A stretch of 64,000 nt of DNA from an uncultured delta proteobacterium. Lineage in GTDB: Bacteria > Myxococcota > Myxococcia > Myxococcales > Myxococcaceae. A program made the translations under genes and the position numbers. The DNA lies in NCBI GenBank assembly GCA_963771175.1, contig CAVYSY010000057.1, positions 32,001 to 96,000 on the forward strand. Reading direction: 5' to 3'. The notes under the pieces are model-generated. The model was not told the DNA's origin. It did not search any database and saw only the letters and a program-made list of their open reading frames with translations. Positions 1 to 64,000 of the stretch are shown in pieces; position 1 is the stretch's first letter, and each line of letters starts with the position of its first letter.

Positions 1-4
1 CTCC

Positions 5-1036
5 GTGCAGATGTTCCGCGCCGAGGCGCGCGGGGCCGCCATCGCTCCGCTCTACGTGCGGCGACTGTGCGTGATGATGCTGCTCGGCGCCGTGCACCTG
101 CTGGCGCTCTGGTTCGGCGACATCCTCACCATTTACGCGACGCTGGGCTTCGCGCTGCTCCTGTTCCGCGAGCGCACCGACAAGACGCTGCTCGTCTGGG
201 CCGCCCTGTTCATCTTCGTCGCGCCGATGGCCGTCATGGGCCTCATGCACTTCCTGCCCCTGCTGATGGGCGGCGGCGCGGAGAGCGCGGCGGAAGCGGC
301 CAAGGCCGCCATGGAGCGCGCCACCCAGATGAAGGCCCAGGTGCTGGAGGCCCTCACGGGCGGCACGTACCTCGAGGTCGTCCGCGTCAACGCCCACTAC
401 TACTTCGGCGAGTTCATCAAGCCGCTGCTGGTCGTGATGATCTCCATCCTCGGCCGGTTCCTGCTCGGGTTCATGGCCGGGCGGCGGCGCCTCTTCCATG
501 ACGCGCCCCAGCACCTGCCCTTCTTCCGCAAGCTGCTCGGGTGGGGCCTCCTCGCCGGAGTGCTCACCAGTGGCATCGGATTCCTGCTGCAGTACCTGAT
601 GCACCAGAAGATGCTCGACCCCCAGACGCCGTGGCTCATGTTCATGCAACCGGTGCGGCAGTTCAACGAGCTGGGCCTCGCCGCCTTCTACGTGTCGGGA
701 CTCGTGCTCCTCTTCCAGCGGCCGGCGTGGCAGAGGCTGCTGCTGGTGCTCGCCCCGGCGGGCCGCATGGCGCTGACGAACTACCTGAGCCAGACGGTGC
801 TCAGTCTCCTCCTCTTCTACGGCTTCGGGCTGGGCCTCATCGGGAAGGTGGGCCCCGCGGCGACCCTCGGGCTCACCCTGGCCATCTTCTGCGTGCAGGT
901 GGCCTTCAGCCACTGGTGGCTGGCGCGCTTCCGCTTCGGCCCCGCCGAGTGGGTGTGGCGCTCGCTGACGTACGGGAAGGCCCAGCCGATGCGCCTGCCC
1001 GCGGCTCCCGACAGCGCGCCCGGGGCCGCGGCCTGA
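5..1036 (+). CDS. DUF418 (YeiB-like) multi-pass membrane protein, 5'-truncated by window edge
   Basis: Hydrophobic ORF with WxGDILxxYA, GRMALTNYLSQT and RFRFGPAEWVWRSLTYG motifs typical of DUF418. Confidence 0.85.
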   Translation: MQMFRAEARGAAIAPLYVRRLCVMMLLGAVHLLALWFGDILTIYATLGFALLLFRERTDKTLLVWAALFIFVAPMAVMGLMHFLPLLMGGGAESAAEAAKAAMERATQMKAQVLEALTGGTYLEVVRVNAHYYFGEFIKPLLVVMISILGRFLLGFMAGRRRLFHDAPQHLPFFRKLLGWGLLAGVLTSGIGFLLQYLMHQKMLDPQTPWLMFMQPVRQFNELGLAAFYVSGLVLLFQRPAWQRLLLVLAPAGRMALTNYLSQTVLSLLLFYGFGLGLIGKVGPAATLGLTLAIFCVQVAFSHWWLARFRFGPAEWVWRSLTYGKAQPMRLPAAPDSAPGAAA

Positions 1037-1044
1037 CGTCGGCT

Positions 1045-2082
1045 TCACCGCGAGCGCAGCGCCGCGAGCCCATCCTCCCGCAGTCGGCGCGCGGTGTAGC
1101 GCGCCATGGGCAGCAGTCGCGGCGCGAGCAGCAGTTTCGCCGCCACCCACGCCGGCTTGTGGTTCATCAACTCCGTCTCCAGCAGCCGCTCCGCGGTGAA
1201 GAAGCGCGTGGCCAACAATCGCTGCCACGCCGGTGGAGCCAACGCGGCTAGCGCCTCGTCCGGCACCGCCGCCCCCACCAGCCGCCGCGCCGCATCCAGC
1301 GCGTACCACGCGAGGTGCGGGAAGGCCGTCCCCCGGGCCACCTCCACCACGCGTTCCCAGTCCAGCTCCGGGTGCGCCCGCACCAGCAGCTTCAGGTCGA
1401 ACAGCCACGACAGCCGCTGCAGCAGGTGGTTGCTCGCGTGGAGCGCGAGGTAGACGAGCTCGTCCTCGGCGCGCAGGTAACGCACGCGCCGGCCCTCCAG
1501 CTCGGCCTCCTCCGCGCGGACCAGCAGCGCCTCCGCCTCCAGCGCCTGCCCGTACCCCACCAGGGCGCGGAAGTGCAGCTCCACCAGTCCCGCCACGCCG
1601 GAGAAGGTCAGGTGGTGCTCGTGCTCCCGTGCGTGCGCCGCCTCCCGCTCGTCGAGCGCTCTCAACCCCAGCCCCACCAGGGCACGCGACGCCGCGCCCA
1701 ATTCCGCGTCCGCCACCAGCAGGTCCACGTCCGAGGTGGCCCGCTGCAGGGGCTCCGGGTAGAGGCGCACGGCCAGCCCATGCCCCTTGAGCAGCACCGG
1801 CACCACGCCCACGGCGGCCAGCGCCTCCAGGCTTCGCAGCAGCAGTGCCTTCACCTTCATGCCCCGAGCGGCCTGGCCCAGGGTCTCGCGGCGCAGGCGG
1901 GTGCGCACCGCCTCCTCCAGCGTCCAGCCCGAGCGCCCCAGCGCATGCTGCACGAAGCCCGCGAGCCCATGCCGGGCCGCCGCGTGGACCAGGGCCTCCA
2001 CATCCGAGGGCACCGGACCCTCCGGGGCCTCCGGCCAGGCGCGGAGCACGTCCAGCAGCGCCCTCGCGCCCACGCCACTCAC
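1045..2082 (-). CDS. Nucleotidyltransferase family protein (NTP_transf_5-like)
   Basis: C-terminal part of ORF 1045..3111 with LLKG...LYPEPLQRATSDVDLLV and VELHF motifs. GTG start at 2082 overlaps the upstream stop (GTGA). Confidence 0.8.
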   Translation of the reverse strand: MSGVGARALLDVLRAWPEAPEGPVPSDVEALVHAAARHGLAGFVQHALGRSGWTLEEAVRTRLRRETLGQAARGMKVKALLLRSLEALAAVGVVPVLLKGHGLAVRLYPEPLQRATSDVDLLVADAELGAASRALVGLGLRALDEREAAHAREHEHHLTFSGVAGLVELHFRALVGYGQALEAEALLVRAEEAELEGRRVRYLRAEDELVYLALHASNHLLQRLSWLFDLKLLVRAHPELDWERVVEVARGTAFPHLAWYALDAARRLVGAAVPDEALAALAPPAWQRLLATRFFTAERLLETELMNHKPAWVAAKLLLAPRLLPMARYTARRLREDGLAALRSR

Positions 2083-3563
2083 TGCCGCAGCGAGACGACG
2101 CGCTTCGGGTTCGCCTCGGCCTGGGCCAGCAGCTTCGCGGCCCGGCTCCCCACCGCGTCCGCCACCAATTCCAAGGTCAGCTCCTCGTCGCGGTTGATCT
2201 CCGAGCGCCCGTCCCCCCAGGAGATGAAGAGGTCGCCGAGCACCTTGTCCCCTCCCTTCACCTCCAGGCGAACCTCCAGCGGCAACTCCGAGCCGGCGGG
2301 CCCCTGCGTCTCGAAGGTGAGGCCCTCCCGGTTGCCCTCGTGTTGGCGCTCGAAGCTCAGCGTCAGGCGCGAGGCGTGGAGCGCCTCCGCCAGCGGGCTC
2401 ACCGCGGTCCAGAGTTCCTTCACCTGGGAGGCCGAGCGCACCGCCTCGGTCACGTTCCTCACCATTGAGCGCATCTGGATGTTCTTGCGCCGCACCTCGC
2501 CCACGCCGCTGGCGCGCCACAGGTCCAGGTAGCCCAGCTTGCGCATCACCACCACCACCACCACCGCCATGCCCGTGAGCAGCATGGCGCTCTGCGCGGT
2601 GTTGGCCCAGTGCAGGCCGAGCGCCGTCAGGGTGAAGAGGACGCACAGGCCGTAGAGCACCAGCACCGCCGCGCGGTGGCTGAGCACCAGCCGGCTCATC
2701 AGCCGGTGGTGGATGTGCTCCTTGTCCGCGCTGAACATGGGCCGACCCAAGAGGGTGCGCCGCACCATGGCCAGCAGCGTGTCCATGATGGGCAGGCCCA
2801 GCGCCATCACCGGCACCAGCATGGCCACCGCGGTGCCGCTCTTGGCGCTCGTCTTGATGGAGACGGCCGCCAGCACGAAGCCCAGGAACATGCTGCCCGT
2901 GTCCCCCATGAAGATGGAGGCCGGGTTGAAGTTGAAGACGAGGAAGCCGAGGATGGCTCCCGCCAGCGCCGCCATGACGAGGCACAGCAGCACGTCCCCC
3001 CGGCTGAGCGCGAGGATGAAGTTGGTGCCCACCCCGAAGAAGGCGACCCCGCCCGCCAGCCCGTCCAGCCCGTCGATGAGGTTGAGCGCGTTGATGACGC
3101 CCACCACCCACAGCACCGTGAAGGGCAGGCTGAGCAACCCCAGCGACAGCTCCGGCCCGAAGGGGTTGGCGAGCAGCTCGATACGGAAGCCGAGCGCGTA
3201 CAGCCCGAGCGCCACCAGGAACTGCACGCCGAACTTCAGCCTCGCGCCCGCGCCGCGCAGGTCGTCATAGAGGCCCAGCACCACCACCACCAGCCCGCCG
3301 CCGAACAGGCCCCACACCAGCGCCGTCTGCGTGTGGAAGTGGCTGCCCACCCTCGAGTCCACGAGGAAGAGCGCGCAGAGGGGCGCGAAGAACCCGCCCA
3401 CGATGCCGATGCCGCCCAGGCGGGGAATGGGGCGGACGTGCACCTTCCGGCTGGAGTTGGCCTGGTCCAACCACCCCCAGGCCAGCGCGCGATCGCGCAC
3501 CACCAGCGTCAGCACCAGTCCCACCACCAGAGCGACGAGGAAGGCAACCAGGTAGGTAATCAT
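2079..3563 (-). CDS. wecA: WecA/MraY-family undecaprenyl-phosphate GlcNAc-1-phosphate transferase (PNPT) with C-terminal extension
   Basis: Motifs RKVHxxPIPRLGG, GLYDD, NALNLIDGLDGLA, FNFNPASIFMGDTGS and DKEHIHHRL. ATG at 3563 with GGAGAGG RBS. Confidence 0.9.
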   Translation of the reverse strand: MITYLVAFLVALVVGLVLTLVVRDRALAWGWLDQANSSRKVHVRPIPRLGGIGIVGGFFAPLCALFLVDSRVGSHFHTQTALVWGLFGGGLVVVVLGLYDDLRGAGARLKFGVQFLVALGLYALGFRIELLANPFGPELSLGLLSLPFTVLWVVGVINALNLIDGLDGLAGGVAFFGVGTNFILALSRGDVLLCLVMAALAGAILGFLVFNFNPASIFMGDTGSMFLGFVLAAVSIKTSAKSGTAVAMLVPVMALGLPIMDTLLAMVRRTLLGRPMFSADKEHIHHRLMSRLVLSHRAAVLVLYGLCVLFTLTALGLHWANTAQSAMLLTGMAVVVVVVMRKLGYLDLWRASGVGEVRRKNIQMRSMVRNVTEAVRSASQVKELWTAVSPLAEALHASRLTLSFERQHEGNREGLTFETQGPAGSELPLEVRLEVKGGDKVLGDLFISWGDGRSEINRDEELTLELVADAVGSRAAKLLAQAEANPKRVVSLRQ

Positions 3564-3689
3564 CTCGACCTCTCCACCCCTAGATACACGCATGGTGGCC
3601 GGGGGGCCGAGGAGCGTCAATGACCGGCGGTGCTACTCATATGTCGCTTATGAGCAGAGCGGACAAACAAACAGCGCAAGAATCATGAC

Positions 3690-3711
3690 TCCCTACCCAA
3701 GCCGAGGGGGC
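3690..3711. repeat. Direct repeat copy 1: TCCCTACCCAAGCCG(A)GGGGGC
   Basis: 15-bp identical core also found at 6286-6300. Confidence 0.75.
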
Positions 3712-3824
3712 TGGCCAGGGCCTCCACTTCTTGGGGCGTCGGGCGAAGATGGGACGGGAGGCCAGCACCGGTGTGGCCGGTGTGCGCCCGGATCGGCTCA
3801 GCATGGGGCGTGGGTCCAGAGCAT

Positions 3825-3860
3825 GACACCCACCGGCCTCGTTCGAGGCCGGTGGGTGTC
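3825..3860 (-). terminator. Perfect 16-bp stem hairpin downstream of the heme lipoprotein gene
   Basis: GACACCCACCGGCCTC-gttc-GAGGCCGGTGGGTGTC. A second weaker hairpin (CTCGGGTGG...CCACCCGAG) lies at ~3880-3911. Confidence 0.65.
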
Positions 3861-3942
3861 GGGAGCACTCACCCTAGGGCTCGGGTGGGAGGTTGTCCAC
3901 AGCCACCCGAGGTGGTGAGCCGTGATGCTGTCAGCTCGAGCG

Positions 3943-6150
3943 TCAGTACGCCGCGGACGAGCAGCGGACGTAGTGCTGGTACGACCAGCAGGTGGCGTTC
4001 TTCACCTTGGACCAGTCGGCCTGGGTCCAGATGGTCTGCGCCCAGTCGGCGATCTGGTTGACGAGCGTGGGGTTCACGCCGTGGTACTTGAACTGCGGGA
4101 GCATCCACCAGATGCGATTGCCCAACGAGCCATCGTAGTGGCCGGTAATCGCTTCCGTCCTGCTCGCGCCACCACCGTTCAGCCAATCCGAGACGGCGTA
4201 CTGACGGGTCTTGTCCCACCAGGTGGACAGGAGGGCCTCCATGATGGCTCGCCGCTCGTCGCCGGTGATATCCGACCAGCCCTCCATGAACGAGGGCGAC
4301 ACCAGGCGGCTGAGGTCCCCCGAGAGCTTCGGCGCCCAGCCCGCCGAGTAGGGGGCATTGGGCTTGAGCGTGTTGTCCGAAGTCTGCATGCCCTTCGTCA
4401 GCCACAACGCGAGCAAGGCATTGTTGGGCACGGCCGTGGAGCCGGCGGTCCGCATGCTGATGATGGCACCATGCGTGTAACCCCAGTCGAGCGGCCGCTG
4501 GGCATTGCGGGCCGAGCCGTCCGTATGGTTGCCATTGAAGAGCACCAGGGCCACGTGGTACCAGGCCATGTTGAAGTAGTGGTAGGTGAGCGGGCTGCTA
4601 TCGAGGATGCCCGTTTTGTCCTTCGGCAGCTTGAGGAGGTTGGGTGAGGTGTCGAAGACGCTGTTGGACATCCACCCCCGGGTGTCTCGCGACGAGGGGA
4701 AGAGCTGGCGTTGATGACCCTCGAGGCCGAACTCCTGCATCACCTCCCACATCTTCACCACCTGCCAGAGGGAAGTGTCATAGACCTTGCGCGAGTACTC
4801 GATTGTAGGGTTGGAGACGACGTTCGGAAACCGCGGGCTCAAGAACTCGTAGAGGGCCAGGTTCCAGGCGCGGTGGGGATAGAAGATCGCGGAATTGTAG
4901 TTGGTGTAGCCCGCGGCCTTCACCTTCGCGGCCAGGTCGCGCATGCTGGCGCCGACGCCGGTCGCCGTCCCCTCACCCGCGTAGTACTTGTTGAGCTTGT
5001 GATTGACGAAGGCATCGCCCCAAGCGTCCTTGGGGTGGACGCTCGGCAGCCAGTGGTTCCAGTCCGGGAACTGGAAGTAGATGGGCATCTCGCGCACGCT
5101 GAGGTTCGCCGTCGTGGCGACGGCCGACTTCTGGATGCCGGCCGGGAACAGGTAGCGCAGCAGGTCGCGATCCTTCTCCAGCACCGCGTCCACGCCCGCT
5201 CCGGCCGCCCACACCTCCACGGGCTTGGAGTCGAGCCCCAAGCCGGGCTGGTAGGGCGGGTTCCACGGCCGCCCCGGGTTCTGCACGCCCGGCAGCGTCC
5301 GGATGTAGGAGGCGATCTTCCGGCCCTCGAGCTCCGTGAGGCCATGGAACTTCGCCCGCTCGATGATGGCGTGGTTCGAATAGTTGAAATACTTCAGGTC
5401 CCTGCCGTCCTGGGCATGGCAATCCATGCAGCGGGCGCGGATGGCCACGGGATTCTTGCTGGAGCGCACGAGCTGCCGGGTGTGCCAGAGCCTCCCACCC
5501 TCGGCGATGGAGGTGGCATCCGAGAACGGCGGCAGCCAGGTGGCCGGGGAGTCCTGCGTGAAGGTGGAGTCCGGCAGGACGCGGCTCCCATCGGCCCGGA
5601 GGAGGTTGAGCTTCAGCACCCGGTAGCCGATGGACCTCTCGTCCGTGACGTTGAACCGGAAGGAGATCTGGTTGTCGCCCGCCACCAGCGCGCCGGTGGG
5701 GACGTTCAGCGCCAGCTTCACGGTCGAGAAGACGCCGCCGATGCCCCCGTAGGCCTTCCCGAGCCCCTCGACGGTCACCGTGTTGTTGTTGAGGGGCAGC
5801 CAGGCGCCGGAGTTGAAGCGGACGCTGGCCTTGGTCGCGTAGCTCAGGCTGTGCGCCTGGAGCCAGAGCTTCAGCGGCTGCTGGACGTCCGTAGAGGTCA
5901 GGGAGACCGTGACGGACCGCGTGAAGCCCTCGGGACCGATGACCTCGATGGGCAGGGTGATGGGCGCGGTGAGGGCGGACTCCTGCTGGGCCATTTCACC
6001 CGGGAGCTCCTGCCCATCTGAGTACTCCTGCCCATCTGAGTACTCCGAGGGATCGCTCCCGTCTGGGGGCTGGCACCCGGTGAAGACCAACGAGAAGCCC
6101 AATGAGAGGAATGAGACACAGCGAAGAACTGAGTGTTTTGTTTTGACCAT
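3943..6150 (-). CDS. Large uncharacterised lipoprotein with one CxxCH heme-c motif
   Basis: 735-aa ORF with lipobox FTGC (Cys26), an N-terminal beta-rich region, RCMDCHAQDGRDLKYFNYSN, and a helical Trp/Tyr-rich C-terminal half. Confidence 0.75.
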   Translation of the reverse strand: MVKTKHSVLRCVSFLSLGFSLVFTGCQPPDGSDPSEYSDGQEYSDGQELPGEMAQQESALTAPITLPIEVIGPEGFTRSVTVSLTSTDVQQPLKLWLQAHSLSYATKASVRFNSGAWLPLNNNTVTVEGLGKAYGGIGGVFSTVKLALNVPTGALVAGDNQISFRFNVTDERSIGYRVLKLNLLRADGSRVLPDSTFTQDSPATWLPPFSDATSIAEGGRLWHTRQLVRSSKNPVAIRARCMDCHAQDGRDLKYFNYSNHAIIERAKFHGLTELEGRKIASYIRTLPGVQNPGRPWNPPYQPGLGLDSKPVEVWAAGAGVDAVLEKDRDLLRYLFPAGIQKSAVATTANLSVREMPIYFQFPDWNHWLPSVHPKDAWGDAFVNHKLNKYYAGEGTATGVGASMRDLAAKVKAAGYTNYNSAIFYPHRAWNLALYEFLSPRFPNVVSNPTIEYSRKVYDTSLWQVVKMWEVMQEFGLEGHQRQLFPSSRDTRGWMSNSVFDTSPNLLKLPKDKTGILDSSPLTYHYFNMAWYHVALVLFNGNHTDGSARNAQRPLDWGYTHGAIISMRTAGSTAVPNNALLALWLTKGMQTSDNTLKPNAPYSAGWAPKLSGDLSRLVSPSFMEGWSDITGDERRAIMEALLSTWWDKTRQYAVSDWLNGGGASRTEAITGHYDGSLGNRIWWMLPQFKYHGVNPTLVNQIADWAQTIWTQADWSKVKNATCWSYQHYVRCSSAAY
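6007..6046. repeat. 18-bp tandem repeat (~2.2 copies) encoding EYSDGQ
   Basis: ctcctgcccatctgagta x2 followed by ctcc. Confidence 0.85.
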
Positions 6151-6154
6151 TGTT

Positions 6155-6177
6155 TGGCACTGAAAACATCAGTGCCA
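6155..6177. promoter_or_regulatory. Inverted repeat immediately upstream of the heme lipoprotein start codon
   Basis: TGGCACTGA-aaaca-TCAGTGCCA, 4 nt from the ATG at 6150. Confidence 0.45.
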
Positions 6178-6285
6178 CGCAATGAACAAGAGACGAGCAG
6201 GCGAGGGAGGGCCCCTCCGCGGGCAGGCTCAGGAAGTGAGGCGTCAGGCTTTCTCCTGTCCAGGTCTCATCATCAGCCGCACTCA

Positions 6286-6306
6286 TCCCTACCCAAGCCG
6301 GGGGGC
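6286..6306. repeat. Direct repeat copy 2: TCCCTACCCAAGCCGGGGGGC
   Basis: Matches 3690-3711. Confidence 0.75.
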
Positions 6307-6326
6307 GATTGGGTAAGACGGGCAGC

Positions 6327-7478
6327 GTGAACGAGAAGGCTCTGGTACTCGCAGCCAACGCCGTGGCCCGACAGGGAGGCCAGGGCCTCAACCTCCAGCA
6401 CATGGTCGAAGCGCTCCGCGAGGACTTCGAGCTGAGCGTCTTCTGCCGCGATGCGGGCGAGCCTCGCACCCACCGTGTGCCCGCCTCGCGCCTGTCCACG
6501 GCCTTGGGGCGAGTGCCGCTGCTGCGGCGCCGGCGCGACTGGCTGGTGCTGGCGAGCGACCTGCACTTCGACCGCTACGTGGCCTCGCACCTGCCGGCCG
6601 CGGACGTCTTCCTGGGCGTGGTGGGCCAGTGCGCCGAGAGCCTCCAGGCCGCCCGGCGCCGGGGCATGCGCACCGTGCTGGACGTGGTGAACACCCACGT
6701 GGACGACTTCCGCGCCCACGTGGACCGCGAGTCCCGGAAGTTCGGCCTCAAGGGCAACATCGGCCCGGGCATGTACCGGCGCATCCTCACCGAGTACCGC
6801 ACGGCGGACGTGGTGCGGGTGATGTCCGAGCGGTCCAGGCGCACCTTCCTCGCGCGCGGCTTCCCCGAGGAGAAGCTGGTGGTGGCCTCGCCGCCCATGG
6901 AGGTCGGCGAGTTCCCCCAGGCCACCTTCCCCCAGGACGTCTTCCGGGTGAGCTTCGTGGGCCTCATCGAGCCGTGGAAGGGCTTCCACTACCTGCTGGA
7001 AGCCTGGGACGCGCTGAAGCCGAAGGACGCGGAGCTGGTGCTGTGGGGCGGCTCGGGCTCGCGCGCGGCGACGCACATGCTGCGGGACTTCCAGGCGCGC
7101 CACGCCTCCCTCCAGGTGAAGCCGGTGGAGGTGCGCAAGGCGGGCTACGGCGAGGTGTACGGGAAGACGAGCGTGCTGGTGCACCCCTCGCTGGCCGACG
7201 GCTACTCCTACGCGGTGGTGGAGGCCATGGCCAGTGGCGTGCCCGTCATCGTCACCGACAACACCGGCGCGGCGGACCTCGTGGAGGACGGCGTCAACGG
7301 CTACGTCGTCCCCACCGCCGATGCGCGAGCCATCGCCGAGCGGCTGGAGCACCTCCACCGCCACCCGGAGCTGCTGCCGCGCATGGGGGAGAAGGCGCGC
7401 GAGGCCGTGCGCCGCCACCTCACCCCCGAGAACTTCCGGCGCCCGCTCGTCACTCGCATCCAGCAGGCCCTCGCATGA
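6327..7478 (+). CDS. GT4 family glycosyltransferase
   Basis: FVGLIEPWKG and HPSLADGYSYAVVEAMASGVPV GT-B motifs. Confidence 0.9.
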   Translation: MNEKALVLAANAVARQGGQGLNLQHMVEALREDFELSVFCRDAGEPRTHRVPASRLSTALGRVPLLRRRRDWLVLASDLHFDRYVASHLPAADVFLGVVGQCAESLQAARRRGMRTVLDVVNTHVDDFRAHVDRESRKFGLKGNIGPGMYRRILTEYRTADVVRVMSERSRRTFLARGFPEEKLVVASPPMEVGEFPQATFPQDVFRVSFVGLIEPWKGFHYLLEAWDALKPKDAELVLWGGSGSRAATHMLRDFQARHASLQVKPVEVRKAGYGEVYGKTSVLVHPSLADGYSYAVVEAMASGVPVIVTDNTGAADLVEDGVNGYVVPTADARAIAERLEHLHRHPELLPRMGEKAREAVRRHLTPENFRRPLVTRIQQALA

Positions 7479-8217
7479 GCACCCCACTCGCCCCCGGCTC
7501 GCCCCTCTCGGACGTCACCGCCGTGCTGCTGTGCGGCGGCAAGGGCGAGCGTCTGCGCCCCTTCACCGAGCACTTCCCCAAGCCCCTGGTGCCCCTCAAC
7601 GGCAAGCCGCTGCTCCAGCACCTGCTGAGCTACCTGTCCCTCCAGGGCGTGCGCCGCTTCGTGCTGTGCACCGGCTACAAGGCCGAGGCCATCGCCCGCT
7701 TCGTGGAGGAGCTGGCCCTGCCCCAGGGGCTCGAGGTGGTGTGCGTGGACTCGGGCGAGGCCGCCAGCATGGCGGACCGCGTGCTGGACGCCCGGAAGCA
7801 TGTGTCGGGCCGGGCACTCATCTGCTACGGAGACACCCTGGCCAACGTGGACCTCGACTCGCTCGCCCGCCGCCACGTGGAGTCCGGTGCCCTGGCCACG
7901 GTGACGGTGTACCCGCTGCGGAGCCCCTATGGCATCGTGTCCCTCGCGGGGACTCGGACCGGGTGGCGGGGCTGCTGGAGAAGCCCGTGCTGCCGTATTG
8001 GATCAACATCGGCTTCATCCTCTGCGAGCCGGCCGCGCTGGATACGATGCGCCGGGGCACGGACCTGGTGACGTTCCTCGCCTCGCTGGCGGAGCGCGGG
8101 GCGGTGCGGGCCCACAAGCACCAGGACAAGCACCTGACGGTGAACACGGAGAAGGAGCGCTCCGAGGCCGAGGGCGAAATCGGGTTCTTCACGCTTCTGG
8201 AAGGGACGGGAACATGA
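7475..8217 (+). CDS. Sugar-phosphate nucleotidyltransferase (frameshift ~7945)
   Basis: LLCGGKGERLRPFTEHFPKPLV start in one frame, continuing as EKPVLPYWINIGF in another frame. Confidence 0.8.
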
Positions 8218-9182
8218 GCGGGATGAAAGACAAGCGCGTGGTGGTGACAGGCGGCTCCGGCTTCATTGGCAGCCACCTGGTGAAGCAGCTGCTGGAGCAG
8301 GGCGCGAAGGTGGCCGTCACGACGCGCTACGGCAACGTGATGAAGAACGAGCGCCTGCGCGAGGAGTGGCCGCGCATCAAGGTGATTGAAGCGGACTTGC
8401 GCAACCGCGGCGCGCTGGACGCGGTGGCGAAGTTCAACCCCCAGGTGGTGTTCCACCTGGCCGCCTACAACCACGTGGGCGAGAGCTTCCGGCAGGTGGA
8501 GGAGTGCTTCGACGTCAACGCCAAGGGCACCGCCAACCTGCTGGACGTGGTGCCCGGCACCGAGTCCTTCATCTACATGTCCACCTCGGAGGTGTACGGC
8601 TACCAGAAGTCCGTGCCCTTCGTGGAGACGATGAGCCCCGAGCCCATCTCGCCCTACGCCATCACCAAGTACGCGGGCGAGCTGTACTGCCGGATGAAGC
8701 AGCGGATGAAGGGCAGCGGGCGCATCGTCGTGCTGCGACCCTTCAACGCCTACGGCCCCTACCAGAGCAGCAAGGCCATCATCCCCGAGCTCATCATCAA
8801 CTGCCTCAAGGGCAAGCCCGTCCGCACCACCAAGGGCGAGCAGACCCGCGAGTTCAACTACGTGGGCAACCTGGTGGACGGGCTCCTCGCCGCCGCCGAG
8901 GACAAGAGCACCATCGAGGGTCCGGTGAACCTCGCCTCGGGCGAGGAGGTGGCCATCCGCGACCTGGTGAAGAAGATCGCCACGCTCACCGAAACGAAGT
9001 CCTCCATCGAGATTGGCGCGCTGGAGAACCGGCCCACCGAAATCTGGCGGATGTTCGCGGACAGCACGCGGGCGCGCTCGCTGTTCGGCTGGACGCCTCG
9101 GGTGAGCCTGGACGAGGGCCTCAAACGCACGGTGGAGTGGTACCGCCACTACCTCGCCAACGGCGGCTCCCACCTGGAGTGA
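8214..9182 (+). CDS. NAD-dependent sugar epimerase/dehydratase (extended SDR)
   Basis: TGGSGFIGSH, STSEVYG, YxxxK (YAITK) and LRPFNAYGP motifs. Confidence 0.9.
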   Translation: MSGMKDKRVVVTGGSGFIGSHLVKQLLEQGAKVAVTTRYGNVMKNERLREEWPRIKVIEADLRNRGALDAVAKFNPQVVFHLAAYNHVGESFRQVEECFDVNAKGTANLLDVVPGTESFIYMSTSEVYGYQKSVPFVETMSPEPISPYAITKYAGELYCRMKQRMKGSGRIVVLRPFNAYGPYQSSKAIIPELIINCLKGKPVRTTKGEQTREFNYVGNLVDGLLAAAEDKSTIEGPVNLASGEEVAIRDLVKKIATLTETKSSIEIGALENRPTEIWRMFADSTRARSLFGWTPRVSLDEGLKRTVEWYRHYLANGGSHLE

Positions 9183-9189
9183 GCCAATC

Positions 9190-9898
9190 ATGGAAAGCAT
9201 CCTCAACCGACTGCGGCCCCTGGCCCGCCTGATGCCCGAGGGCCTCAAGGGCCCGCTTCGCAACGTGGTCCGCGACTGGCAGCTCCGCCAGGCCATGGAG
9301 CGGATCGCCGCGCTGCCTCCCGGGCGCCTGCCCACGCCCCGGCATGGTGGAGGAGCTGCGGCTGGGTTGGGGCAACCTGGGCTACGCCGCGCGTCCCGAG
9401 TACCTCCAGGAGCTGATGGAGCGGGCCTCGACGACGCCCGGCCCCATCCTCGAGTGCGGCTCGGGCGTCTCCACCCTGCTGCTGGGGTTGCTGGCCGGCA
9501 AGCGGGGCGTGGAGACGTGGACGCTGGAGCACCTGCCCCAGTGGCATGCGCGCGTGTCCGGCACCCTGGAGCGACAGGGCCTGCGCCACGTCCACAACTG
9601 CCTCGCCCCGCTGCGCGACTACGGCGGCTACTCCTGGTACTCGCCTCCGGTGGAGCGCATGCCGGCCTCCTTCCAGCTCGTCATCTGTGACGGGCCCCCC
9701 GGCTCGACACCGGGCGGACGCTATGGCCTGTGGCCGGTGCTCGGCGAGCGGCTCGCCCCGGGCGCCGTCATCCTCCTGGATGACGCGGACCGGCCCGGCG
9801 AGGAGGAGGTGCTGCAGCGCTGGCGAGCCGAGGCGGACATGCGCGTGGAGATGCGCCGGGTCCAGGGCGGCGCCTACGCCGTCATCACCCGCCCGTGA
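9190..9898 (+). CDS. Class I SAM-dependent methyltransferase (frameshift ~9340)
   Basis: ILECGSGVST, ICDGPPG and LLDDADR motifs; N-terminus lies in a different frame. Confidence 0.75.
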
Positions 9899-9908
9899 GC
9901 ACTCCGGC

Positions 9909-10907
9909 TCACGCCGCCTGGCGCAGGGAGAGGTAGCGGCGCACGACGCCCCGGAGGGGCCGGGTCGACCACACCGCGAGGAAGAGCTGGCCCTCGCGGT
10001 AGTGCGCCTCGGAGACGAGGCCCCGCTGCCGGCACCGGCGCCACACCTCGAAGGCCTCCTCCCGGTGGCCCTGCTCGCGCCACTGCTCGGCGAGAGTCAT
10101 GTGGAGACGAGCCAGCAGCAGCCGACGCCGGGGGGTGAGGCCACCGGACTCCTCCAGGTTCCGCTGCGCCGAGGCCACCGTCCGCTCAATGCCGCGCAGT
10201 TGCGGCGGCCCCCTCTTCGTCCCGGAGATGGTGGGCCGATCCGGTGTCTGCACCCGGTGGAAGAAGAGGGGACCCTCGGGGAAGCACTGGTAGCGCACGC
10301 CCCGGGCCAGCGCCCGCACGTAGAAGTCCCAGTCCTGCCAGCACGGCAGCGCCTCATCCCAGGGGCCGAGCCTCAGCAGAGCGTCGCGGCGCCACAGCGC
10401 CCCGGCCGTCTGCCAGGGGATGTCCACGCGCAGGTAGCGCTCGAGGTCATCCTGTCCCGGCAGGGCCTCCACCACGCGCGGCATGTCCCCGGGATGGGTG
10501 TGGAAGTGCTGGAGGGGGAAGACGCCGAAGTCGAGCCCGGGCGCGGTCTCCATCCACCGCAGGCGCTCCTCCAGGCAGCGCGGGGACAGGGCATCGTCGT
10601 CGTCGAGGAAGATGAGGAACTCGCCGGTGGAGGCGGCGAAGCCGAGGTTGCGGCAGCGGTTGCCACCGGCTGGCTCGTCCTCGCGCACCACCACGCGGAC
10701 GCGCGGGTCGGAGGCGCCCCACTCCTGGAGACGCGCCACCGTCTCGTCGCGCGAGCCATCGTCCACGACGACCGCCTCCCAGTCCGTGTGGCGCTGTCGC
10801 TGGAGTGACTCCAGCGCCTCCGTGAGCAGCGGCAGCCGGTCCCGGGTGGGAATCACCACCGAAACCCGGCCTCGGACACCGGCACCTGGTCTGGACGACA
10901 GTGACAT
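9909..10907 (-). CDS. GT2 family glycosyltransferase
   Basis: VSVVIPTRDR, VVDDGSRD and FLDDDD motifs. Confidence 0.9.
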   Translation of the reverse strand: MSLSSRPGAGVRGRVSVVIPTRDRLPLLTEALESLQRQRHTDWEAVVVDDGSRDETVARLQEWGASDPRVRVVVREDEPAGGNRCRNLGFAASTGEFLIFLDDDDALSPRCLEERLRWMETAPGLDFGVFPLQHFHTHPGDMPRVVEALPGQDDLERYLRVDIPWQTAGALWRRDALLRLGPWDEALPCWQDWDFYVRALARGVRYQCFPEGPLFFHRVQTPDRPTISGTKRGPPQLRGIERTVASAQRNLEESGGLTPRRRLLLARLHMTLAEQWREQGHREEAFEVWRRCRQRGLVSEAHYREGQLFLAVWSTRPLRGVVRRYLSLRQAA

Positions 10908-11029
10908 GCGTTCGACTCTATCCAAAACGGTCCCACCGGGAAGCGAGGAGGATGAGCGTCTGCTCACCATCCAGCCAATAGCCGACAGAGCGCTTGCGCG
11001 CGCGTGGCGGGTTGTCCGATGGTCATCCG

Positions 11030-12566
11030 GTGACACGCGCCAGCCGGTTCCTGAGTGGCTTCAAATGGGGGCTCATCAACCAGGTGCTGACACTGGTGGT
11101 GGGACTGCTCGTCACGCCCTTCCTGCTGCGGCGCCTGGGCCAGTCGGACCTGGGCTTGTGGATGGTGGCCAGCTCGCTGCTGGGCTACCTGGGGCTGTTG
11201 GACCTGGGCGTCGTCGCCCTGCTTCCGCGCGAGACCGCCTACGCGGCGGGACGTCACCCGGAGCGGCCCCTGCCGGCGGTGGCCGACGTCTTCAGCCGGG
11301 CCCTCCAGATTGCCCTCCTCCAGCTCCCGTTGGTGGCCGCGGGCGCCGCGCTCCTGCTGCTGCTTCTTCCGGAGAACAGCGAGCGGCTCGTCCATCCCTT
11401 CCTGCTGGTGCTGGGCACCTTCGTCGTCCTCTTCCCGCTGCGCCTCTTCCAGGCGGTGCTGAACGGCTTGCAGGACTTGCGCTTCCTGGGCGTGCTGCAG
11501 ACGGTGAGCTGGGCCGCGGGCACCGCCACGAGCGTGGGCCTCGTCCTGCGGACGCGGGCCTGTTCGCGGTCGCCGCCGGCTGGGTGGTGACGCAGGGATT
11601 GTCGGCGCTCGCCTGCTTCTGGCGCCTGCGCACCGCCTTCCCGGAGGCGGTGCCCCGCCGGCTGTCCCGGCCCTCGTGGGAGAGCATCCGCTCCTGGCTG
11701 TCCCAGTCGCTGTGGATCACCGTCTCCAACGTGGCGCGACTGCTGCGGCTGGGCACGGACGTGGTCGTCATCGGCAAGCTGCTCGGGCCCGAGGCGGTGG
11801 TCCCCTATGCCTGCACGGCCCGACTCGTGAGCGTGTTGAGCAACATTCCGCAGATGGCGCTGGGAGTGCCCAGCCCGCCCTGGCCGAGCTGCGCATGAGC
11901 GCCGACAAGGCGCGCGTCACCGAGGTGTCCAACGCGCTGGAGCGGCTCATGCTCTTCCTGAGCGGCGGCGCCTTCTGTGGCCTGCTGGCCATCAACGAGG
12001 GTTTCGTCCGGTTCTGGGTGGGCGAGCAGCAGTACGGTGGGCTGGCGCTGACGCTGCTGTTCCTGACGAGCATGCTGCTGCGCCACTTCTGCCTGTCGGT
12101 GAACTCGTGCCTGTTCTGCTTCGGGTACGAGCGGCGGCTGGCGCTGACGGCCATCACCGACGGAGTGGTGACCGTTCCTGTTCCTGTGGCTCGGCGTCTC
12201 CCTGTTCGGGCTGGTGGGCGCGGCGCTCGCGCCCGTCCTCGGCATCTGCACGGTGTCACTGCCGATGAACGTGTCCCTCCTGGCTCGGGACTCCGGGCGC
12301 TCGGTGTGGCAGGTGGTGCGCAACCTCGCGCCGTGGGCGGTGCGGTTCGCGGTGGTGCTCGCGCTGTCACTGGGGATCGCCCTGGGGCTGAAGCCGCGAG
12401 GCCTTCCGGTCCTGACGCTGGCGGGCACGCTGGTGGGCGGCGTCTACCTGCTCGTCGTGGGTCCGCTGCTGTTCCAGGCGCCCCTGGGCCCGTACGTCCG
12501 CCCCGCGTCGAGGCACTCCGGGCCCGGTGGAACGCCCTGCGCTCGGGCCGGCTCGGCACGGGCTGA
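11030..12566 (+). CDS. wzx: Wzx-type polysaccharide flippase (several frameshifts)
   Basis: Hydrophobic segments with TPFLLRRLG..GLW, LLDLGV and TDVVVIGKLLGPEAVVPY spread over several frames (shifts ~11550, 11875, 12170, 12505). Confidence 0.75.
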
Positions 12567-12571
12567 GCCCG

Positions 12572-13768
12572 CTACTCCCCTCCCTCCGCCAGCAACGCGC
12601 TCAGCGCGTCCACGTGGGCCTCGGCGTTGAAGCGCCGGGCCGTGCGCCAGGCCCCCTCGCGCAGCCGGGCATGGTGGCCCGGGTCGGCGAGCGCCCGGAC
12701 GAGGGCATCGGCGAGCCCCTCGGGCGTGGGTGGATCGCCCGGGGCGAGTTCCCCGGAGACGCCCGGCTCGCACCAGTCGGGGATGCCGCCCACCGCGAAG
12801 GCCACCGAGGGGAGCCCCACCCCGCCCGCCTCCACGCCCACCATCCCGAAGGGCTCGGGCCAGACGCTCGGCACCGCGAGCAGGTCCGCCCGCCGCATCA
12901 ACCGCTCCCGCTCGGCCCGGTCCACCCAGCCCACGAAGCGCACCGGCACCCGCCGCGCCGCCGCCTCCGCCTGCATGCGCGGGCGCTCGGGACCATCCCC
13001 CGCCACGACCAACTCCAGCTCGCGCCCCAGGGCCTCGCGGGCCCTCGGCAGGGCGCGCACCAGCTCCACCCCACCCTTCAAGTCCGTGAGTCGCCCCACC
13101 ATCAGCACCTGCCCGGACGGGGGCCGGGGCGCGGGAGGCTCGGGGTCCGGTGCGCCGTCGCCGAACAGGGGCACGCACACCACCTGCTCCTCGGCGAGCC
13201 CGTGCCGGAGGTACTCCTCGCGCATGGCCCGACTGCCCACCAGCACGGTGCCGTAGCGGCGCACGAGGGCGAGGCGGCGGAGCTGGTAGCGGTACTCGCG
13301 CACCGCGGTGAGGGGGCTTCGTCCGCCACAGCGGCGCGGAAGGTAGTGCACGAGACACCCGGGGCCGAGCACGCGCTGGCACGGCACCGGCCGGGGGAAG
13401 GCGTGGCGCTTCATGCCGCCGATGCACGTGCCGTAATAGGCATGGAGGAAGAGCAGCGCCGGGTAGCGCTCCAGCAGCGCCTCCTCCAGGTCGAGGTCCT
13501 CGATGCCGTGCTGGTAGACCCGGTCCGGCCCCCACGCCGCCACTCCCTCGAGCACGCCCTGACGCCCGAGCGCGGTGAGGCTCCACACGGGAATGTCCAC
13601 CCCCGCGTCGATGCGGACCTGGCCGGGGGCGGCGTCGTGCTCGAAGAGGAGCCCGAGGGTATGGCCTCGGGCCTGGAGGAGCGGCAGCAGCGTGCGCAGG
13701 TGCGACTCGACCCCGCCCACCATGGCGCGGATCCTCGTGACGAGAAGGATGCGCATACCGTGGCTCAT
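12572..13768 (-). CDS. GT4 family glycosyltransferase
   Basis: GGVESH, VGRLTDLKG and PSVWPEPFGMVGVEA motifs. Confidence 0.9.
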   Translation of the reverse strand: MSHGMRILLVTRIRAMVGGVESHLRTLLPLLQARGHTLGLLFEHDAAPGQVRIDAGVDIPVWSLTALGRQGVLEGVAAWGPDRVYQHGIEDLDLEEALLERYPALLFLHAYYGTCIGGMKRHAFPRPVPCQRVLGPGCLVHYLPRRCGGRSPLTAVREYRYQLRRLALVRRYGTVLVGSRAMREEYLRHGLAEEQVVCVPLFGDGAPDPEPPAPRPPSGQVLMVGRLTDLKGGVELVRALPRAREALGRELELVVAGDGPERPRMQAEAAARRVPVRFVGWVDRAERERLMRRADLLAVPSVWPEPFGMVGVEAGGVGLPSVAFAVGGIPDWCEPGVSGELAPGDPPTPEGLADALVRALADPGHHARLREGAWRTARRFNAEAHVDALSALLAEGGE

Positions 13769-13979
13769 GGGGCGTCCCGGGGAGCTTCGACACGGAGAAG
13801 CGAGCGGCGCGTTCGACTCATGAGCGGCCCCATCCTGCCACCCCCGGCCCTGGAATGGTCGCGTCCCCTCAGGGAGCCAGGTCCCCCCATCACCGAGCGA
13901 ACAGTCGGACCGCGTTCCTCCCCCGAGCGTCGCACCGTCGCCTTGACCCGGCCCGGTCTCCTCTGGTGGGGTCCCCCCC

Positions 13980-15221
13980 GTGCGGTTGCTCTTCCTGAGT
14001 CCAGTGGGGGTGGTAGGGGGCGCGGAGCGGACGCTCCTGGACCTCCTGGATTGCCTGCGCCGCGCACCGGAAGCGCCCGGGCTCGGGCTCATCGCCGGAG
14101 CGGAGGGACCGCTGACGGAGCAGGCACGGGCCCTGGGCGTGGAGACGCTCGCCCTGCCCCTGCCCTCCGAGCTCGCCTCCCTGGGGGACTCGCAACTGCG
14201 CGGCGCGGGAGCGGAGCACCTCCTGCGCTTTGGTGCCTCCCTGGCGCGGGCCACGCCGGCCGCGGCGAGCCACCTGCTCTCCCTGCAACGGGCCCTGCGC
14301 GACTTCCGGCCGGACCTCGTCCACTCCAACGGGCTCAAGACGCACCTGCTCGCCGCGCTCTGTGCGCCGGGGGCTCCGGTGGTGTGGCACGTCCACGACT
14401 TCCTCGGCGAGCGGCCCCTGGTGCAGCGGGCACTGCGCGTGGCCGGAGTGCGCGCGGCCGCGGCCATCGCCAACTCGGCGGCGGTGGCGGAGGACGCCCG
14501 GCACGTGCTGGGCCGCGTCCCGGTGTACCCCGTCCACAACGGCGTGGACACGGAGCGCTTCTCTCCCGGCCCGGCTGACGGTGGGCGGCTCGACGCGCTC
14601 GCGGGCCTGCCCCCGGCGCCCGAGGGCACGGTGCGGCTCGGGCTCGTGGCCACGTACGCGCGCTGGAAGGGGCAGGAGCTGTTCCTCCAGGCGGCGGCGC
14701 GCCTGCGGGCCCGACTCCCCACGCACCCGGTGCGCTTCTACGTGGTGGGCAGCCCCGTGTACCGCACGCCCGGCTCGCAGTACTCCGAGGCGGAGCTGCG
14801 CGCCACCGCGCACGCGCTGGGCCTGGAGGGCCACGTGGGCTTCATCCCCTTCCAGGCCGAGCCCTCCGACATCTACCGGGCGCTCGACGGGGTGGTGCAC
14901 GCCAGCACGCGGCCGGAGCCCTTCGGGATGACCATCGTCGAGGCCATGGCGTGCGCCCGGGCGGTGGTGGTGTCCGCCGCGGGCGGGGCCGCGGAGCTCG
15001 TCCGGCCCGGGCACGACGCGCTGGCCTTCTCGCCCGGAGACGTGGAGGGGCTGGCCGAGGCGCTGGCGCGGCTCGTCCGGGAACCGGAGCGGCGCGCGCG
15101 ACTGGGCGAGGAGGCCCGGAGCTCGGTGCTCGCGCGCTTCACCCGCGAGCGCTACGCCGCGCAGGTGCGGGACGTGTACTCGCGGGTGCTGGGAGGAGGG
15201 CATGAGCCGGGAACGGCGTGA
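13980..15221 (+). CDS. GT4 family glycosyltransferase
   Basis: GGAERT, WHVHD and STRPEPFGMTIVEAMACAR motifs. Confidence 0.9.
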   Translation: MRLLFLSPVGVVGGAERTLLDLLDCLRRAPEAPGLGLIAGAEGPLTEQARALGVETLALPLPSELASLGDSQLRGAGAEHLLRFGASLARATPAAASHLLSLQRALRDFRPDLVHSNGLKTHLLAALCAPGAPVVWHVHDFLGERPLVQRALRVAGVRAAAAIANSAAVAEDARHVLGRVPVYPVHNGVDTERFSPGPADGGRLDALAGLPPAPEGTVRLGLVATYARWKGQELFLQAAARLRARLPTHPVRFYVVGSPVYRTPGSQYSEAELRATAHALGLEGHVGFIPFQAEPSDIYRALDGVVHASTRPEPFGMTIVEAMACARAVVVSAAGGAAELVRPGHDALAFSPGDVEGLAEALARLVREPERRARLGEEARSSVLARFTRERYAAQVRDVYSRVLGGGHEPGTA

Positions 15222-16394
15222 CCGCGCTCGGCGTCTCCTGGCACTTCCTCACGGGCGAGTTCCCCCCGCAGCCCGGCGGAGTGAGCGACTACACGTGGCA
15301 GGTGGCCGAGGGGCTCGCGCGCGAGGGCGTGCGCCGTCCACGTCTGGGCCCCGGGCGAGCGGCAGGACAGCGCGCCCGAGGGCGTCACGGTCCACCGGCT
15401 CCCCGAGGGCTTCGGCCCGCGAGGCCTGCGGCGGCTGGAGCGCGAGCTGGCGCGACTCCCCGGCCCGAAGCGGCTGGTGGTGCAGTACGTGCCGCACGCC
15501 TTCGGCTACCGGGCGATGAACGTCCCCTTCGCGCTGTGGCTCGCGGCGCGTCGCGGCGACGAGGTGTGGAGTTTCTTCCACGAGGTCTGCTTCCCCTGGG
15601 GCTGGAAGCGGCCGTGGCGCCACAACGTGCTGGGGGCCGTCACGCGGGTGATGGCGGCGCTCGTGGTGGCGCGGGCGGACCGCGTCTTCGTCTCCACGCC
15701 GTGGTGGAACGAGCGCCTGCACAAGCCGCCGCGTCGAGTGCCCATCGAGTGGCTGCCCGTGCCGAGCAACCTGCCCACGCAACCCGCCGCCGAGCGCGGT
15801 GGAGGCCGCCCGGGCCTCGCTGGGAGCGGACCCCGAGGCCGTGCTGCTCGGCCACCTGGGGACGTACGGAGACCTCATCACGGGGATGCTGGAGGAGGTG
15901 CTGCCCGCGCTGCTGCGACGGGACGCGCGCCGCCTGGTGGTGCTGGCGGGCCGGGGCGGCACGCGCTTCGCCGAGCAGCTCACCAGCCGCCACCCGGAGC
16001 TCGCCGGGCGCGTGCGCGCGCTGGGAGGCCTGCCCGGGGACGACCCTGGCCGCCACGCTGAAGGCCTGCGACGTGCTGCTGCAGCCCTTCCCCGACGGGC
16101 TGAGCACGCGGCGCAGCAGCGCCATGGCGGGGCTGGGGCTGGGCGTGCCGCTGGTGTCCAACGCCGGCTCCGCCACCGAGCACCGTGTGGCACGGCTCCG
16201 GCGCGCTCGCGCTGGCCCCCGAGCCCACGGGCGCCGCGGTGCGGGCGGCGGCCGAGGCCCTGCTGTCCGCGCCGGAGACCTGGCCCGACCTGGGCCGGCG
16301 CGCGGCCGATTTCTACGCGAAGAAATTCTCGCTCGCGCACACGCTGGACGTGCTCCTGGACCGGAGCCGCGCTCGCGTGGTGGAGGACACATGA
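15218..16394 (+). CDS. GT4-like glycosyltransferase (several frameshifts)
   Basis: GEFPPQPGGVSDYT, VQYVPHAFG and DVLLQPFPDGLSTRRSS in successive frames. Confidence 0.7.
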
Positions 16395-17547
16395 GCCGCC
16401 CCTGGAGGTCCGCTGCGCCTGGTGCTGCTGATGGACCCGCTCGAGGAGGGCTGGCCGAGCATGGACCTCGCGGGCGAAGCGCTGCACGAGCAGTTCCACG
16501 GCCCGCTGGCGGAGTCCGTGTGGGTGACGTCGGTGCGCCCGAGGATGGTGCCCCTGGCGCGGCGGCTGCCCGTGCTGAGAGATCGGCGGCAGGCCCTCAA
16601 CGTGGACCGGCTGCTCACGCGATTCCTCGCGTACCCGGCGCGGGCGGCGGTGCGCACGCGCGGGCAGGACGCCTACCACGTGGTGGACCACACGTACGCG
16701 CAGCTCGTGCACGCGCTGCCCGCCGAGCGCACGGGCGTGTACTGCCACGACCTGGACGCCTTCCGCGGCCTCATCGAGCCGGAGAAGGAGCCGAGGCCCG
16801 CGTGGTTCAAGGCGATGGCCTGGGCCACGTTGAAGGGGCTACAGCGGGCAGCGGTGGTGTTCCACAGCACGGGCAGCGGTGCGCGAGGAGTTGCTGCGCC
16901 ACGGGCTGGTGCCGCCGGAGCGGCTGGTCCACGCGCCCCTGGGCGCCTCGCCGGAGTACGGACCCGAGCCGGTGCCGGGAGACACGAGCGACGAGGTGCT
17001 GCGCCCGCTGGAAGGCCGGCCCTACGTGCTGCACGTGGGCAGTGGGGTTCCGCGCAAGCGCGTGGACGTGCTCCTCGAGGTCTTCGCGGCGCTGCGCCGC
17101 CAGCACCCGGAGCTGCGACTGGTGCAGCAGGGGGCCGCGCTGAACGAGTCGCAGCGGGCCCAGGTGGCACGGCTCGGCCTTGGCGACGCCCTGCTGCAAC
17201 CGCCGAAGCAGGACCGGGCGACGCTGTCGGGGCTGTACCGGCGGGCGAAGGTGGTCCTGGTGACGAGCGAGGCGGAAGGCTTCGGGCTGCCCGTCATCGA
17301 GGCCCTGGCCTGCGGTGCGCCCGTGGTGGCGAGCGACCTCCCGGTGCTGCGCGAGGTGGGCGGCGACGTCGTCACCTACGCCCCGGTGGGAGACGTCGGC
17401 GCCTGGACGGAGGCGGTGCACCGCGTGCTGGCATCATCGGAGCCCGACACGGGACAGAGCCAGCGCATCACACGCGGGCGCGGCTACTCCTGGACGAACC
17501 ACGCGCGCATCATCCTCGACACCTACCGTCGGCTATTGGAGCGCTGA
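16391..17547 (+). CDS. GT4 family glycosyltransferase (frameshifts ~16415, ~16875)
   Basis: EGWPSMD, HVVDHTYA and HVGSGVPRKR...SEAEGFGLPVIEALACG motifs. Confidence 0.8.
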
Positions 17548-17557
17548 ACGGGGTGAG

Positions 17558-18646
17558 CTACCGGGTCACCCGCTCCAGCAGCTCGCGGACGCGGGTACCG
17601 AGCACCGCGTAATCAAACCGCTCACGCGCCACGCCCACCAACGCCTCCCCGGCCCGGAGCCGCTCGGGCCGAGCCAGCAGCCCCTCCACCCGCTCGGCGA
17701 GCCGGGCGGGGTAGGAGCGATCCACCACGCCCTCGTATGGCACGCGCATCTCCTCGGGCAGCACGAGCGAGGCCTCCCCCACGTCGGTGGCGAGCACATA
17801 CCTCCCATGGGCCATGTACAGGGGCAGCTTCCCCGTGGTGCGCACCCGGCCGACCACGTCGTTGCTCTGCGTGGACAGGACGACATCCATCACCCCGAGG
17901 TACTCGGACACGGTCTCGTACGGGATGCGGTCGATGAAGGTCATCTGCCCCTCGAGGCCGTAGCGCCGACACCACTCGCGCAGGTGGGGCACACCGCTGC
18001 CGTCCCCGATGAGCACGCCCCTCACGGGCCGCCCCTTCATCAGGCGCATCAGCTCCACCAGCTCCCAGCCCACACACACCTGGAGCCGCTCGCTCCAAAG
18101 GGTCGAGCCCAGGATGCCCACGGTCAGCACGCCCTCCAACCCCAGCCGCCGGCGCAGCTCCGTGGCGGGACGCGCGAGGAACGCGTCCACGTGCACCCCA
18201 TCCTGGATGACGGTGCTCTCCAGCCCCTGCTCCGCCAGCAACCGCTGGTGGAAGGTGCCGCGCACCACCACGGCGTCCGCGGTGCGCAGGCCGAACTGCT
18301 CGAGCCCCTCGGTGAGCAGCTCCCCCACCCGGCCCCGGCCGCCCACGGAGCGCGCGAGGGCCGCGATGGCATCCCCGGTGTCCACCACGCGCGGGCAGCG
18401 CGCCCGGAGCGAGTGCAGGGCCGCGGCGGCTACTCCCGAGTACCCCAGGTCCATCACGTACAGCACGTCCGGCCGCAGCGCGTGCAGGGCCGCCGTCATC
18501 TCGCCGATGGCACGCACCTTCCGGGGTGCACGGTGCAGCAGCGTGCAGTCGAACATGCTCCCCAGTTCCCGGGCAAAGGACTCGGCGCGCGTGCTCATGG
18601 CGCTCCCCGACGTGCCATTCACCACGAAGGCCACCCGCTTCTTCAT
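17558..18646 (-). CDS. Glycosyltransferase (GT4-like)
   Basis: IGDGSG and RTTGKLPLYMAHGRYVLATDVG motifs. Confidence 0.8.
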   Translation of the reverse strand: MKKRVAFVVNGTSGSAMSTRAESFARELGSMFDCTLLHRAPRKVRAIGEMTAALHALRPDVLYVMDLGYSGVAAAALHSLRARCPRVVDTGDAIAALARSVGGRGRVGELLTEGLEQFGLRTADAVVVRGTFHQRLLAEQGLESTVIQDGVHVDAFLARPATELRRRLGLEGVLTVGILGSTLWSERLQVCVGWELVELMRLMKGRPVRGVLIGDGSGVPHLREWCRRYGLEGQMTFIDRIPYETVSEYLGVMDVVLSTQSNDVVGRVRTTGKLPLYMAHGRYVLATDVGEASLVLPEEMRVPYEGVVDRSYPARLAERVEGLLARPERLRAGEALVGVARERFDYAVLGTRVRELLERVTR

Positions 18647-19761
18647 ACGCGATGCTCCAGCACCTGCGCATAGACCTCGAGTGTCTGACGGGCCACCTCG
18701 TCCCAGGTGCACCGCTCCGCCCGGACCCGGGCCGCCCGACCCAGGCGCTCGGAGAAGACCGCCTCCCCGGCCAGCTCGCGCATCGCGGCCGCGAGCGCCT
18801 CCACGTCTCCCGCCTCGTCCAGCAGCAGCCCGTCCTCGCGGTGGGTGACGAGCTCCGAGGCCCCGGCGGCGCGCGAGACGATGACGGGGAGCCCGGCGGC
18901 CATGGCCTCGGTGACGACCATGCCGAAGGCGTCGTAGGGGGTGGGGCAGACGAAGAGGTCGGCCGCGGCGTAGAAGCGCTCGATGGCGTCGGTCGGCGGA
19001 TGGAAGCGCACGCGAGCGCCGAGCCCCAACCGCTCCGCCCGCGCGCGCGTGGGGCCCGTGTCGCCCCGGGTGACGATGTCCAGGGTGAGCCCCGGCACAC
19101 GGGCCAGCGCCTCCAGCGTCACGGCCGCGCCCTTGCGCAGGTCCCCCACGTAGAGGGCGGTCCGCTCCTCGAGCCCCACGCCGAGCGCCGCGCGCACCTC
19201 GCGCCGGGTGTCGCCGCGCAGGGCCGGGGAGAAGCGCTCCACCTCCACGCCATGGTGGATGACCCGGGTGGGCCCCTGGCGCCCGTACAGCTCGCGCAGC
19301 TCCTCCTCCAGCTTGTGGGAGATGGCGATGACGGTGGCCCCGTCGGACGTCCGATAGAGGAGCTCCTCCAACGGCACCACCACGCTCTCGAAGAGCCGCT
19401 GGCGCGCGCTGTAGTCGTGGCCGAGCGCACGCTGGGCACGGAACCAGGAGCGATTGCAGATGTGGGCGGTGATGACGTTGGCGCCCGTGGTGGCCAGCCC
19501 CTGCGCGTGGACGATGTCGAAGCCCCCGCCCCGCCCGAGCTGGAGGCTGGCCGAGGCATAGAAGGACAGCACGGTGGTGAGCGCGGTGGCGCGCACCGCG
19601 GGCACCCGGTGGAAGGTGATGCCCTCGGCGCCTCGCGAGTCGAAGCGGTGGGCGAAGACATGCACCTCGTGCCGGGCCCGGAAACGCTCGGCCAGCTCCA
19701 CCACGTAGCGGCTGTGGCCGAAACCCCGGTTGTACTCGTGGACCACCAGGGCGATCTTCAT
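18643..19761 (-). CDS. GT4 family glycosyltransferase
   Basis: MKIALVVHEY start; PTPYDAFGMVVTEAMAAGLPV motif. Confidence 0.9.
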   Translation of the reverse strand: MKIALVVHEYNRGFGHSRYVVELAERFRARHEVHVFAHRFDSRGAEGITFHRVPAVRATALTTVLSFYASASLQLGRGGGFDIVHAQGLATTGANVITAHICNRSWFRAQRALGHDYSARQRLFESVVVPLEELLYRTSDGATVIAISHKLEEELRELYGRQGPTRVIHHGVEVERFSPALRGDTRREVRAALGVGLEERTALYVGDLRKGAAVTLEALARVPGLTLDIVTRGDTGPTRARAERLGLGARVRFHPPTDAIERFYAAADLFVCPTPYDAFGMVVTEAMAAGLPVIVSRAAGASELVTHREDGLLLDEAGDVEALAAAMRELAGEAVFSERLGRAARVRAERCTWDEVARQTLEVYAQVLEHRV

Positions 19762-21110
19762 GGCCGCGCCACCTCCAGCGTCCCCACCTTCGGGGGCGCG
19801 ACGAACACGGGGACCTTCGCGGGAGAGGGCCGCCGCATCCCCACCACCGCGCCCATCCACAGCAGCAACAGGGCGGAGCCGGGAATGGAGGAGAGCAGGC
19901 CCGTACCGATGAAGGCCGTCATCCACATCACCCCGGTGGTCACCCACATCATCCGGTCCGCCACCAGCGAGGCGCCCCGGCGCCGCGGCGGCATGCGGGA
20001 GAGGAGCCAGGCGACGAAGACGAGCCACATCACCAGCCCGATGAGCCCCTGCTCCAGGGCGATGCGGGCGAACTCATTCTCCAGGCCAATCTGGGGCCGG
20101 GCGAGGTCCGCGAGGAAGAAGGGGATGCTCGTCCCCGCGGCACTCCCCAGCCCGTTGCCCAGCGGGTAGTTCGTGACGACGTGCAGCAGGCTGGCGTTCA
20201 CGCTCCAGCCCACGCGCTCCGTCACGTACTCGGTGTCCTGCAGCGTCGCGAAGCGCTGGAAGCGCGGGTTCTGCATGACGATGAGGCCCACCACCAGGCC
20301 CACCCCCGTCACCGTCCCGAGCATCTTGAGCGAGAAGCGGGTGCACAGCATCAGCAGCCCGACGATGACCACGAGCTGCGCCACGGGGGAGCGCGCCGCG
20401 GAGATGAAGAGGCACAGCACGCTGCTGACCAGCACCCCGGCGGTGAGGACGCGGCTGTCCGGGCGACGCTGCCACCGGCGCACCAGCAGCGGCAGCGACA
20501 GCAGCAGGGTGCCCGCGAAGGCGTGGGCGCTGTTGAAGGTGGCGGGAATCCGGGGCTGCCGGTCCTCGCCCACGTCCTGGGACATATAGATGATGATGGA
20601 GGAGGCGTTGCGCGGGAAGAAGAGCTCCACCCCGACAGCCAGCTCCGCCAGCGCGAAGGCGAACGCCATCACGTTGAGCCACAGCAGCCACTCCCCGAAG
20701 CGGTCCAGCTCCTGCTCGTCCAGGCTCGCGCCGATGGAGAGGAGCGGCAGCAGGAGGATGGCCACCCGCAGGCCGACGAGCTGGATGAAGAAGTGCTGCG
20801 AGTCGAAGAGCGGCGACAGCACCATGGTGAAGAGGGGCCAGACCATCAGCACCTTCACCCACATCCGCAGCGCCAACCCGTCCCGGCCGACCCGCCCCGC
20901 CCTCTTCCGCCTGCCGGTGAGGACGGCCAGGTAGAGGCCCAGCACCGCGCCGTCGAAGATGAAGTGCGAGAGGCCGTCCGGGAAGCGCGCCCGGAGCATG
21001 CCGTACAGGTAGCCGAACAGCATCATCACGCCCAGGCCGTGGCCGGTGCCGCGCCGCGTGGCCAGCCACGTCCCCGCGAGGGCCAGCACCGTGAGCGCGA
21101 AGCCGATCAT
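19758..21110 (-). CDS. wzy: Wzy-like polysaccharide polymerase
   Basis: About 450-aa multi-TM protein with RIPATFNSAH, SAARSP and PLGNGLG...ENEFARIALEQGLIGL (Wzy_C/O-antigen ligase-like), located between GTs and wzc. Confidence 0.7.
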   Translation of the reverse strand: MIGFALTVLALAGTWLATRRGTGHGLGVMMLFGYLYGMLRARFPDGLSHFIFDGAVLGLYLAVLTGRRKRAGRVGRDGLALRMWVKVLMVWPLFTMVLSPLFDSQHFFIQLVGLRVAILLLPLLSIGASLDEQELDRFGEWLLWLNVMAFAFALAELAVGVELFFPRNASSIIIYMSQDVGEDRQPRIPATFNSAHAFAGTLLLSLPLLVRRWQRRPDSRVLTAGVLVSSVLCLFISAARSPVAQLVVIVGLLMLCTRFSLKMLGTVTGVGLVVGLIVMQNPRFQRFATLQDTEYVTERVGWSVNASLLHVVTNYPLGNGLGSAAGTSIPFFLADLARPQIGLENEFARIALEQGLIGLVMWLVFVAWLLSRMPPRRRGASLVADRMMWVTTGVMWMTAFIGTGLLSSIPGSALLLLWMGAVVGMRRPSPAKVPVFVAPPKVGTLEVARP

Positions 21111-22243
21111 CCCCGCGCCTGCCTCGCGTCCAGGACGTCGCGGTAGACGGAGAGCACGCGCTCGCCCATGCGTGCCTGGGTGAACTCGGCCAGCACGCGC
21201 GCGCGGCCCGCCTCGCCCCAGGCCCGGCGCTGCTCCGGGTGGGCCAGCATCCGCCGCATGGCCGAGGCCAGCGCCGCTTCGTCCCCCGGCGGCACGGTGA
21301 GGCCGCTCTCCTCGTGGCGGCTGACGAAGGGCACCCCCGAGTCCAGCGCGGTGTTGATGACGGGCAACCCGCACGCCAGGGCCTCGAGCTGCACCAGCGC
21401 GAAGGCCTCGGCACGGGTGACGGAGGACAGCACGTAGGCGTCGCACGCATAGTAGAGCGTGGTGAGCGCCTCGTCCCCCAGGTGACCGAGGAAATGGACG
21501 CGGCCGGCCACGCCACACTCCCGGGCCAGCGCCTCCAGCTCCGCGCGCAGCGGCCCGTCTCCCACCAGCAGCAGGTGCGCGCCCTCCACCTGGCGCAGCG
21601 CGCGGATGGCGTGGTCGAAGCCCTTGTAATAGACGAGCCGCCCCACGCCCATCAGCAGCGGTGCCCCGCCGTACCGGGCCCGCAGGGCCGCGGCCGCCGC
21701 CTCGCGCTCGGGCGTGCGCTGGAAGCGCGTCACGTCGATGCCGAAGGGCACCATGTGACACCTCGCCCGGTGCGGGCGCAGCGCCTCGGACGTCTCCACA
21801 TAGTTGGGCGAGCCCACCAGGATGGCGTCCGCGCGCGCCAGCACCCGCTGCATGAAGGGCCCATACAGCTTCAGCAGCCGCTTCTGACGAACCACATCGC
21901 TGTGGTACGTGACGACGAGCCCGTGCCGCCTCGGCCGCACGCTGCCCAGGTACCCCATCACCGCCATGGGGTGCGGGAAGTGCATGTGCAGCAGGTCATA
22001 CCGGCGCCGCGAAAGCTCCAGCGGCAGCGTGGGGTTGAGCGAGGTGGAGGCCACCTTCACCAGCTCGGCGCAGCGGGTGACGGGCACACCGTGCACCACC
22101 TCGCGCAGGGTGCGCCGGGCGGTGTGGGAGACGAGCACCTCCAGCTCCACGCGGCCCTTGAGCTCCTCGCACAGGCCCGAGAGGTGCGTCTCCATGCCGC
22201 CCCGGTAGGGGGCGTAGTACTTGCCCAGTTGGAGGACCTTCAT
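21107..22243 (-). CDS. GT4 family glycosyltransferase
   Basis: GKYYAPYRGGMET, VGRLVYYKG and EAFALVQLEALACG motifs. Confidence 0.9.
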   Translation of the reverse strand: MKVLQLGKYYAPYRGGMETHLSGLCEELKGRVELEVLVSHTARRTLREVVHGVPVTRCAELVKVASTSLNPTLPLELSRRRYDLLHMHFPHPMAVMGYLGSVRPRRHGLVVTYHSDVVRQKRLLKLYGPFMQRVLARADAILVGSPNYVETSEALRPHRARCHMVPFGIDVTRFQRTPEREAAAAALRARYGGAPLLMGVGRLVYYKGFDHAIRALRQVEGAHLLLVGDGPLRAELEALARECGVAGRVHFLGHLGDEALTTLYYACDAYVLSSVTRAEAFALVQLEALACGLPVINTALDSGVPFVSRHEESGLTVPPGDEAALASAMRRMLAHPEQRRAWGEAGRARVLAEFTQARMGERVLSVYRDVLDARQARG

Positions 22244-22257
22244 GTCCAGAGCCCCTC

Positions 22258-24462
22258 TCAGGAGGCGGTGCGCCGCTCGTCGCGCTCGCCGCCGTAGGCG
22301 CGGTAGTCGTTATAGGCGTTGTACTCGGAGCCGTACCTGCCGCCCCTCACGTCCACATGGTTGAGCAGGGCGCCGATGATGTGGGCCTTCACGTCCCGCA
22401 GCGAGCGGATGGCGCGCTTCGCCTGCTCGCGGTGGGTGCCCCCGGCCTTGAGCACCAGCAGGATGCCGTCCGCCTGCTTGGAGAGGACGAGCGCGTCCGA
22501 GACGGGCCCCAGGGGCGGACTGTCCAGGAGGATGCAGTCATAGCGCTCCTTGAGCTTCTCCAGCAGCTCGGCGAAGGCGCGCGCGTGGAGCAGCTCGGCG
22601 GGGTTGGGAGGCAGCGGCCCGCAGGGCAGCACGAAGAGGTTGGGCACGTCCGTGGACTTGATGGCGCGCTCCAGCGAGCCCTCGCCCACCACCAGCGAGC
22701 TGACGCCCACGTCGTCGGGCAGGCCGAAGGCCCGGTGCAGGCGCGGCCGGCGCATGTCCGTGTCCATCAGCAGCACCCGGGTGCCCGTCTGCGCCATCAC
22801 CATGCCCAGGTTGATGACGGCGGTGGACTTGCCCTCGGAGGGCCCCGCCGAGCTGACCACCACCGTGCGGAAGGGCTTGTCCGGCGACATGAAGAGGAGG
22901 TTGGTGCGGATGGCCCGGCACATCTCCGCCGCGGGCGAGCGCGGGTGGCGGTGGATGAACAGGTCCGCCGAGCCCCCATCCACCTCGGAGTGCAGGGGCG
23001 GCATGGTCCCGATGAAGGACAACCCCAGCCGCTCCTCCACGTCCGCGCGGCTGCCCACGCTCGCGTCGAGGAACTCCAGTCCCAGCACCAGCACCACGCC
23101 CCCCATCAGGCCCAGCATCACGAAGAGCATCACCGCGCTCCGGGTGTTGGGCCGCACCGGCACCATGTTGGGGATGGCCGCGTCCAGCACGCGCACGTTG
23201 CTGGTGCGCAGCAGGCCCGACAGCTCTATCTCCTTGAAGCGCTTGAGAACCATCTCGTACAGGCGCTGGTCGTTCTGCGCCTCGCGCTGGAGCTTCTCGT
23301 AGGAGATCTCCTTCTCCGTCGCCTGGAAGGCCTCGGCCTTGGCCTTGTCCACCAGCACCAGGAGATTGCGCTCGTTGGCCTGGGCGGAGGCCAGGTCCGT
23401 CTCCGCGCCGCGCACGAGATTGTCCAGGCTGCGCCGCAGCTCCTGCTGCACCAAGACCAGCTTCTGCTGGCACTCCTGCATCTTGGGATGCTCCGCCAGG
23501 TAGCGCCCGGACAGCTCCACGCAGGCGGTGCGCTGCGTCAGCACCTGGTTGCGCAGCTCGCGCAGGGCGCCCTCGCCCGCCTCCGGGAGGCCCTCGGCCC
23601 AGTGCTCCGACTCGGAGCTGGCGCTCTTGCGGAGCTGGCGCATGGAGTCCACGCGGGCCTGGAGGGCGGCCATCTTCGTGCGCACACCGATGAGCTCGGC
23701 CATGTAGCGGTCGTAGGCCTGCTTCGCCGTGCTCTGCTGCTGCGGCCCGCCCTTGCCCTCGATGGTGATGGAGAGCAGGTCCGCGCCGCGCTTGAACTTG
23801 TAGAGGTCCAGCTCGCTGCCGCTGGCGCGCGTGCCCAGCTCGCTCAGGCGCTCCTCGAGCCAGGCGCTGGCGCCCTCGGTCGTCTTCAACCGGAGGGCGA
23901 GGTTCTCCGCGATATAGGCCTCGGCCACCTCGTTGGCCAGCAGCGCCGCGCGCTTGGGGTCCACGTCCTCCACGGCGATGCGCACCACGCGCGAGTTGGC
24001 CGAGGGGATGACGGAGATGCGCGAGCGCACCAGCGACACCGCGTCGATGGAGGCCATGACCTTCTTGCGCGCCTCCTCGTCCTGGATGCCCTCCACTCCG
24101 AGGAAGGCTGGATCGTTGCGCAGACCCAGCCGGTCCACCACCCGCGAGGCCACCGAGCGCGAGGTGATGACCTCGCTCTGGGTCGTGTAGTACTCCTTGT
24201 TCGCCCAGTAGTTGCCCCGCTCGTCGCCCATCACCTCCTTGACGTCGGTGTCCAGGACGCGAGGCGCGGCGACGTCGATGATGAGGGAGGTGCTCGCCGC
24301 GTAGATTTTCGGCTGGCGCAGGGTGTGGAACGTGCCCGCCAGCACCACCACGGCCATCACGCCAACGATGAGCCACTTGCGACGCCAGAGCGCGCGGACG
24401 TACTGCATCACGTCCAGCGAGGGCTCGGGGGCCTCGGGGGCCTCGTTTGGGGTCTGTTCCAC
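22258..24462 (-). CDS. wzc: Wzc polysaccharide co-polymerase fused to BY tyrosine kinase
   Basis: Two TM segments and coiled coil; Walker A GPSEGKST, A' DTDMRRP, B ILLDSPP; C-terminal Tyr cluster RYGSEYNAYNDYRAY. GTG start with AGGAG RBS. Confidence 0.92.
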   Translation of the reverse strand: MEQTPNEAPEAPEPSLDVMQYVRALWRRKWLIVGVMAVVVLAGTFHTLRQPKIYAASTSLIIDVAAPRVLDTDVKEVMGDERGNYWANKEYYTTQSEVITSRSVASRVVDRLGLRNDPAFLGVEGIQDEEARKKVMASIDAVSLVRSRISVIPSANSRVVRIAVEDVDPKRAALLANEVAEAYIAENLALRLKTTEGASAWLEERLSELGTRASGSELDLYKFKRGADLLSITIEGKGGPQQQSTAKQAYDRYMAELIGVRTKMAALQARVDSMRQLRKSASSESEHWAEGLPEAGEGALRELRNQVLTQRTACVELSGRYLAEHPKMQECQQKLVLVQQELRRSLDNLVRGAETDLASAQANERNLLVLVDKAKAEAFQATEKEISYEKLQREAQNDQRLYEMVLKRFKEIELSGLLRTSNVRVLDAAIPNMVPVRPNTRSAVMLFVMLGLMGGVVLVLGLEFLDASVGSRADVEERLGLSFIGTMPPLHSEVDGGSADLFIHRHPRSPAAEMCRAIRTNLLFMSPDKPFRTVVVSSAGPSEGKSTAVINLGMVMAQTGTRVLLMDTDMRRPRLHRAFGLPDDVGVSSLVVGEGSLERAIKSTDVPNLFVLPCGPLPPNPAELLHARAFAELLEKLKERYDCILLDSPPLGPVSDALVLSKQADGILLVLKAGGTHREQAKRAIRSLRDVKAHIIGALLNHVDVRGGRYGSEYNAYNDYRAYGGERDERRTAS

Positions 24463-24627
24463 GTCGCTCTCCTGTCGGGCCCGGGCGAGCCCGCTGCGTG
24501 GCCAAGAGGTCAGACTGCCCCGGCAGCACCAGGGGGTCAATCTTCACCGACTCGCCCGGATGCCCTCCGGACACACGCCCTGTTCACATGCGAGCACCCG
24601 CGTCGGCGGTGTGGTAGTCACGGCGCC

Positions 24628-27964
<3,337 letters not shown>

Positions 27965-27988
27965 CGGTGCCCTCCGGGACTCGCGGCC

Positions 27989-29104
27989 CTACGCGCCCGC
28001 GCCCGACACGGGGGGGATGACCGGAGGAGCGTCCAGGGACTTCCGGTCGAGGAGCCGCTTCAGGCCCCGCCGCGAGGGCTCCTCCACCAGGCGCCACAGC
28101 CCATACCCCGAGGCGAGCAAGAGCCCCGCGTAGAGGCCGAGCCCCAGCATCCGCGGCGCGAGCGACAGGCGCTCCAGGGTTTGCGCGGGGAACACCTCGT
28201 TGAGCACCTTCTGCACCAGCGCATGGCTGATGTAGAGCGAGTAGGAGATTTCCCCCAGCCACACCAGGGGCCGCGAGCACAGCGCCGAGAGCTCTCCGGG
28301 CCGCAGCCCGGCCAGCCCCCAGAGGAGCGTGGCGAAGAGGACGAAGAAGAGCCGGTGCGGAACGCCGTCGAGCATCAGCGCCAGCGCGAGGCCCGCGAAC
28401 GAGGCCAGCGCGACCAGGCGTGGCAGCCACGGCACGGGACGCAAGGTGCGCGAGATGTGGAAGAGGGCCATGCCCACCGGGAACGTGGCCAGCACGCGCA
28501 GCAGCTCCCCAAAGGGCGCCTGCGGCGTCGTGAAGAATCCGAACACGACCACGCCGGCGCAGCCTCCGAGGAGGAGGACGTTGGCCGCCACGCCTCGCAC
28601 GCGACGCAGGAGCACCGCGAGCAGGGGGAAGCAGAGGTAGGCGAACCACTCCGCGCTGACCGACCAGGCCGGGTAGTTCCAGCTCAGCTTCATGAAGGGG
28701 ACCCACGCCTGGGTGAGCGTGAGGTGCTGCAGGAAGGTCACCAGCCCGTACCCCTCCTCCGTCAGCCCGTACCCCAGGACGCGGGCGACCACCACCATGG
28801 GCAGCACCGCGAGCAGCCCCACCAGGTGCGCGGGGTAGATGCGCGCCAGGCGCATGACGAGGAAGCGGAAGCACGCCCGGCGCTCGAGAAGCCCGGGCAC
28901 GTCCAGGTAGTTGTAGGCGATGACGTAGCCGCTCAGCAGGAAGAAGAGGTCGACGGCGTAGTGCCCATGCCCGATCAACCGAGTCAGGGGGCCTGCCGGC
29001 AATCCCCCCGCGCGCAGAACGTCCTGGAAGTGGTAGAACACCACCCAGACCGCCGCGAGGCCCCGTAGGCTGGTGAGTGCTGGAAGGTGGATGCGCGTCT
29101 GCAA
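27989..29104 (-). CDS. Acyltransferase 3 (OafA-like) family
   Basis: LTSLRGLAAVWVVFYH, VDLFFLLSGY, RLARIYP, WSVSAEW and GEISYSLYISH motifs. Confidence 0.9.
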   Translation of the reverse strand: MQTRIHLPALTSLRGLAAVWVVFYHFQDVLRAGGLPAGPLTRLIGHGHYAVDLFFLLSGYVIAYNYLDVPGLLERRACFRFLVMRLARIYPAHLVGLLAVLPMVVVARVLGYGLTEEGYGLVTFLQHLTLTQAWVPFMKLSWNYPAWSVSAEWFAYLCFPLLAVLLRRVRGVAANVLLLGGCAGVVVFGFFTTPQAPFGELLRVLATFPVGMALFHISRTLRPVPWLPRLVALASFAGLALALMLDGVPHRLFFVLFATLLWGLAGLRPGELSALCSRPLVWLGEISYSLYISHALVQKVLNEVFPAQTLERLSLAPRMLGLGLYAGLLLASGYGLWRLVEEPSRRGLKRLLDRKSLDAPPVIPPVSGAGA

Positions 29105-29307
29105 GCCCGCGCAAGCTACCTGGAAACACCCCCCCCTTCGAGCCTCCCCAGGGTGCTGAGTGACTGTCGCCCCGCGGACCCTCGTGCTCTTCCTGAAGCA
29201 GGTTCCAAGCCCACTGACCCAGGAGGATTCCCTCTGGCCACCACCACCCCTGTCGGTCGACACTGGACCCATCGCCCGAGCTGCCTCATCTCTGGAGACT
29301 GCCCACC

Positions 29308-29631
29308 ATGAAGACCCGGTACGCCCTGCTGCTCTCTCTCTCCCTGGCCACCACCGCCCACGCCGCTGACGACGTCGTCGAGGTGTGGACGGCCAAGTGC
29401 AAGTCCTGCCATGGCATGGATGGCCGCGCCCAGACGCCGATGGGGAAGAAGGAGGCCATCGTCGATATGGCCCAGCCGGCCTGGCAGCAGGCCCAGACCG
29501 ACGCGGACATCCGCGAGTTCATCGCCGAGGGCTCCCCCCGCAAGAAGAAGATGAAGCCCTTCAAGGACAAGCTCACCCCCGAGCAGATCGACTCGCTCGT
29601 CGCCTACATCCGCACCCTCAAGAAGGGCTGA
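29308..29631 (+). CDS. Class I monoheme cytochrome c
   Basis: Signal peptide, CKSCH motif and distal Met in KMKPF. Confidence 0.9.
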   Translation: MKTRYALLLSLSLATTAHAADDVVEVWTAKCKSCHGMDGRAQTPMGKKEAIVDMAQPAWQQAQTDADIREFIAEGSPRKKKMKPFKDKLTPEQIDSLVAYIRTLKKG

Positions 29632-29640
29632 GCCCCCTCC

Positions 29641-29664
29641 GGGCGGGAGGTGAATATCCCGCCC
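29641..29664 (+). terminator. Hairpin after the cytochrome c gene
   Basis: GGGCGGGA-ggtgaata-TCCCGCCC. Confidence 0.4.
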
Positions 29665-29701
29665 CCTGCCCCGTCCGTGGACTCGACTGGAGGCTCCCCC
29701 C

Positions 29702-29893
29702 ATGCGCACCCTCGCCACCGCCCTCTTCTCCCTCTTCGTCCTCGCCGGATTCCTGGACTCGCCCGGCCTCGGGACCCAGGCCCGGCACGCCACCGGCTCC
29801 TCCCTCACCAGCGGTGATGGGAAGGACGGAGGCGACTCCGGAGGGGATGACGACAACGATGATGACGATGAGGAAGTCCGGGCGATTGGCTGA
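29702..29893 (+). CDS. Small hypothetical protein with hydrophobic N-terminus and Asp-rich tail
   Basis: GGAGG RBS; 63 aa; tail GGDDDNDDDDEE. Confidence 0.55.
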   Translation: MRTLATALFSLFVLAGFLDSPGLGTQARHATGSSLTSGDGKDGGDSGGDDDNDDDDEEVRAIG

Positions 29894-30015
29894 GTAGGAC
29901 ACTGTGGGCCCTGGGTGCTGGGTGACTGCCGCTCCCCCGGCCCCTCCGTCTTCCGTTGACCCACACCAGTCTGGCTCCTAATTACCGGGAGGGCGCTCAT
30001 GAGGTGCCCTCTCGG

Positions 30016-33000
30016 ATGGAAACTCCTTTTACCCAGAAGCTCGATGTGGAGGCCCTTCGCGCGCCTCCGGTGGCAGGGGACCCCTTCGCCCGCGTGGTGG
30101 AGCTGCTCCGCCCTGGCCTGCGTGTCCGGACACAGGGCATCCAGGGAGCCGCTCGCGGGCATGCGCTCGCCCGGCTCACGCGCACCCTCCAGGCGCCCCT
30201 CGTCTGCATCGCCCCCGATGAAGAGTCCGCGGATGCGCTCGCGAATGACCTCGCCTTCTTCCTCGGCGGCCGAGGGACCGCGCGCGAGCCCCGCGTCCTC
30301 CGCCTCCCGGCCGACGAGGTGCTCCCCTACGACGAGCTCTCCCCGGATGCGGACGCCGTCGCCGATCGGCTCGGCGCCCTCTTCCACCTGAGCAAGGGCA
30401 CCCGCTTCCCCGCGCTCGTGCTGTCGATGCGCGGCCTCTTCCGCAAGGTGCTGCCCACGCAGGTGATGAGCGAGCTGTCCGAGCGCGTCGGCGTGGGCCA
30501 GGACTTCGACCGCGACGCGCTCGCCCGCAAGCTCGCCAACATGGGCTACCAGAGCAGCCCGCTCGTCGAGGACCTGGGCACCTTCTCCGTGCGCGGCGGC
30601 CTCATCGACGTCTTCAGCCCGCTCTACGACAAGCCCGTCCGCATCGAGTTCTTCGGCGACACCATCGAGTCCATCCGCGCCTTCGATCCGGAGTCGCAGC
30701 GCACCGTGGACTCACTCCAGGAGATCATCCTCCTGCCCGCGCGCGAGGTCATCTTCTCCGAGCAGACGCGCGCGCGCGCCGAGTCCGCGGCCCGTGCCGT
30801 CGCCGACCGCATCAACCTGCCCACCACGAAGTTGCGCGAGCAGCTCGACGCCATCCGCGAGGGCCTGCCCGGCTTCGGGCTGGAGGGCCTGCTGCCCGGC
30901 TTCTTCGAGGGAGGCCTGGGCACCGTCTTCGACTACCTCTCCCAGTGGCACCAGGAGCCGCTCTTCTACCTGGACGACCCCCTGGGCCTCGAGCGCGTCG
31001 CCGAGGAGCTATGGACCGAGGTGGAGCGCTCCGCCCACGCCGCCGATGAGCGGCAGGACCTCACCTGCCCGCCCGGGGAGCACTTCCTCACCCACGAGGA
31101 GTTGAATCAGAAGCTCGCGACCTTCCGCGTGATGGAGGGCGGGGGCCTGTCGCTCACCCAGAGCGAGACGCCGCCCGTGCTCTTCTCCTTCGGCTCCACC
31201 GAGGACGTGCGCCAGGCCATCCTCGCCCACCACGGTGAGGAGGGCGCGCTCACCCCGCTCGTCGAGCGGCTCCAGCGCTGGCGTGACTCCCGCGTCGCCT
31301 GCGCCGTGGCTTGCGGCGCCCTGAGCCAGGCGGACCGCCTCAAGCACCTGCTGCTGGACCGCAACGTGATGGTGCGCGTCCACACCGAGCCGCTCGAGGA
31401 TGCGTCCACGCTCTACGAGCCCTCCGTCTACGCCCACCTCTTCACGGGCGAGGTGAGCCACGGCTTCGTGGACGGGGCCGGTGGCCTCGCCGTGCTCTCC
31501 GACGAGGAGATTTTTGGCGCTCGGGCCCGCCGTCGCGTGCGGCGCTCGAAGAGCCTGGATGCCTTCGCCTCGGGCTTCAAGGACCTCAAGGAAGGCGACC
31601 TCATCGTCCACACCGACTTCGGCATCGGCCGCTATTCGGGCCTGACGAAGATGCAGGTGAACGGCGTGCCCGGGGACTTCCTCGTCCTCGAGTACCTCGG
31701 CAAGGACAAGATCTACCTCCCGGTGGGCCGCATGCGGCTCATCCAGAAGTTCACCGGTGGCGACCCCACCCAGGTGACGCTGGACAAGCTGGGGACCACG
31801 TCCTGGGAGAAGACGAAGAAGCGGGTCAAGGAGCAGCTCCTCAAGATGGCGGCCGAGCTCCTCAACATCGCGGCGGCGCGCCGGGCGCACCCGGGCCACG
31901 CCTTCAGCCCGCCGGACCGGTACTACGCCCAGTTCGAGGCGGACTTCGAGTTCGAGGAGACGCCGGACCAGGGCAAGGCCATCGAGGACGTGCTCAGCGA
32001 CATGCAGAAGTCCGAGCCGATGGACCGGCTCGTCTGCGGCGACGTGGGCTACGGCAAGACGGAGGTGGCGATGCGCGCCGCCTTCAAGGCCACGCTGGAC
32101 CGCAAGCAGGTGGCGGTGCTGGTGCCCACCACCGTGCTGGCGCAGCAGCACTACCTCTCCTTCAAGAAGCGCTTCAAGGACTACCCCGTCGCGGTGGAAG
32201 TCATCTCCGGCATGAAGAAGCCGCAGGAGGTGCGGGAAATCCTCAAGCGCACCAAGGAGGGCAAGGTCGACATCCTCATCGGCACGCACAAGCTGCTGGC
32301 GGGAGACGTGTCCTTCAAGGACCTGGGGCTGCTCGTGGTGGACGAGGAGCAGCGCTTCGGGGTGAAGCACAAGGAGCAGATCAAGCGGCTGCGCGCCCTG
32401 GTGGACGTGCTCACGCTGTCGGCGACGCCGATTCCCCGCACGCTGCACATGGCCATGTCGGGCGTGCGCGAGATGAGCATCATCGCCACCCCGCCGCAGG
32501 ACCGGCGCGCCATCCGCACCTTCGTGCTGAAGTTCGACGAGCAGACCATCAAGGACGCCATCGAGCGCGAGGTGGCCCGCGGCGGTCAGGTCTTCTTCGT
32601 GCACAACCGGGTGGAGTCCCTCCCCGCGATGGAGGAGCTGCTCAAGAAGCTGGTGCCCCACATCTCCTTCGGCGTGGCGCACGGGCAGATGGGCGAGGGC
32701 CAGCTCGAGAAGGCGATGCTGGACTTCACCGAGAAGAAGTACCAGGTGCTGCTGTGCACCAGCATCATCGAGAGCGGCATCGACATCTCGAGCGCCAACA
32801 CGATGATCGTCAACCGGGCGGACACGTTCGGTCTGGCGCAGCTCTACCAACTCCGGGGCCGAGTGGGCCGCTCGAAGGAGCGCGCGTACGCGTACCTGCT
32901 GGTGCCGGCGCGGCGCACCGTCACCAAGGACGCGCAGCGACGCCTGGAGGTGCTGCAGCGCTTCACCGAGCTGGGCGCGGGCTTCTCCATCGCGAGCCAT

Positions 33001-33597
33001 GACCTGGAGATTCGTGGCGCGGGCAACCTGCTGGGCTCCGAGCAGTCGGGCTCCATCTCGGCGATCGGCTTCGACCTGTACGCGCAGCTCCTGGAGGAGG
33101 CGGTGTCCGAGGTGCGGGGCGAGCCGCCCCGGGTGCAGATCGAGCCCGAGGTCATCCTCCCAATGGCGGCGCTCATCCCGGACGACTACGTCTCGGACGT
33201 GCACCAGCGGCTGGTCTTCTACAAGCGCTTCAGCCAGGCGAGCCATCCGGACGAGGTGCAGGACCTGCGCTCGGAGCTGGTGGACCGCTTCGGCGAGGCC
33301 CCGGACGAGGTGGACAACCTCTCGGAGCAGACGCTGCTGAAGATCGACATGCGGGACTTGCGGCTGCGCGCGCTGGAGGGCGGTCCGGGCCGGCTGGTGG
33401 TGACGCTGGGCTCGGACGCACTGCTGGACGGGCCGAGGGTGGCGATGTTGGTGCAGCGGTCCAAGGGCCTCTACCGGCTCACCCCGGACATGAAGCTGGT
33501 GGTGAAGCTGGGGCCCGAGGTGAAGGGCCAGGCGCTCATCAGCGAGGCCAAGAAGGTGCTGCGCGACCTCAACACCTGCGCCCTGCCGCAGGCGTGA
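30016..33597 (+). CDS. mfd: Transcription-repair coupling factor
   Basis: UvrB-like N-terminus, RID (HTDFGIGRYSG), CGDVGYGKTEVA, DEEQRFG, SATPIPRT, QLRGRVGR and TRCF C-terminus. Confidence 0.97.
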   Translation: METPFTQKLDVEALRAPPVAGDPFARVVELLRPGLRVRTQGIQGAARGHALARLTRTLQAPLVCIAPDEESADALANDLAFFLGGRGTAREPRVLRLPADEVLPYDELSPDADAVADRLGALFHLSKGTRFPALVLSMRGLFRKVLPTQVMSELSERVGVGQDFDRDALARKLANMGYQSSPLVEDLGTFSVRGGLIDVFSPLYDKPVRIEFFGDTIESIRAFDPESQRTVDSLQEIILLPAREVIFSEQTRARAESAARAVADRINLPTTKLREQLDAIREGLPGFGLEGLLPGFFEGGLGTVFDYLSQWHQEPLFYLDDPLGLERVAEELWTEVERSAHAADERQDLTCPPGEHFLTHEELNQKLATFRVMEGGGLSLTQSETPPVLFSFGSTEDVRQAILAHHGEEGALTPLVERLQRWRDSRVACAVACGALSQADRLKHLLLDRNVMVRVHTEPLEDASTLYEPSVYAHLFTGEVSHGFVDGAGGLAVLSDEEIFGARARRRVRRSKSLDAFASGFKDLKEGDLIVHTDFGIGRYSGLTKMQVNGVPGDFLVLEYLGKDKIYLPVGRMRLIQKFTGGDPTQVTLDKLGTTSWEKTKKRVKEQLLKMAAELLNIAAARRAHPGHAFSPPDRYYAQFEADFEFEETPDQGKAIEDVLSDMQKSEPMDRLVCGDVGYGKTEVAMRAAFKATLDRKQVAVLVPTTVLAQQHYLSFKKRFKDYPVAVEVISGMKKPQEVREILKRTKEGKVDILIGTHKLLAGDVSFKDLGLLVVDEEQRFGVKHKEQIKRLRALVDVLTLSATPIPRTLHMAMSGVREMSIIATPPQDRRAIRTFVLKFDEQTIKDAIEREVARGGQVFFVHNRVESLPAMEELLKKLVPHISFGVAHGQMGEGQLEKAMLDFTEKKYQVLLCTSIIESGIDISSANTMIVNRADTFGLAQLYQLRGRVGRSKERAYAYLLVPARRTVTKDAQRRLEVLQRFTELGAGFSIASHDLEIRGAGNLLGSEQSGSISAIGFDLYAQLLEEAVSEVRGEPPRVQIEPEVILPMAALIPDDYVSDVHQRLVFYKRFSQASHPDEVQDLRSELVDRFGEAPDEVDNLSEQTLLKIDMRDLRLRALEGGPGRLVVTLGSDALLDGPRVAMLVQRSKGLYRLTPDMKLVVKLGPEVKGQALISEAKKVLRDLNTCALPQA

Positions 33598-33605
33598 GGA
33601 AGAGA

Positions 33606-33634
33606 ACGGGCGGGGCAGGACATCCCCGCCCCGT
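33606..33634. terminator. Hairpin between convergent mfd and ompA/motB
   Basis: ACGGGCGGGG-caggacat-CCCCGCCCCGT. Confidence 0.5.
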
Positions 33635-33660
33635 GCCGCCAGGGCCTGGCTTCCCAGCCC

Positions 33661-34506
33661 TCAGCGGCTCCCCGTCACCACACCGGGCGCGAGGACGATC
33701 TCGATGCGCCGGTTGAGGCTGCGGTTCTCCGGCGAGTCGTTGGGCGCGATGGGCTGGTACGGACCGTAGCCCGCGGCGGAGAGCACCGTGGGGTCCACGC
33801 CCGCGTCCTGCATCGCCCTCACCACCGCCATCGCTCGCGCCAGGCTCAGCTCCCAGTTGGAGGGAAAGGGGCCCTTGGAGTCCGTGGGCACGTTGTCCGT
33901 GTGCCCCTCCACGCGGATGATCTTCCCCTGCACCCCCTTGAGGGCCTCGGCGATCTTCGTCAGCGCGTCCTGCCCCTCCTTGCCCACCCGCGCCGAGCCG
34001 GAGGCGAAGAGAATCTTGTCCTTCAGGTTCACCGTCATCCGGCCCCGCAGCTCCGACAGCTCGATCTTCCCCTCGGAGATCTCCTTCTCCAGGCTCTTGG
34101 CGAGGCTCGCGTACTCGGAGCTCTTCTTCTCCAGCGCCTCCTTGGCCTCGGCGAGCTTGCGCTTGGACGTGGCCAGCTCCGCGTTGAGGGCGGCGAGCTC
34201 GGCGTTCTTCTGCTCCAGGGCACGGCGCTCGGCGGCCCCCGCGGTCAGCCGTGCCTCGGCGGTGTCGAGGCGCGTGGTCAGCGCCTCCTTGTCCCGCTCC
34301 AGCCCGGCCGCCCGCTCCTCCAGCTCCGCCACCTTCTCGCCCAGCGCGCGGACCTTCTCGTCAGCCGCCACGCGCGCGCCCTTCTCCTCCTGGAGTTGCG
34401 CGTCGAGCGTCTGGGCCTTCTGCATCGCCGTGTCGTACTTGCCCTGGGTGACGCATCCCGCGGTGAGCGCGAGGGCGCAGAGGGGTGCCAGCAATCGGGT
34501 CCGCAT
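33661..34506 (-). CDS. OmpA/MotB-family peptidoglycan-binding lipoprotein with coiled coil
   Basis: Lipobox TAGC; ILFASGSA, VEGHTDN, NWELSLARA and NRRIEI motifs. Confidence 0.9.
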   Translation of the reverse strand: MRTRLLAPLCALALTAGCVTQGKYDTAMQKAQTLDAQLQEEKGARVAADEKVRALGEKVAELEERAAGLERDKEALTTRLDTAEARLTAGAAERRALEQKNAELAALNAELATSKRKLAEAKEALEKKSSEYASLAKSLEKEISEGKIELSELRGRMTVNLKDKILFASGSARVGKEGQDALTKIAEALKGVQGKIIRVEGHTDNVPTDSKGPFPSNWELSLARAMAVVRAMQDAGVDPTVLSAAGYGPYQPIAPNDSPENRSLNRRIEIVLAPGVVTGSR

Positions 34507-34662
34507 GTATCGAGTCCTCCTGGATTATTTGAGTTCAAATCGTATCGGGTAGGGGCCTGATGGCCAGTGGGAAGTGCCCGCCCCTGTCGTTCCTCATGGG
34601 GAGGAGGCGCTCGTCTGCCCGCCCCTCGACGGAGGCTTCTGGCCCCCGGCATGCTCCCCCCC

Positions 34663-35982
34663 ATGAGCCACGGCCCCCGTCTCCGCCTCCACCGCCGCGC
34701 CTTCCTCCAAGCGAGCACGGCGCTCGCGCTGCCCTTCGTCCTGGGCCGCTGCGGTCTCCCCGAGAGCGATGAGGGGCTGCGCTCGGACCCCGACGGCATC
34801 CTCGACCTGCCCGAGGGCTTCCGCTACCGCATCCTCGAGCGCCGGGGAGAGCCGATGAGCGACGGCTACCTCGCCCCGGGACAACCGGACGGCATGGGCT
34901 GCTTCGCCGGACCTCCAGGCAGCAACACCCTGGTGCTGATGCGCAACCATGAGTTGGAGTCGGGCCAGGAGGACATGGGTCCCCTCACCGCGGGGCAGCC
35001 CATGCCAGCCCAGGCGTACCGGCCCGAGGCGGGCAGCCCGGGTGGCGTGACGCGCGTCGTGGTGGATGCCAACACCTTCGCCCGCGTCTCCAGCAACCTC
35101 GTGCTCGCGGGCTCCGCGCGCAACTGCGCTGGCGGTGACTCACCGTGGGGCTGGCTCACCTGCGAGGAGACCGTCAAGGAGGGCCACGGCTACGTCTTCC
35201 TCTGCGACCCGATGGCCGACAGCGTGCGGGACGCGGTGCGCATCCCCGCCCTCGGCAAGATGAACCACGAGGCGGCCGTGGTGGACCCCACCTCCTTCAT
35301 CACGTACCTCACCGAAGACCGTGGCGATGGCTGCTTCTACCGCTTCGTCCCCGAGAACCCCGGTGAGCGCCTCGGGCTGGAGTCGCGCGGCCGGCTGCAG
35401 GCGCTGCGCGTCGAGGCCGAGCCCCAGCGGGACATGAACGCGAGCGTGGAGCCCGGTGCCACCTTCCAGGTGGACTGGGTGGACCTGCCCCGGCCGGACG
35501 CCGAGGACGACTCGCTCCGCTTCCAGGGCGCCGAGCGCGGAGCCGCCATCTTCCGCCGCGGCGAGGGCATCTTCTTCCACGCGGGCTCCATCTACTTCTG
35601 CGCCACCACGGGCGGCCCCGAGTCCGGCGGGCAGCTCTGGCGTTACACGCCCTCGGGGCTCCAGGGCGGCACGCTGCAACTGCTGACGCAGGCGAAGGAC
35701 CGGAGCATCCTCGACATGCCGGACAACATCTGCGTGGCCCCATGGGGCGACGTGGTGATGGCCGAGGACGGAGACGACTCGCGCCGCCCCGAGGAGCACC
35801 TGCGCATCCTCACCCCCTCCGGCCAGGTGAAGAACCTCGCGCGCAACGCGCTGGGCCGCGGCGAGTTCGCCGGCGTGTGCCTCTCGCCGGACGGCCGCGC
35901 CCTCTTCGCCAACATGCAGAGCGACGGCCTCACCCTCGTCATCACCGGCCCCTTCCAGCGCTACACCGGCACGGGGCTGTAG
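34663..35982 (+). CDS. phoX: PhoX-family (DUF839) alkaline phosphatase, Tat-exported
   Basis: RRAFL Tat motif; NHE, NCAGG, WLTCEE, GKMNHEA, YLTED, RGEG, MPDN and EFAGVCLSPDG motifs. Confidence 0.85.
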   Translation: MSHGPRLRLHRRAFLQASTALALPFVLGRCGLPESDEGLRSDPDGILDLPEGFRYRILERRGEPMSDGYLAPGQPDGMGCFAGPPGSNTLVLMRNHELESGQEDMGPLTAGQPMPAQAYRPEAGSPGGVTRVVVDANTFARVSSNLVLAGSARNCAGGDSPWGWLTCEETVKEGHGYVFLCDPMADSVRDAVRIPALGKMNHEAAVVDPTSFITYLTEDRGDGCFYRFVPENPGERLGLESRGRLQALRVEAEPQRDMNASVEPGATFQVDWVDLPRPDAEDDSLRFQGAERGAAIFRRGEGIFFHAGSIYFCATTGGPESGGQLWRYTPSGLQGGTLQLLTQAKDRSILDMPDNICVAPWGDVVMAEDGDDSRRPEEHLRILTPSGQVKNLARNALGRGEFAGVCLSPDGRALFANMQSDGLTLVITGPFQRYTGTGL

Positions 35983-36004
35983 AGTCTGGTATACGGCGCG
36001 TCCG

Positions 36005-37789
36005 TTGGACACCCTCGACGCGAAGCCATCCCCCGCTCCTGACGTGCCCCCCCGCGGGCTCGGGACGCTGTTCTTCCTCGTGCTCCTGTGGCTGCTGCCG
36101 GGAGCCCTGGCGAACGTGTTCCGGGCCGCGCTGGGCCTGCCCTTGTGGGTGGGCGCCCTCGCCGGGGCCGCGGGAGTGGTGGGCATCACGTGGAAGGTGG
36201 TCTCCCAGCGGAGTCCGTGGCCCACGCATGGGCCGCTCGCGCTCCTCCAGGTGCTCTACCTCGTCACCGCGCTGGGCCTGACGTGGCGGATGCTGGGTAT
36301 CCCGGCCATGGGGGGCCTGGTCACGGTGGGGGGAGGAGACGCCGGCAACCACGCCGCGCTGCATTTCGACTTCGCCACCCGCTCGTCCGAGCTCTACCAG
36401 GGCTTCACCTTCTTCCACACGGTGACGTACGGGCTGATGTGGCTCTTCGGCCTGGACACGTTCACCAGCTTCCGTGCCGGCTTCTTCCTGGTGCCCGCGA
36501 GCGTCGCCCTGGCGCTCGCCGCGGGCCTCGAGTCCGTCGCCGGGCGGCTCTGGCGCACGGGCCGCGCGATGGTGGCGGCGCAGGCCGTCTTGTGGGTGGC
36601 GACCGCCACGGTGTGGCCCCTCCTGCTGCTGCGGTTGCTGCACTACCACCAGGCGGATGGCTTCTATGCCCATCTCTTCGGGCTGGTACCCCTGGTGCTG
36701 GCGTGGCTCGCCTATGGCCTCCCGCGCTCGCCCTGGGTGCGCTGCGCCGCGCTCGCCGTGTTCATGGTGTTCTACCGCTTCACCTACGGGCTGAACCTCG
36801 GGGACCTGCTCGTCACCTGCGGGGTGCTCGTGCTGGTGGAGGGCACCCGCCTGCCCGGCCCGAAGTGGCGCCGGGGGGCCTGGCTGCTCGGGCTTGGGCT
36901 CCTCGGTGCCGCCGCGTACGCGTACTGGCGGCTGCTGCCCCTGGCGCACATCCCCGGAGGATTCGTGCACTACTCGTACCCGCGCGCGCTGCGGGTGCAG
37001 TGCTTGACGGTGCTGGGGCTGCTGGCCGTGCGCTTCCTCTCCCCCCGCGAGGAGGCCGTCGAGCGGCGGTTGCTCGACTTCGCCCTGCTGTTCTGCGGAG
37101 TCAACGCGCTGGTGCAGCTGGCCTACCTGGGCGCGGGGCTGCCCATCGACTACTACTTCCTCAAGTACGGCTTCCACGCCGTGATGCTGCTGCTGTGCGT
37201 GGCGCCGCTCGCCGTCAGCAACCGGGTGGGGGCGCTGTTCCAGACGGGGCGGGCGCGCGCGTGGCGCTGGGACGTGGCGCTGGCCGTGCTCGCCGCCCTC
37301 GGGCTCGTCGCGGTGACGCACGGGTGGGGCCGGGCCTTCAAGGCCTACGAGCCGAGCTATTGGGAGCGCGTGCGCGGCGAACCTCCCTTCCGGCGCCTGG
37401 ATGCGCTGGAGGACCGGGGGTCCATCACGCTCATCCGCCAGGTGCTGCGCGAGGAGGGCAAGCGCTTCGGGGGGATGCTGAGCCCCTCGTGGCCGCGGAT
37501 GAACTTCTCCAACGTCGAGCTGGGCTGGGTGCCGGAGGAGTGGATGAACACCAACGGGCACTGGCCGCTGTTCATCTCGGGGAAGGTGAGGGAGGGGCCG
37601 GGCCTGTGCGTCTTCTGGGAGGCCTCCGCGTCGGACTGGGAGAGCTACCGGCGCATCTCCGAGGAGAACGACTCGCCCCTGGCGGACGTCGTCCGCGAGC
37701 TCCAGGCCCGGCCCGGCAGGGTGTGCCGGGACTACGCCGCGCCCTGGGTGCCGGGCGGCTCACGGACGCTCTGCTACCACTGCGGCTGA
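36005..37789 (+). CDS. Hypothetical multi-pass membrane protein (GT-C-like topology)
   Basis: 594-aa hydrophobic ORF with GGDAGNH and YYFLKY motifs. Confidence 0.6.
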   Translation: MDTLDAKPSPAPDVPPRGLGTLFFLVLLWLLPGALANVFRAALGLPLWVGALAGAAGVVGITWKVVSQRSPWPTHGPLALLQVLYLVTALGLTWRMLGIPAMGGLVTVGGGDAGNHAALHFDFATRSSELYQGFTFFHTVTYGLMWLFGLDTFTSFRAGFFLVPASVALALAAGLESVAGRLWRTGRAMVAAQAVLWVATATVWPLLLLRLLHYHQADGFYAHLFGLVPLVLAWLAYGLPRSPWVRCAALAVFMVFYRFTYGLNLGDLLVTCGVLVLVEGTRLPGPKWRRGAWLLGLGLLGAAAYAYWRLLPLAHIPGGFVHYSYPRALRVQCLTVLGLLAVRFLSPREEAVERRLLDFALLFCGVNALVQLAYLGAGLPIDYYFLKYGFHAVMLLLCVAPLAVSNRVGALFQTGRARAWRWDVALAVLAALGLVAVTHGWGRAFKAYEPSYWERVRGEPPFRRLDALEDRGSITLIRQVLREEGKRFGGMLSPSWPRMNFSNVELGWVPEEWMNTNGHWPLFISGKVREGPGLCVFWEASASDWESYRRISEENDSPLADVVRELQARPGRVCRDYAAPWVPGGSRTLCYHCG

Positions 37790-37901
37790 ACCTACCTGGG
37801 CCGGTCCCTGGCCCGAGGAAGCCGAACTCCGCCCACGGCGGCGGCCCGGCGATGGGCAGGAGGCATGCGTGGGGAGCAGCATCTGCCCCCCTTCCATGCG
37901 G

Positions 37902-40844
37902 TCACCCGCCCAGCGGCAACGCCACGTGGAAGGTGCTCCCGTGACCGGGGAGGCTGTCCACCCAGATGCGGCCACCGTGGCGCTCGACGATCCGCCGCGA
38001 CAGGTAGAGCCCCAGCCCCAGCCCGACGCGCGAGCCGACACGCACCGGGATGCCGGGCACCTGGTAGAAGCGCTCGAACAGCAGCGGCACGCGTTCCGGG
38101 GGGATGCCGGGGCCCTCGTCGCGCACCGACACGAGGGCCTCGCGCTCCGTGACACGCAGCGCCAGCTCCACCGGACTCTCCGGCGGCGAGTACTTGAGCG
38201 CGTTGGAGAGCAGGCTGCCCACCACGCCCGTGATCCGCTCCGGATCCACCCGAGCCAGCACCGGCCCGTCCGGCAGCTCCAGCCGCACCGCCCGCCGCGC
38301 CACCCGCGCCTCCTCCCCCGCCACCTCGCGCAGCAGCGGCACCAGGTCGTGCTGGCCCGGCTCGATCGGCAGCTCCCCACCCTCCACGACCGAGATGTCG
38401 GTGAACAACCGCACGAGCTTCTCCAGACGGGACAACGAGTGGAACGCCTCCGAGAGCAGCTCCGCGCCGCCCTCCCCTCGGGCCAGCCGCCGCTCGGCGG
38501 CGCGCAGGCGCAGCCCCAGGCTGCTCAGCGGGGTGCGCAGCTCGTGCGCGGCCAGGTTGAGGAACTCGTCCTTGAGGTGCACGGTCGCCACATCCTGCCG
38601 CATGGCCGCCAGCTCCAGGTGCGTGCGCACCCGCGCGTGCAGCTCCCTGGCGGAGAAGGGCTTGGCCAGGTAGTCGTCCGCGCCCAGCCCCAGGCTCTCC
38701 ACGGCGGCCTCCTCGCCCGCGCGCGCCGACAGCAGGATGACGGGCAGCGTCCGGGTGGATGGCTCCGCGCGCAGGGCGCGCAGCAGGCCGAAACCATCCA
38801 GCCGCGGCATGGTGATGTCGCTCACCACCAGGTGCGGCGGGGCCGCGCGGGCCAGCACGAGCGCCTCCTCCCCATCACCCGCCAGGGTCACCGCGTACTC
38901 GGGGGAGAGCAGGCGGTGGAGGTAGCGCCGCATGTCCTGGTTGTCATCCACGACCAGGATGCGCACTCGCGCAGCGACGGGCTCTCCGGAGGAAGAAGGC
39001 TCGGCGCTGGCGGCAGGCCTGGAGTCCTCCGGGAGGTGGCTCTGCGACTCCTCCGAGAACGCGGCGACCCACCGCGGGGCCAGCGCCCGGTGCCCCTCGC
39101 GCACCTGCTCGGGGGGAAGGTGCGCGGAGCCCCGCCGCAGCATGACGGTGAAGGTCGTGCCCCGGCCGGGCGTGCTCTCCACCGAGACGGTGCCGCCGTG
39201 GAGCTGCACCAGCGTCTCGACCAGTGACAGGCCGATGCCCGCCCCCTCGTAGGAGCGCGCCCCCGCGGGCCCGAGCCGGAAGAACCGCTCGAAGACGTGC
39301 GGCAGGGCCTCGGGCGCAATCCCCACACCGGTGTCGCTCACCACCAGCTTCACCTGCTCGCCCTCGAGCCGCAGCGCCACGCGGACCTCCCCCGCGGGCG
39401 TGAACTTGAGCGCGTTGGAGACGAGGTTGAGGACGATCTTCTCCCACATCTCCTCGTCCACGTAGATGGGCTCGGGCAGCGGCGGGCAGTCCACCACCAG
39501 CGACAGCCCCGCACGGGCGCTCGCGGTGGAGAAGGCGCCGGCCAGCTCGCGGGTGGCCGCGGAAAGATCCGTGGGGCGAAACACCGGCTCCAGACGGCCG
39601 GCCTCCAGGCGCGCGAAGTCCAGCAGCCCCCCTACCAGCTTGAGCAGCCGGCCGGCGTTGCGGCGGACCACCTCCAGTTGCTCGCGCTGCGCGGCGGAGA
39701 GCGGCGGCTCCGAGGCGCGCAGCAGATCCTCCACCGGGCCCAGCAGCAGGGTGAGCGGCGTGCGGAACTCGTGGCTGATGTCGCCCAGGAACGTGGTCTT
39801 GGCCCGATCCAGCTCCGCGAGCTTCTCCGCCCGCTCGCGCACGAGCCGCAGCTCGCGGGCACTGGCGAGGGCCGCGGCCACTTCTCGGGCCAGGAGCCTG
39901 AGAAAACCCTCGTAGGCCTCGTCCAGGAGCAGGTGCGCGCTCAGCCCCACCACCAGCGCCCCATCAGGCGGGCGGCCTCCGGGCAGGGCCACGGGTAGCA
40001 CCAGCGCCGCCCGCGGCGGGGCGAGCCCCTCGCCGGGCGTGCCGATGAACGGAGGAATGGGCTCCACCCGGACGGGCTTCCCACTGCGAATCACCGAGCC
40101 CAGGGGCCAGGGGCAGAGCCCGGCGGCCTTCCCTGACGCGCCCGGTTCGAAGCACCGCGGGCCCAGGTCGGCGCCGCTCTCGAAGCCCACGCTGGCCACC
40201 AGCCGCGCCTGGTCCCCCGGGCCAAGGAGGTAGAGCTGCGCGAAGCGGACGTCCTCGGGCGCGCGGCCGAACACCCCCGCCAGGGCTCCCTGCAGCGCCT
40301 CGTCCGTCTCCGCGCCCGCCAGGGCCGCCGCGAGCTCGCGCACCGTCTTGAGCCGCCGCTCGCCCACCACCTGGCCGGTGACGTCGATGATCACGCTCTG
40401 GGCGCCATGCACCTGCCCGCGCTCGTTCCACAACGGCGACATCGTCTGGGAGACGTACACCTCCTCGAGGAAGCCACGCCGGTCCAGCAGGAACCGGATG
40501 CGCTCCAGCCAGAGCGCCTGCCCGCTGCGGTAGACGCCCCACATCATCTGCTCCAGGCCCGCCCACGCCTCCGGCCACGTCTCCTGGAGGCTGACCCCCA
40601 TCACCTGCGGGTGCTTCTGGCCCAGGTGGGGGATCATCCCATCGTTGTAGATGCCGGTGCACTCGGCGGGCGTGGGGCCCCACCCCAGGCCCATGGCCAG
40701 GGGGTTGCTGAGTTGGAGCCCCACGATGGATTGCAGGCTCAGGGGCCAGCGCTCCAAGGGCCCGAGCGGCGTCCGGGACCAATCCAGGGTGCGGATGAGC
40801 TCTCCGGTAATTCCTCCCTTCCTCAGCGCATCCTGCAGCAGCAT
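37902..40844 (-). CDS. Hybrid sensor kinase: PAS-like, GAF, HisKA, HATPase, REC, HisKA, HATPase
   Basis: DWSRTPLGP, SHEFRTPLT, NLVSNALKFT, VVDDNQD...SDITMP, AHELRTPLS and a second NALKYS...GLGLGL motif. Confidence 0.92.
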   Translation of the reverse strand: MLLQDALRKGGITGELIRTLDWSRTPLGPLERWPLSLQSIVGLQLSNPLAMGLGWGPTPAECTGIYNDGMIPHLGQKHPQVMGVSLQETWPEAWAGLEQMMWGVYRSGQALWLERIRFLLDRRGFLEEVYVSQTMSPLWNERGQVHGAQSVIIDVTGQVVGERRLKTVRELAAALAGAETDEALQGALAGVFGRAPEDVRFAQLYLLGPGDQARLVASVGFESGADLGPRCFEPGASGKAAGLCPWPLGSVIRSGKPVRVEPIPPFIGTPGEGLAPPRAALVLPVALPGGRPPDGALVVGLSAHLLLDEAYEGFLRLLAREVAAALASARELRLVRERAEKLAELDRAKTTFLGDISHEFRTPLTLLLGPVEDLLRASEPPLSAAQREQLEVVRRNAGRLLKLVGGLLDFARLEAGRLEPVFRPTDLSAATRELAGAFSTASARAGLSLVVDCPPLPEPIYVDEEMWEKIVLNLVSNALKFTPAGEVRVALRLEGEQVKLVVSDTGVGIAPEALPHVFERFFRLGPAGARSYEGAGIGLSLVETLVQLHGGTVSVESTPGRGTTFTVMLRRGSAHLPPEQVREGHRALAPRWVAAFSEESQSHLPEDSRPAASAEPSSSGEPVAARVRILVVDDNQDMRRYLHRLLSPEYAVTLAGDGEEALVLARAAPPHLVVSDITMPRLDGFGLLRALRAEPSTRTLPVILLSARAGEEAAVESLGLGADDYLAKPFSARELHARVRTHLELAAMRQDVATVHLKDEFLNLAAHELRTPLSSLGLRLRAAERRLARGEGGAELLSEAFHSLSRLEKLVRLFTDISVVEGGELPIEPGQHDLVPLLREVAGEEARVARRAVRLELPDGPVLARVDPERITGVVGSLLSNALKYSPPESPVELALRVTEREALVSVRDEGPGIPPERVPLLFERFYQVPGIPVRVGSRVGLGLGLYLSRRIVERHGGRIWVDSLPGHGSTFHVALPLGG

Positions 40845-41079
40845 GCACCCCTCACCCTTGAGCCCATGCAGGACCAACCTGCCTTGCCCGCGAAATCCTC
40901 CACGGCATCGTGCACTGGGAAGCCCTCTTCGCGGAAGCAGGGCTCGAGGCAGGCCCATCTGGCGGTGGACCCCCGAGACCGGTTGGAGCAACGTGAGGGC
41001 GAGCCCCCCGCAGGAGGCAACACCCAGGCTGGGCTTGCCCCGGAGTAGCAGACGCTTGTCGCGTGGAGCTGGGGCTCCG

Positions 41080-42210
41080 TGGCCAGAGGCACCGCCTGGA
41101 AACCTTGCTGACGACCAACTTCGATCCGCTCATCGAACTGAGTATTCGGCGTGCGGGGGGGCGGGTCTTCAGCCGCATGTTGGCCGGGGATGGCTCGCTG
41201 GATGACATGCGCGGAGAAGGAAGTTGCGTTGTCCACCTGCACGGTGACTGGCACGGTACAGACACTCTCCACACGCCCCTATCGCTCGGTCAGGATCGGC
41301 CACTCCTGCGCGCCTCTCTCCAACGACTCTTGCGCCGGAACATGGTGGTCGTTATGGCGTATAGCGGATGGGACGACGTCTTCACGAGAGCGCTCGTTGA
41401 GATGTGCGCCGACACAGGCGAATCCCCGGATGTCCTCTGGTGCTGCTACGAGAACGACCCTGTGGCCATCCAACAGAGCAACGCACGTCTGTTCGAAAAG
41501 TTGGCACCTGCCATTGCTCGCCACCGTGTCACTTTCTTCCCAGGAATCGACTGCCACTCTTTTCTGCCCAGTCTTTTCGACGAACTCATGAGGAAGAGAG
41601 GTGGTGCTAGACCATCCTCGCCTCGCGCGGCGCCGGTGAGAGACGAGGAGGAGTTCGTCCCCCGAGTAGCGTCTCCAGATGGGCATTGAGGAGAAATGGA
41701 CCACTCCTGCCTTCCTCGACTTCCTACGAGCCATGGGTACGGTTGAGACGGATCCGCCTGTTACTGGTCAGCGCGCATCCCTTCCATCGTCTCGGACGAG
41801 CCTGGACCGATCGCCTCATCAACGTCGTGCAGCGAAACATTTCCTACCTGCACCCCGATGAGGCCGCAGGACTCGTGCTGAACCCGATTCCAGGCTTCCC
41901 GGATATCTACCCGCTGGGCGGCGTTGAGCGAATTGTAAAAGAGACACATGGGCACCCATATCTCGTGCAGCTCGTCTGCGACGCACTCGTGCGTGATCTT
42001 AACTCCCGGAGTCGATTGAAGGCCAACGCAGCTGATCTCGACCGGGCCCTCGACCGTGCAATAAATGACTCGGTGTTATTCCGTGAATTGTGGCGCGACC
42101 GAACAGATGAAGAACGTGTGCTGCTGCACCTGCTAGCTCGGGACGGGAAAGCGAAACTCGATACAAGCGCACCGCTCCGTGAGTTGATCCAGCAGGAATA
42201 TGTCGCAGGC
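41080..42210 (+). pseudogene. Decayed SIR2-like domain followed by a P-loop ATPase C-terminal remnant
   Basis: LLTTNFDPLIE, VVHLHGDW and VVMAYSGWDD (SIR2_2-like) lacking the N-terminal GAG motif. Then frameshifted FLDFLRA / SYLHPDEA...IVKETHGHPYLVQLVC (STAND/AAA helical region), cut off by the convergent gene. Visibly more AT-rich than flanks. Confidence 0.7.
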
Positions 42211-43161
42211 TCAGTGACAGCGCGCCGAGCCCCGGTCCGTGAACGTCTGGCCGGCGATGGGGACGAACTCCCACTCGTAGCTGGAGGCGCGCAAGGTGAG
42301 CTTCAGCACGCCCCAGGTGTCGATGTCGCGCACCGCGCTGTGGGCGGGGCGCTCGGAGGGGAAGGAGCGCAGCGACGTGCCGCCCGTGCCCACCACGAAC
42401 TGGACGATGCCATCCGCCTTCGCGTTGCCAGAGGCGTCCTGTGGCACCCAGCGCTCGTAGTCGTGGTCATGCCCCGACAGGACGACCTCGGCCCCGTGCT
42501 CCTCGAGCGCCCGCCAGAGCGGCGCCACCCGGGTGTCATCCCCATGCTCACCCGAGCTGAAACGCGGGTGGTGCCAGTAGGCGAGCGTGCACGTCCGGGG
42601 GTTGGCGGCCAGGTCCTGGCGCAGCCACCGCTCCTGCGGCGAGCCGGCGTCACACCCGCCCACCTCGTGGCAGTTGCTGTTGAGCACCACGATGTGCCAG
42701 CTCCCCAGGTCGTAGCTGTAGTAGCCCTTGTCCGGCTCACCCGCCGCCGCGCCGAAGTAGGCGTAGTACGCCGAGGCCTTCGAGGTGCGGTAGTCGTGGT
42801 TGCCCGGGGTGGGCCGCATGCGCGCCCTGTGGCGCCCCCATACGGGATGGAAGCAGTTGGCGAACTCCCTGGGGGTGCCTCGGCCGTAGGCGATGTCCCC
42901 CAGCACCGCGATGGTGCCCGGCAGCCTGTCCAACAGCAGGCCCGTCTCCGTGTCCTCCGAGGTGCCGCAGTTGCCGACGTCCCCCGCCGCCAGGAGGACG
43001 GGGTCGCCGCCATCGGAGGCAACGGGCAGGGGAGTGAGAGTGCTCGGTCCTCTGAGCACCGTCTCGTCGTAGGTGAAGTCCCACGCGCTCACGCAGCCGG
43101 AGCAGGCGCTCAGGAAGACCGCCGAGCCCAAGAGGCCACACCACCACAACACCCCTTTCAT
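42211..43161 (-). CDS. Calcineurin-like metallophosphoesterase (secreted/lipoprotein)
   Basis: AAGD, LGDIAY, PGNHDY, WHHP and SGHDHDYER motifs. Confidence 0.9.
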   Translation of the reverse strand: MKGVLWWCGLLGSAVFLSACSGCVSAWDFTYDETVLRGPSTLTPLPVASDGGDPVLLAAGDVGNCGTSEDTETGLLLDRLPGTIAVLGDIAYGRGTPREFANCFHPVWGRHRARMRPTPGNHDYRTSKASAYYAYFGAAAGEPDKGYYSYDLGSWHIVVLNSNCHEVGGCDAGSPQERWLRQDLAANPRTCTLAYWHHPRFSSGEHGDDTRVAPLWRALEEHGAEVVLSGHDHDYERWVPQDASGNAKADGIVQFVVGTGGTSLRSFPSERPAHSAVRDIDTWGVLKLTLRASSYEWEFVPIAGQTFTDRGSARCH

Positions 43162-43171
43162 GATGCTCCCC

Positions 43172-44320
43172 TCAATAGGCCCACCTGCCCAGCGCATAAC
43201 CCCGCGCCGTCGCGAGATTCAGCAGGAGCAGGGTCAGCACCACGGCCCCCTGGAACCAGACCGGACGCCGGGCACACCGGTCCCCCAGGAAGACGAGCAG
43301 CGGGAAGACGACGGTGCCGAAGCGGAACACGTTGACGACCTCGCCCTGGAGCAGCATCACGCCCATCGAGAGCGCGGCGTAGAGCCCCAGCGCGGGCTGC
43401 CGGCGCGCCAGGAAGACCGTCCCCAGGAGGAAGACCCAGAACACGCCGTAGCGCAGCAGATAGGGACTGCGGGTGTTCTGCCAGGGGTTGCCAAAGACGA
43501 ACGTCTTGAAGACCGCCGCCACGGAGTCGGCGCGGTTCCACCCGCGCTGCGCCTCCACGAACGCCAGCGGCGAACCCGACGCCAGATACTCGAACGCGAG
43601 GAAGCAGCCGAGGCCCAGCGCCCCCAGGACCCCGCAGAGGAGGAAGGCCCGCAGTCGGCGAGCCGGACCCTCTTCCCTCAGGGCCACCAGCACGGACGCG
43701 GCCGCCACGACGAAGACACCCTGGTTGCGCGTCAGCACGCACAGGGCCGCGAGCAGGCCGGCGGGCACGGGTCGCCGGGTCGCGGCGAAGTACAGGGAGA
43801 GGAAGGACAGCACCAGGAAGAGCGACTCGGTGTGGTGCGAGTGGAAGACGTAGCTGGCCGGGGCGAGCAGGAAGAAGAGCCACCCGAGCCGCGTCCGGGG
43901 CACAAGCCCCTCCGGCAGGTCCTCCCTCGCGCCCAACCGCCCGACGAGCCCGACGAAGCCGAGGAAGAGGACACTGGAGAACATCGCCCCCAGCACCTGC
44001 ACCCGCTCCACGCCGAGCACGCTCGCGAGGGCCCGCACCGTCATCGGGTAGAGCGGGTAGAACGCCCAGAGCGTGCCGCTGTAGCCGTCGCGGATGATGG
44101 TGCTGTAGTGGTTCGAGTCCCAGCGGTTGAGCAGGTCCGTGAGCGGAAGCTCCCGGCGCCACGACACCCACAGCCACAGGGCGAGGTGGGCGGCGAAGAC
44201 GAGGGCCACGCTCCCGAAGAGAAAGGCGCGCGTGACTCGCGCTCCCAGGCCGAGCTCCCACCGGGGAGATGCCGTGGCCACCCCATCCGGGGCGGAGATG
44301 ACCTCTGAGGCCTGCTTCAC
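43172..44320 (-). CDS. PIG-V/Mannosyl_trans2-like GT-C glycosyltransferase
   Basis: RWDSNHY...AFYPLYP, HTESLF and LTRNQG motifs. Confidence 0.8.
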   Translation of the reverse strand: MKQASEVISAPDGVATASPRWELGLGARVTRAFLFGSVALVFAAHLALWLWVSWRRELPLTDLLNRWDSNHYSTIIRDGYSGTLWAFYPLYPMTVRALASVLGVERVQVLGAMFSSVLFLGFVGLVGRLGAREDLPEGLVPRTRLGWLFFLLAPASYVFHSHHTESLFLVLSFLSLYFAATRRPVPAGLLAALCVLTRNQGVFVVAAASVLVALREEGPARRLRAFLLCGVLGALGLGCFLAFEYLASGSPLAFVEAQRGWNRADSVAAVFKTFVFGNPWQNTRSPYLLRYGVFWVFLLGTVFLARRQPALGLYAALSMGVMLLQGEVVNVFRFGTVVFPLLVFLGDRCARRPVWFQGAVVLTLLLLNLATARGYALGRWAY

Positions 44321-45987
44321 TTGTGCTCGCCGGCGGGCGGCCCCTGTCGACCGGGCTCGAGAACCCGGGTGAGCTCGTCCATCAACCGCAGCAGCTCGCG
44401 CCGCACCTCGTCGGAGGAGTCGCGGAGCTGCGTGGTGAGCGTGTGCAGCGTGGTCCCTGGCGCGGAGGCCTCGTGCAACATGCGCGCGGCCGTGCGCGTG
44501 GAGGCGAGCGGCCCCTCCGCCTCATCCGAGATGAGCCGGCGCAGCATCTCCATCACCTGGAAGGCTCCGGGACTGGAGGACGGGGGCGGCGGAGGGGGCT
44601 CCTTGCCCAGCGAGGCGGCGCACACCTTGTTCCGCCCCGTGCGCTTGGCGGTGTAGAGCGCCGCGTCGGTGAGCTCGATGAGCTCGGCGGCGTTGGTGGC
44701 GTGGACGGGGAAGCACCCCACCCCGACGCTGATGGTCAGGACGCGGCTCCCGCCCCGGGCACCGTGCACCGTGGCGCCCTCCACCGCGGCCCGGAAACGC
44801 TCGGCGGCGATCTGCCCCTGCTCCAGGTCCGTCTCGGGGAGGATCATCGCGAACTCCTCGCCCCCGTGACGGGCGACCACGTCCGTCGAGCGTGCCGTCC
44901 GGCGCAGCCGCGCGGAGACCTCGCGCAGGGCCTCGTCGCCCGCGCTGTGGCCGAGGGTGTCGTTGACCTGCTTGAAGTGGTCCAGGTCCAGCAGCACCAG
45001 GGACATCGGGTGCTTGTAGCGCTGGGCACGCCGGAACTCGACGCCGAGGGCCTCGTGGAAGTAGGCGCGGTTGTACAGCCCGGTGAGCGGATCCGTCACC
45101 GCCACCAGCATGGCCCTATCCCTCGAGGTGCGGAGCTGGCGCTGGCGGCGCTGGCGGCGCAGGGCACTGCCCAGGCGCGCGGCGAGCTCGGCCATGGGCG
45201 TCTGCAGCGTGAGGTAGTCGTCGGCGCCGGCGTCGAACGCCGTCACGCGCCGCAGGGTGGACTCGGTCTCGTCCACCACGAGGACGGAGGGCGCCTCCTC
45301 GTCGAAGCCGAAGCGCTTGAGGAGCGGCTGCTCCCCTTCCAGCGCGACCGCGTAGCTGACGACGAGCAGATCCGCGTCGGAGTTGGCCAGGCGCTGCGAG
45401 GGCGCGCGCTGGGTGAGCTGGAACTCGCCCCCCACGGGAGAGCCCCGCAGGGCCCGGGCGAGCCGCTCGCCCACCACGGGCATGTGGTGGATGATCTCCA
45501 CCCGCGCCTGGGGAGGGGTGGCGACCTCGGGCTCGCGCACGACCCGGGCCATCGCCTCGTGCTGCGCCTGGAGCTGGGCGCGCATCTTCCCGAGCGAGAT
45601 GAACGAGCGCACGCGCGCCAGCATCTCGGCATCGGGCGTGGTCTTGTTGAAGAAGTCGTCGGCGCCCGCGACCAGGCCCGCCACGCGATCATCCGTGGAG
45701 TCGAGCGAGGTGAGCAGGAGGATGGGCGTACTCGCCGTGCGCGCGTGGCCGCGCAGGTGGCGTGTCAGCTCGTGGCCGTTCATCTCCGGCATCAACACGT
45801 CGAGGATGAGGAGGTCGAACGGCTGCGAGCCCTCGGTGGCGAGGCCGAGCGCCTCTCGAGGCGAGGTCGTCATCACCACGTCCAGGCCACTCTCCTTCAG
45901 CCGGGAGCCAATGGTCTCGAGAGCAATGACGCTGTCGTCCACGAGGAGGACGCGGCCGGTAGTGCTGATGGAAGTGAGCGCGGCCAT
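44317..45987 (-). CDS. PleD-like diguanylate cyclase (REC-REC-GGDEF plus helical tail)
   Basis: LVDD...LDVLMP, TDPLTGLYNR, DLDHFKQVND, I-site RSTD and GGEEF motifs. Confidence 0.92.
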   Translation of the reverse strand: MAALTSISTTGRVLLVDDSVIALETIGSRLKESGLDVVMTTSPREALGLATEGSQPFDLLILDVLMPEMNGHELTRHLRGHARTASTPILLLTSLDSTDDRVAGLVAGADDFFNKTTPDAEMLARVRSFISLGKMRAQLQAQHEAMARVVREPEVATPPQARVEIIHHMPVVGERLARALRGSPVGGEFQLTQRAPSQRLANSDADLLVVSYAVALEGEQPLLKRFGFDEEAPSVLVVDETESTLRRVTAFDAGADDYLTLQTPMAELAARLGSALRRQRRQRQLRTSRDRAMLVAVTDPLTGLYNRAYFHEALGVEFRRAQRYKHPMSLVLLDLDHFKQVNDTLGHSAGDEALREVSARLRRTARSTDVVARHGGEEFAMILPETDLEQGQIAAERFRAAVEGATVHGARGGSRVLTISVGVGCFPVHATNAAELIELTDAALYTAKRTGRNKVCAASLGKEPPPPPPSSSPGAFQVMEMLRRLISDEAEGPLASTRTAARMLHEASAPGTTLHTLTTQLRDSSDEVRRELLRLMDELTRVLEPGRQGPPAGEHK

Positions 45988-46063
45988 GGTGGGTTCCAGC
46001 GCCAAGGCTATCAGGAGCGGAGGACGGATGGGGAAGGGGGTGCGAATTCGTTCACCCCTCGGC

Positions 46064-46660
46064 TCACCAGGTGATGACGTAGGTGCAATGGCTGCCCCGC
46101 AACTTACGACAGGGCTTCGAGTCGGCGTGAGTCACGCGCGCACCGGGCTCGAAGCGCTGGGCCATGGCCGTGAGGATGCCCAGGTCGAAGGCGCACGGGT
46201 ACGGAGTCTCGCACACGGAGATGATGCGCCGCTGCCCCGGCACCGGCTCGTAGCCGTAGTGGCCGATGCCCTCCACCTTCTTCCCGCTCTCCGGGTCGAA
46301 CATCGGCCGGCCCTGCTTGCGGTGGTTCAGGTGATACGCCACGTCGATGGACTGGATGGCGCCGTGCAGCTCCCGGACCCCCTCCGGAAAGACCGCGTTC
46401 CGCGGAATGGCCATGCCGATCTGCGTCAGCACGCCATCCCCGAGTTGCTTGTGGATCTGCTCGAAGCACCGCAGCCACGCGCGCTGCGAGTACCACCCCC
46501 GAGGCTCCACCTCCGCCAGGCCGCTGGGACCGGGCTTGCCGATGCCCTCGTCCAACAAGTAGCCGCTCGCGAGCGACGCGAACTCGCGGAGTCCGTCCAC
46601 CACGGACAGCACCGTCTGTCCGTTGACCTCGATGCCTTCTTCGAATGGGACGAATTGCAC
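46064..46660 (-). CDS. Hypothetical V4R/H-NOX-like small sensor protein
   Basis: GWYS motif; C-terminal CETPYPCAFD...PCRKLRGSHCTYVITW resembles the V4R Cys pattern. Confidence 0.55.
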   Translation of the reverse strand: MQFVPFEEGIEVNGQTVLSVVDGLREFASLASGYLLDEGIGKPGPSGLAEVEPRGWYSQRAWLRCFEQIHKQLGDGVLTQIGMAIPRNAVFPEGVRELHGAIQSIDVAYHLNHRKQGRPMFDPESGKKVEGIGHYGYEPVPGQRRIISVCETPYPCAFDLGILTAMAQRFEPGARVTHADSKPCRKLRGSHCTYVITW

Positions 46661-46864
46661 GTGCGCGGCCTCCTCCCCGTGACTCCTCGCACTCCACCCA
46701 CCGGACGAATGCCCGCCCGGTGCCATCGGGCGACGACTGTACCACACAGGTCAGGTCCCCGAACAAGACCGGGGCGCGATTCCCGCTCGGGCCGGTGACA
46801 CGTCACGTCACCTCCGCATCATCGACCCGGTGCGCCTTGACGACCGATGCCGGGCGGCTCCCGC

Positions 46865-48004
46865 TCACGTGCCGCAGAAGTGCGCGATGGCGCGCGTGAG
46901 GTACGCCTCGCACCGCACCAGGTCCTCCACCGGCACGTGCTCGCCCGTCTGATGAGCCACCCGGATGTCCCCCGGGCCGAACACCACCGCCTCCGCGCCC
47001 AGCTCCGTGAGCTGCGGGGCCTCCGTGCCGAACGGCACCGTGATGGGCGCATTGCCGGACAGCTCCGCCAGCACCCGCACCACCTCCGCGTCCGCCCGAG
47101 TGTCCACCGCCGGCTCCGTCCGCAGGAGCTGGATGCGCGCCTCGTAGCCGGGCTCATCCCGCACCAACTCCTGGCGGATGGACTCCAGCAGCTCCAGCAC
47201 CCGCTCCTTCGGCTGCCGGGGGATGGGGCGCCACTCCACGAGGAAGCGGCAGGAGCCCGAGATGACGTTGGGCGCCTTGCCCCCGCCGATGATGCCCACG
47301 TTCACCGTGGTGAAGGGCGGCTCGAAGGACTCGTCCCGCTCCTCGCGCAGCCGCGTGCGAGCCAGCGTCTCCAGCTTCTGCAGGAAGCGCCCCGCGCGGA
47401 AGATGGCCGAGGCCCCCTCGTCCGGGTACGCGCTGTGCCCCTCGCGGCCCAGCACCTCCACCTCCGCCAGGCAGTAGCCCTTGTGCGCCCGCACCGGCAC
47501 CAGCGTCGTCGGCTCGCCCACGATGGCGTGCCGCGCCCGCCCCTTGCCCTGGGCGACCAGGTGCTTGGCGCCCTCGCAGCCCACCTCCTCGTCCGCCGTG
47601 AGCAGCACCATCAGCGGCGCCCGCAGAGGCCCCGCGTAGTGCGTCACCGCGTGCAGCGCGCAGGCGATGAAGCCCTTGGTATCGCACGCGCCGCGGCCGT
47701 ACAGCTTTCCATCCCGCTCCGTCAGGCGCAGCGCGTCCGTCCACGCCGCGTCGTACGGCACGCAGTCCGTGTGCCCCACCAGCGCGAGCGCCGCCCGCTC
47801 CTCGCTCCCGCCCTTCACCGCGACGAGGTTCACCTTCTCCACTCCCGCCCCGTCCCGGTACGACACGAGCTCCACCCGGAAGCCCGCCGCCTCCAGCCGC
47901 CCCCGCGCCAGCTCCACCAGTGGCGCGTTGGAACGGGAGGACGTCGTATCCAGGGCAACGAGCTCGGCCAGGGTGGAGCGCAGCGCGGGCAGGGTGTCAC
48001 TCAC
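46865..48004 (-). CDS. argE: Acetylornithine deacetylase (M20 family)
   Basis: GHTDCVP, YGRGACDTKG, TADEEVGC, GEPT, FGTEA and AHQTGE motifs. Confidence 0.92.
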   Translation of the reverse strand: MSDTLPALRSTLAELVALDTTSSRSNAPLVELARGRLEAAGFRVELVSYRDGAGVEKVNLVAVKGGSEERAALALVGHTDCVPYDAAWTDALRLTERDGKLYGRGACDTKGFIACALHAVTHYAGPLRAPLMVLLTADEEVGCEGAKHLVAQGKGRARHAIVGEPTTLVPVRAHKGYCLAEVEVLGREGHSAYPDEGASAIFRAGRFLQKLETLARTRLREERDESFEPPFTTVNVGIIGGGKAPNVISGSCRFLVEWRPIPRQPKERVLELLESIRQELVRDEPGYEARIQLLRTEPAVDTRADAEVVRVLAELSGNAPITVPFGTEAPQLTELGAEAVVFGPGDIRVAHQTGEHVPVEDLVRCEAYLTRAIAHFCGT

Positions 48005-48118
48005 GGGTGGGCCTCCGGGGCGTGGGCTTCCGCGGCTCGCGGGCCCTCGAGTGACTGTAGACCCTCACCCCCGCCCGCTCCCAGCGGAGAGGACGATTGC
48101 ACGGGCGCAACCGGGGTT

Positions 48119-48586
48119 TCAGGCCTGGGCCTCGGCTCCCTCGGCCACCCACGGGCGCTGGCGCACCGCGTCCTTGACCCACGCGATGTGCCGCTCCTCG
48201 TCCCGACGGTTCTTCTCGATGAGCGTGCGCACCTCCGGGCTCCACTCGAAGCCCAGCGCCAGCTCATAGGCCCGGTTGGTGAACTCCTCGTTGCCGAGCA
48301 TCGCCACCAGCGCGGCCTCCGTCCCCATCATGCTGGACATCGCCGTCAGGCTCTTCATCGCCGCGCCCTTCAGGTCCGGCCGCAGCTCCACCTGCTCCCC
48401 GCCAAACCGTCGGATGAAGGCGTTGAGCTCCCGCACATGGCGCACGTGGTCGCTCCGGAACTCGTTCAGCCGCTCGCGCACCAGCGGCTCCTTCACCCGG
48501 GCGATGGCCGCGTCGTAGGCCCCCACCGCGTCCACGTCCAACTGCGCCAGGCTGCGCAACTTCTCCACCTCGGACTTGCGTCCCAT
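48119..48586 (-). CDS. Ferritin-like four-helix bundle protein (DUF2383/PA2169-like)
   Basis: DVDAVGAY, DHVRH, NEE...YE and DEERH metal-ligand pattern. Confidence 0.8.
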   Translation of the reverse strand: MGRKSEVEKLRSLAQLDVDAVGAYDAAIARVKEPLVRERLNEFRSDHVRHVRELNAFIRRFGGEQVELRPDLKGAAMKSLTAMSSMMGTEAALVAMLGNEEFTNRAYELALGFEWSPEVRTLIEKNRRDEERHIAWVKDAVRQRPWVAEGAEAQA

Positions 48587-48764
48587 CACGTCCTCCCCCG
48601 CCCTTTCGGCAAAGTCCCCGTCAATCTGATCGGCTCCCCCCATCCAGCCAACTCCAACGCCTCCGGGCCCGCCCGGGCAGCAGGCAGGGCAGCACCACCC
48701 CGCCGTACCGGGACGCCTCCCCATGCGCACCTTTTCCACACCTCTTCACCTGTTGGAGGCAGAC

Positions 48765-49079
48765 ATGAAGAACGAAGACGCCATCACCACCCGTGTCGAG
48801 CTGCAGACGCGGCGCATTCCATCCATCAGCTTCCTCGGAGTCGCCATCGGATGCATGGCCGCCAGCGCCCTGCTGATGCTCTCCGGCCGCAAGAACTGGG
48901 CGAACTTCGTCGGACAGTGGGCCCCTACCATCCTCATCCTCGGCACCTACAACAAGATCGCCAAGACGTTCTCCGCCCCCATCGACGAGGAGCAGCGCGT
49001 CCAGCACGGCGGCCATGCCTCCATGCTGAAGTCGCCGGAAGAGCTCACCCACCAGATGTCCCCGCAGCCGGTGAGCTGA
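48765..49079 (+). CDS. Small hypothetical membrane protein
   Basis: GGAGG RBS; FVGQWAPTILILGTYNK motif seen in small stress-linked membrane proteins. Confidence 0.7.
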   Translation: MKNEDAITTRVELQTRRIPSISFLGVAIGCMAASALLMLSGRKNWANFVGQWAPTILILGTYNKIAKTFSAPIDEEQRVQHGGHASMLKSPEELTHQMSPQPVS

Positions 49080-49161
49080 AGACGCTCGGGTCCCCCTGTC
49101 ACTCTCCTGGAGTGCGTGGGGGGGCCTCGTTGGCCGGAGGGGAAATACGGGACGGGGCGCT

Positions 49162-49476
49162 TCATGCTCTCGCCGGGCGTGCCCCGGCTGGCGCCTCGTC
49201 ACGTCGCATGTCGCGCCGCTCCGCTCGCCGGTGCTTCATCACGATGACGATCCCCACCACCGCGCTCACCAACATCAGCGAGTTCGTCACCACGAAGACC
49301 ACGTTGTCCACCAGTACGCTGTAGAGGGTGAAGCCCGTGGAGGCGGTGATCTGCCCCACGAAGAGCCACGTCGACACGCCCTTGCTCGTGCCCGTCCTCC
49401 ACTGCCTGTACACCTGATTTTGGATGGTCAGCACCAGCACGAATGAGCTGAACCACCCGATGGCTTCAATCCACAT
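49162..49476 (-). CDS. PQ-loop/SemiSWEET-like three-TM protein
   Basis: IGW...QVYRQWRTGTSKGVS...FVVTN. Confidence 0.7.
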   Translation of the reverse strand: MWIEAIGWFSSFVLVLTIQNQVYRQWRTGTSKGVSTWLFVGQITASTGFTLYSVLVDNVVFVVTNSLMLVSAVVGIVIVMKHRRAERRDMRRDEAPAGARPARA

Positions 49477-49634
49477 GGGCTCAACGTGCACATGCCCCCG
49501 GAGGCAGGTCGGAACTCCCGCCAGGAGGGCAGCCGACCGTACGGGCGGAGGGAGCGCGGAATTCGCGGCGCCCACGCCCGAGGAGACACACCCTCTCTTC
49601 CTGAGAAGCCACCCACAGCCACGAGGTGCGTCCC

Positions 49635-50069
49635 ATGAAGATCCGTGACGTGATGACTCCGGACGCCGTTGCCGCACACCCGGAGATGACGTTGACGGCC
49701 GCCGCCGAGATGATGCGCCTGCTCAACGTGGGCTCCCTGCCTGTCGTCGAGGGCGAGCGCGTCGTGGGCATCGTCACCGACCGGGACATCGTCGTGCGAG
49801 GCCTCGCCCTGGGCTTCAACCCCCGGAGCGCCTCCGTCGCCGACGTGATGACCCGCAACGTGCAGACCTGCTCGGTGGACGAGGACGTCGAGGAGGTCGC
49901 CCAGCAGATGCGCGACCTCCAGGTGCGCCGCCTCCTCGTCGTGGACGAGCGGGAGCGGCTCCTCGGCATCGTGTCGCTGGGGGACCTGGCCATGGAGATG
50001 GAGGACCAGGCCCTCGCCGGACGGGTGCTCGAGGGCATCTCCGAGCCCCCCGTGCCGATGGCGCACTGA
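49635..50069 (+). CDS. Tandem CBS-domain protein
   Basis: IRDVMT, GIVTDRDI and GIVSLGDL motifs. Confidence 0.9.
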   Translation: MKIRDVMTPDAVAAHPEMTLTAAAEMMRLLNVGSLPVVEGERVVGIVTDRDIVVRGLALGFNPRSASVADVMTRNVQTCSVDEDVEEVAQQMRDLQVRRLLVVDERERLLGIVSLGDLAMEMEDQALAGRVLEGISEPPVPMAH

Positions 50070-50075
50070 GCGCGG

Positions 50076-53000
50076 CTAGAAACCGAGCGGCACCAGGAAG
50101 GCCGAGCCGTTCTGCGTCCCCGTGCGGTAGCTGAGCGGCGCGCCGATGACGAGCGTCGGCGGGGTGCCTCCGCTCCCCGCCACCAGCGCCAGGTCCTGGC
50201 CGAAGCCCGCGCGCTCCGTCACGTCTCCCGTCAGCGTGAGCAGCGGCGTGAGCGCCCCGGTGGTACCAGGACCCCCGGCGTAGATGAACACCGCGCCTCC
50301 ACCATCCGAGGCCACCGACGCGCCCGGCGCGCTCACCACCAACTCCGGCGCGCCGTCGCCATTCAGGTCCACCCCGCCCGCCAGCGCCGCCCCGAAGCCC
50401 ACCGCGCGCGAGCGGTGCACCAGCACCTTGGGCAGCAACGTGCTCTCCAGCGCGCCCACCAGCGCCTCGCCCGAGGCCGGCCGGCGCTTCGCCAGCTCCG
50501 CCGTGTCGAACAGCAGCACCGCCGGCTGCGTCACGCCGTCGAAGGGAACGCTCGCCGCGCTCACCGCCAGGTAGTCCGCGCCCGTCTTCCCCAGCACGCG
50601 GCCCACGCGCGCCGTCGCCACGCCCAGCCCGAGGAAGTTGATGCCCACCTCCGGGTCCGCCGCCAGCCGCACCGACGCCGGTGCCGTGCGCCCGCCACAC
50701 CGCGTCCCGCCCGCGTCGTAGCCGAACAGCACCACGATGCCCGCCTTCGTGCTGTCCGCGTAGCGCCACGCCACCTCGTCACAGCCATCCGCGTCCAGGT
50801 CCCCCAGCGCCGCCGGCACCGACGTCTGCTGGGTCGAGTAGGGCGCCGTGTAGACGGGGTCGCACCCCATCGTCAGCTTCGCCAGCCCGGCGTCATCCGG
50901 AGCGCGCCCCAGGAAGACGTCGAAGCCGTTGTTGCGCAGCGCTCCGATGTCCTGCTTGCCATCTCCGTTGAAGTCGAAGCCACCCACCACCCCGCGCCCG
51001 ATGCTCCGACGCTGGCAGGTGGTGCCCGCGGGCGTACACCCCGCGATGTCACCCGGCGCCCACAGCCGGTACGCGGGCTTGAAGCTCCCATCCCCCTGGG
51101 CCAGCGACACCAGCACACCACCCGCCGTCAGATTCGCGGCCGGGATGCACCCGGCGCGCTCCTGCGCGTACACCGGGGTGATCTCCGTGGAACGAGAGGA
51201 AGCCCCTGGCGTGATGAAGGACGGCGCGCCCAGCACCAGGTCCGCGCTCCCGTCTCCGTTGAAGTCCGTGAAGGCCACGTCCGTGCCCACGTTGCGCCCG
51301 CGGGACAGCGGCGCGGAGGCGCCCTCGGCCACGAGCGTGCCCGCGCCCCCCTCCACGCCGTACGTCCAGGCCCGACCCGCGCCGAGATCGGCTCCGTCCC
51401 CGTTCACCCCGGGGCCCGCGAAGCCCGGCGAGCCCACCAGCGCCACCACCCCGCCCGCGGCGCCCTTGGCCACCGCCACCGACTCACCAAAGCGCTCCAC
51501 GCTCGGCCGCGCCGGCACCATCACGCTCGTGCGCGTCCACTGCGCGAGCGAGTCCCCCGCCTTCACGAAGCCATCCACCCGCCCGGTGAAGGAGAGCCCG
51601 GGCGCCGAGGCCCGTCCCGAGAAGACCACCAGCCCCGAGGTCCCCGGCAGCGGCCACGCCGCGAGCCCCGCCCCGAAGGTGTCCGACTTCGCCAGTCCCA
51701 TCAGACTCGTCGCCGGCTTGTTGAGGACGGCGCCAGCGCTCAGCTCCGCCAGCGGAAACACCAGCACCTTGCCCCCGTAGCGCAGCGAGCCGCCCGCCAC
51801 GGGGACGCGGCGCGTACGGCGCGCCCAGCAGCAGCTCCGAGCCGGGCTTCCCATCCACGTCCGCGACCGCCCAGCTCCGCCCCGCGCGGATGAAGCCCCC
51901 GTCGCCGTACAGCCGGGCCCAGGCCTGGTCACGCTTCACCTGCACGGGCGTGGCCGAGGGCTCCCCGGTGGGCTGGTGCGCGCTCAGGTCGAAGAGCAGC
52001 GCCCCGCCCGCGTCCGTGCATGTTGCTGCTGGGCTCGGGTCCGGCGAGTCCGTCTGGTCCGCCGTCACCAGCAGCAGCGGGGGCCGCGAGCCCTCCGCCG
52101 GGATGGCGTCCAGCCGCCAGGTGCCCTCGATGCTATCGGAGAAGTTCATGGGCAGCACGTACGCGTCCGGCGTGGCGCGGAAGCGCTGGCCCTCGGCGCG
52201 CGCGAAGAACACGGCCACCGCCCACTGCACCACGCCCAGCGAGGAGCCATCCGTCGTGCTGAAGCGCGACACCTTGGTCAACGCCGCCAGGTCCGCCCGC
52301 CCGTCCGCGTTCAGGTCCGCCACCGTCAGCATGCGACCCAGCTCGGTGTTGGCACGGGACTCGACCGCGCCCGTCTTGCCCAGGTCGCTCCCGCCCAGGC
52401 GGACGGTCGGCAGCTCCGGCACGGGCTGGCCCGGGGTGAGCAGGAAGAGGTCCACCACGCCCCGGCGCATCGCCGCGGACGCCAGGTCTCCCGTCGGCGA
52501 GCCCACCACCAGGTCCAGGTCTCCGTCCCCATCCGCGTCCGCGAGCTCCAGGCCCGCGCCGAAGGAGCCGCGCCCCAGACCGGCGAGCGGAGGCCGCAGG
52601 CGCTCCGGCCCGTTCGCGCCGAAGCGGAACAGGTACACCGCGCCCGAGTCACCGAAGGTGACGTCCGCGCCCGGCGAGGACACCGCCAGCTCCGCCTTCC
52701 CGTCCTTGTCCAGGTCTCCCGCCGACAGCACGTCGCCGAAGCGGGCCGTATCCGTCTCGCCGGTGAGCACCCACGTGGGCTGCGAGGGCAGTCCCGCCGC
52801 GCTCCCCTTGAAGATGAGCACCACGCCGCCCTGGGGCTTGTTGAGGTCGCTCTCCGGCCGCCCCACCGCCACGTCCGCCACCCCGTCGCCGTCGAAGTCC
52901 GCCGTCACCACCGAGGCCGTATCCGTGAGCAGCCCGTGCGCCTGCGACTCGCGCGACAGCTCGTCCAGCACGCGCACGGGCACGAGCGCCTTCTGCCCGG

Positions 53001-53763
53001 TGAAGGGGTCCGCCGCCTCCAGCATCGCGGTGCCCTTCGCGCCCAGCTCGACCGAGAAGCGCCCGCCTTCCACCGTCCCCGGGCCGGACACCTTCGTCCA
53101 GCGCACCCGGTCACTGCCCCCGGTCGTCGCCAGCGGCAGCGACGAGCCCGCCGGCAGTGCCAGCCGCTCCGGGTCTCCGCGCAGCACCGCGTCCGCGCGC
53201 ACCTCGAACTGGAGGAGGGCCTCGTCCCCCGTGTGGCTGTCACGCACCCGCACCAGGTCCGTCCCCTGCCCCGTCCCCGCCGTGTAGAGGCCCGAGGGCG
53301 TCAGCGAGCTGCTCGCGTCGCTGCGCTCCAGCGAGAAGACGAGGTCGCCCAGCTGCCCCGTCACCTCCACCTGGAAGGACGTGCCCGGCTTCACCATCGC
53401 GCGCGCGGGGGCCACGTCGAAGGCCGCCACCACGCGCACCTGCGCCCGCGCGTCTCCCGGGCAGCGCACGTCCTCCACCACCAGCAGGTCCGTCGCCGGA
53501 GTGAGCCCGGCGATGAAGCGCGAGCCGCGCAGCTCGCCCGAGGAGCCTCCCGGCTCGGCGCGGTAGCGGTAGTAGCCGCTGCCTCCCGTGGCCGTGAGGG
53601 AGACGGGGTCGCTCACGCGCACCCGCTCGGGGCTCGCGGAGAGGGAGAGCGGCGGCAACCCCGCGCAGGGGTCCACCGCCGGCTGCTCGGGAGGCTTCTC
53701 CTCCGGGTTGCAGGCCGCGGACAGGAGCGCGAGCACGAGCGACGTGCGGAAGACTCGGGACAT
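50076..53763 (-). CDS. Large FG-GAP/integrin-alpha repeat lipoprotein with Ig-like N-terminal domains (frameshift ~51810)
   Basis: Lipobox SAAC; repeated DFDGDG/DLDKDG/DADGDG/DFNGDG Ca-binding loops and FG...GAP motifs across ORFs 51484..53763 and 50076..51932. Confidence 0.8.
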
Positions 53764-53774
53764 GGAGAGATGCC

Positions 53775-55296
53775 TCAGGGGTTCGCGCCGGTGGCAGCCC
53801 AGCGCTGGATGAGGGAGATGAGTTGCGGGTCCAACGGGCCGTCCGCCGGCATGCGCTGCTCACGCACCGCCGCGATGATGAGTGGCAGGTTGTCCTTCCA
53901 CAGCGCGTACGAGGACAGCGGCCGACCCTGCCCCGACACGTGGCACTTCGCGCACCGCGACTCGTAAATGGGGCGGATGTCCTTGTCCCAGCCGAGCGCC
54001 ACCGTGGAGAGGGGCTGGTACTCGAAGGAGACGGAGCGCCGGGCCTCGGTGCCGTCGCCATAGCGCGCCACCGCGCTGAGCGTGTGCGGCCCGGGCTCCA
54101 GGCCCACGAAGGAGTAGGGCCGGAACGTGCCGTCCGTCTCCACGCCCCCGAGGCTGTACGCCGGGCCGCGTACCGGCACCTCCACGCCCGCCACCTCGAA
54201 GGTGACGCTCTGCGGCTCCGTGCCCGGCGCCACCCGCGCGCGCACCACCAGCGTGTCCTCCACCACCTGCATGCCCTCGTGCAGGCCCAGCACGCGAGGC
54301 ACCGGCCCGCGGGTGAGCGCCACCGTCTCGGCGCCGAGCTGCACCCAGGCACAACCACTCTCGTCCGCGGCCAGGAAGAGGAACTCGCGTGTGTCCACGC
54401 CCGAGGCCTCGCCCCACGTGTCCGCGTCCGCGTCATAGGAGAGGAGCTTGTCGCCCGCCTTCACCCAGAGGAAGCGCCCCGCCGCCAGCACCTGCGTCGG
54501 CTTCTGCGCCAGCGCCACCTGCCGCCACCCGTCCGCCGCCCGCCGCAGCAGCCGCTCCGACGTCAGCAGCCACGCCTCCGCCTTGCCCTTCTCCGAGGCA
54601 CCCAGTCCCACCAGCGTCACGGGCCGCTCGCCCTCCTGGAGCGGAGCCTCGGCCGGGCTCACCCGCCAGGCACCGGTGGCCGTCCGCACCGCGAGCCACA
54701 GCGCGTCCTGGCGGAGGAACCACACACCCGGAGCTCCGTCTGTCGGCCGGCGCCGCCGCCAGCGCGGTGATGCCTTCCAGCGGCTTGCCGTCCACCTTGA
54801 GCGCGGACAGCGCGCCGTCCTTCAGCAGGTAGAGGCCCGACGCATGCCCCAGCCACGCCGAGCCTTCCGGGGTCGACGCCGTGGCCGTCAGCCCGGGCCC
54901 CAGCGCGTCGCGCCAGGAGGGGGCGATGAGCCAGCCCGACTGCGCCAGGAAGAGACCGTTGTCCGCCTCCACCAGCGCCGAGCCCGGCCCCATCCGGAAC
55001 ACGGCGCGCGCATGCCCCGGAGCCACCGGGTTGCCCGGGTGGTTCTCCAGCGTGGAGCGCGTCCCGTCCAGCCGAAGCCGGAGGATCTCTCCCGTCGCCG
55101 TGGCGAAGATGCCGCCTCCCGTCTGGTCCGCGAAACCCGGCGTCGACGCCACGTCCGCCTGCGCCTGGAGCAGCATCGGCTGGAAGGGCTGGGGATTCGG
55201 GTGCTCCGTCGGGAGCGAGGGAGCGCTGTCGCCGCACGCGGCCAGCAGGCCCGCGAGCAGCACCGGGTAGACACGGGACGAGGCTCGAGTGTTCAT
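53775..55296 (-). CDS. Beta-propeller/Ig lipoprotein with C-terminal monoheme cytochrome c (frameshift ~54735)
   Basis: Lipobox LAAC; beta-rich middle region; WDKDIRPIYESRCAKCH...RMPADG...IQRWAATGA (planctomycete cytochrome C-like). Confidence 0.75.
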
Positions 55297-56687
55297 CACG
55301 CCAGCAGGGAGCGAAGGGGGTCGACGCGCGTGATGCTGTAGTCCAGGTTGGCGGACGCCAGCACCGTCGCGATGAGGTGCTCGGGGAGGATGTTGCTGCC
55401 GTTGACCGGGTCCGGCCTGCCCGTCGCCAGGTCCACCAGACCCGGCGCCATGGCGATGTCACCGCTCTGGCCGAACGCCACGTTGTGCTTCAGCCCGGCG
55501 CCCATCAGCAGGCAGCTGTTCGTCAGGTGGTGGTCCCGGCCGCTCGTGGAGTTGATGAGCGGGGTACGCGCGAACTCGGAGAACACCATGATGGTGGTGT
55601 GGTCCATGAAGTTGCCACCGGACTTGTGCGGGGTGCGCCGCAGGTCGTCCACCAGCGAGCCCAGCGCGTCGAAGCCCGTGCGCAGGTTGCTCGCGTGCGT
55701 CGTCTGCGTGCCGAAGTGCGTGTCCAGGCCGCCCACCAGGTTGATGGACACGCACTGGCTGATGCCCTTCTTGAGCGCCGTGGCCACCAGCGCCGCGCGA
55801 CCCGCCGCGCTGTCGTAGGGCCCCGAGGTGGGCAGCCCGTAGAAGGAGCGCACCTCGGCGTTCTCCGCCAGCTCGAAGCGGAACGCCTTGTCGAGCTGGC
55901 CCGACAGCACCTGCTTCATCTGCCCACGGCTCGTCTCGTACGTGGTGCCCACGCCGCCCGCGCCGTATGCCGCCTCCTCGCAGGTGATGGGCTGGCCGCG
56001 GAAGTCCACGAGCTGCTTCTCGAGCTCGCTGTCGAGCTGCCGGGGGCTCGCCGACAGCGTGAGCAGCAGGTCGTTCGACCGGCTCACCTTCAGCGCGTTG
56101 GCGGCACCGGGGTAGCGGTCGTTGTACGACTCCATCCCGTAAGCGATGGAGGGGATGGGCACCGCGGGCAGCATCTGCCCGACGATCTCCGTCGCCGTGG
56201 ACGAGCCGCGCGCCGCGGCCCCGATGGGGCGCTTGCCGGTGATGAAGTAGCGCATGCCCTCCTCATGCGCGAGCGTGGTCATGTTGATGCCACGCACCAC
56301 CGTCATCAGGTCGTAGTGCGCGGCCAGCCTGTCGCCCACCGCCGGACCGAAGGAGAGGGTGGAGGGGTCCGCCCCCGTGCGCTGGGCCGGCTCGATGGGC
56401 TTGGAGGGGAAGCGCGAGTCGGTGAACAGGTTGTAGCCCGGGAGGATGCGCGTCTCCGACACCCTCTCGGGGGTGAAGACGGTCCGGGTCCCTCGGGTCG
56501 AAGGCGAGGAGCTGGTCCCACCCGCCCGCGAAGTAGACGAAGACGAAGCAGCGGTCCGACGGCTCCAGGGTGGCCGTCTGCGCGAAGGCGCGGAAGGGCA
56601 GGCCCCCCAACAGGGTGGAGCCCATGAAGCCAGCAGCGGCCTTCAGGAAGGTGCGGCGTCGAGGCGGGTGTCGTGGTTCTTCTTCAT
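55296..56687 (-). CDS. Tat-exported DUF1501 family protein (frameshifts ~56475, ~56660)
   Basis: RRTFLKAAAG, FVFVYFAGGWDQLLAFDP, GGLDTH and FSEFARTP...GRDH motifs. Confidence 0.8.
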
Positions 56688-56707
56688 GGATGAATCTCCC
56701 CGAGCCA

Positions 56708-57364
56708 TCAGTAGGTGAGGAACCGCGAGTCGGTCATCAGCGCGATGCACACCGCCGCCAGGGCCTGGTCACGCTTGGCGATGGTCTCGGCGCGAGCCGC
56801 CGCCTGGGTGAAGAAACCCACCCAGCGCGTCAGCTCCTCGCCCTCCAGCGGCGAGCCCCAGAAGCGGGTGGACAGGTACACGAGCAGCTCGCGCACCTGG
56901 GCATCCGTGAGCTTGCGCAGGTCCGCCACCGCCCCCGAGGGCAGCGTGCGGCTGAGCACGCGGGCCGCCGGGTCCGTCAGCTTCACCTCGGCGCTCGCCT
57001 GGGTGATGCACACCTCGCGCGCCCCGTCCTCGAGGAACTTGGCGAAGACGAGGTTGGGCTCGGTGCTCTCGACGTTGACGAGCGCGTAGTCCGCCCGCCC
57101 CAGCGAGGGCGCCAGGCTGTCGAGCTGCGTCCACGGCCGGCCCACCGCCACCTCGATGGAGCGGGCGAGCTGGTTGACGGTGATGCGGCGCGGAGCGCGC
57201 CCCACCCGACCGTCCTGCAGCTCGGGGTCCGGCAGCGGAGTCATGTCCCCGTGCGGGTTGGCCACGGGCTCCAGTTGGCCATCCACCGGAGGCGGAGTGG
57301 CAGGGGTCTTCTCGCACGCGGCGGTGCCGAGCGCGACCAGCGCGAGCATGAGCAGGCGGCGCAT
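56708..57364 (-). CDS. Hypothetical lipoprotein (DUF1587/DUF1553-like motifs)
   Basis: Lipobox TAAC; RRITVNQLARSI; C-terminal AVCIALMTDSRFLTY. Confidence 0.7.
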   Translation of the reverse strand: MRRLLMLALVALGTAACEKTPATPPPVDGQLEPVANPHGDMTPLPDPELQDGRVGRAPRRITVNQLARSIEVAVGRPWTQLDSLAPSLGRADYALVNVESTEPNLVFAKFLEDGAREVCITQASAEVKLTDPAARVLSRTLPSGAVADLRKLTDAQVRELLVYLSTRFWGSPLEGEELTRWVGFFTQAAARAETIAKRDQALAAVCIALMTDSRFLTY

Positions 57365-59394
57365 CAGTCGATCCTCCGGTAGGCGTCGGTCATCACCAGA
57401 CGCTCGATGAGCGCCTTGAAGCGGTGGCCGTCTCGCGCGAAACCTTCGGCGAGCGGCTCGAGGTAGAGGCGCTGCTCCTCCGCCGACATGGGCCGGCCGA
57501 GGAACTCCTGCCAGACGCGCCGCACCGTGCAGCGCTCCAGGTCGCCCGTCTGCAGCATGCGCTGCACCAGCAGCTCGGGGCCGCCGTCGATGTTCCGCTC
57601 CTCGTCCTCCGTGCGGTAGAGGTACGTCTTGAGCATGCCCAGCGACGCGGCGCCGTCGCCGTCGTAGGCCTGCATCACGTACTGGCCGCACTCGCCACCG
57701 CAGGTGGTGTTGCCGGAGAGCGCGCAGTCGCGGCACTTCGGGTCGTAGCGGGGGAAGTGGTCCGAGTCGAGGAAGAGCGCGGCGCGCTCGGCGAAGCGGC
57801 CCCAGTGCGCGCCGGTGGGCTCGATGGTGGCGTGGCAGTAGTTGCAGCCGCAGCGCTTGGCCAGGTTGTTCTCCCGGTTGCAGGCGTCCTCGGCGGCCGG
57901 CAGGCGCGCGTTGTCCGCCGGGGTGAAGGTCTTGCAGAGGAAGGCCGAGTAGAACTGGTTGACGCGGGCGCGCTGGGTGGGGAAGCGGTAGAGGAACGAG
58001 GCCGTGGTGAGCACGCCCGAGTGCTGCGTGCCGCGCATGTACTCCTTCCAGCTGTCCGCATCCGTGTAGGGCACCTCGGGCAGCACCGCCGCGTCCGCCG
58101 GGGGGGTGGCGTTGAAGACGCCCAGGCCCTGCTCCGGATTACGGTAGAGCTGGGACAGGGGGCCGTTCACGAACGAGCGGCGCGTGGTGAGGATGTTGAA
58201 GTAGGGCTCGTCCCGGCGCACCACCGAGTCGGCGATGAGCTCGGGCTCGGCGTTGAAGGCCGCCACGCGGGCGTTGTGCGTGGAGCCGTCGGGCGCCTCG
58301 CAACGCCCCATTCCCTCGCCGCAGCCACAGCTCCGGTCGATGTTGAAGCGCGCGGTCGTGCAGGGCTCCAGCGTCCAGGGGTTGGCCGTGCGCGCCTGCG
58401 CCTCGATGGCGCACACCCTCACGTCCGCGCCCGTGGTGCTCCAGAAGGGCGCCGGCCGGGTCACGTAGCCCTCGCGCTGCACGCAGCCGCGCGGCGACTC
58501 GTAGGAGCCCTTGATGTTGCCGTTCTTCAGCTGGAGCTCCAGCGTGCAGCGCCCCAGCGGCACCGTCGAGGTGGCGGACGTGAAGGCCACCACCCGCGTC
58601 CCCTCCAGCACCTCCTGGGTGTACCCGGCCGCGCTGACCTTGGTGGGGTCTGGCTGGCACAGGTGGGGCACCAGCGCGCCACCCACGCGCCGCATGTCAC
58701 AGAAGAACATGTACTTGTCGTCGAGGCGCCCTCGGTTCTTCGCCTCCGCGCACGAGTTGATGGTGGGGTCGGAGGTGGTGGTGCCGGAGACCAGGTCCAG
58801 CCGGTCGCAGCGGTAGTAGTTGAGGTCGTAGTCCCAGCTCACCGGCAGCGGCACGCCGCGCTCGTCGTAGCGCTCCTTGGCGCAGTCCGCGGCGGCCGGG
58901 AGCGCGGGGTCCGCATGCGGATCCTGCCGGGCGTTGCACACGTCCTGGGCGAGGTAGCTGTCACAGCCCTGGTTGTTGGCCCCGCGCAGCTGGCGGCTGG
59001 GGTTGCCACGCAGGGACAGCGCGTCCGTGGCGGAGCCCACGCCGGACAGGCGCGTGTTGCGGTTGTTGTTGACGCTGGCGCTCACGTTGCTCCACAGGAG
59101 CGCGCGGTGGTAGCCGCGGATGCGCGCGAAGAACTCCTCCTGCTGCATCAGCGCGCGAACGTCCTCGACCGTCACCTCCCCCTTGGCCCGAGCGGCCTGG
59201 TACTCCTCATAGGTGGGGGGGCGGCCGAGCAGGTCGAGGCTGAGCTGGCGCAGGTGACGCTCGAGGGGAACCTTCGAGACCGGGGCACACACCGGGGCTT
59301 CCGCGAGAGCGGGGGCGGCAGCCAGCAGAACGGTGGCGGCCAGAGTGGCGAGGCAACAGCGTGCGGGGAGCACGGAACCTCCGAGAGAACGCAA
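57364..59394 (-). CDS. Secreted Cys-rich DUF1549/DUF1588/DUF1585-like protein with CxxCH
   Basis: Signal peptide; LRQLSLDLLGRPPT, HSGVLTT, CNYCHATIEP and C-terminal CTVRRVWQEFLGRP...FKALIERLV. Confidence 0.75.
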   Translation of the reverse strand: MRSLGGSVLPARCCLATLAATVLLAAAPALAEAPVCAPVSKVPLERHLRQLSLDLLGRPPTYEEYQAARAKGEVTVEDVRALMQQEEFFARIRGYHRALLWSNVSASVNNNRNTRLSGVGSATDALSLRGNPSRQLRGANNQGCDSYLAQDVCNARQDPHADPALPAAADCAKERYDERGVPLPVSWDYDLNYYRCDRLDLVSGTTTSDPTINSCAEAKNRGRLDDKYMFFCDMRRVGGALVPHLCQPDPTKVSAAGYTQEVLEGTRVVAFTSATSTVPLGRCTLELQLKNGNIKGSYESPRGCVQREGYVTRPAPFWSTTGADVRVCAIEAQARTANPWTLEPCTTARFNIDRSCGCGEGMGRCEAPDGSTHNARVAAFNAEPELIADSVVRRDEPYFNILTTRRSFVNGPLSQLYRNPEQGLGVFNATPPADAAVLPEVPYTDADSWKEYMRGTQHSGVLTTASFLYRFPTQRARVNQFYSAFLCKTFTPADNARLPAAEDACNRENNLAKRCGCNYCHATIEPTGAHWGRFAERAALFLDSDHFPRYDPKCRDCALSGNTTCGGECGQYVMQAYDGDGAASLGMLKTYLYRTEDEERNIDGGPELLVQRMLQTGDLERCTVRRVWQEFLGRPMSAEEQRLYLEPLAEGFARDGHRFKALIERLVMTDAYRRID

Positions 59395-59534
59395 CGGCGA
59401 GGGGGGACAGCATCTCCACTTATGCCAATAATTCCTGTTATTGACCAGCGACTTGCTCGGTGAGCGGAGAAGCGAGCCCGAACAGGTGCAATCGAGTTGC
59501 GCACGAGGCCACAGCCGGGACAGAAAGGTGCGCC

Positions 59535-60098
59535 ATGTCTGATGCCGCCCCTGCTTCGCTCCGAGTCAGTGACCGCTCCTTCTACGTCTTCACGGCGGTG
59601 GTCTCCGCCGCGGCCCTCGCCTTCCTCTCTTACATTCTCATCATTCGGAAAGGAGGGCCGGTGGGCGGGTTGGATCTGCGCTTCCTGCCGGCGGTGAACG
59701 CGAGCTTCAACGCGCTCGCGGCGGCCTTCCTCACCGCGGGCTGGGTGGCCATCCGCCGTGGCGCACGGCGCGTGCACCAGTACCTGATGGTGTCCGCCTT
59801 CGCCTCGTCGGCGCTCTTCCTGGTGTGCTACCTCGCCTATCACTTCGTCCACGGCGACACGCGCTACGCCGGGAGCGGGGTGCTGCGGACGGTGTACCTG
59901 CTCATCCTCGCCAGCCACGTGCTGCTGTCGCTGTTCGTGGTGCCGGGCGCGCTGCTGTCCTTCTACTTCGCGTGGCGCAAGGCCTTCGACCGGCACCGCA
60001 AGGTGACGCGGTGGCTGGCCCCCATCTGGCTCTACGTGTCCGTGACGGGCGTGGTCATCTTCTTCATGCTGCGCGGCAGCCTGCCCACCGCGCCCTGA
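59535..60098 (+). CDS. DUF420 (YozB/CtaM-like) membrane protein
   Basis: LPAVNASFN, HQYLMVSAF, ILASHVLLS and HRK...PIWLYVSVTG motifs. Confidence 0.88.
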   Translation: MSDAAPASLRVSDRSFYVFTAVVSAAALAFLSYILIIRKGGPVGGLDLRFLPAVNASFNALAAAFLTAGWVAIRRGARRVHQYLMVSAFASSALFLVCYLAYHFVHGDTRYAGSGVLRTVYLLILASHVLLSLFVVPGALLSFYFAWRKAFDRHRKVTRWLAPIWLYVSVTGVVIFFMLRGSLPTAP

Positions 60099-60129
60099 GC
60101 GGCGGGACGGAGTGCCGGAACCGCTCGCT

Positions 60130-61302
60130 TCACGGTCCGGACGCCGGCATGCAGCCCCACTGCTTCATGTCCTCCGAGACGGTGGCGCATTGCCACCCCT
60201 CGCCACAGGAATCCAGGTCCAGCGGGTCGCACTGACGGAAGCAGGTGCTCACGTTGGCGCTCCCCATGCCACAGAGCTGACCCGCGGGGCAGCTGTCCGC
60301 CCAGAGCGGATTGCAGAGACGAGCGCACCAGAAGACGCCTCGGCCCCGAAACAGGCGGAAGTTGCACCGCTCCCCTTCGCCACAGGGTGTTTCCGGGCAC
60401 TCCCCCTGAACGCTCGTGAGGCACTGGTAGGAGGAGTCCTCGCCGAGGCGCTTGCACCGCTTCCCCTGGGGGCACCCGAGTTGCCCGCAGTCCGGATGGC
60501 ACCCGGGGCCATTCGGGGTGTCCTTACAGACATGTCCAGCGGGACAGCTCGACGGCGCGTCCAACCGGCAGCGGGGGCTGCATCTGCCCAGCAGGCAGAC
60601 CAGCCCCTCCCGACAAGTACCCGCCGCAGAGATATATCCAGGCTCGCAGGGCTCTCCCTCACGTCGTTGCCCCTCGGGCGTACAGCGGCGGACGATGGCT
60701 CCCGAGGTGCCGGGAGTCAGCGCGAGGCAGAGGAAGCCAGGGAAACAGTGTCCATCCTCCTCGCAGTCGGAGGCCACGCACTCGAAGCGGCGCGTCTCCC
60801 GATTGGGCACACACCCCTGGCCTGGAGGGCAGTCGCTGTCGATATGGCAACCACCACAAACGAAGGTCCCCGCGTCGTCCAACGCGCAGCGCAGGCCCGC
60901 CGCGGGAAGACCATCCGGCATGATTTCCTCCGAGGCCAGTGGTGGGTCCATCATGGTAGCGCCTGTCGGGTCCGCCCTGCTCGCGACGAGGAATCCAGGA
61001 CGCTCGGGTCCCGGCACGCGGAGTGAGTCGACTCCATGTGCCCGCGCTCACGGGGCGGGAGGCCTGCTCGGAGTTGGTTCGGCATCATGATGGACGAGCG
61101 CCTTCCCCCGCGACGAAGGAATGACAGCTTGAAATGACGTGCTGGGGACGCCTGTGCCTTCTTCTGAAGAGAGTCGTTCACCCTCGCTCGACAACGGAGG
61201 GGTGGAAGGCGGCCAGAACAAAAGACCACTCCCCAGAGTGATGACAAGCCCAGCACATAACAGACTTAGAGCCGTATGTGGCCTGAGTCGTGGCTGCCCC
61301 AT
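60130..61302 (-). CDS. Membrane-anchored Cys-rich repeat protein, interrupted by one in-frame TGA at 61048-61050
   Basis: ORFs 61048..61302 (TM anchor plus Pro/Ser linker) and 60130..61017 (dense CxxDxxCPxGxxC repeats) are in the same frame. Confidence 0.65.
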
Positions 61303-61350
61303 GACCTTCCGTCCCAGCGAGAGAGGAGATTCCGTGCAGCTTCTTCTCGC

Positions 61351-61521
61351 TCAGCAGTCACCATAGCCACAGCACATGAGGTAGCCTCCGTCGGTGGCAC
61401 ACCCGCAGGGAAGACACTTGTAGCACTCCTTGTACATCGCTGCCGCGCTTCCACCGATGAGAGCACCAGCCGAGCTCGCGGCCACGAACCACCAGAAAAG
61501 CATTCGCTTCACGTTTTTCAT
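61351..61521 (-). CDS. Unannotated 56-aa secreted Cys-rich peptide
   Basis: Manual translation: MKNVKRMLFWWFVAASSAGALIGGSAAAMYKECYKCLPCGCATDGGYLMCCGYGDC*. Signal peptide ending in AAA; 7 Cys in 28 mature residues; below the ORF-track size cutoff. Confidence 0.75.
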   Translation of the reverse strand: MKNVKRMLFWWFVAASSAGALIGGSAAAMYKECYKCLPCGCATDGGYLMCCGYGDC

Positions 61522-61623
61522 GAGGCCCGCTGTCTGCGATTACTGGGAACCCTAGGCTCTCCCTGATGACTCGGTCAATCCGTGGGAAAGCGCGGCTCGT
61601 GGCGCATGTCCACATCAGGACTT

Positions 61624-62062
61624 TCATTGAAGTCTTTCGTCTGGCGACTCCGATTGGAGAAGCTCCGACATGCCCAGCCCTCGCGGCAGGCGCATGGTGA
61701 AGGCCGAACCCTTTCCCTCCTCGCTCTCCACGGAGCGTGTAGAGGGCGCGGGCCTGCGCGGGAATGTCGCTGGCCGGGAAGTGCAGGCCCAGGAAGCTGT
61801 CCATGTCCGCGGCGCGGCTCTCCGCCAGCACCTCGCCGGGCCAGTCCGCGTCGAAGCGGTACACCATCACCCGCTCGAAGCCGGTGAGCGAGCGCACCGC
61901 GTCCGCCGCCGCCTGCAGCAGCCCCTGTGAGCCCCGGGCCCGGGCGAGCGGCGAGAGGAGCAGGTCCACCATCGCCAGCGAACCCTCCTCGCCGACGGCC
62001 TCCGTTGCGGGCTCCAGCTCCAGCACGGTCAACCCATCGCTCCGGTGAAGCAGGCCGACCGC
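61624..62062 (-). pseudogene. bphP: Bacteriophytochrome remnant with large deletions
   Basis: LLHRSDGLTVLELEP, LTGFERVMVYRF and GLHFPASDIPAQARALY joined out of frame to a kinase tail SVESEEGKGSAFTMRLP*. Confidence 0.85.
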
Positions 62063-62070
62063 TTCCCGCG

Positions 62071-62098
62071 AGGGGCCCCGGGAGGAACCGGGGCCCCT
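62071..62098 (-). terminator. Hairpin downstream of the S8 protease gene
   Basis: AGGGGCCCCGG-gaggaa-CCGGGGCCCCT. Confidence 0.6.
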
Positions 62099-62112
62099 GG
62101 CTCAGCGACCTG

Positions 62113-64000
62113 TCACGGGATGGAGCACGCACCGGAGCCGGTGCCGTCGTCGTAGCAAATGTAGCCCGAGCGGCAGCTGCCCTGTCCGCCCACGCCCGTG
62201 CAGGTGGCGTAGCAGGATGCCGAGGTCTCCTGCGCGTCATCGTAGAAGCACTTGGAGCCCGCCGGGCAGGCGGAGTCGAGGCAGTCCTGGGTGCAATACC
62301 CACCCGGGAAGCCATTAGCGGCCGTCTTGCACCGCTCCCCCGCGCCGCAATTCGAGTCGCTGGTGCAGGACTGGCCCACCTTCGAGACCGGCGCCTCCTC
62401 GATGGGCTTGTAGGGTACCAGCGAGAAGCTGACCCCCTTCACCGTCTGGTTCACCGTCACGTCGAGGGGCTCGACCTGGGTGGCATCCCGCCAGAAGCCC
62501 ACGCGCTCCCCGGCCTCGAAGAACTTCTCATCCCCATCGTCGTCGATGGTGGCCAGCACGAAGTAGGAGCGCGGGGCGAGCGACACGGAGTAGCCGTAAC
62601 CGCTCCCCGCACTCACCAACGCCACCCCGTCGTCGTCCACCTGCCACTCGCCCAGGGCATCCTGGTAGGCGAAGGCGATGACGGCGTCCTTGTCCTGCGT
62701 GGCGCCCACGCGGAACCTCACCATCACGGTGGCGGAGCCCGCCCCGGTGGAGGTGCTGGAGAGGGAGAGCTGGGCCGAGTAGTCGCCGTTGGGCAGCGAC
62801 CCGGAGTTGACGCTCACCGTGAGGGAAGCCGACTTGTAGGCAGGAATGGACAGAGAGGCGCTGGAGACGGACACCGAGGAGGCCTGCGGCCCGCTGATGC
62901 TGGCGTTCACCTGGAGCGTGCCACCACCGACGTTGCGCACCGTGAGCTGCTGGGAGCCGCTGCCCGTGAAGGAGAGCTGGCTGGAGCTCACGCCGAGCTT
63001 CGCCGGCGCGCTGGTGTCGGAGCTGCCCTGGGCCCGCCGCACGGCGGCCTGGGCGTTGACGAGACCGGCGCCACAGCCCTCGGCACACTGGCTCGCCGGG
63101 TCGGCCGTCTCCTTGAGGATGGTCTCCACGTCCGCGGCGTTGAGGTCGGGGTTCACCGACAACATCAGCGCCACGATGCCAGCCACGTGCGGGGCGGCCA
63201 TGCTCGTGCCGTTGTACCAATCGTAGCTCGGCTGGTTGCTACCGTTGGGCAGGGTGGACAGCACGCCGTCCGGCTCGCCGTCGCCGTTGAGGTCCTCGCT
63301 CACCTGGCCGCCGGCGGCCATGACATCCACGGGGGCGCCATAGTTGGAGAAGCTGCTGCGTTTGCCGTTGAAGCGCGTCGAGCCCACGCAGATGACGTTC
63401 TGCATGTTGCACGGGAAGGTGTTGGTGGCGTCCTCGTTCGCGTTGCCGGCGGCGATGACGAAGACGGCGCCCGGGGCACTGTCGATGATTTCCTGCACCG
63501 CCTGCCCTCCGGTGCCCCGACCACCGAGGCTCAGGTTGATGACGCGGGCGGGCGTGGTGTTGGCGCGCGCGCCGGGCACGATGCCACCAGCGGCCCACTT
63601 CATGCCCGCGGCGATGTCGCCCAGCGTGCCGCCCGAGGTGCCCAGCACGCGGACCGGGAGGAGCTTGCCCGCCCAGGTGACGCCCGCCACGCCGAGGTTG
63701 TTGTTGGACACCGCGCCCATGGTGCCAGCCACGTGCGTGCCGTGGAACGAGGAGCCTCCGTTGGGCATGTCCTTGCCCAGGTCGGTCGGGTCGTTGTCGA
63801 CCCCATCGCCGTCACCCGCCTTGGTGCCGTCCGAGATGAGGTCCACACCGGGAATGACGCGGGCGTCCAGATCCGGGTGCCGGGTGATGCCGGTGTCCAC
63901 CACCGCCATGACGATGGAGTCCTTTCCGGTGGTGATGTCCCAGGCGGCCGGCAGGTTCATGTTCGGGTAGTGCCACTGCTGGGAATAGCGCGGATCGTTC
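62113..64000 (-). CDS. S8 subtilisin-like serine protease with Ig-like and C-terminal Cys-rich domains (5'-truncated by window edge)
   Basis: Catalytic triad motifs VVDTG, HGTHVAGT and GTSMAAPHVAG; tail CTSDSNCGAGERC...GGYCTQDC. Confidence 0.92.
   Translation of the reverse strand, partial: NDPRYSQQWHYPNMNLPAAWDITTGKDSIVMAVVDTGITRHPDLDARVIPGVDLISDGTKAGDGDGVDNDPTDLGKDMPNGGSSFHGTHVAGTMGAVSNNNLGVAGVTWAGKLLPVRVLGTSGGTLGDIAAGMKWAAGGIVPGARANTTPARVINLSLGGRGTGGQAVQEIIDSAPGAVFVIAAGNANEDATNTFPCNMQNVICVGSTRFNGKRSSFSNYGAPVDVMAAGGQVSEDLNGDGEPDGVLSTLPNGSNQPSYDWYNGTSMAAPHVAGIVALMLSVNPDLNAADVETILKETADPASQCAEGCGAGLVNAQAAVRRAQGSSDTSAPAKLGVSSSQLSFTGSGSQQLTVRNVGGGTLQVNASISGPQASSVSVSSASLSIPAYKSASLTVSVNSGSLPNGDYSAQLSLSSTSTGAGSATVMVRFRVGATQDKDAVIAFAYQDALGEWQVDDDGVALVSAGSGYGYSVSLAPRSYFVLATIDDDGDEKFFEAGERVGFWRDATQVEPLDVTVNQTVKGVSFSLVPYKPIEEAPVSKVGQSCTSDSNCGAGERCKTAANGFPGGYCTQDCLDSACPAGSKCFYDDAQETSASCYATCTGVGGQGSCRSGYICYDDGTGSGACSIP

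Follow-up and report, generated by a model that had tools for sequence, protein, structure and literature searches.

What a 56-codon reading frame lying just ahead of a gene for a cysteine-rich protein contributes to a myxobacterial cell is the question raised by this locus, which forms part of a window of 64,000 nucleotides (the whole stretch of DNA that was analysed). The preliminary description took the pair for a dedicated two-gene system, and this view is strongly supported by the linkage of the two genes across genomes, by their parallel divergence and by a complex prediction run with controls. The explanation put forward here, to which we give roughly an even chance of being correct, is that the genes encode an exported peptide-partner complex and constitute a two-gene module, self-contained and conserved among soil myxobacteria of the Archangium group. 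The features of the window's copy are collected in Table 1.

Table 1. Positions of the module and its surroundings in the window.
Feature	Position	Strand	Remarks
Module-carrying segment, 1557 nt	60104..61660		Absent from relatives; G+C 64.5%
Partner gene continuation, same frame past the TGA: remainder of linker and Cys-rich domain	60130..61047	minus	Stop at 60130-60132
Cys-rich domain of 272 aa carrying the full set of 34 family-invariant Cys	60133-60948	minus	
Partner gene, N-terminal piece of 84 codons with short basic tail, hydrophobic segment and beginning of the Pro/Ser-rich linker	61048..61302	minus	Ends at TGA 61050-61048
Spacer, 48 nt, with 7-bp inverted repeat and GGAAGG ahead of partner ATG	61303..61350	minus	
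Peptide precursor gene, 56 aa	61351..61521 (stop included)	minus	ATG ORF
Mature peptide coding part, residues 29-56, 28 aa	61354..61437	minus	Predicted beta-hairpin
Bacteriophytochrome operon remnants	61661..62057	minus	From comparison with closest relative
Response-regulator/histidine-kinase gene remnant, 75 nt of 3' end	61661-61735	minus	
Phytochrome gene remnant, GAF fragment	61735-62057	minus	

The small reading frame described earlier is real, a member of a conserved family under selection. The ratio dN/dS lies between 0.07 and 0.46 in 18 of 19 pairs, the remaining pair being saturated, and the peptide ORF is under purifying selection. The seven cysteines previously counted in the final 28 residues are found at positions 33, 36, 39, 41, 50, 51 and 56. 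The proposed Sec-type signal peptide likewise holds as a set of sequence features, since residues 1-28 comprise an n-region with K/R, a hydrophobic core, GG and then A-x-A at -3/-1. Throughout the family alignments (31 and 64 sequences) the precursors have the appearance of Sec and signal peptidase I substrates: the first 10 residues contain K/R, A26 and A28 (-3/-1) are conserved at 90% or more in both alignments, and G23 is conserved to at least the same degree in the 31-sequence alignment.

The conserved homologs and cysteine pattern anticipated by the preliminary description are also found. The peptide profile matches 35 of 151 genomes of the family; C33, C39, C50, C56 and G45 are invariant, and G40, C41 and D44 are conserved at 90% or more. 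More than 90% of family peptides carry an odd number of cysteines (7 or 5), with C36 and C51 lost jointly in a 5-Cys clade and C41 lost singly. Because C36 and C51 vanish together, we infer that they form a disulfide; C33-C56 and C39-C50 would then be disulfides by elimination and hairpin geometry, while C41, beside the turn, is probably unpaired. AlphaFold predicts a beta-hairpin for the mature peptide (pLDDT 82.2), with strands at residues 8-17 and 23-31 of a 32-mer. Judged from their sequences, the mature family peptides are neutral to acidic and none is of cationic type. The G+C content of the peptide gene is 57.9% compared with 69.4% for the genome, and the region from about 61100 to 61700 (58-60%) lies between flanks of 68-76%. 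The AT-richness noted earlier for the peptide gene and the partner's 5' region is thus correct relative to the flanks. For the peptide gene it is not special to this locus; peptide genes at 30 other loci have 58-73% G+C, mostly 58-68%, and the low value is therefore a family trait.

The family partner, a protein of about 380 aa, combines a hydrophobic N-terminal segment and a Pro/Ser-rich linker with a domain in which 34 Cys columns are invariant across an alignment of 32 sequences, and which therefore probably holds 17 disulfides. The AlphaFold model of this domain (pLDDT 92.6, pTM 0.83) consists of small hairpin modules. In the window, the co-oriented partner ORF begins at ATG 61302, 48 nt past the peptide stop, and GGAAGG (61310-61305) stands 2 nt ahead of this ATG, both as previously reported. 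The account of the downstream gene as a membrane-anchored, cysteine-rich partner stands as to orientation, hydrophobic segment and cysteine content, but the gene is not one open frame here: an in-frame TGA at partner codon 85, overlooked in the earlier work, separates the 84-aa hydrophobic N-terminal piece from the linker and Cys-rich part.

Neither protein has a name. No Pfam or NCBIfam model scores above threshold for the peptide or the partner, all named homologues of both are labelled 'hypothetical', and a literature search found nothing on either. A single-sequence word search with the window's peptide gave no match; the family profile retrieves only 34 peptide clusters at E <= 0.001 among 5.8 billion entries of public protein sets, where such peptides are thus rare, and none bears a functional name. 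Pfam PF04706 (Dickkopf_N) scores below its cut-off of 25 bits on the window's partner (14.7 bits, E 0.04) and on the C27 copy (15.6 bits). NCBIfam TIGR04201 (Myxo_Cys_RPT) gives no match at E <= 1 for type-I partners, the class paired with the peptide, and reaches 16.7 bits (E 0.006; cut-off 25) on one type-II paralogue. The idea that the peptide is a split-off partner repeat was rejected at the sequence level because hhalign of the peptide against the partner profile gives a probability of only 2%.

At the level of structure, the partner model had no match at E <= 0.001 in a Foldseek search of the PDB, and the peptide model had none even at E < 5. The best local match of the partner is to Dickkopf (3s2k_C, probability 0.85, 79 columns). 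A wide VIA-align search with the partner model found 18 chains with Z >= 2 and none with Z >= 5, the best being the knottin toxin 1eit (Z 3.0, rmsd 1.9 A over 31 residues), which covers a single module (residues 92-127). Against solved structures the partner has a TM-score of at most 0.15 and a Z of at most 3.0, with no global match; this, together with the confidently predicted fold, suggests that its 34-Cys domain is likely a new fold. The nearest ESM Atlas clusters (0.85-0.86 for the partner, 0.79-0.82 for the peptide) are all below 0.9 and serve as leads only.

In 44 of the 47 listed peptide matches the partner gene lies directly downstream on the same strand (30 loci by tblastn, 3 in the peptide's own genome and 11 by coordinates), and no credible peptide gene lacks a downstream partner (0/44). 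The earlier expectation that peptide homologs always precede the cysteine-rich partner is thereby realised in 44 of 44 credible genes, and consecutive locus tags have been assigned to the pair in an annotated MAG record. In the reverse direction, six of 49 type-I partner matches are without an intact peptide gene (two with no peptide, two with decayed remnants, one truncated partner fragment and one at a contig edge), and thus the partner can persist alone. Type II modules, in which a lipoprotein of about 80 aa (4-5 Cys) is paired with an anchored partner paralogue, of 295 aa in one such module, are a related and wider module type.

A Pfam scan of 132 neighbouring proteins at 15 loci reveals surroundings that vary by genus; the neighbours include DUF2381 with alanine racemase, XRE regulators, a sigma-54 activator and an ECF sigma factor. 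From one genus to another the partner is the single constant neighbour, and these proteins contain no conserved third gene. Within genera for which more than one locus was examined the neighbours recur, and the module occurs in every sampled genome of three genera (g1, 10/10; g22, 8/8; g30, 10/10). These two findings suggest that the module is conserved rather than patchy and has a stable role. The preliminary description saw no RiPP modifying enzyme next to the peptide gene, and this is true of the family: across the 15 loci no enzyme family recurs between genera and no conserved modifying enzyme stands beside the peptide gene, which speaks against membership in the RiPPs. No transporter is conserved nearby and no ABC transporter is found among the neighbours of these loci.

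The window's own copy departs from the family in several respects. Among 49 type-I rows, only that of the window has a stop inside the match (1 TGA; the other 48 have none), and the codon sits in the non-conserved linker. Read-through of the TGA, as selenocysteine or otherwise, was rejected for these two reasons. A selenoprotein would be expected to keep the TGA at the same column in homologues and to have a SECIS element; a search of Rfam over 59400-62200 gave no match at E <= 0.1. The N-terminal piece has a GC3 of 0.55; in the corresponding N-terminal parts at 30 intact loci GC3 is mostly 0.71-0.88 and spans 0.58-0.96 overall. The copy is in decay, or else the TGA base is an assembly error; the public sequencing runs listed include none of RNA, and the best DNA run contains 0.12 of the words sampled from the stretch. 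With its partner interrupted, the copy may do nothing.

The copy is furthermore a strain-specific (lineage-specific) inserted paralogue, a circumstance also overlooked in the earlier work. The closest relative has a 41-nt intergenic stretch in place of the 1557-nt segment, and its borders lack the direct or inverted repeats by which a transposon or target duplication would be recognised. The insertion lies beside a gutted bacteriophytochrome operon, which in comparison with the closest relative has undergone deletions of 2762 nt and 1024 nt, the second of which takes out the heme oxygenase gene. In the spacer, the hairpin previously proposed to boost peptide mRNA is present as a perfect 7-bp inverted repeat (61316-61322 / 61345-61351, 22-nt loop), but its fold is at chance level: the MFE of -18 kcal/mol compares with -18.9 +/- 2.7 in 200 shuffled sequences, of which 128 fold equally well or better (z = +0.34). 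Since the fold is no better than that of shuffled sequence, the proposed effect on mRNA is unsupported. A terminator scan placed no terminator-like site behind the peptide gene, those found lying elsewhere, and a promoter scan gave 0 sigma-70-like sites.

The co-diversification foreseen for the two proteins is evident from their distances. Those of the mature peptide and of the partner domain are correlated (Mantel r = 0.84; 0 of 2000 permutations as high), although parallel divergence is expected of any two adjacent genes, and nearest neighbours coincide for 21 of 32 peptide-partner pairs. The partner segments predicted to contact the peptide vary in the same clades as the peptide. Complex prediction gave a median ipSAE of 0.87 compared with 0.42 for the best of three controls, with a partner pLDDT of at least 63. 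Of 157 solved complexes 116 attained the calibration mark, as did 2 of 215 mismatched pairs; these counts hold only roughly because the analysis fed its own alignments into the prediction. The proposed modelling of peptide with partner thus passed its controls, but the three runs share as little as 3% of contacts and the binding pose is therefore not settled. Within the partner, variability is higher at the predicted interface than at the remaining non-Cys residues (entropy 1.87 vs 1.40, p = 0.002). This interface-conservation test ran opposite to what would support binding; it is ambiguous and was counted against the complex. The variable predicted interface could be a specificity surface, or only exposed loops.

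Under the preferred explanation of an exported complex, the first gene would encode a Sec-exported precursor that is presumably cleaved after the conserved A-x-A to release a peptide of about 27-28 aa. This peptide would be a beta-hairpin with two invariant disulfides and one optional one, and with a near-invariant extra cysteine beside an exposed C-G-C-x-x-D-G-G turn. The second gene, probably co-transcribed with the first, would yield the exported protein of about 380 aa, whose hydrophobic segment may act as a signal-anchor or a cleavable signal and whose Pro/Ser/Ala-rich linker of about 90 aa would lead into a compact domain, about 260 aa long and made up of small disulfide-rich hairpin modules. 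Outside the cytoplasm the peptide may dock there, whether it serves as a stoichiometric subunit or as a ligand; the model places it between the strand preceding the first cysteine (D-G-L-P-x-x-x-x-R-C) and the C-terminal modules.

Other readings of the pair are possible, and the same evidence bears on them. In one that appears rather unlikely, the hairpin peptide is a bacteriocin-like secreted toxin and the tethered cysteine-rich protein confers immunity by sequestering it at the producer's envelope. A small disulfide-locked beta-hairpin, as predicted here, is a form common to many antimicrobial peptides. The 1-4 divergent module copies per genome, the strain-specific insertion in the window, the variability of the predicted interface and the asymmetry between absent orphan peptides and occasional orphan partners, which is typical of toxin-immunity pairs, would all agree with such a function, as would the presence of genes for polymorphic toxins and their immunity proteins (AHH with Imm11, Tox-REase-5 with Imm52) at 3-5 kb from two loci. 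Small myxobacterial bacteriocins, the fulvocins, are also cited in the literature (PMC8708641). However, the mature peptides are not cationic, no outer-membrane exporter is linked, and the module is universal in the sampled genomes of three genera under purifying rather than diversifying selection. A 380-aa protein with 17 disulfides would be a costly immunity to a 27-aa peptide, and in the window it is the 'toxin' that is intact and the 'immunity' gene that carries a stop.

The adjoining regulators in several genera (ECF sigma factor, sigma-54 enhancer-binding protein, XRE), and the presumed export of a peptide with a predicted dedicated binding partner, would instead fit a diffusible signal and its cell-surface receptor in cell-cell communication. 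DUF2381 genes, which stand beside the Archangium copies, are linked in a preprint to kinase clusters proposed to control M. xanthus phase variation (bioRxiv 10.64898/2026.08.28.747804). Yet the partner's cytoplasmic tail would be only about 10-15 residues, without a signalling domain. Its best 150 relatives among 1.84 billion representatives are nearly all 160-430 aa long (one is a fragment of 76 aa, and two longer ones measure 546 and 2216 aa) and, the domains of these two longer proteins left aside, show no recognisable extension of signalling size. A classical receptor role is for these reasons unlikely. There is also no evident route for the peptide across the outer membrane, and the production of both ligand and receptor from a single operon in constant proportion would better fit a constitutive complex. 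Communication seems improbable as the function. Less probable still is a metal or redox pair, in which the peptide binds copper or another thiophilic metal, or is a thiol redox sensor, and the partner is its carrier. The odd cysteine number and the near-invariant C-G-C at the turn, which lies outside the predicted interface, are in its favour; against it, cysteines are lost as disulfide partners would be (C36 with C51, C41 alone), the partner's invariant cysteines are even in number and its hairpin-module model is confident, and no metal transporter or regulator is conserved nearby at the 15 loci.

The proposed exported complex is of wider interest in several ways. Small secreted bacterial proteins are badly under-annotated, and here a 56-aa gene that is conserved and tied to a partner corresponds to public clusters without a name. 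The pair offers a directly testable predicted protein-peptide interface and an entry point to the wider modules of a small exported protein with a cysteine-rich partner, which are many-copied in myxobacteria, organisms noted for their social behaviour, their predatory habit and the complexity of their envelope. Should the complex be structural or sensory, it would be a new type of envelope component; a true toxin-immunity pair would represent a Sec-dependent, disulfide-rich bacteriocin of a new kind. More speculatively, and on present evidence unlikely to be right, the partner superfamily may comprise unrecognised myxobacterial extracytoplasmic receptor-like cystine-rich domains, each needing a dedicated small co-subunit encoded upstream, either a Sec-exported cystine hairpin (type I) or a 4-5-Cys lipoprotein (type II). 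These would parallel, in bacteria, the cysteine-rich ligand/receptor pairs of eukaryotes, with the exposed hairpin turn and its free thiol as a reactive or recognition tip. If the lipoprotein were in the outer membrane, the partner in the inner membrane and the Pro-rich linker periplasm-spanning, the modules would be trans-envelope tethers or sensors.

Among known systems, bacteriocin-immunity pairs resemble this module in having a small exported peptide beside a dedicated protein expected to bind it, and several divergent copies per genome. Fulvocin C, compared by description rather than by sequence, shows that myxobacteria make small bacteriocins (cited in PMC8708641). The present leader differs from those of class II bacteriocins and microcins in being Sec-type rather than double-glycine and in having no linked ABC exporter, and the pair as a whole differs from bacteriocin pairs in its non-cationic peptides and in an immunity candidate of 380 aa with 34 cysteines. 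The hairpin predicted for the mature peptide recalls the disulfide-laddered hairpins of animals. Tachyplesin, protegrin, theta-defensin and hepcidin are hairpins of about 20-30 aa with 2-4 cross-strand disulfides; the peptide here is bacterial and neutral to acidic, and has an extra, probably unpaired cysteine and a dedicated partner gene.

The partner domain, modelled as a string of disulfide-rich hairpin modules, is reminiscent of EGF repeats, TNF-receptor CRDs, the Dickkopf/colipase fold and knottins, but resembles single modules only, with no global match. Some of its distant paralogues have been named 'Dickkopf N-terminal cysteine-rich domain-containing protein' by database annotators. 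TraA-type surface proteins of Myxococcus (TIGR04201) are likewise myxobacterial and exported with short cysteine-rich repeats; TraA is defined by a PA14-like domain and a MYXO-CTERM tag, and the partner has neither. In RcsF-IgaA the small member is a lipoprotein with disulfide bonds, and its partner resides in the inner membrane. While there is no sequence relation to that system and the partner here is without a cytoplasmic domain, the type II modules, with their small lipoprotein and anchored partner paralogue, may be regarded as its analogue in architecture.

The 56-aa Cys-rich ORF of the preliminary description is present in the window, where its 28-residue tail with 7 Cys follows a precursor N-terminus that passes from a basic stretch through a hydrophobic core to G-G-S-A-A-A. 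Three additional copies are found in the same genome, one of which has an internal TGA. A search profile made from three copies had matches in 35 of the 151 genomes scanned from the same family, and three genera were fully covered (10/10, 8/8 and 10/10 sampled genomes); according to the names on partner homologues, the carrier genera are Archangium, Melittangium, Stigmatella, Hyalangium and Vitiosangium. The Cys pattern is conserved among the homologues, with four Cys and one Gly invariant in alignments of 31 and of 64 sequences, while conservation is 90% or higher in both for the A-x-A that occupies -3/-1 relative to the presumed cleavage site, for the Gly that follows the third Cys, for the fourth Cys itself and for an Asp of the turn. 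Of 19 pairwise comparisons over the whole ORF, one was saturated and 18 gave dN/dS of 0.07-0.46, which looks like the pattern of a translated gene under purifying selection. The peptide gene is evidently real and a member of a family. Public protein collections queried with a single peptide sequence gave zero matches; with the profile, 34 clusters came up in a set of 5.8 billion, all 'hypothetical' or unnamed, and few peptides of this family are present in such collections.

The peptide gene is closely linked to that of a Cys-rich partner, as the preliminary description had supposed. A partner homologue lies directly downstream on the same strand of 44 of the 47 peptide matches; 30 of these linkages come from tblastn on fetched loci, with one uninterrupted alignment each, 3 are in the window's own genome and 11 derive from comparing the coordinates of peptide and partner matches. 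The remaining 3 matches are partial (25-38 residues, E 3.9e-4 to 5.7e-3), come from genomes absent from the partner-match listing and are probably chance matches. In the reverse view, of 49 strong partner matches 43 are preceded by a peptide gene. Of the other six, two show no remains of a peptide, two keep decayed remnants, one is a partner fragment of the own genome that is truncated N-terminally, and one lies at a contig edge. Two orphan partners of this type I module (peptide plus partner) have no peptide gene at all, and both retain the predicted docking motif D-G-L-P...R/H-C; one lies directly behind a co-oriented gene that by eye is ECF sigma-like (region-4-like sequence), and the other is preceded by a gene resembling Sel1 repeats, also by eye. 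In one annotated MAG the peptide and partner genes carry consecutive locus tags. Across 15 loci, a Pfam scan of 132 neighbours found surroundings that vary between genera, with no third conserved gene, no recurring transporter and, in keeping with the reported lack of an adjacent RiPP modifying enzyme, no recurring modifying enzyme. Four Archangium loci have DUF2381 upstream and alanine racemase downstream; elsewhere the neighbours include lipase with alanine racemase, a divergent ECF sigma factor, a sigma-54 activator and XRE regulators. The two genes together make up the unit.

The co-oriented anchored partner described for the window does have its start codon at the expected place, but the gene is closed after 84 codons by a TGA beyond which the same frame continues, and the partner is therefore nonsense-interrupted. 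The hydrophobic segment near its N-terminus may serve as a signal-anchor or be a signal that is cleaved off; A-T-A-S follows this segment in several Archangium partners, and the window's copy has no such site. All 32 aligned partners share 34 invariant Cys columns. The protein is unrecognised by Pfam and NCBIfam (Dickkopf_N reaches 14.7 bits vs a threshold of 25), and every named homologue is a 'hypothetical protein'. Among 1.84 billion representatives, a profile search yielded just 359 relatives at E <= 0.001. Of the best 150, nearly all measure 160-430 aa; a 76-aa fragment and two proteins, of 546 and 2216 aa, fall outside this range, so that, judged by size, fusion to a signalling domain is not evident among the best 150 of 359. 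AlphaFold2 confidently models the 272-aa domain from 66 sequences as successive beta-hairpins (pLDDT 92.6, pTM 0.83). Foldseek found no global match to this model in the PDB (TM-score at most 0.15), its best local matches being EGF, TNFR-CRD and Dickkopf modules, and VIA-align over 48,161 chains gave Z of at most 3.0, for a knottin and over one module only.

The window's copy of the module is an insertion, and its locus is damaged. The flanks have matches in each of the other 17 genomes of the genus, none of which has the module here, and the insert replaces a 41-nt spacer of the closest relative, whose DUF420 gene is 96% identical. The neighbouring operon, which in this relative (L066) is intact and encodes a heme oxygenase, a bacteriophytochrome (PAS2-GAF-PHY) histidine kinase and a response-regulator/kinase, has lost 2762 nt and 1024 nt in the window. 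No border repeats were found at the insert. Its nearest DNA relative is a partner fragment elsewhere in the own genome, 77% identical over the Cys-rich part only, and the closest peptide found is 64% identical. The lower G+C claimed for the peptide and partner 5' region is real, and GC3 in the N-terminal piece of the partner is 0.55 vs 0.71-0.88 in most intact loci, which is compatible with decay or foreign origin. The spacer hairpin fared less well: a 7-bp inverted repeat exists, but 128 of 200 shuffled spacers fold at least as well as the real one (z = +0.34). Three further partner copies in the own genome are frameshifted, and in a 19-kb stretch compared with a complete relative two of the 12 matched genes carry frameshifts and one gene is largely missing. 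Because the assembly is 81.7% complete and other genes are broken, the TGA and the frameshifts of the other copies may be assembly or sequencing errors; the broken genes of this assembly could reflect sequencing error or real decay. Also in the window, a subtilase (Peptidase_S8) has a Cys-rich C-terminal tail of broadly similar character (C-x-x-D-x-x-C-x-x-G-x-x-C), which weakly matches DUF7107, and a 676-aa Cys-containing protein has only sub-threshold matches to Planctomycete-type PSD2, PSCyt2 and PSD1 (DUF1585, DUF1549, DUF1553).

Features of the window and of related loci
Feature	Location	Strand	Remarks
Peptide ORF	61521 to 61351	minus	ORF reading; 56 codons, ATG start
Partner start (ATG)	61302	minus	48 nt downstream of peptide ORF; short basic tail, hydrophobic segment, Pro/Ser-rich stretch
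In-frame TGA	61050-61048	minus	closes partner after 84 codons
Resumed partner frame	past TGA to stop at 60130	minus	remaining linker, Cys-rich domain
Insert	60104-61660
Region of lower G+C	61100-61700
Operon remnants	61661-62064		GAF fragment, 75-nt kinase tail
Subtilase gene	62113-63999	minus	runs off window end
676-aa protein gene	57364-59394	minus
Further broken genes, own genome	L003 / L057 (C27), C27:26372-27645
19-kb stretch, own genome	L056, C56:59000-78000
Orphan type I partners	L070 (G092:C1:12996700-12999900); L068 (G129:C1:11031500-11034600)
DUF2381 / TIGR02268 upstream of peptide gene	L056 9581-10495; L045 8742-9638; L046 10033-10812; L047 9620-10531		co-oriented
DUF2381 / TIGR02268 beside type II module	L061 475-1065
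Type II site, own genome	L060 (C40:173500-176100) 354-1468	minus
Type II site, own genome	L061 (C11:178700-181500) 1159-2289	plus
Further type II sites, own genome	C29, C55, C30, C6, C26
Type II sites, other genera	L074-L078, L081, L083

AlphaFold2 models the last 32 peptide residues, from 64 sequences, as a beta-hairpin with strands at residues 8-17 and 23-31 of the 32-mer and a core pLDDT of about 92. The second and sixth Cys are missing together in a whole clade and the fourth alone in 4 sequences; from this pattern of loss we infer an invariant disulfide pair, C33-C56 with C39-C50, a probably optional C36-C51 bond and an unpaired C41. When the window's partner domain and peptide residues 25-56 were modelled together, with a separate alignment for each, the complex scored 0.69, 0.87 and 0.92 (median 0.87) vs 0.02, 0.42 and 0.00 for three controls, with agreement between runs as low as 3% of contacts and a peptide pLDDT of at least 63. 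Of 157 solved complexes, 116 reach the tool's mark, and of 215 mismatched pairs, 2 do; with self-built alignments this calibration is approximate. In the best run the mature peptide is almost wholly buried except for the turn (residues 40, 41, 43-45); the closest contacts join its residues 47-51 to partner 17-21, the strand before the first Cys, and its residues 35-37 to partner 254-256.

Peptide and partner also appear to have diversified together, their distances correlating at r = 0.84 (0/2000 permutations as high); this is weak support for binding because adjacent genes share history. The predicted contact segments of the partner shift in the same two clades where the peptide changes most, which, as two or three events, is no more than suggestive. 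Variability in the predicted interface exceeds that of the remaining domain, compatible with a specificity surface and also with mere exposure.

Our preferred reading, to which we give about an even chance, is that peptide and partner form an exported complex, in which the two genes would be co-transcribed, both products exported via Sec, and the peptide cleaved, oxidized and docked into the partner domain. The module occurs throughout three genera, its neighbours recur inside a genus and dN/dS is low, all of which points to a stable role and not to an arms race. A toxin-immunity pair would fit the shape of the modelled hairpin, the existence of several divergent copies and of insertions, and the occurrence of partners without peptides but not of peptides without partners; it is nevertheless unlikely, as the peptide lacks positive charge, no exporter is linked, and the window has an intact peptide next to a broken partner. 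That the peptide is a signal and the partner its receptor is improbable for a protein without a signalling domain, and a metal or redox role, whose one basis is the odd Cys, is very doubtful.

Distant partner paralogues of about 295 aa (31-38% identical, many per genome, anchored) are preceded by a different small gene, which lies directly upstream or overlaps and whose product is a lipoprotein of about 80 aa containing 4-5 Cys, in which the lipobox is followed by a conserved C-P-x-T-W/Y-G start and then by an acidic helix. Neither protein of this type II module has a Pfam or NCBIfam match. Of 11 sites in the own genome 6-7 show the pairing, as do 7 of 9 sites from four other genera; the latter include two genomes for which the search gave a single copy. 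Together, the type I and type II pairings suggest a general rule whereby a small exported Cys protein is teamed with a Cys-rich partner. No paper describing either module was found. A DUF2381 / TIGR02268 gene is located directly upstream of the peptide gene in 4 of 4 annotated Archangium loci, and another adjoins a type II module; in a preprint (bioRxiv 10.64898/2026.08.28.747804), DUF2381-kinase clusters are proposed as regulators of phase variation in M. xanthus.
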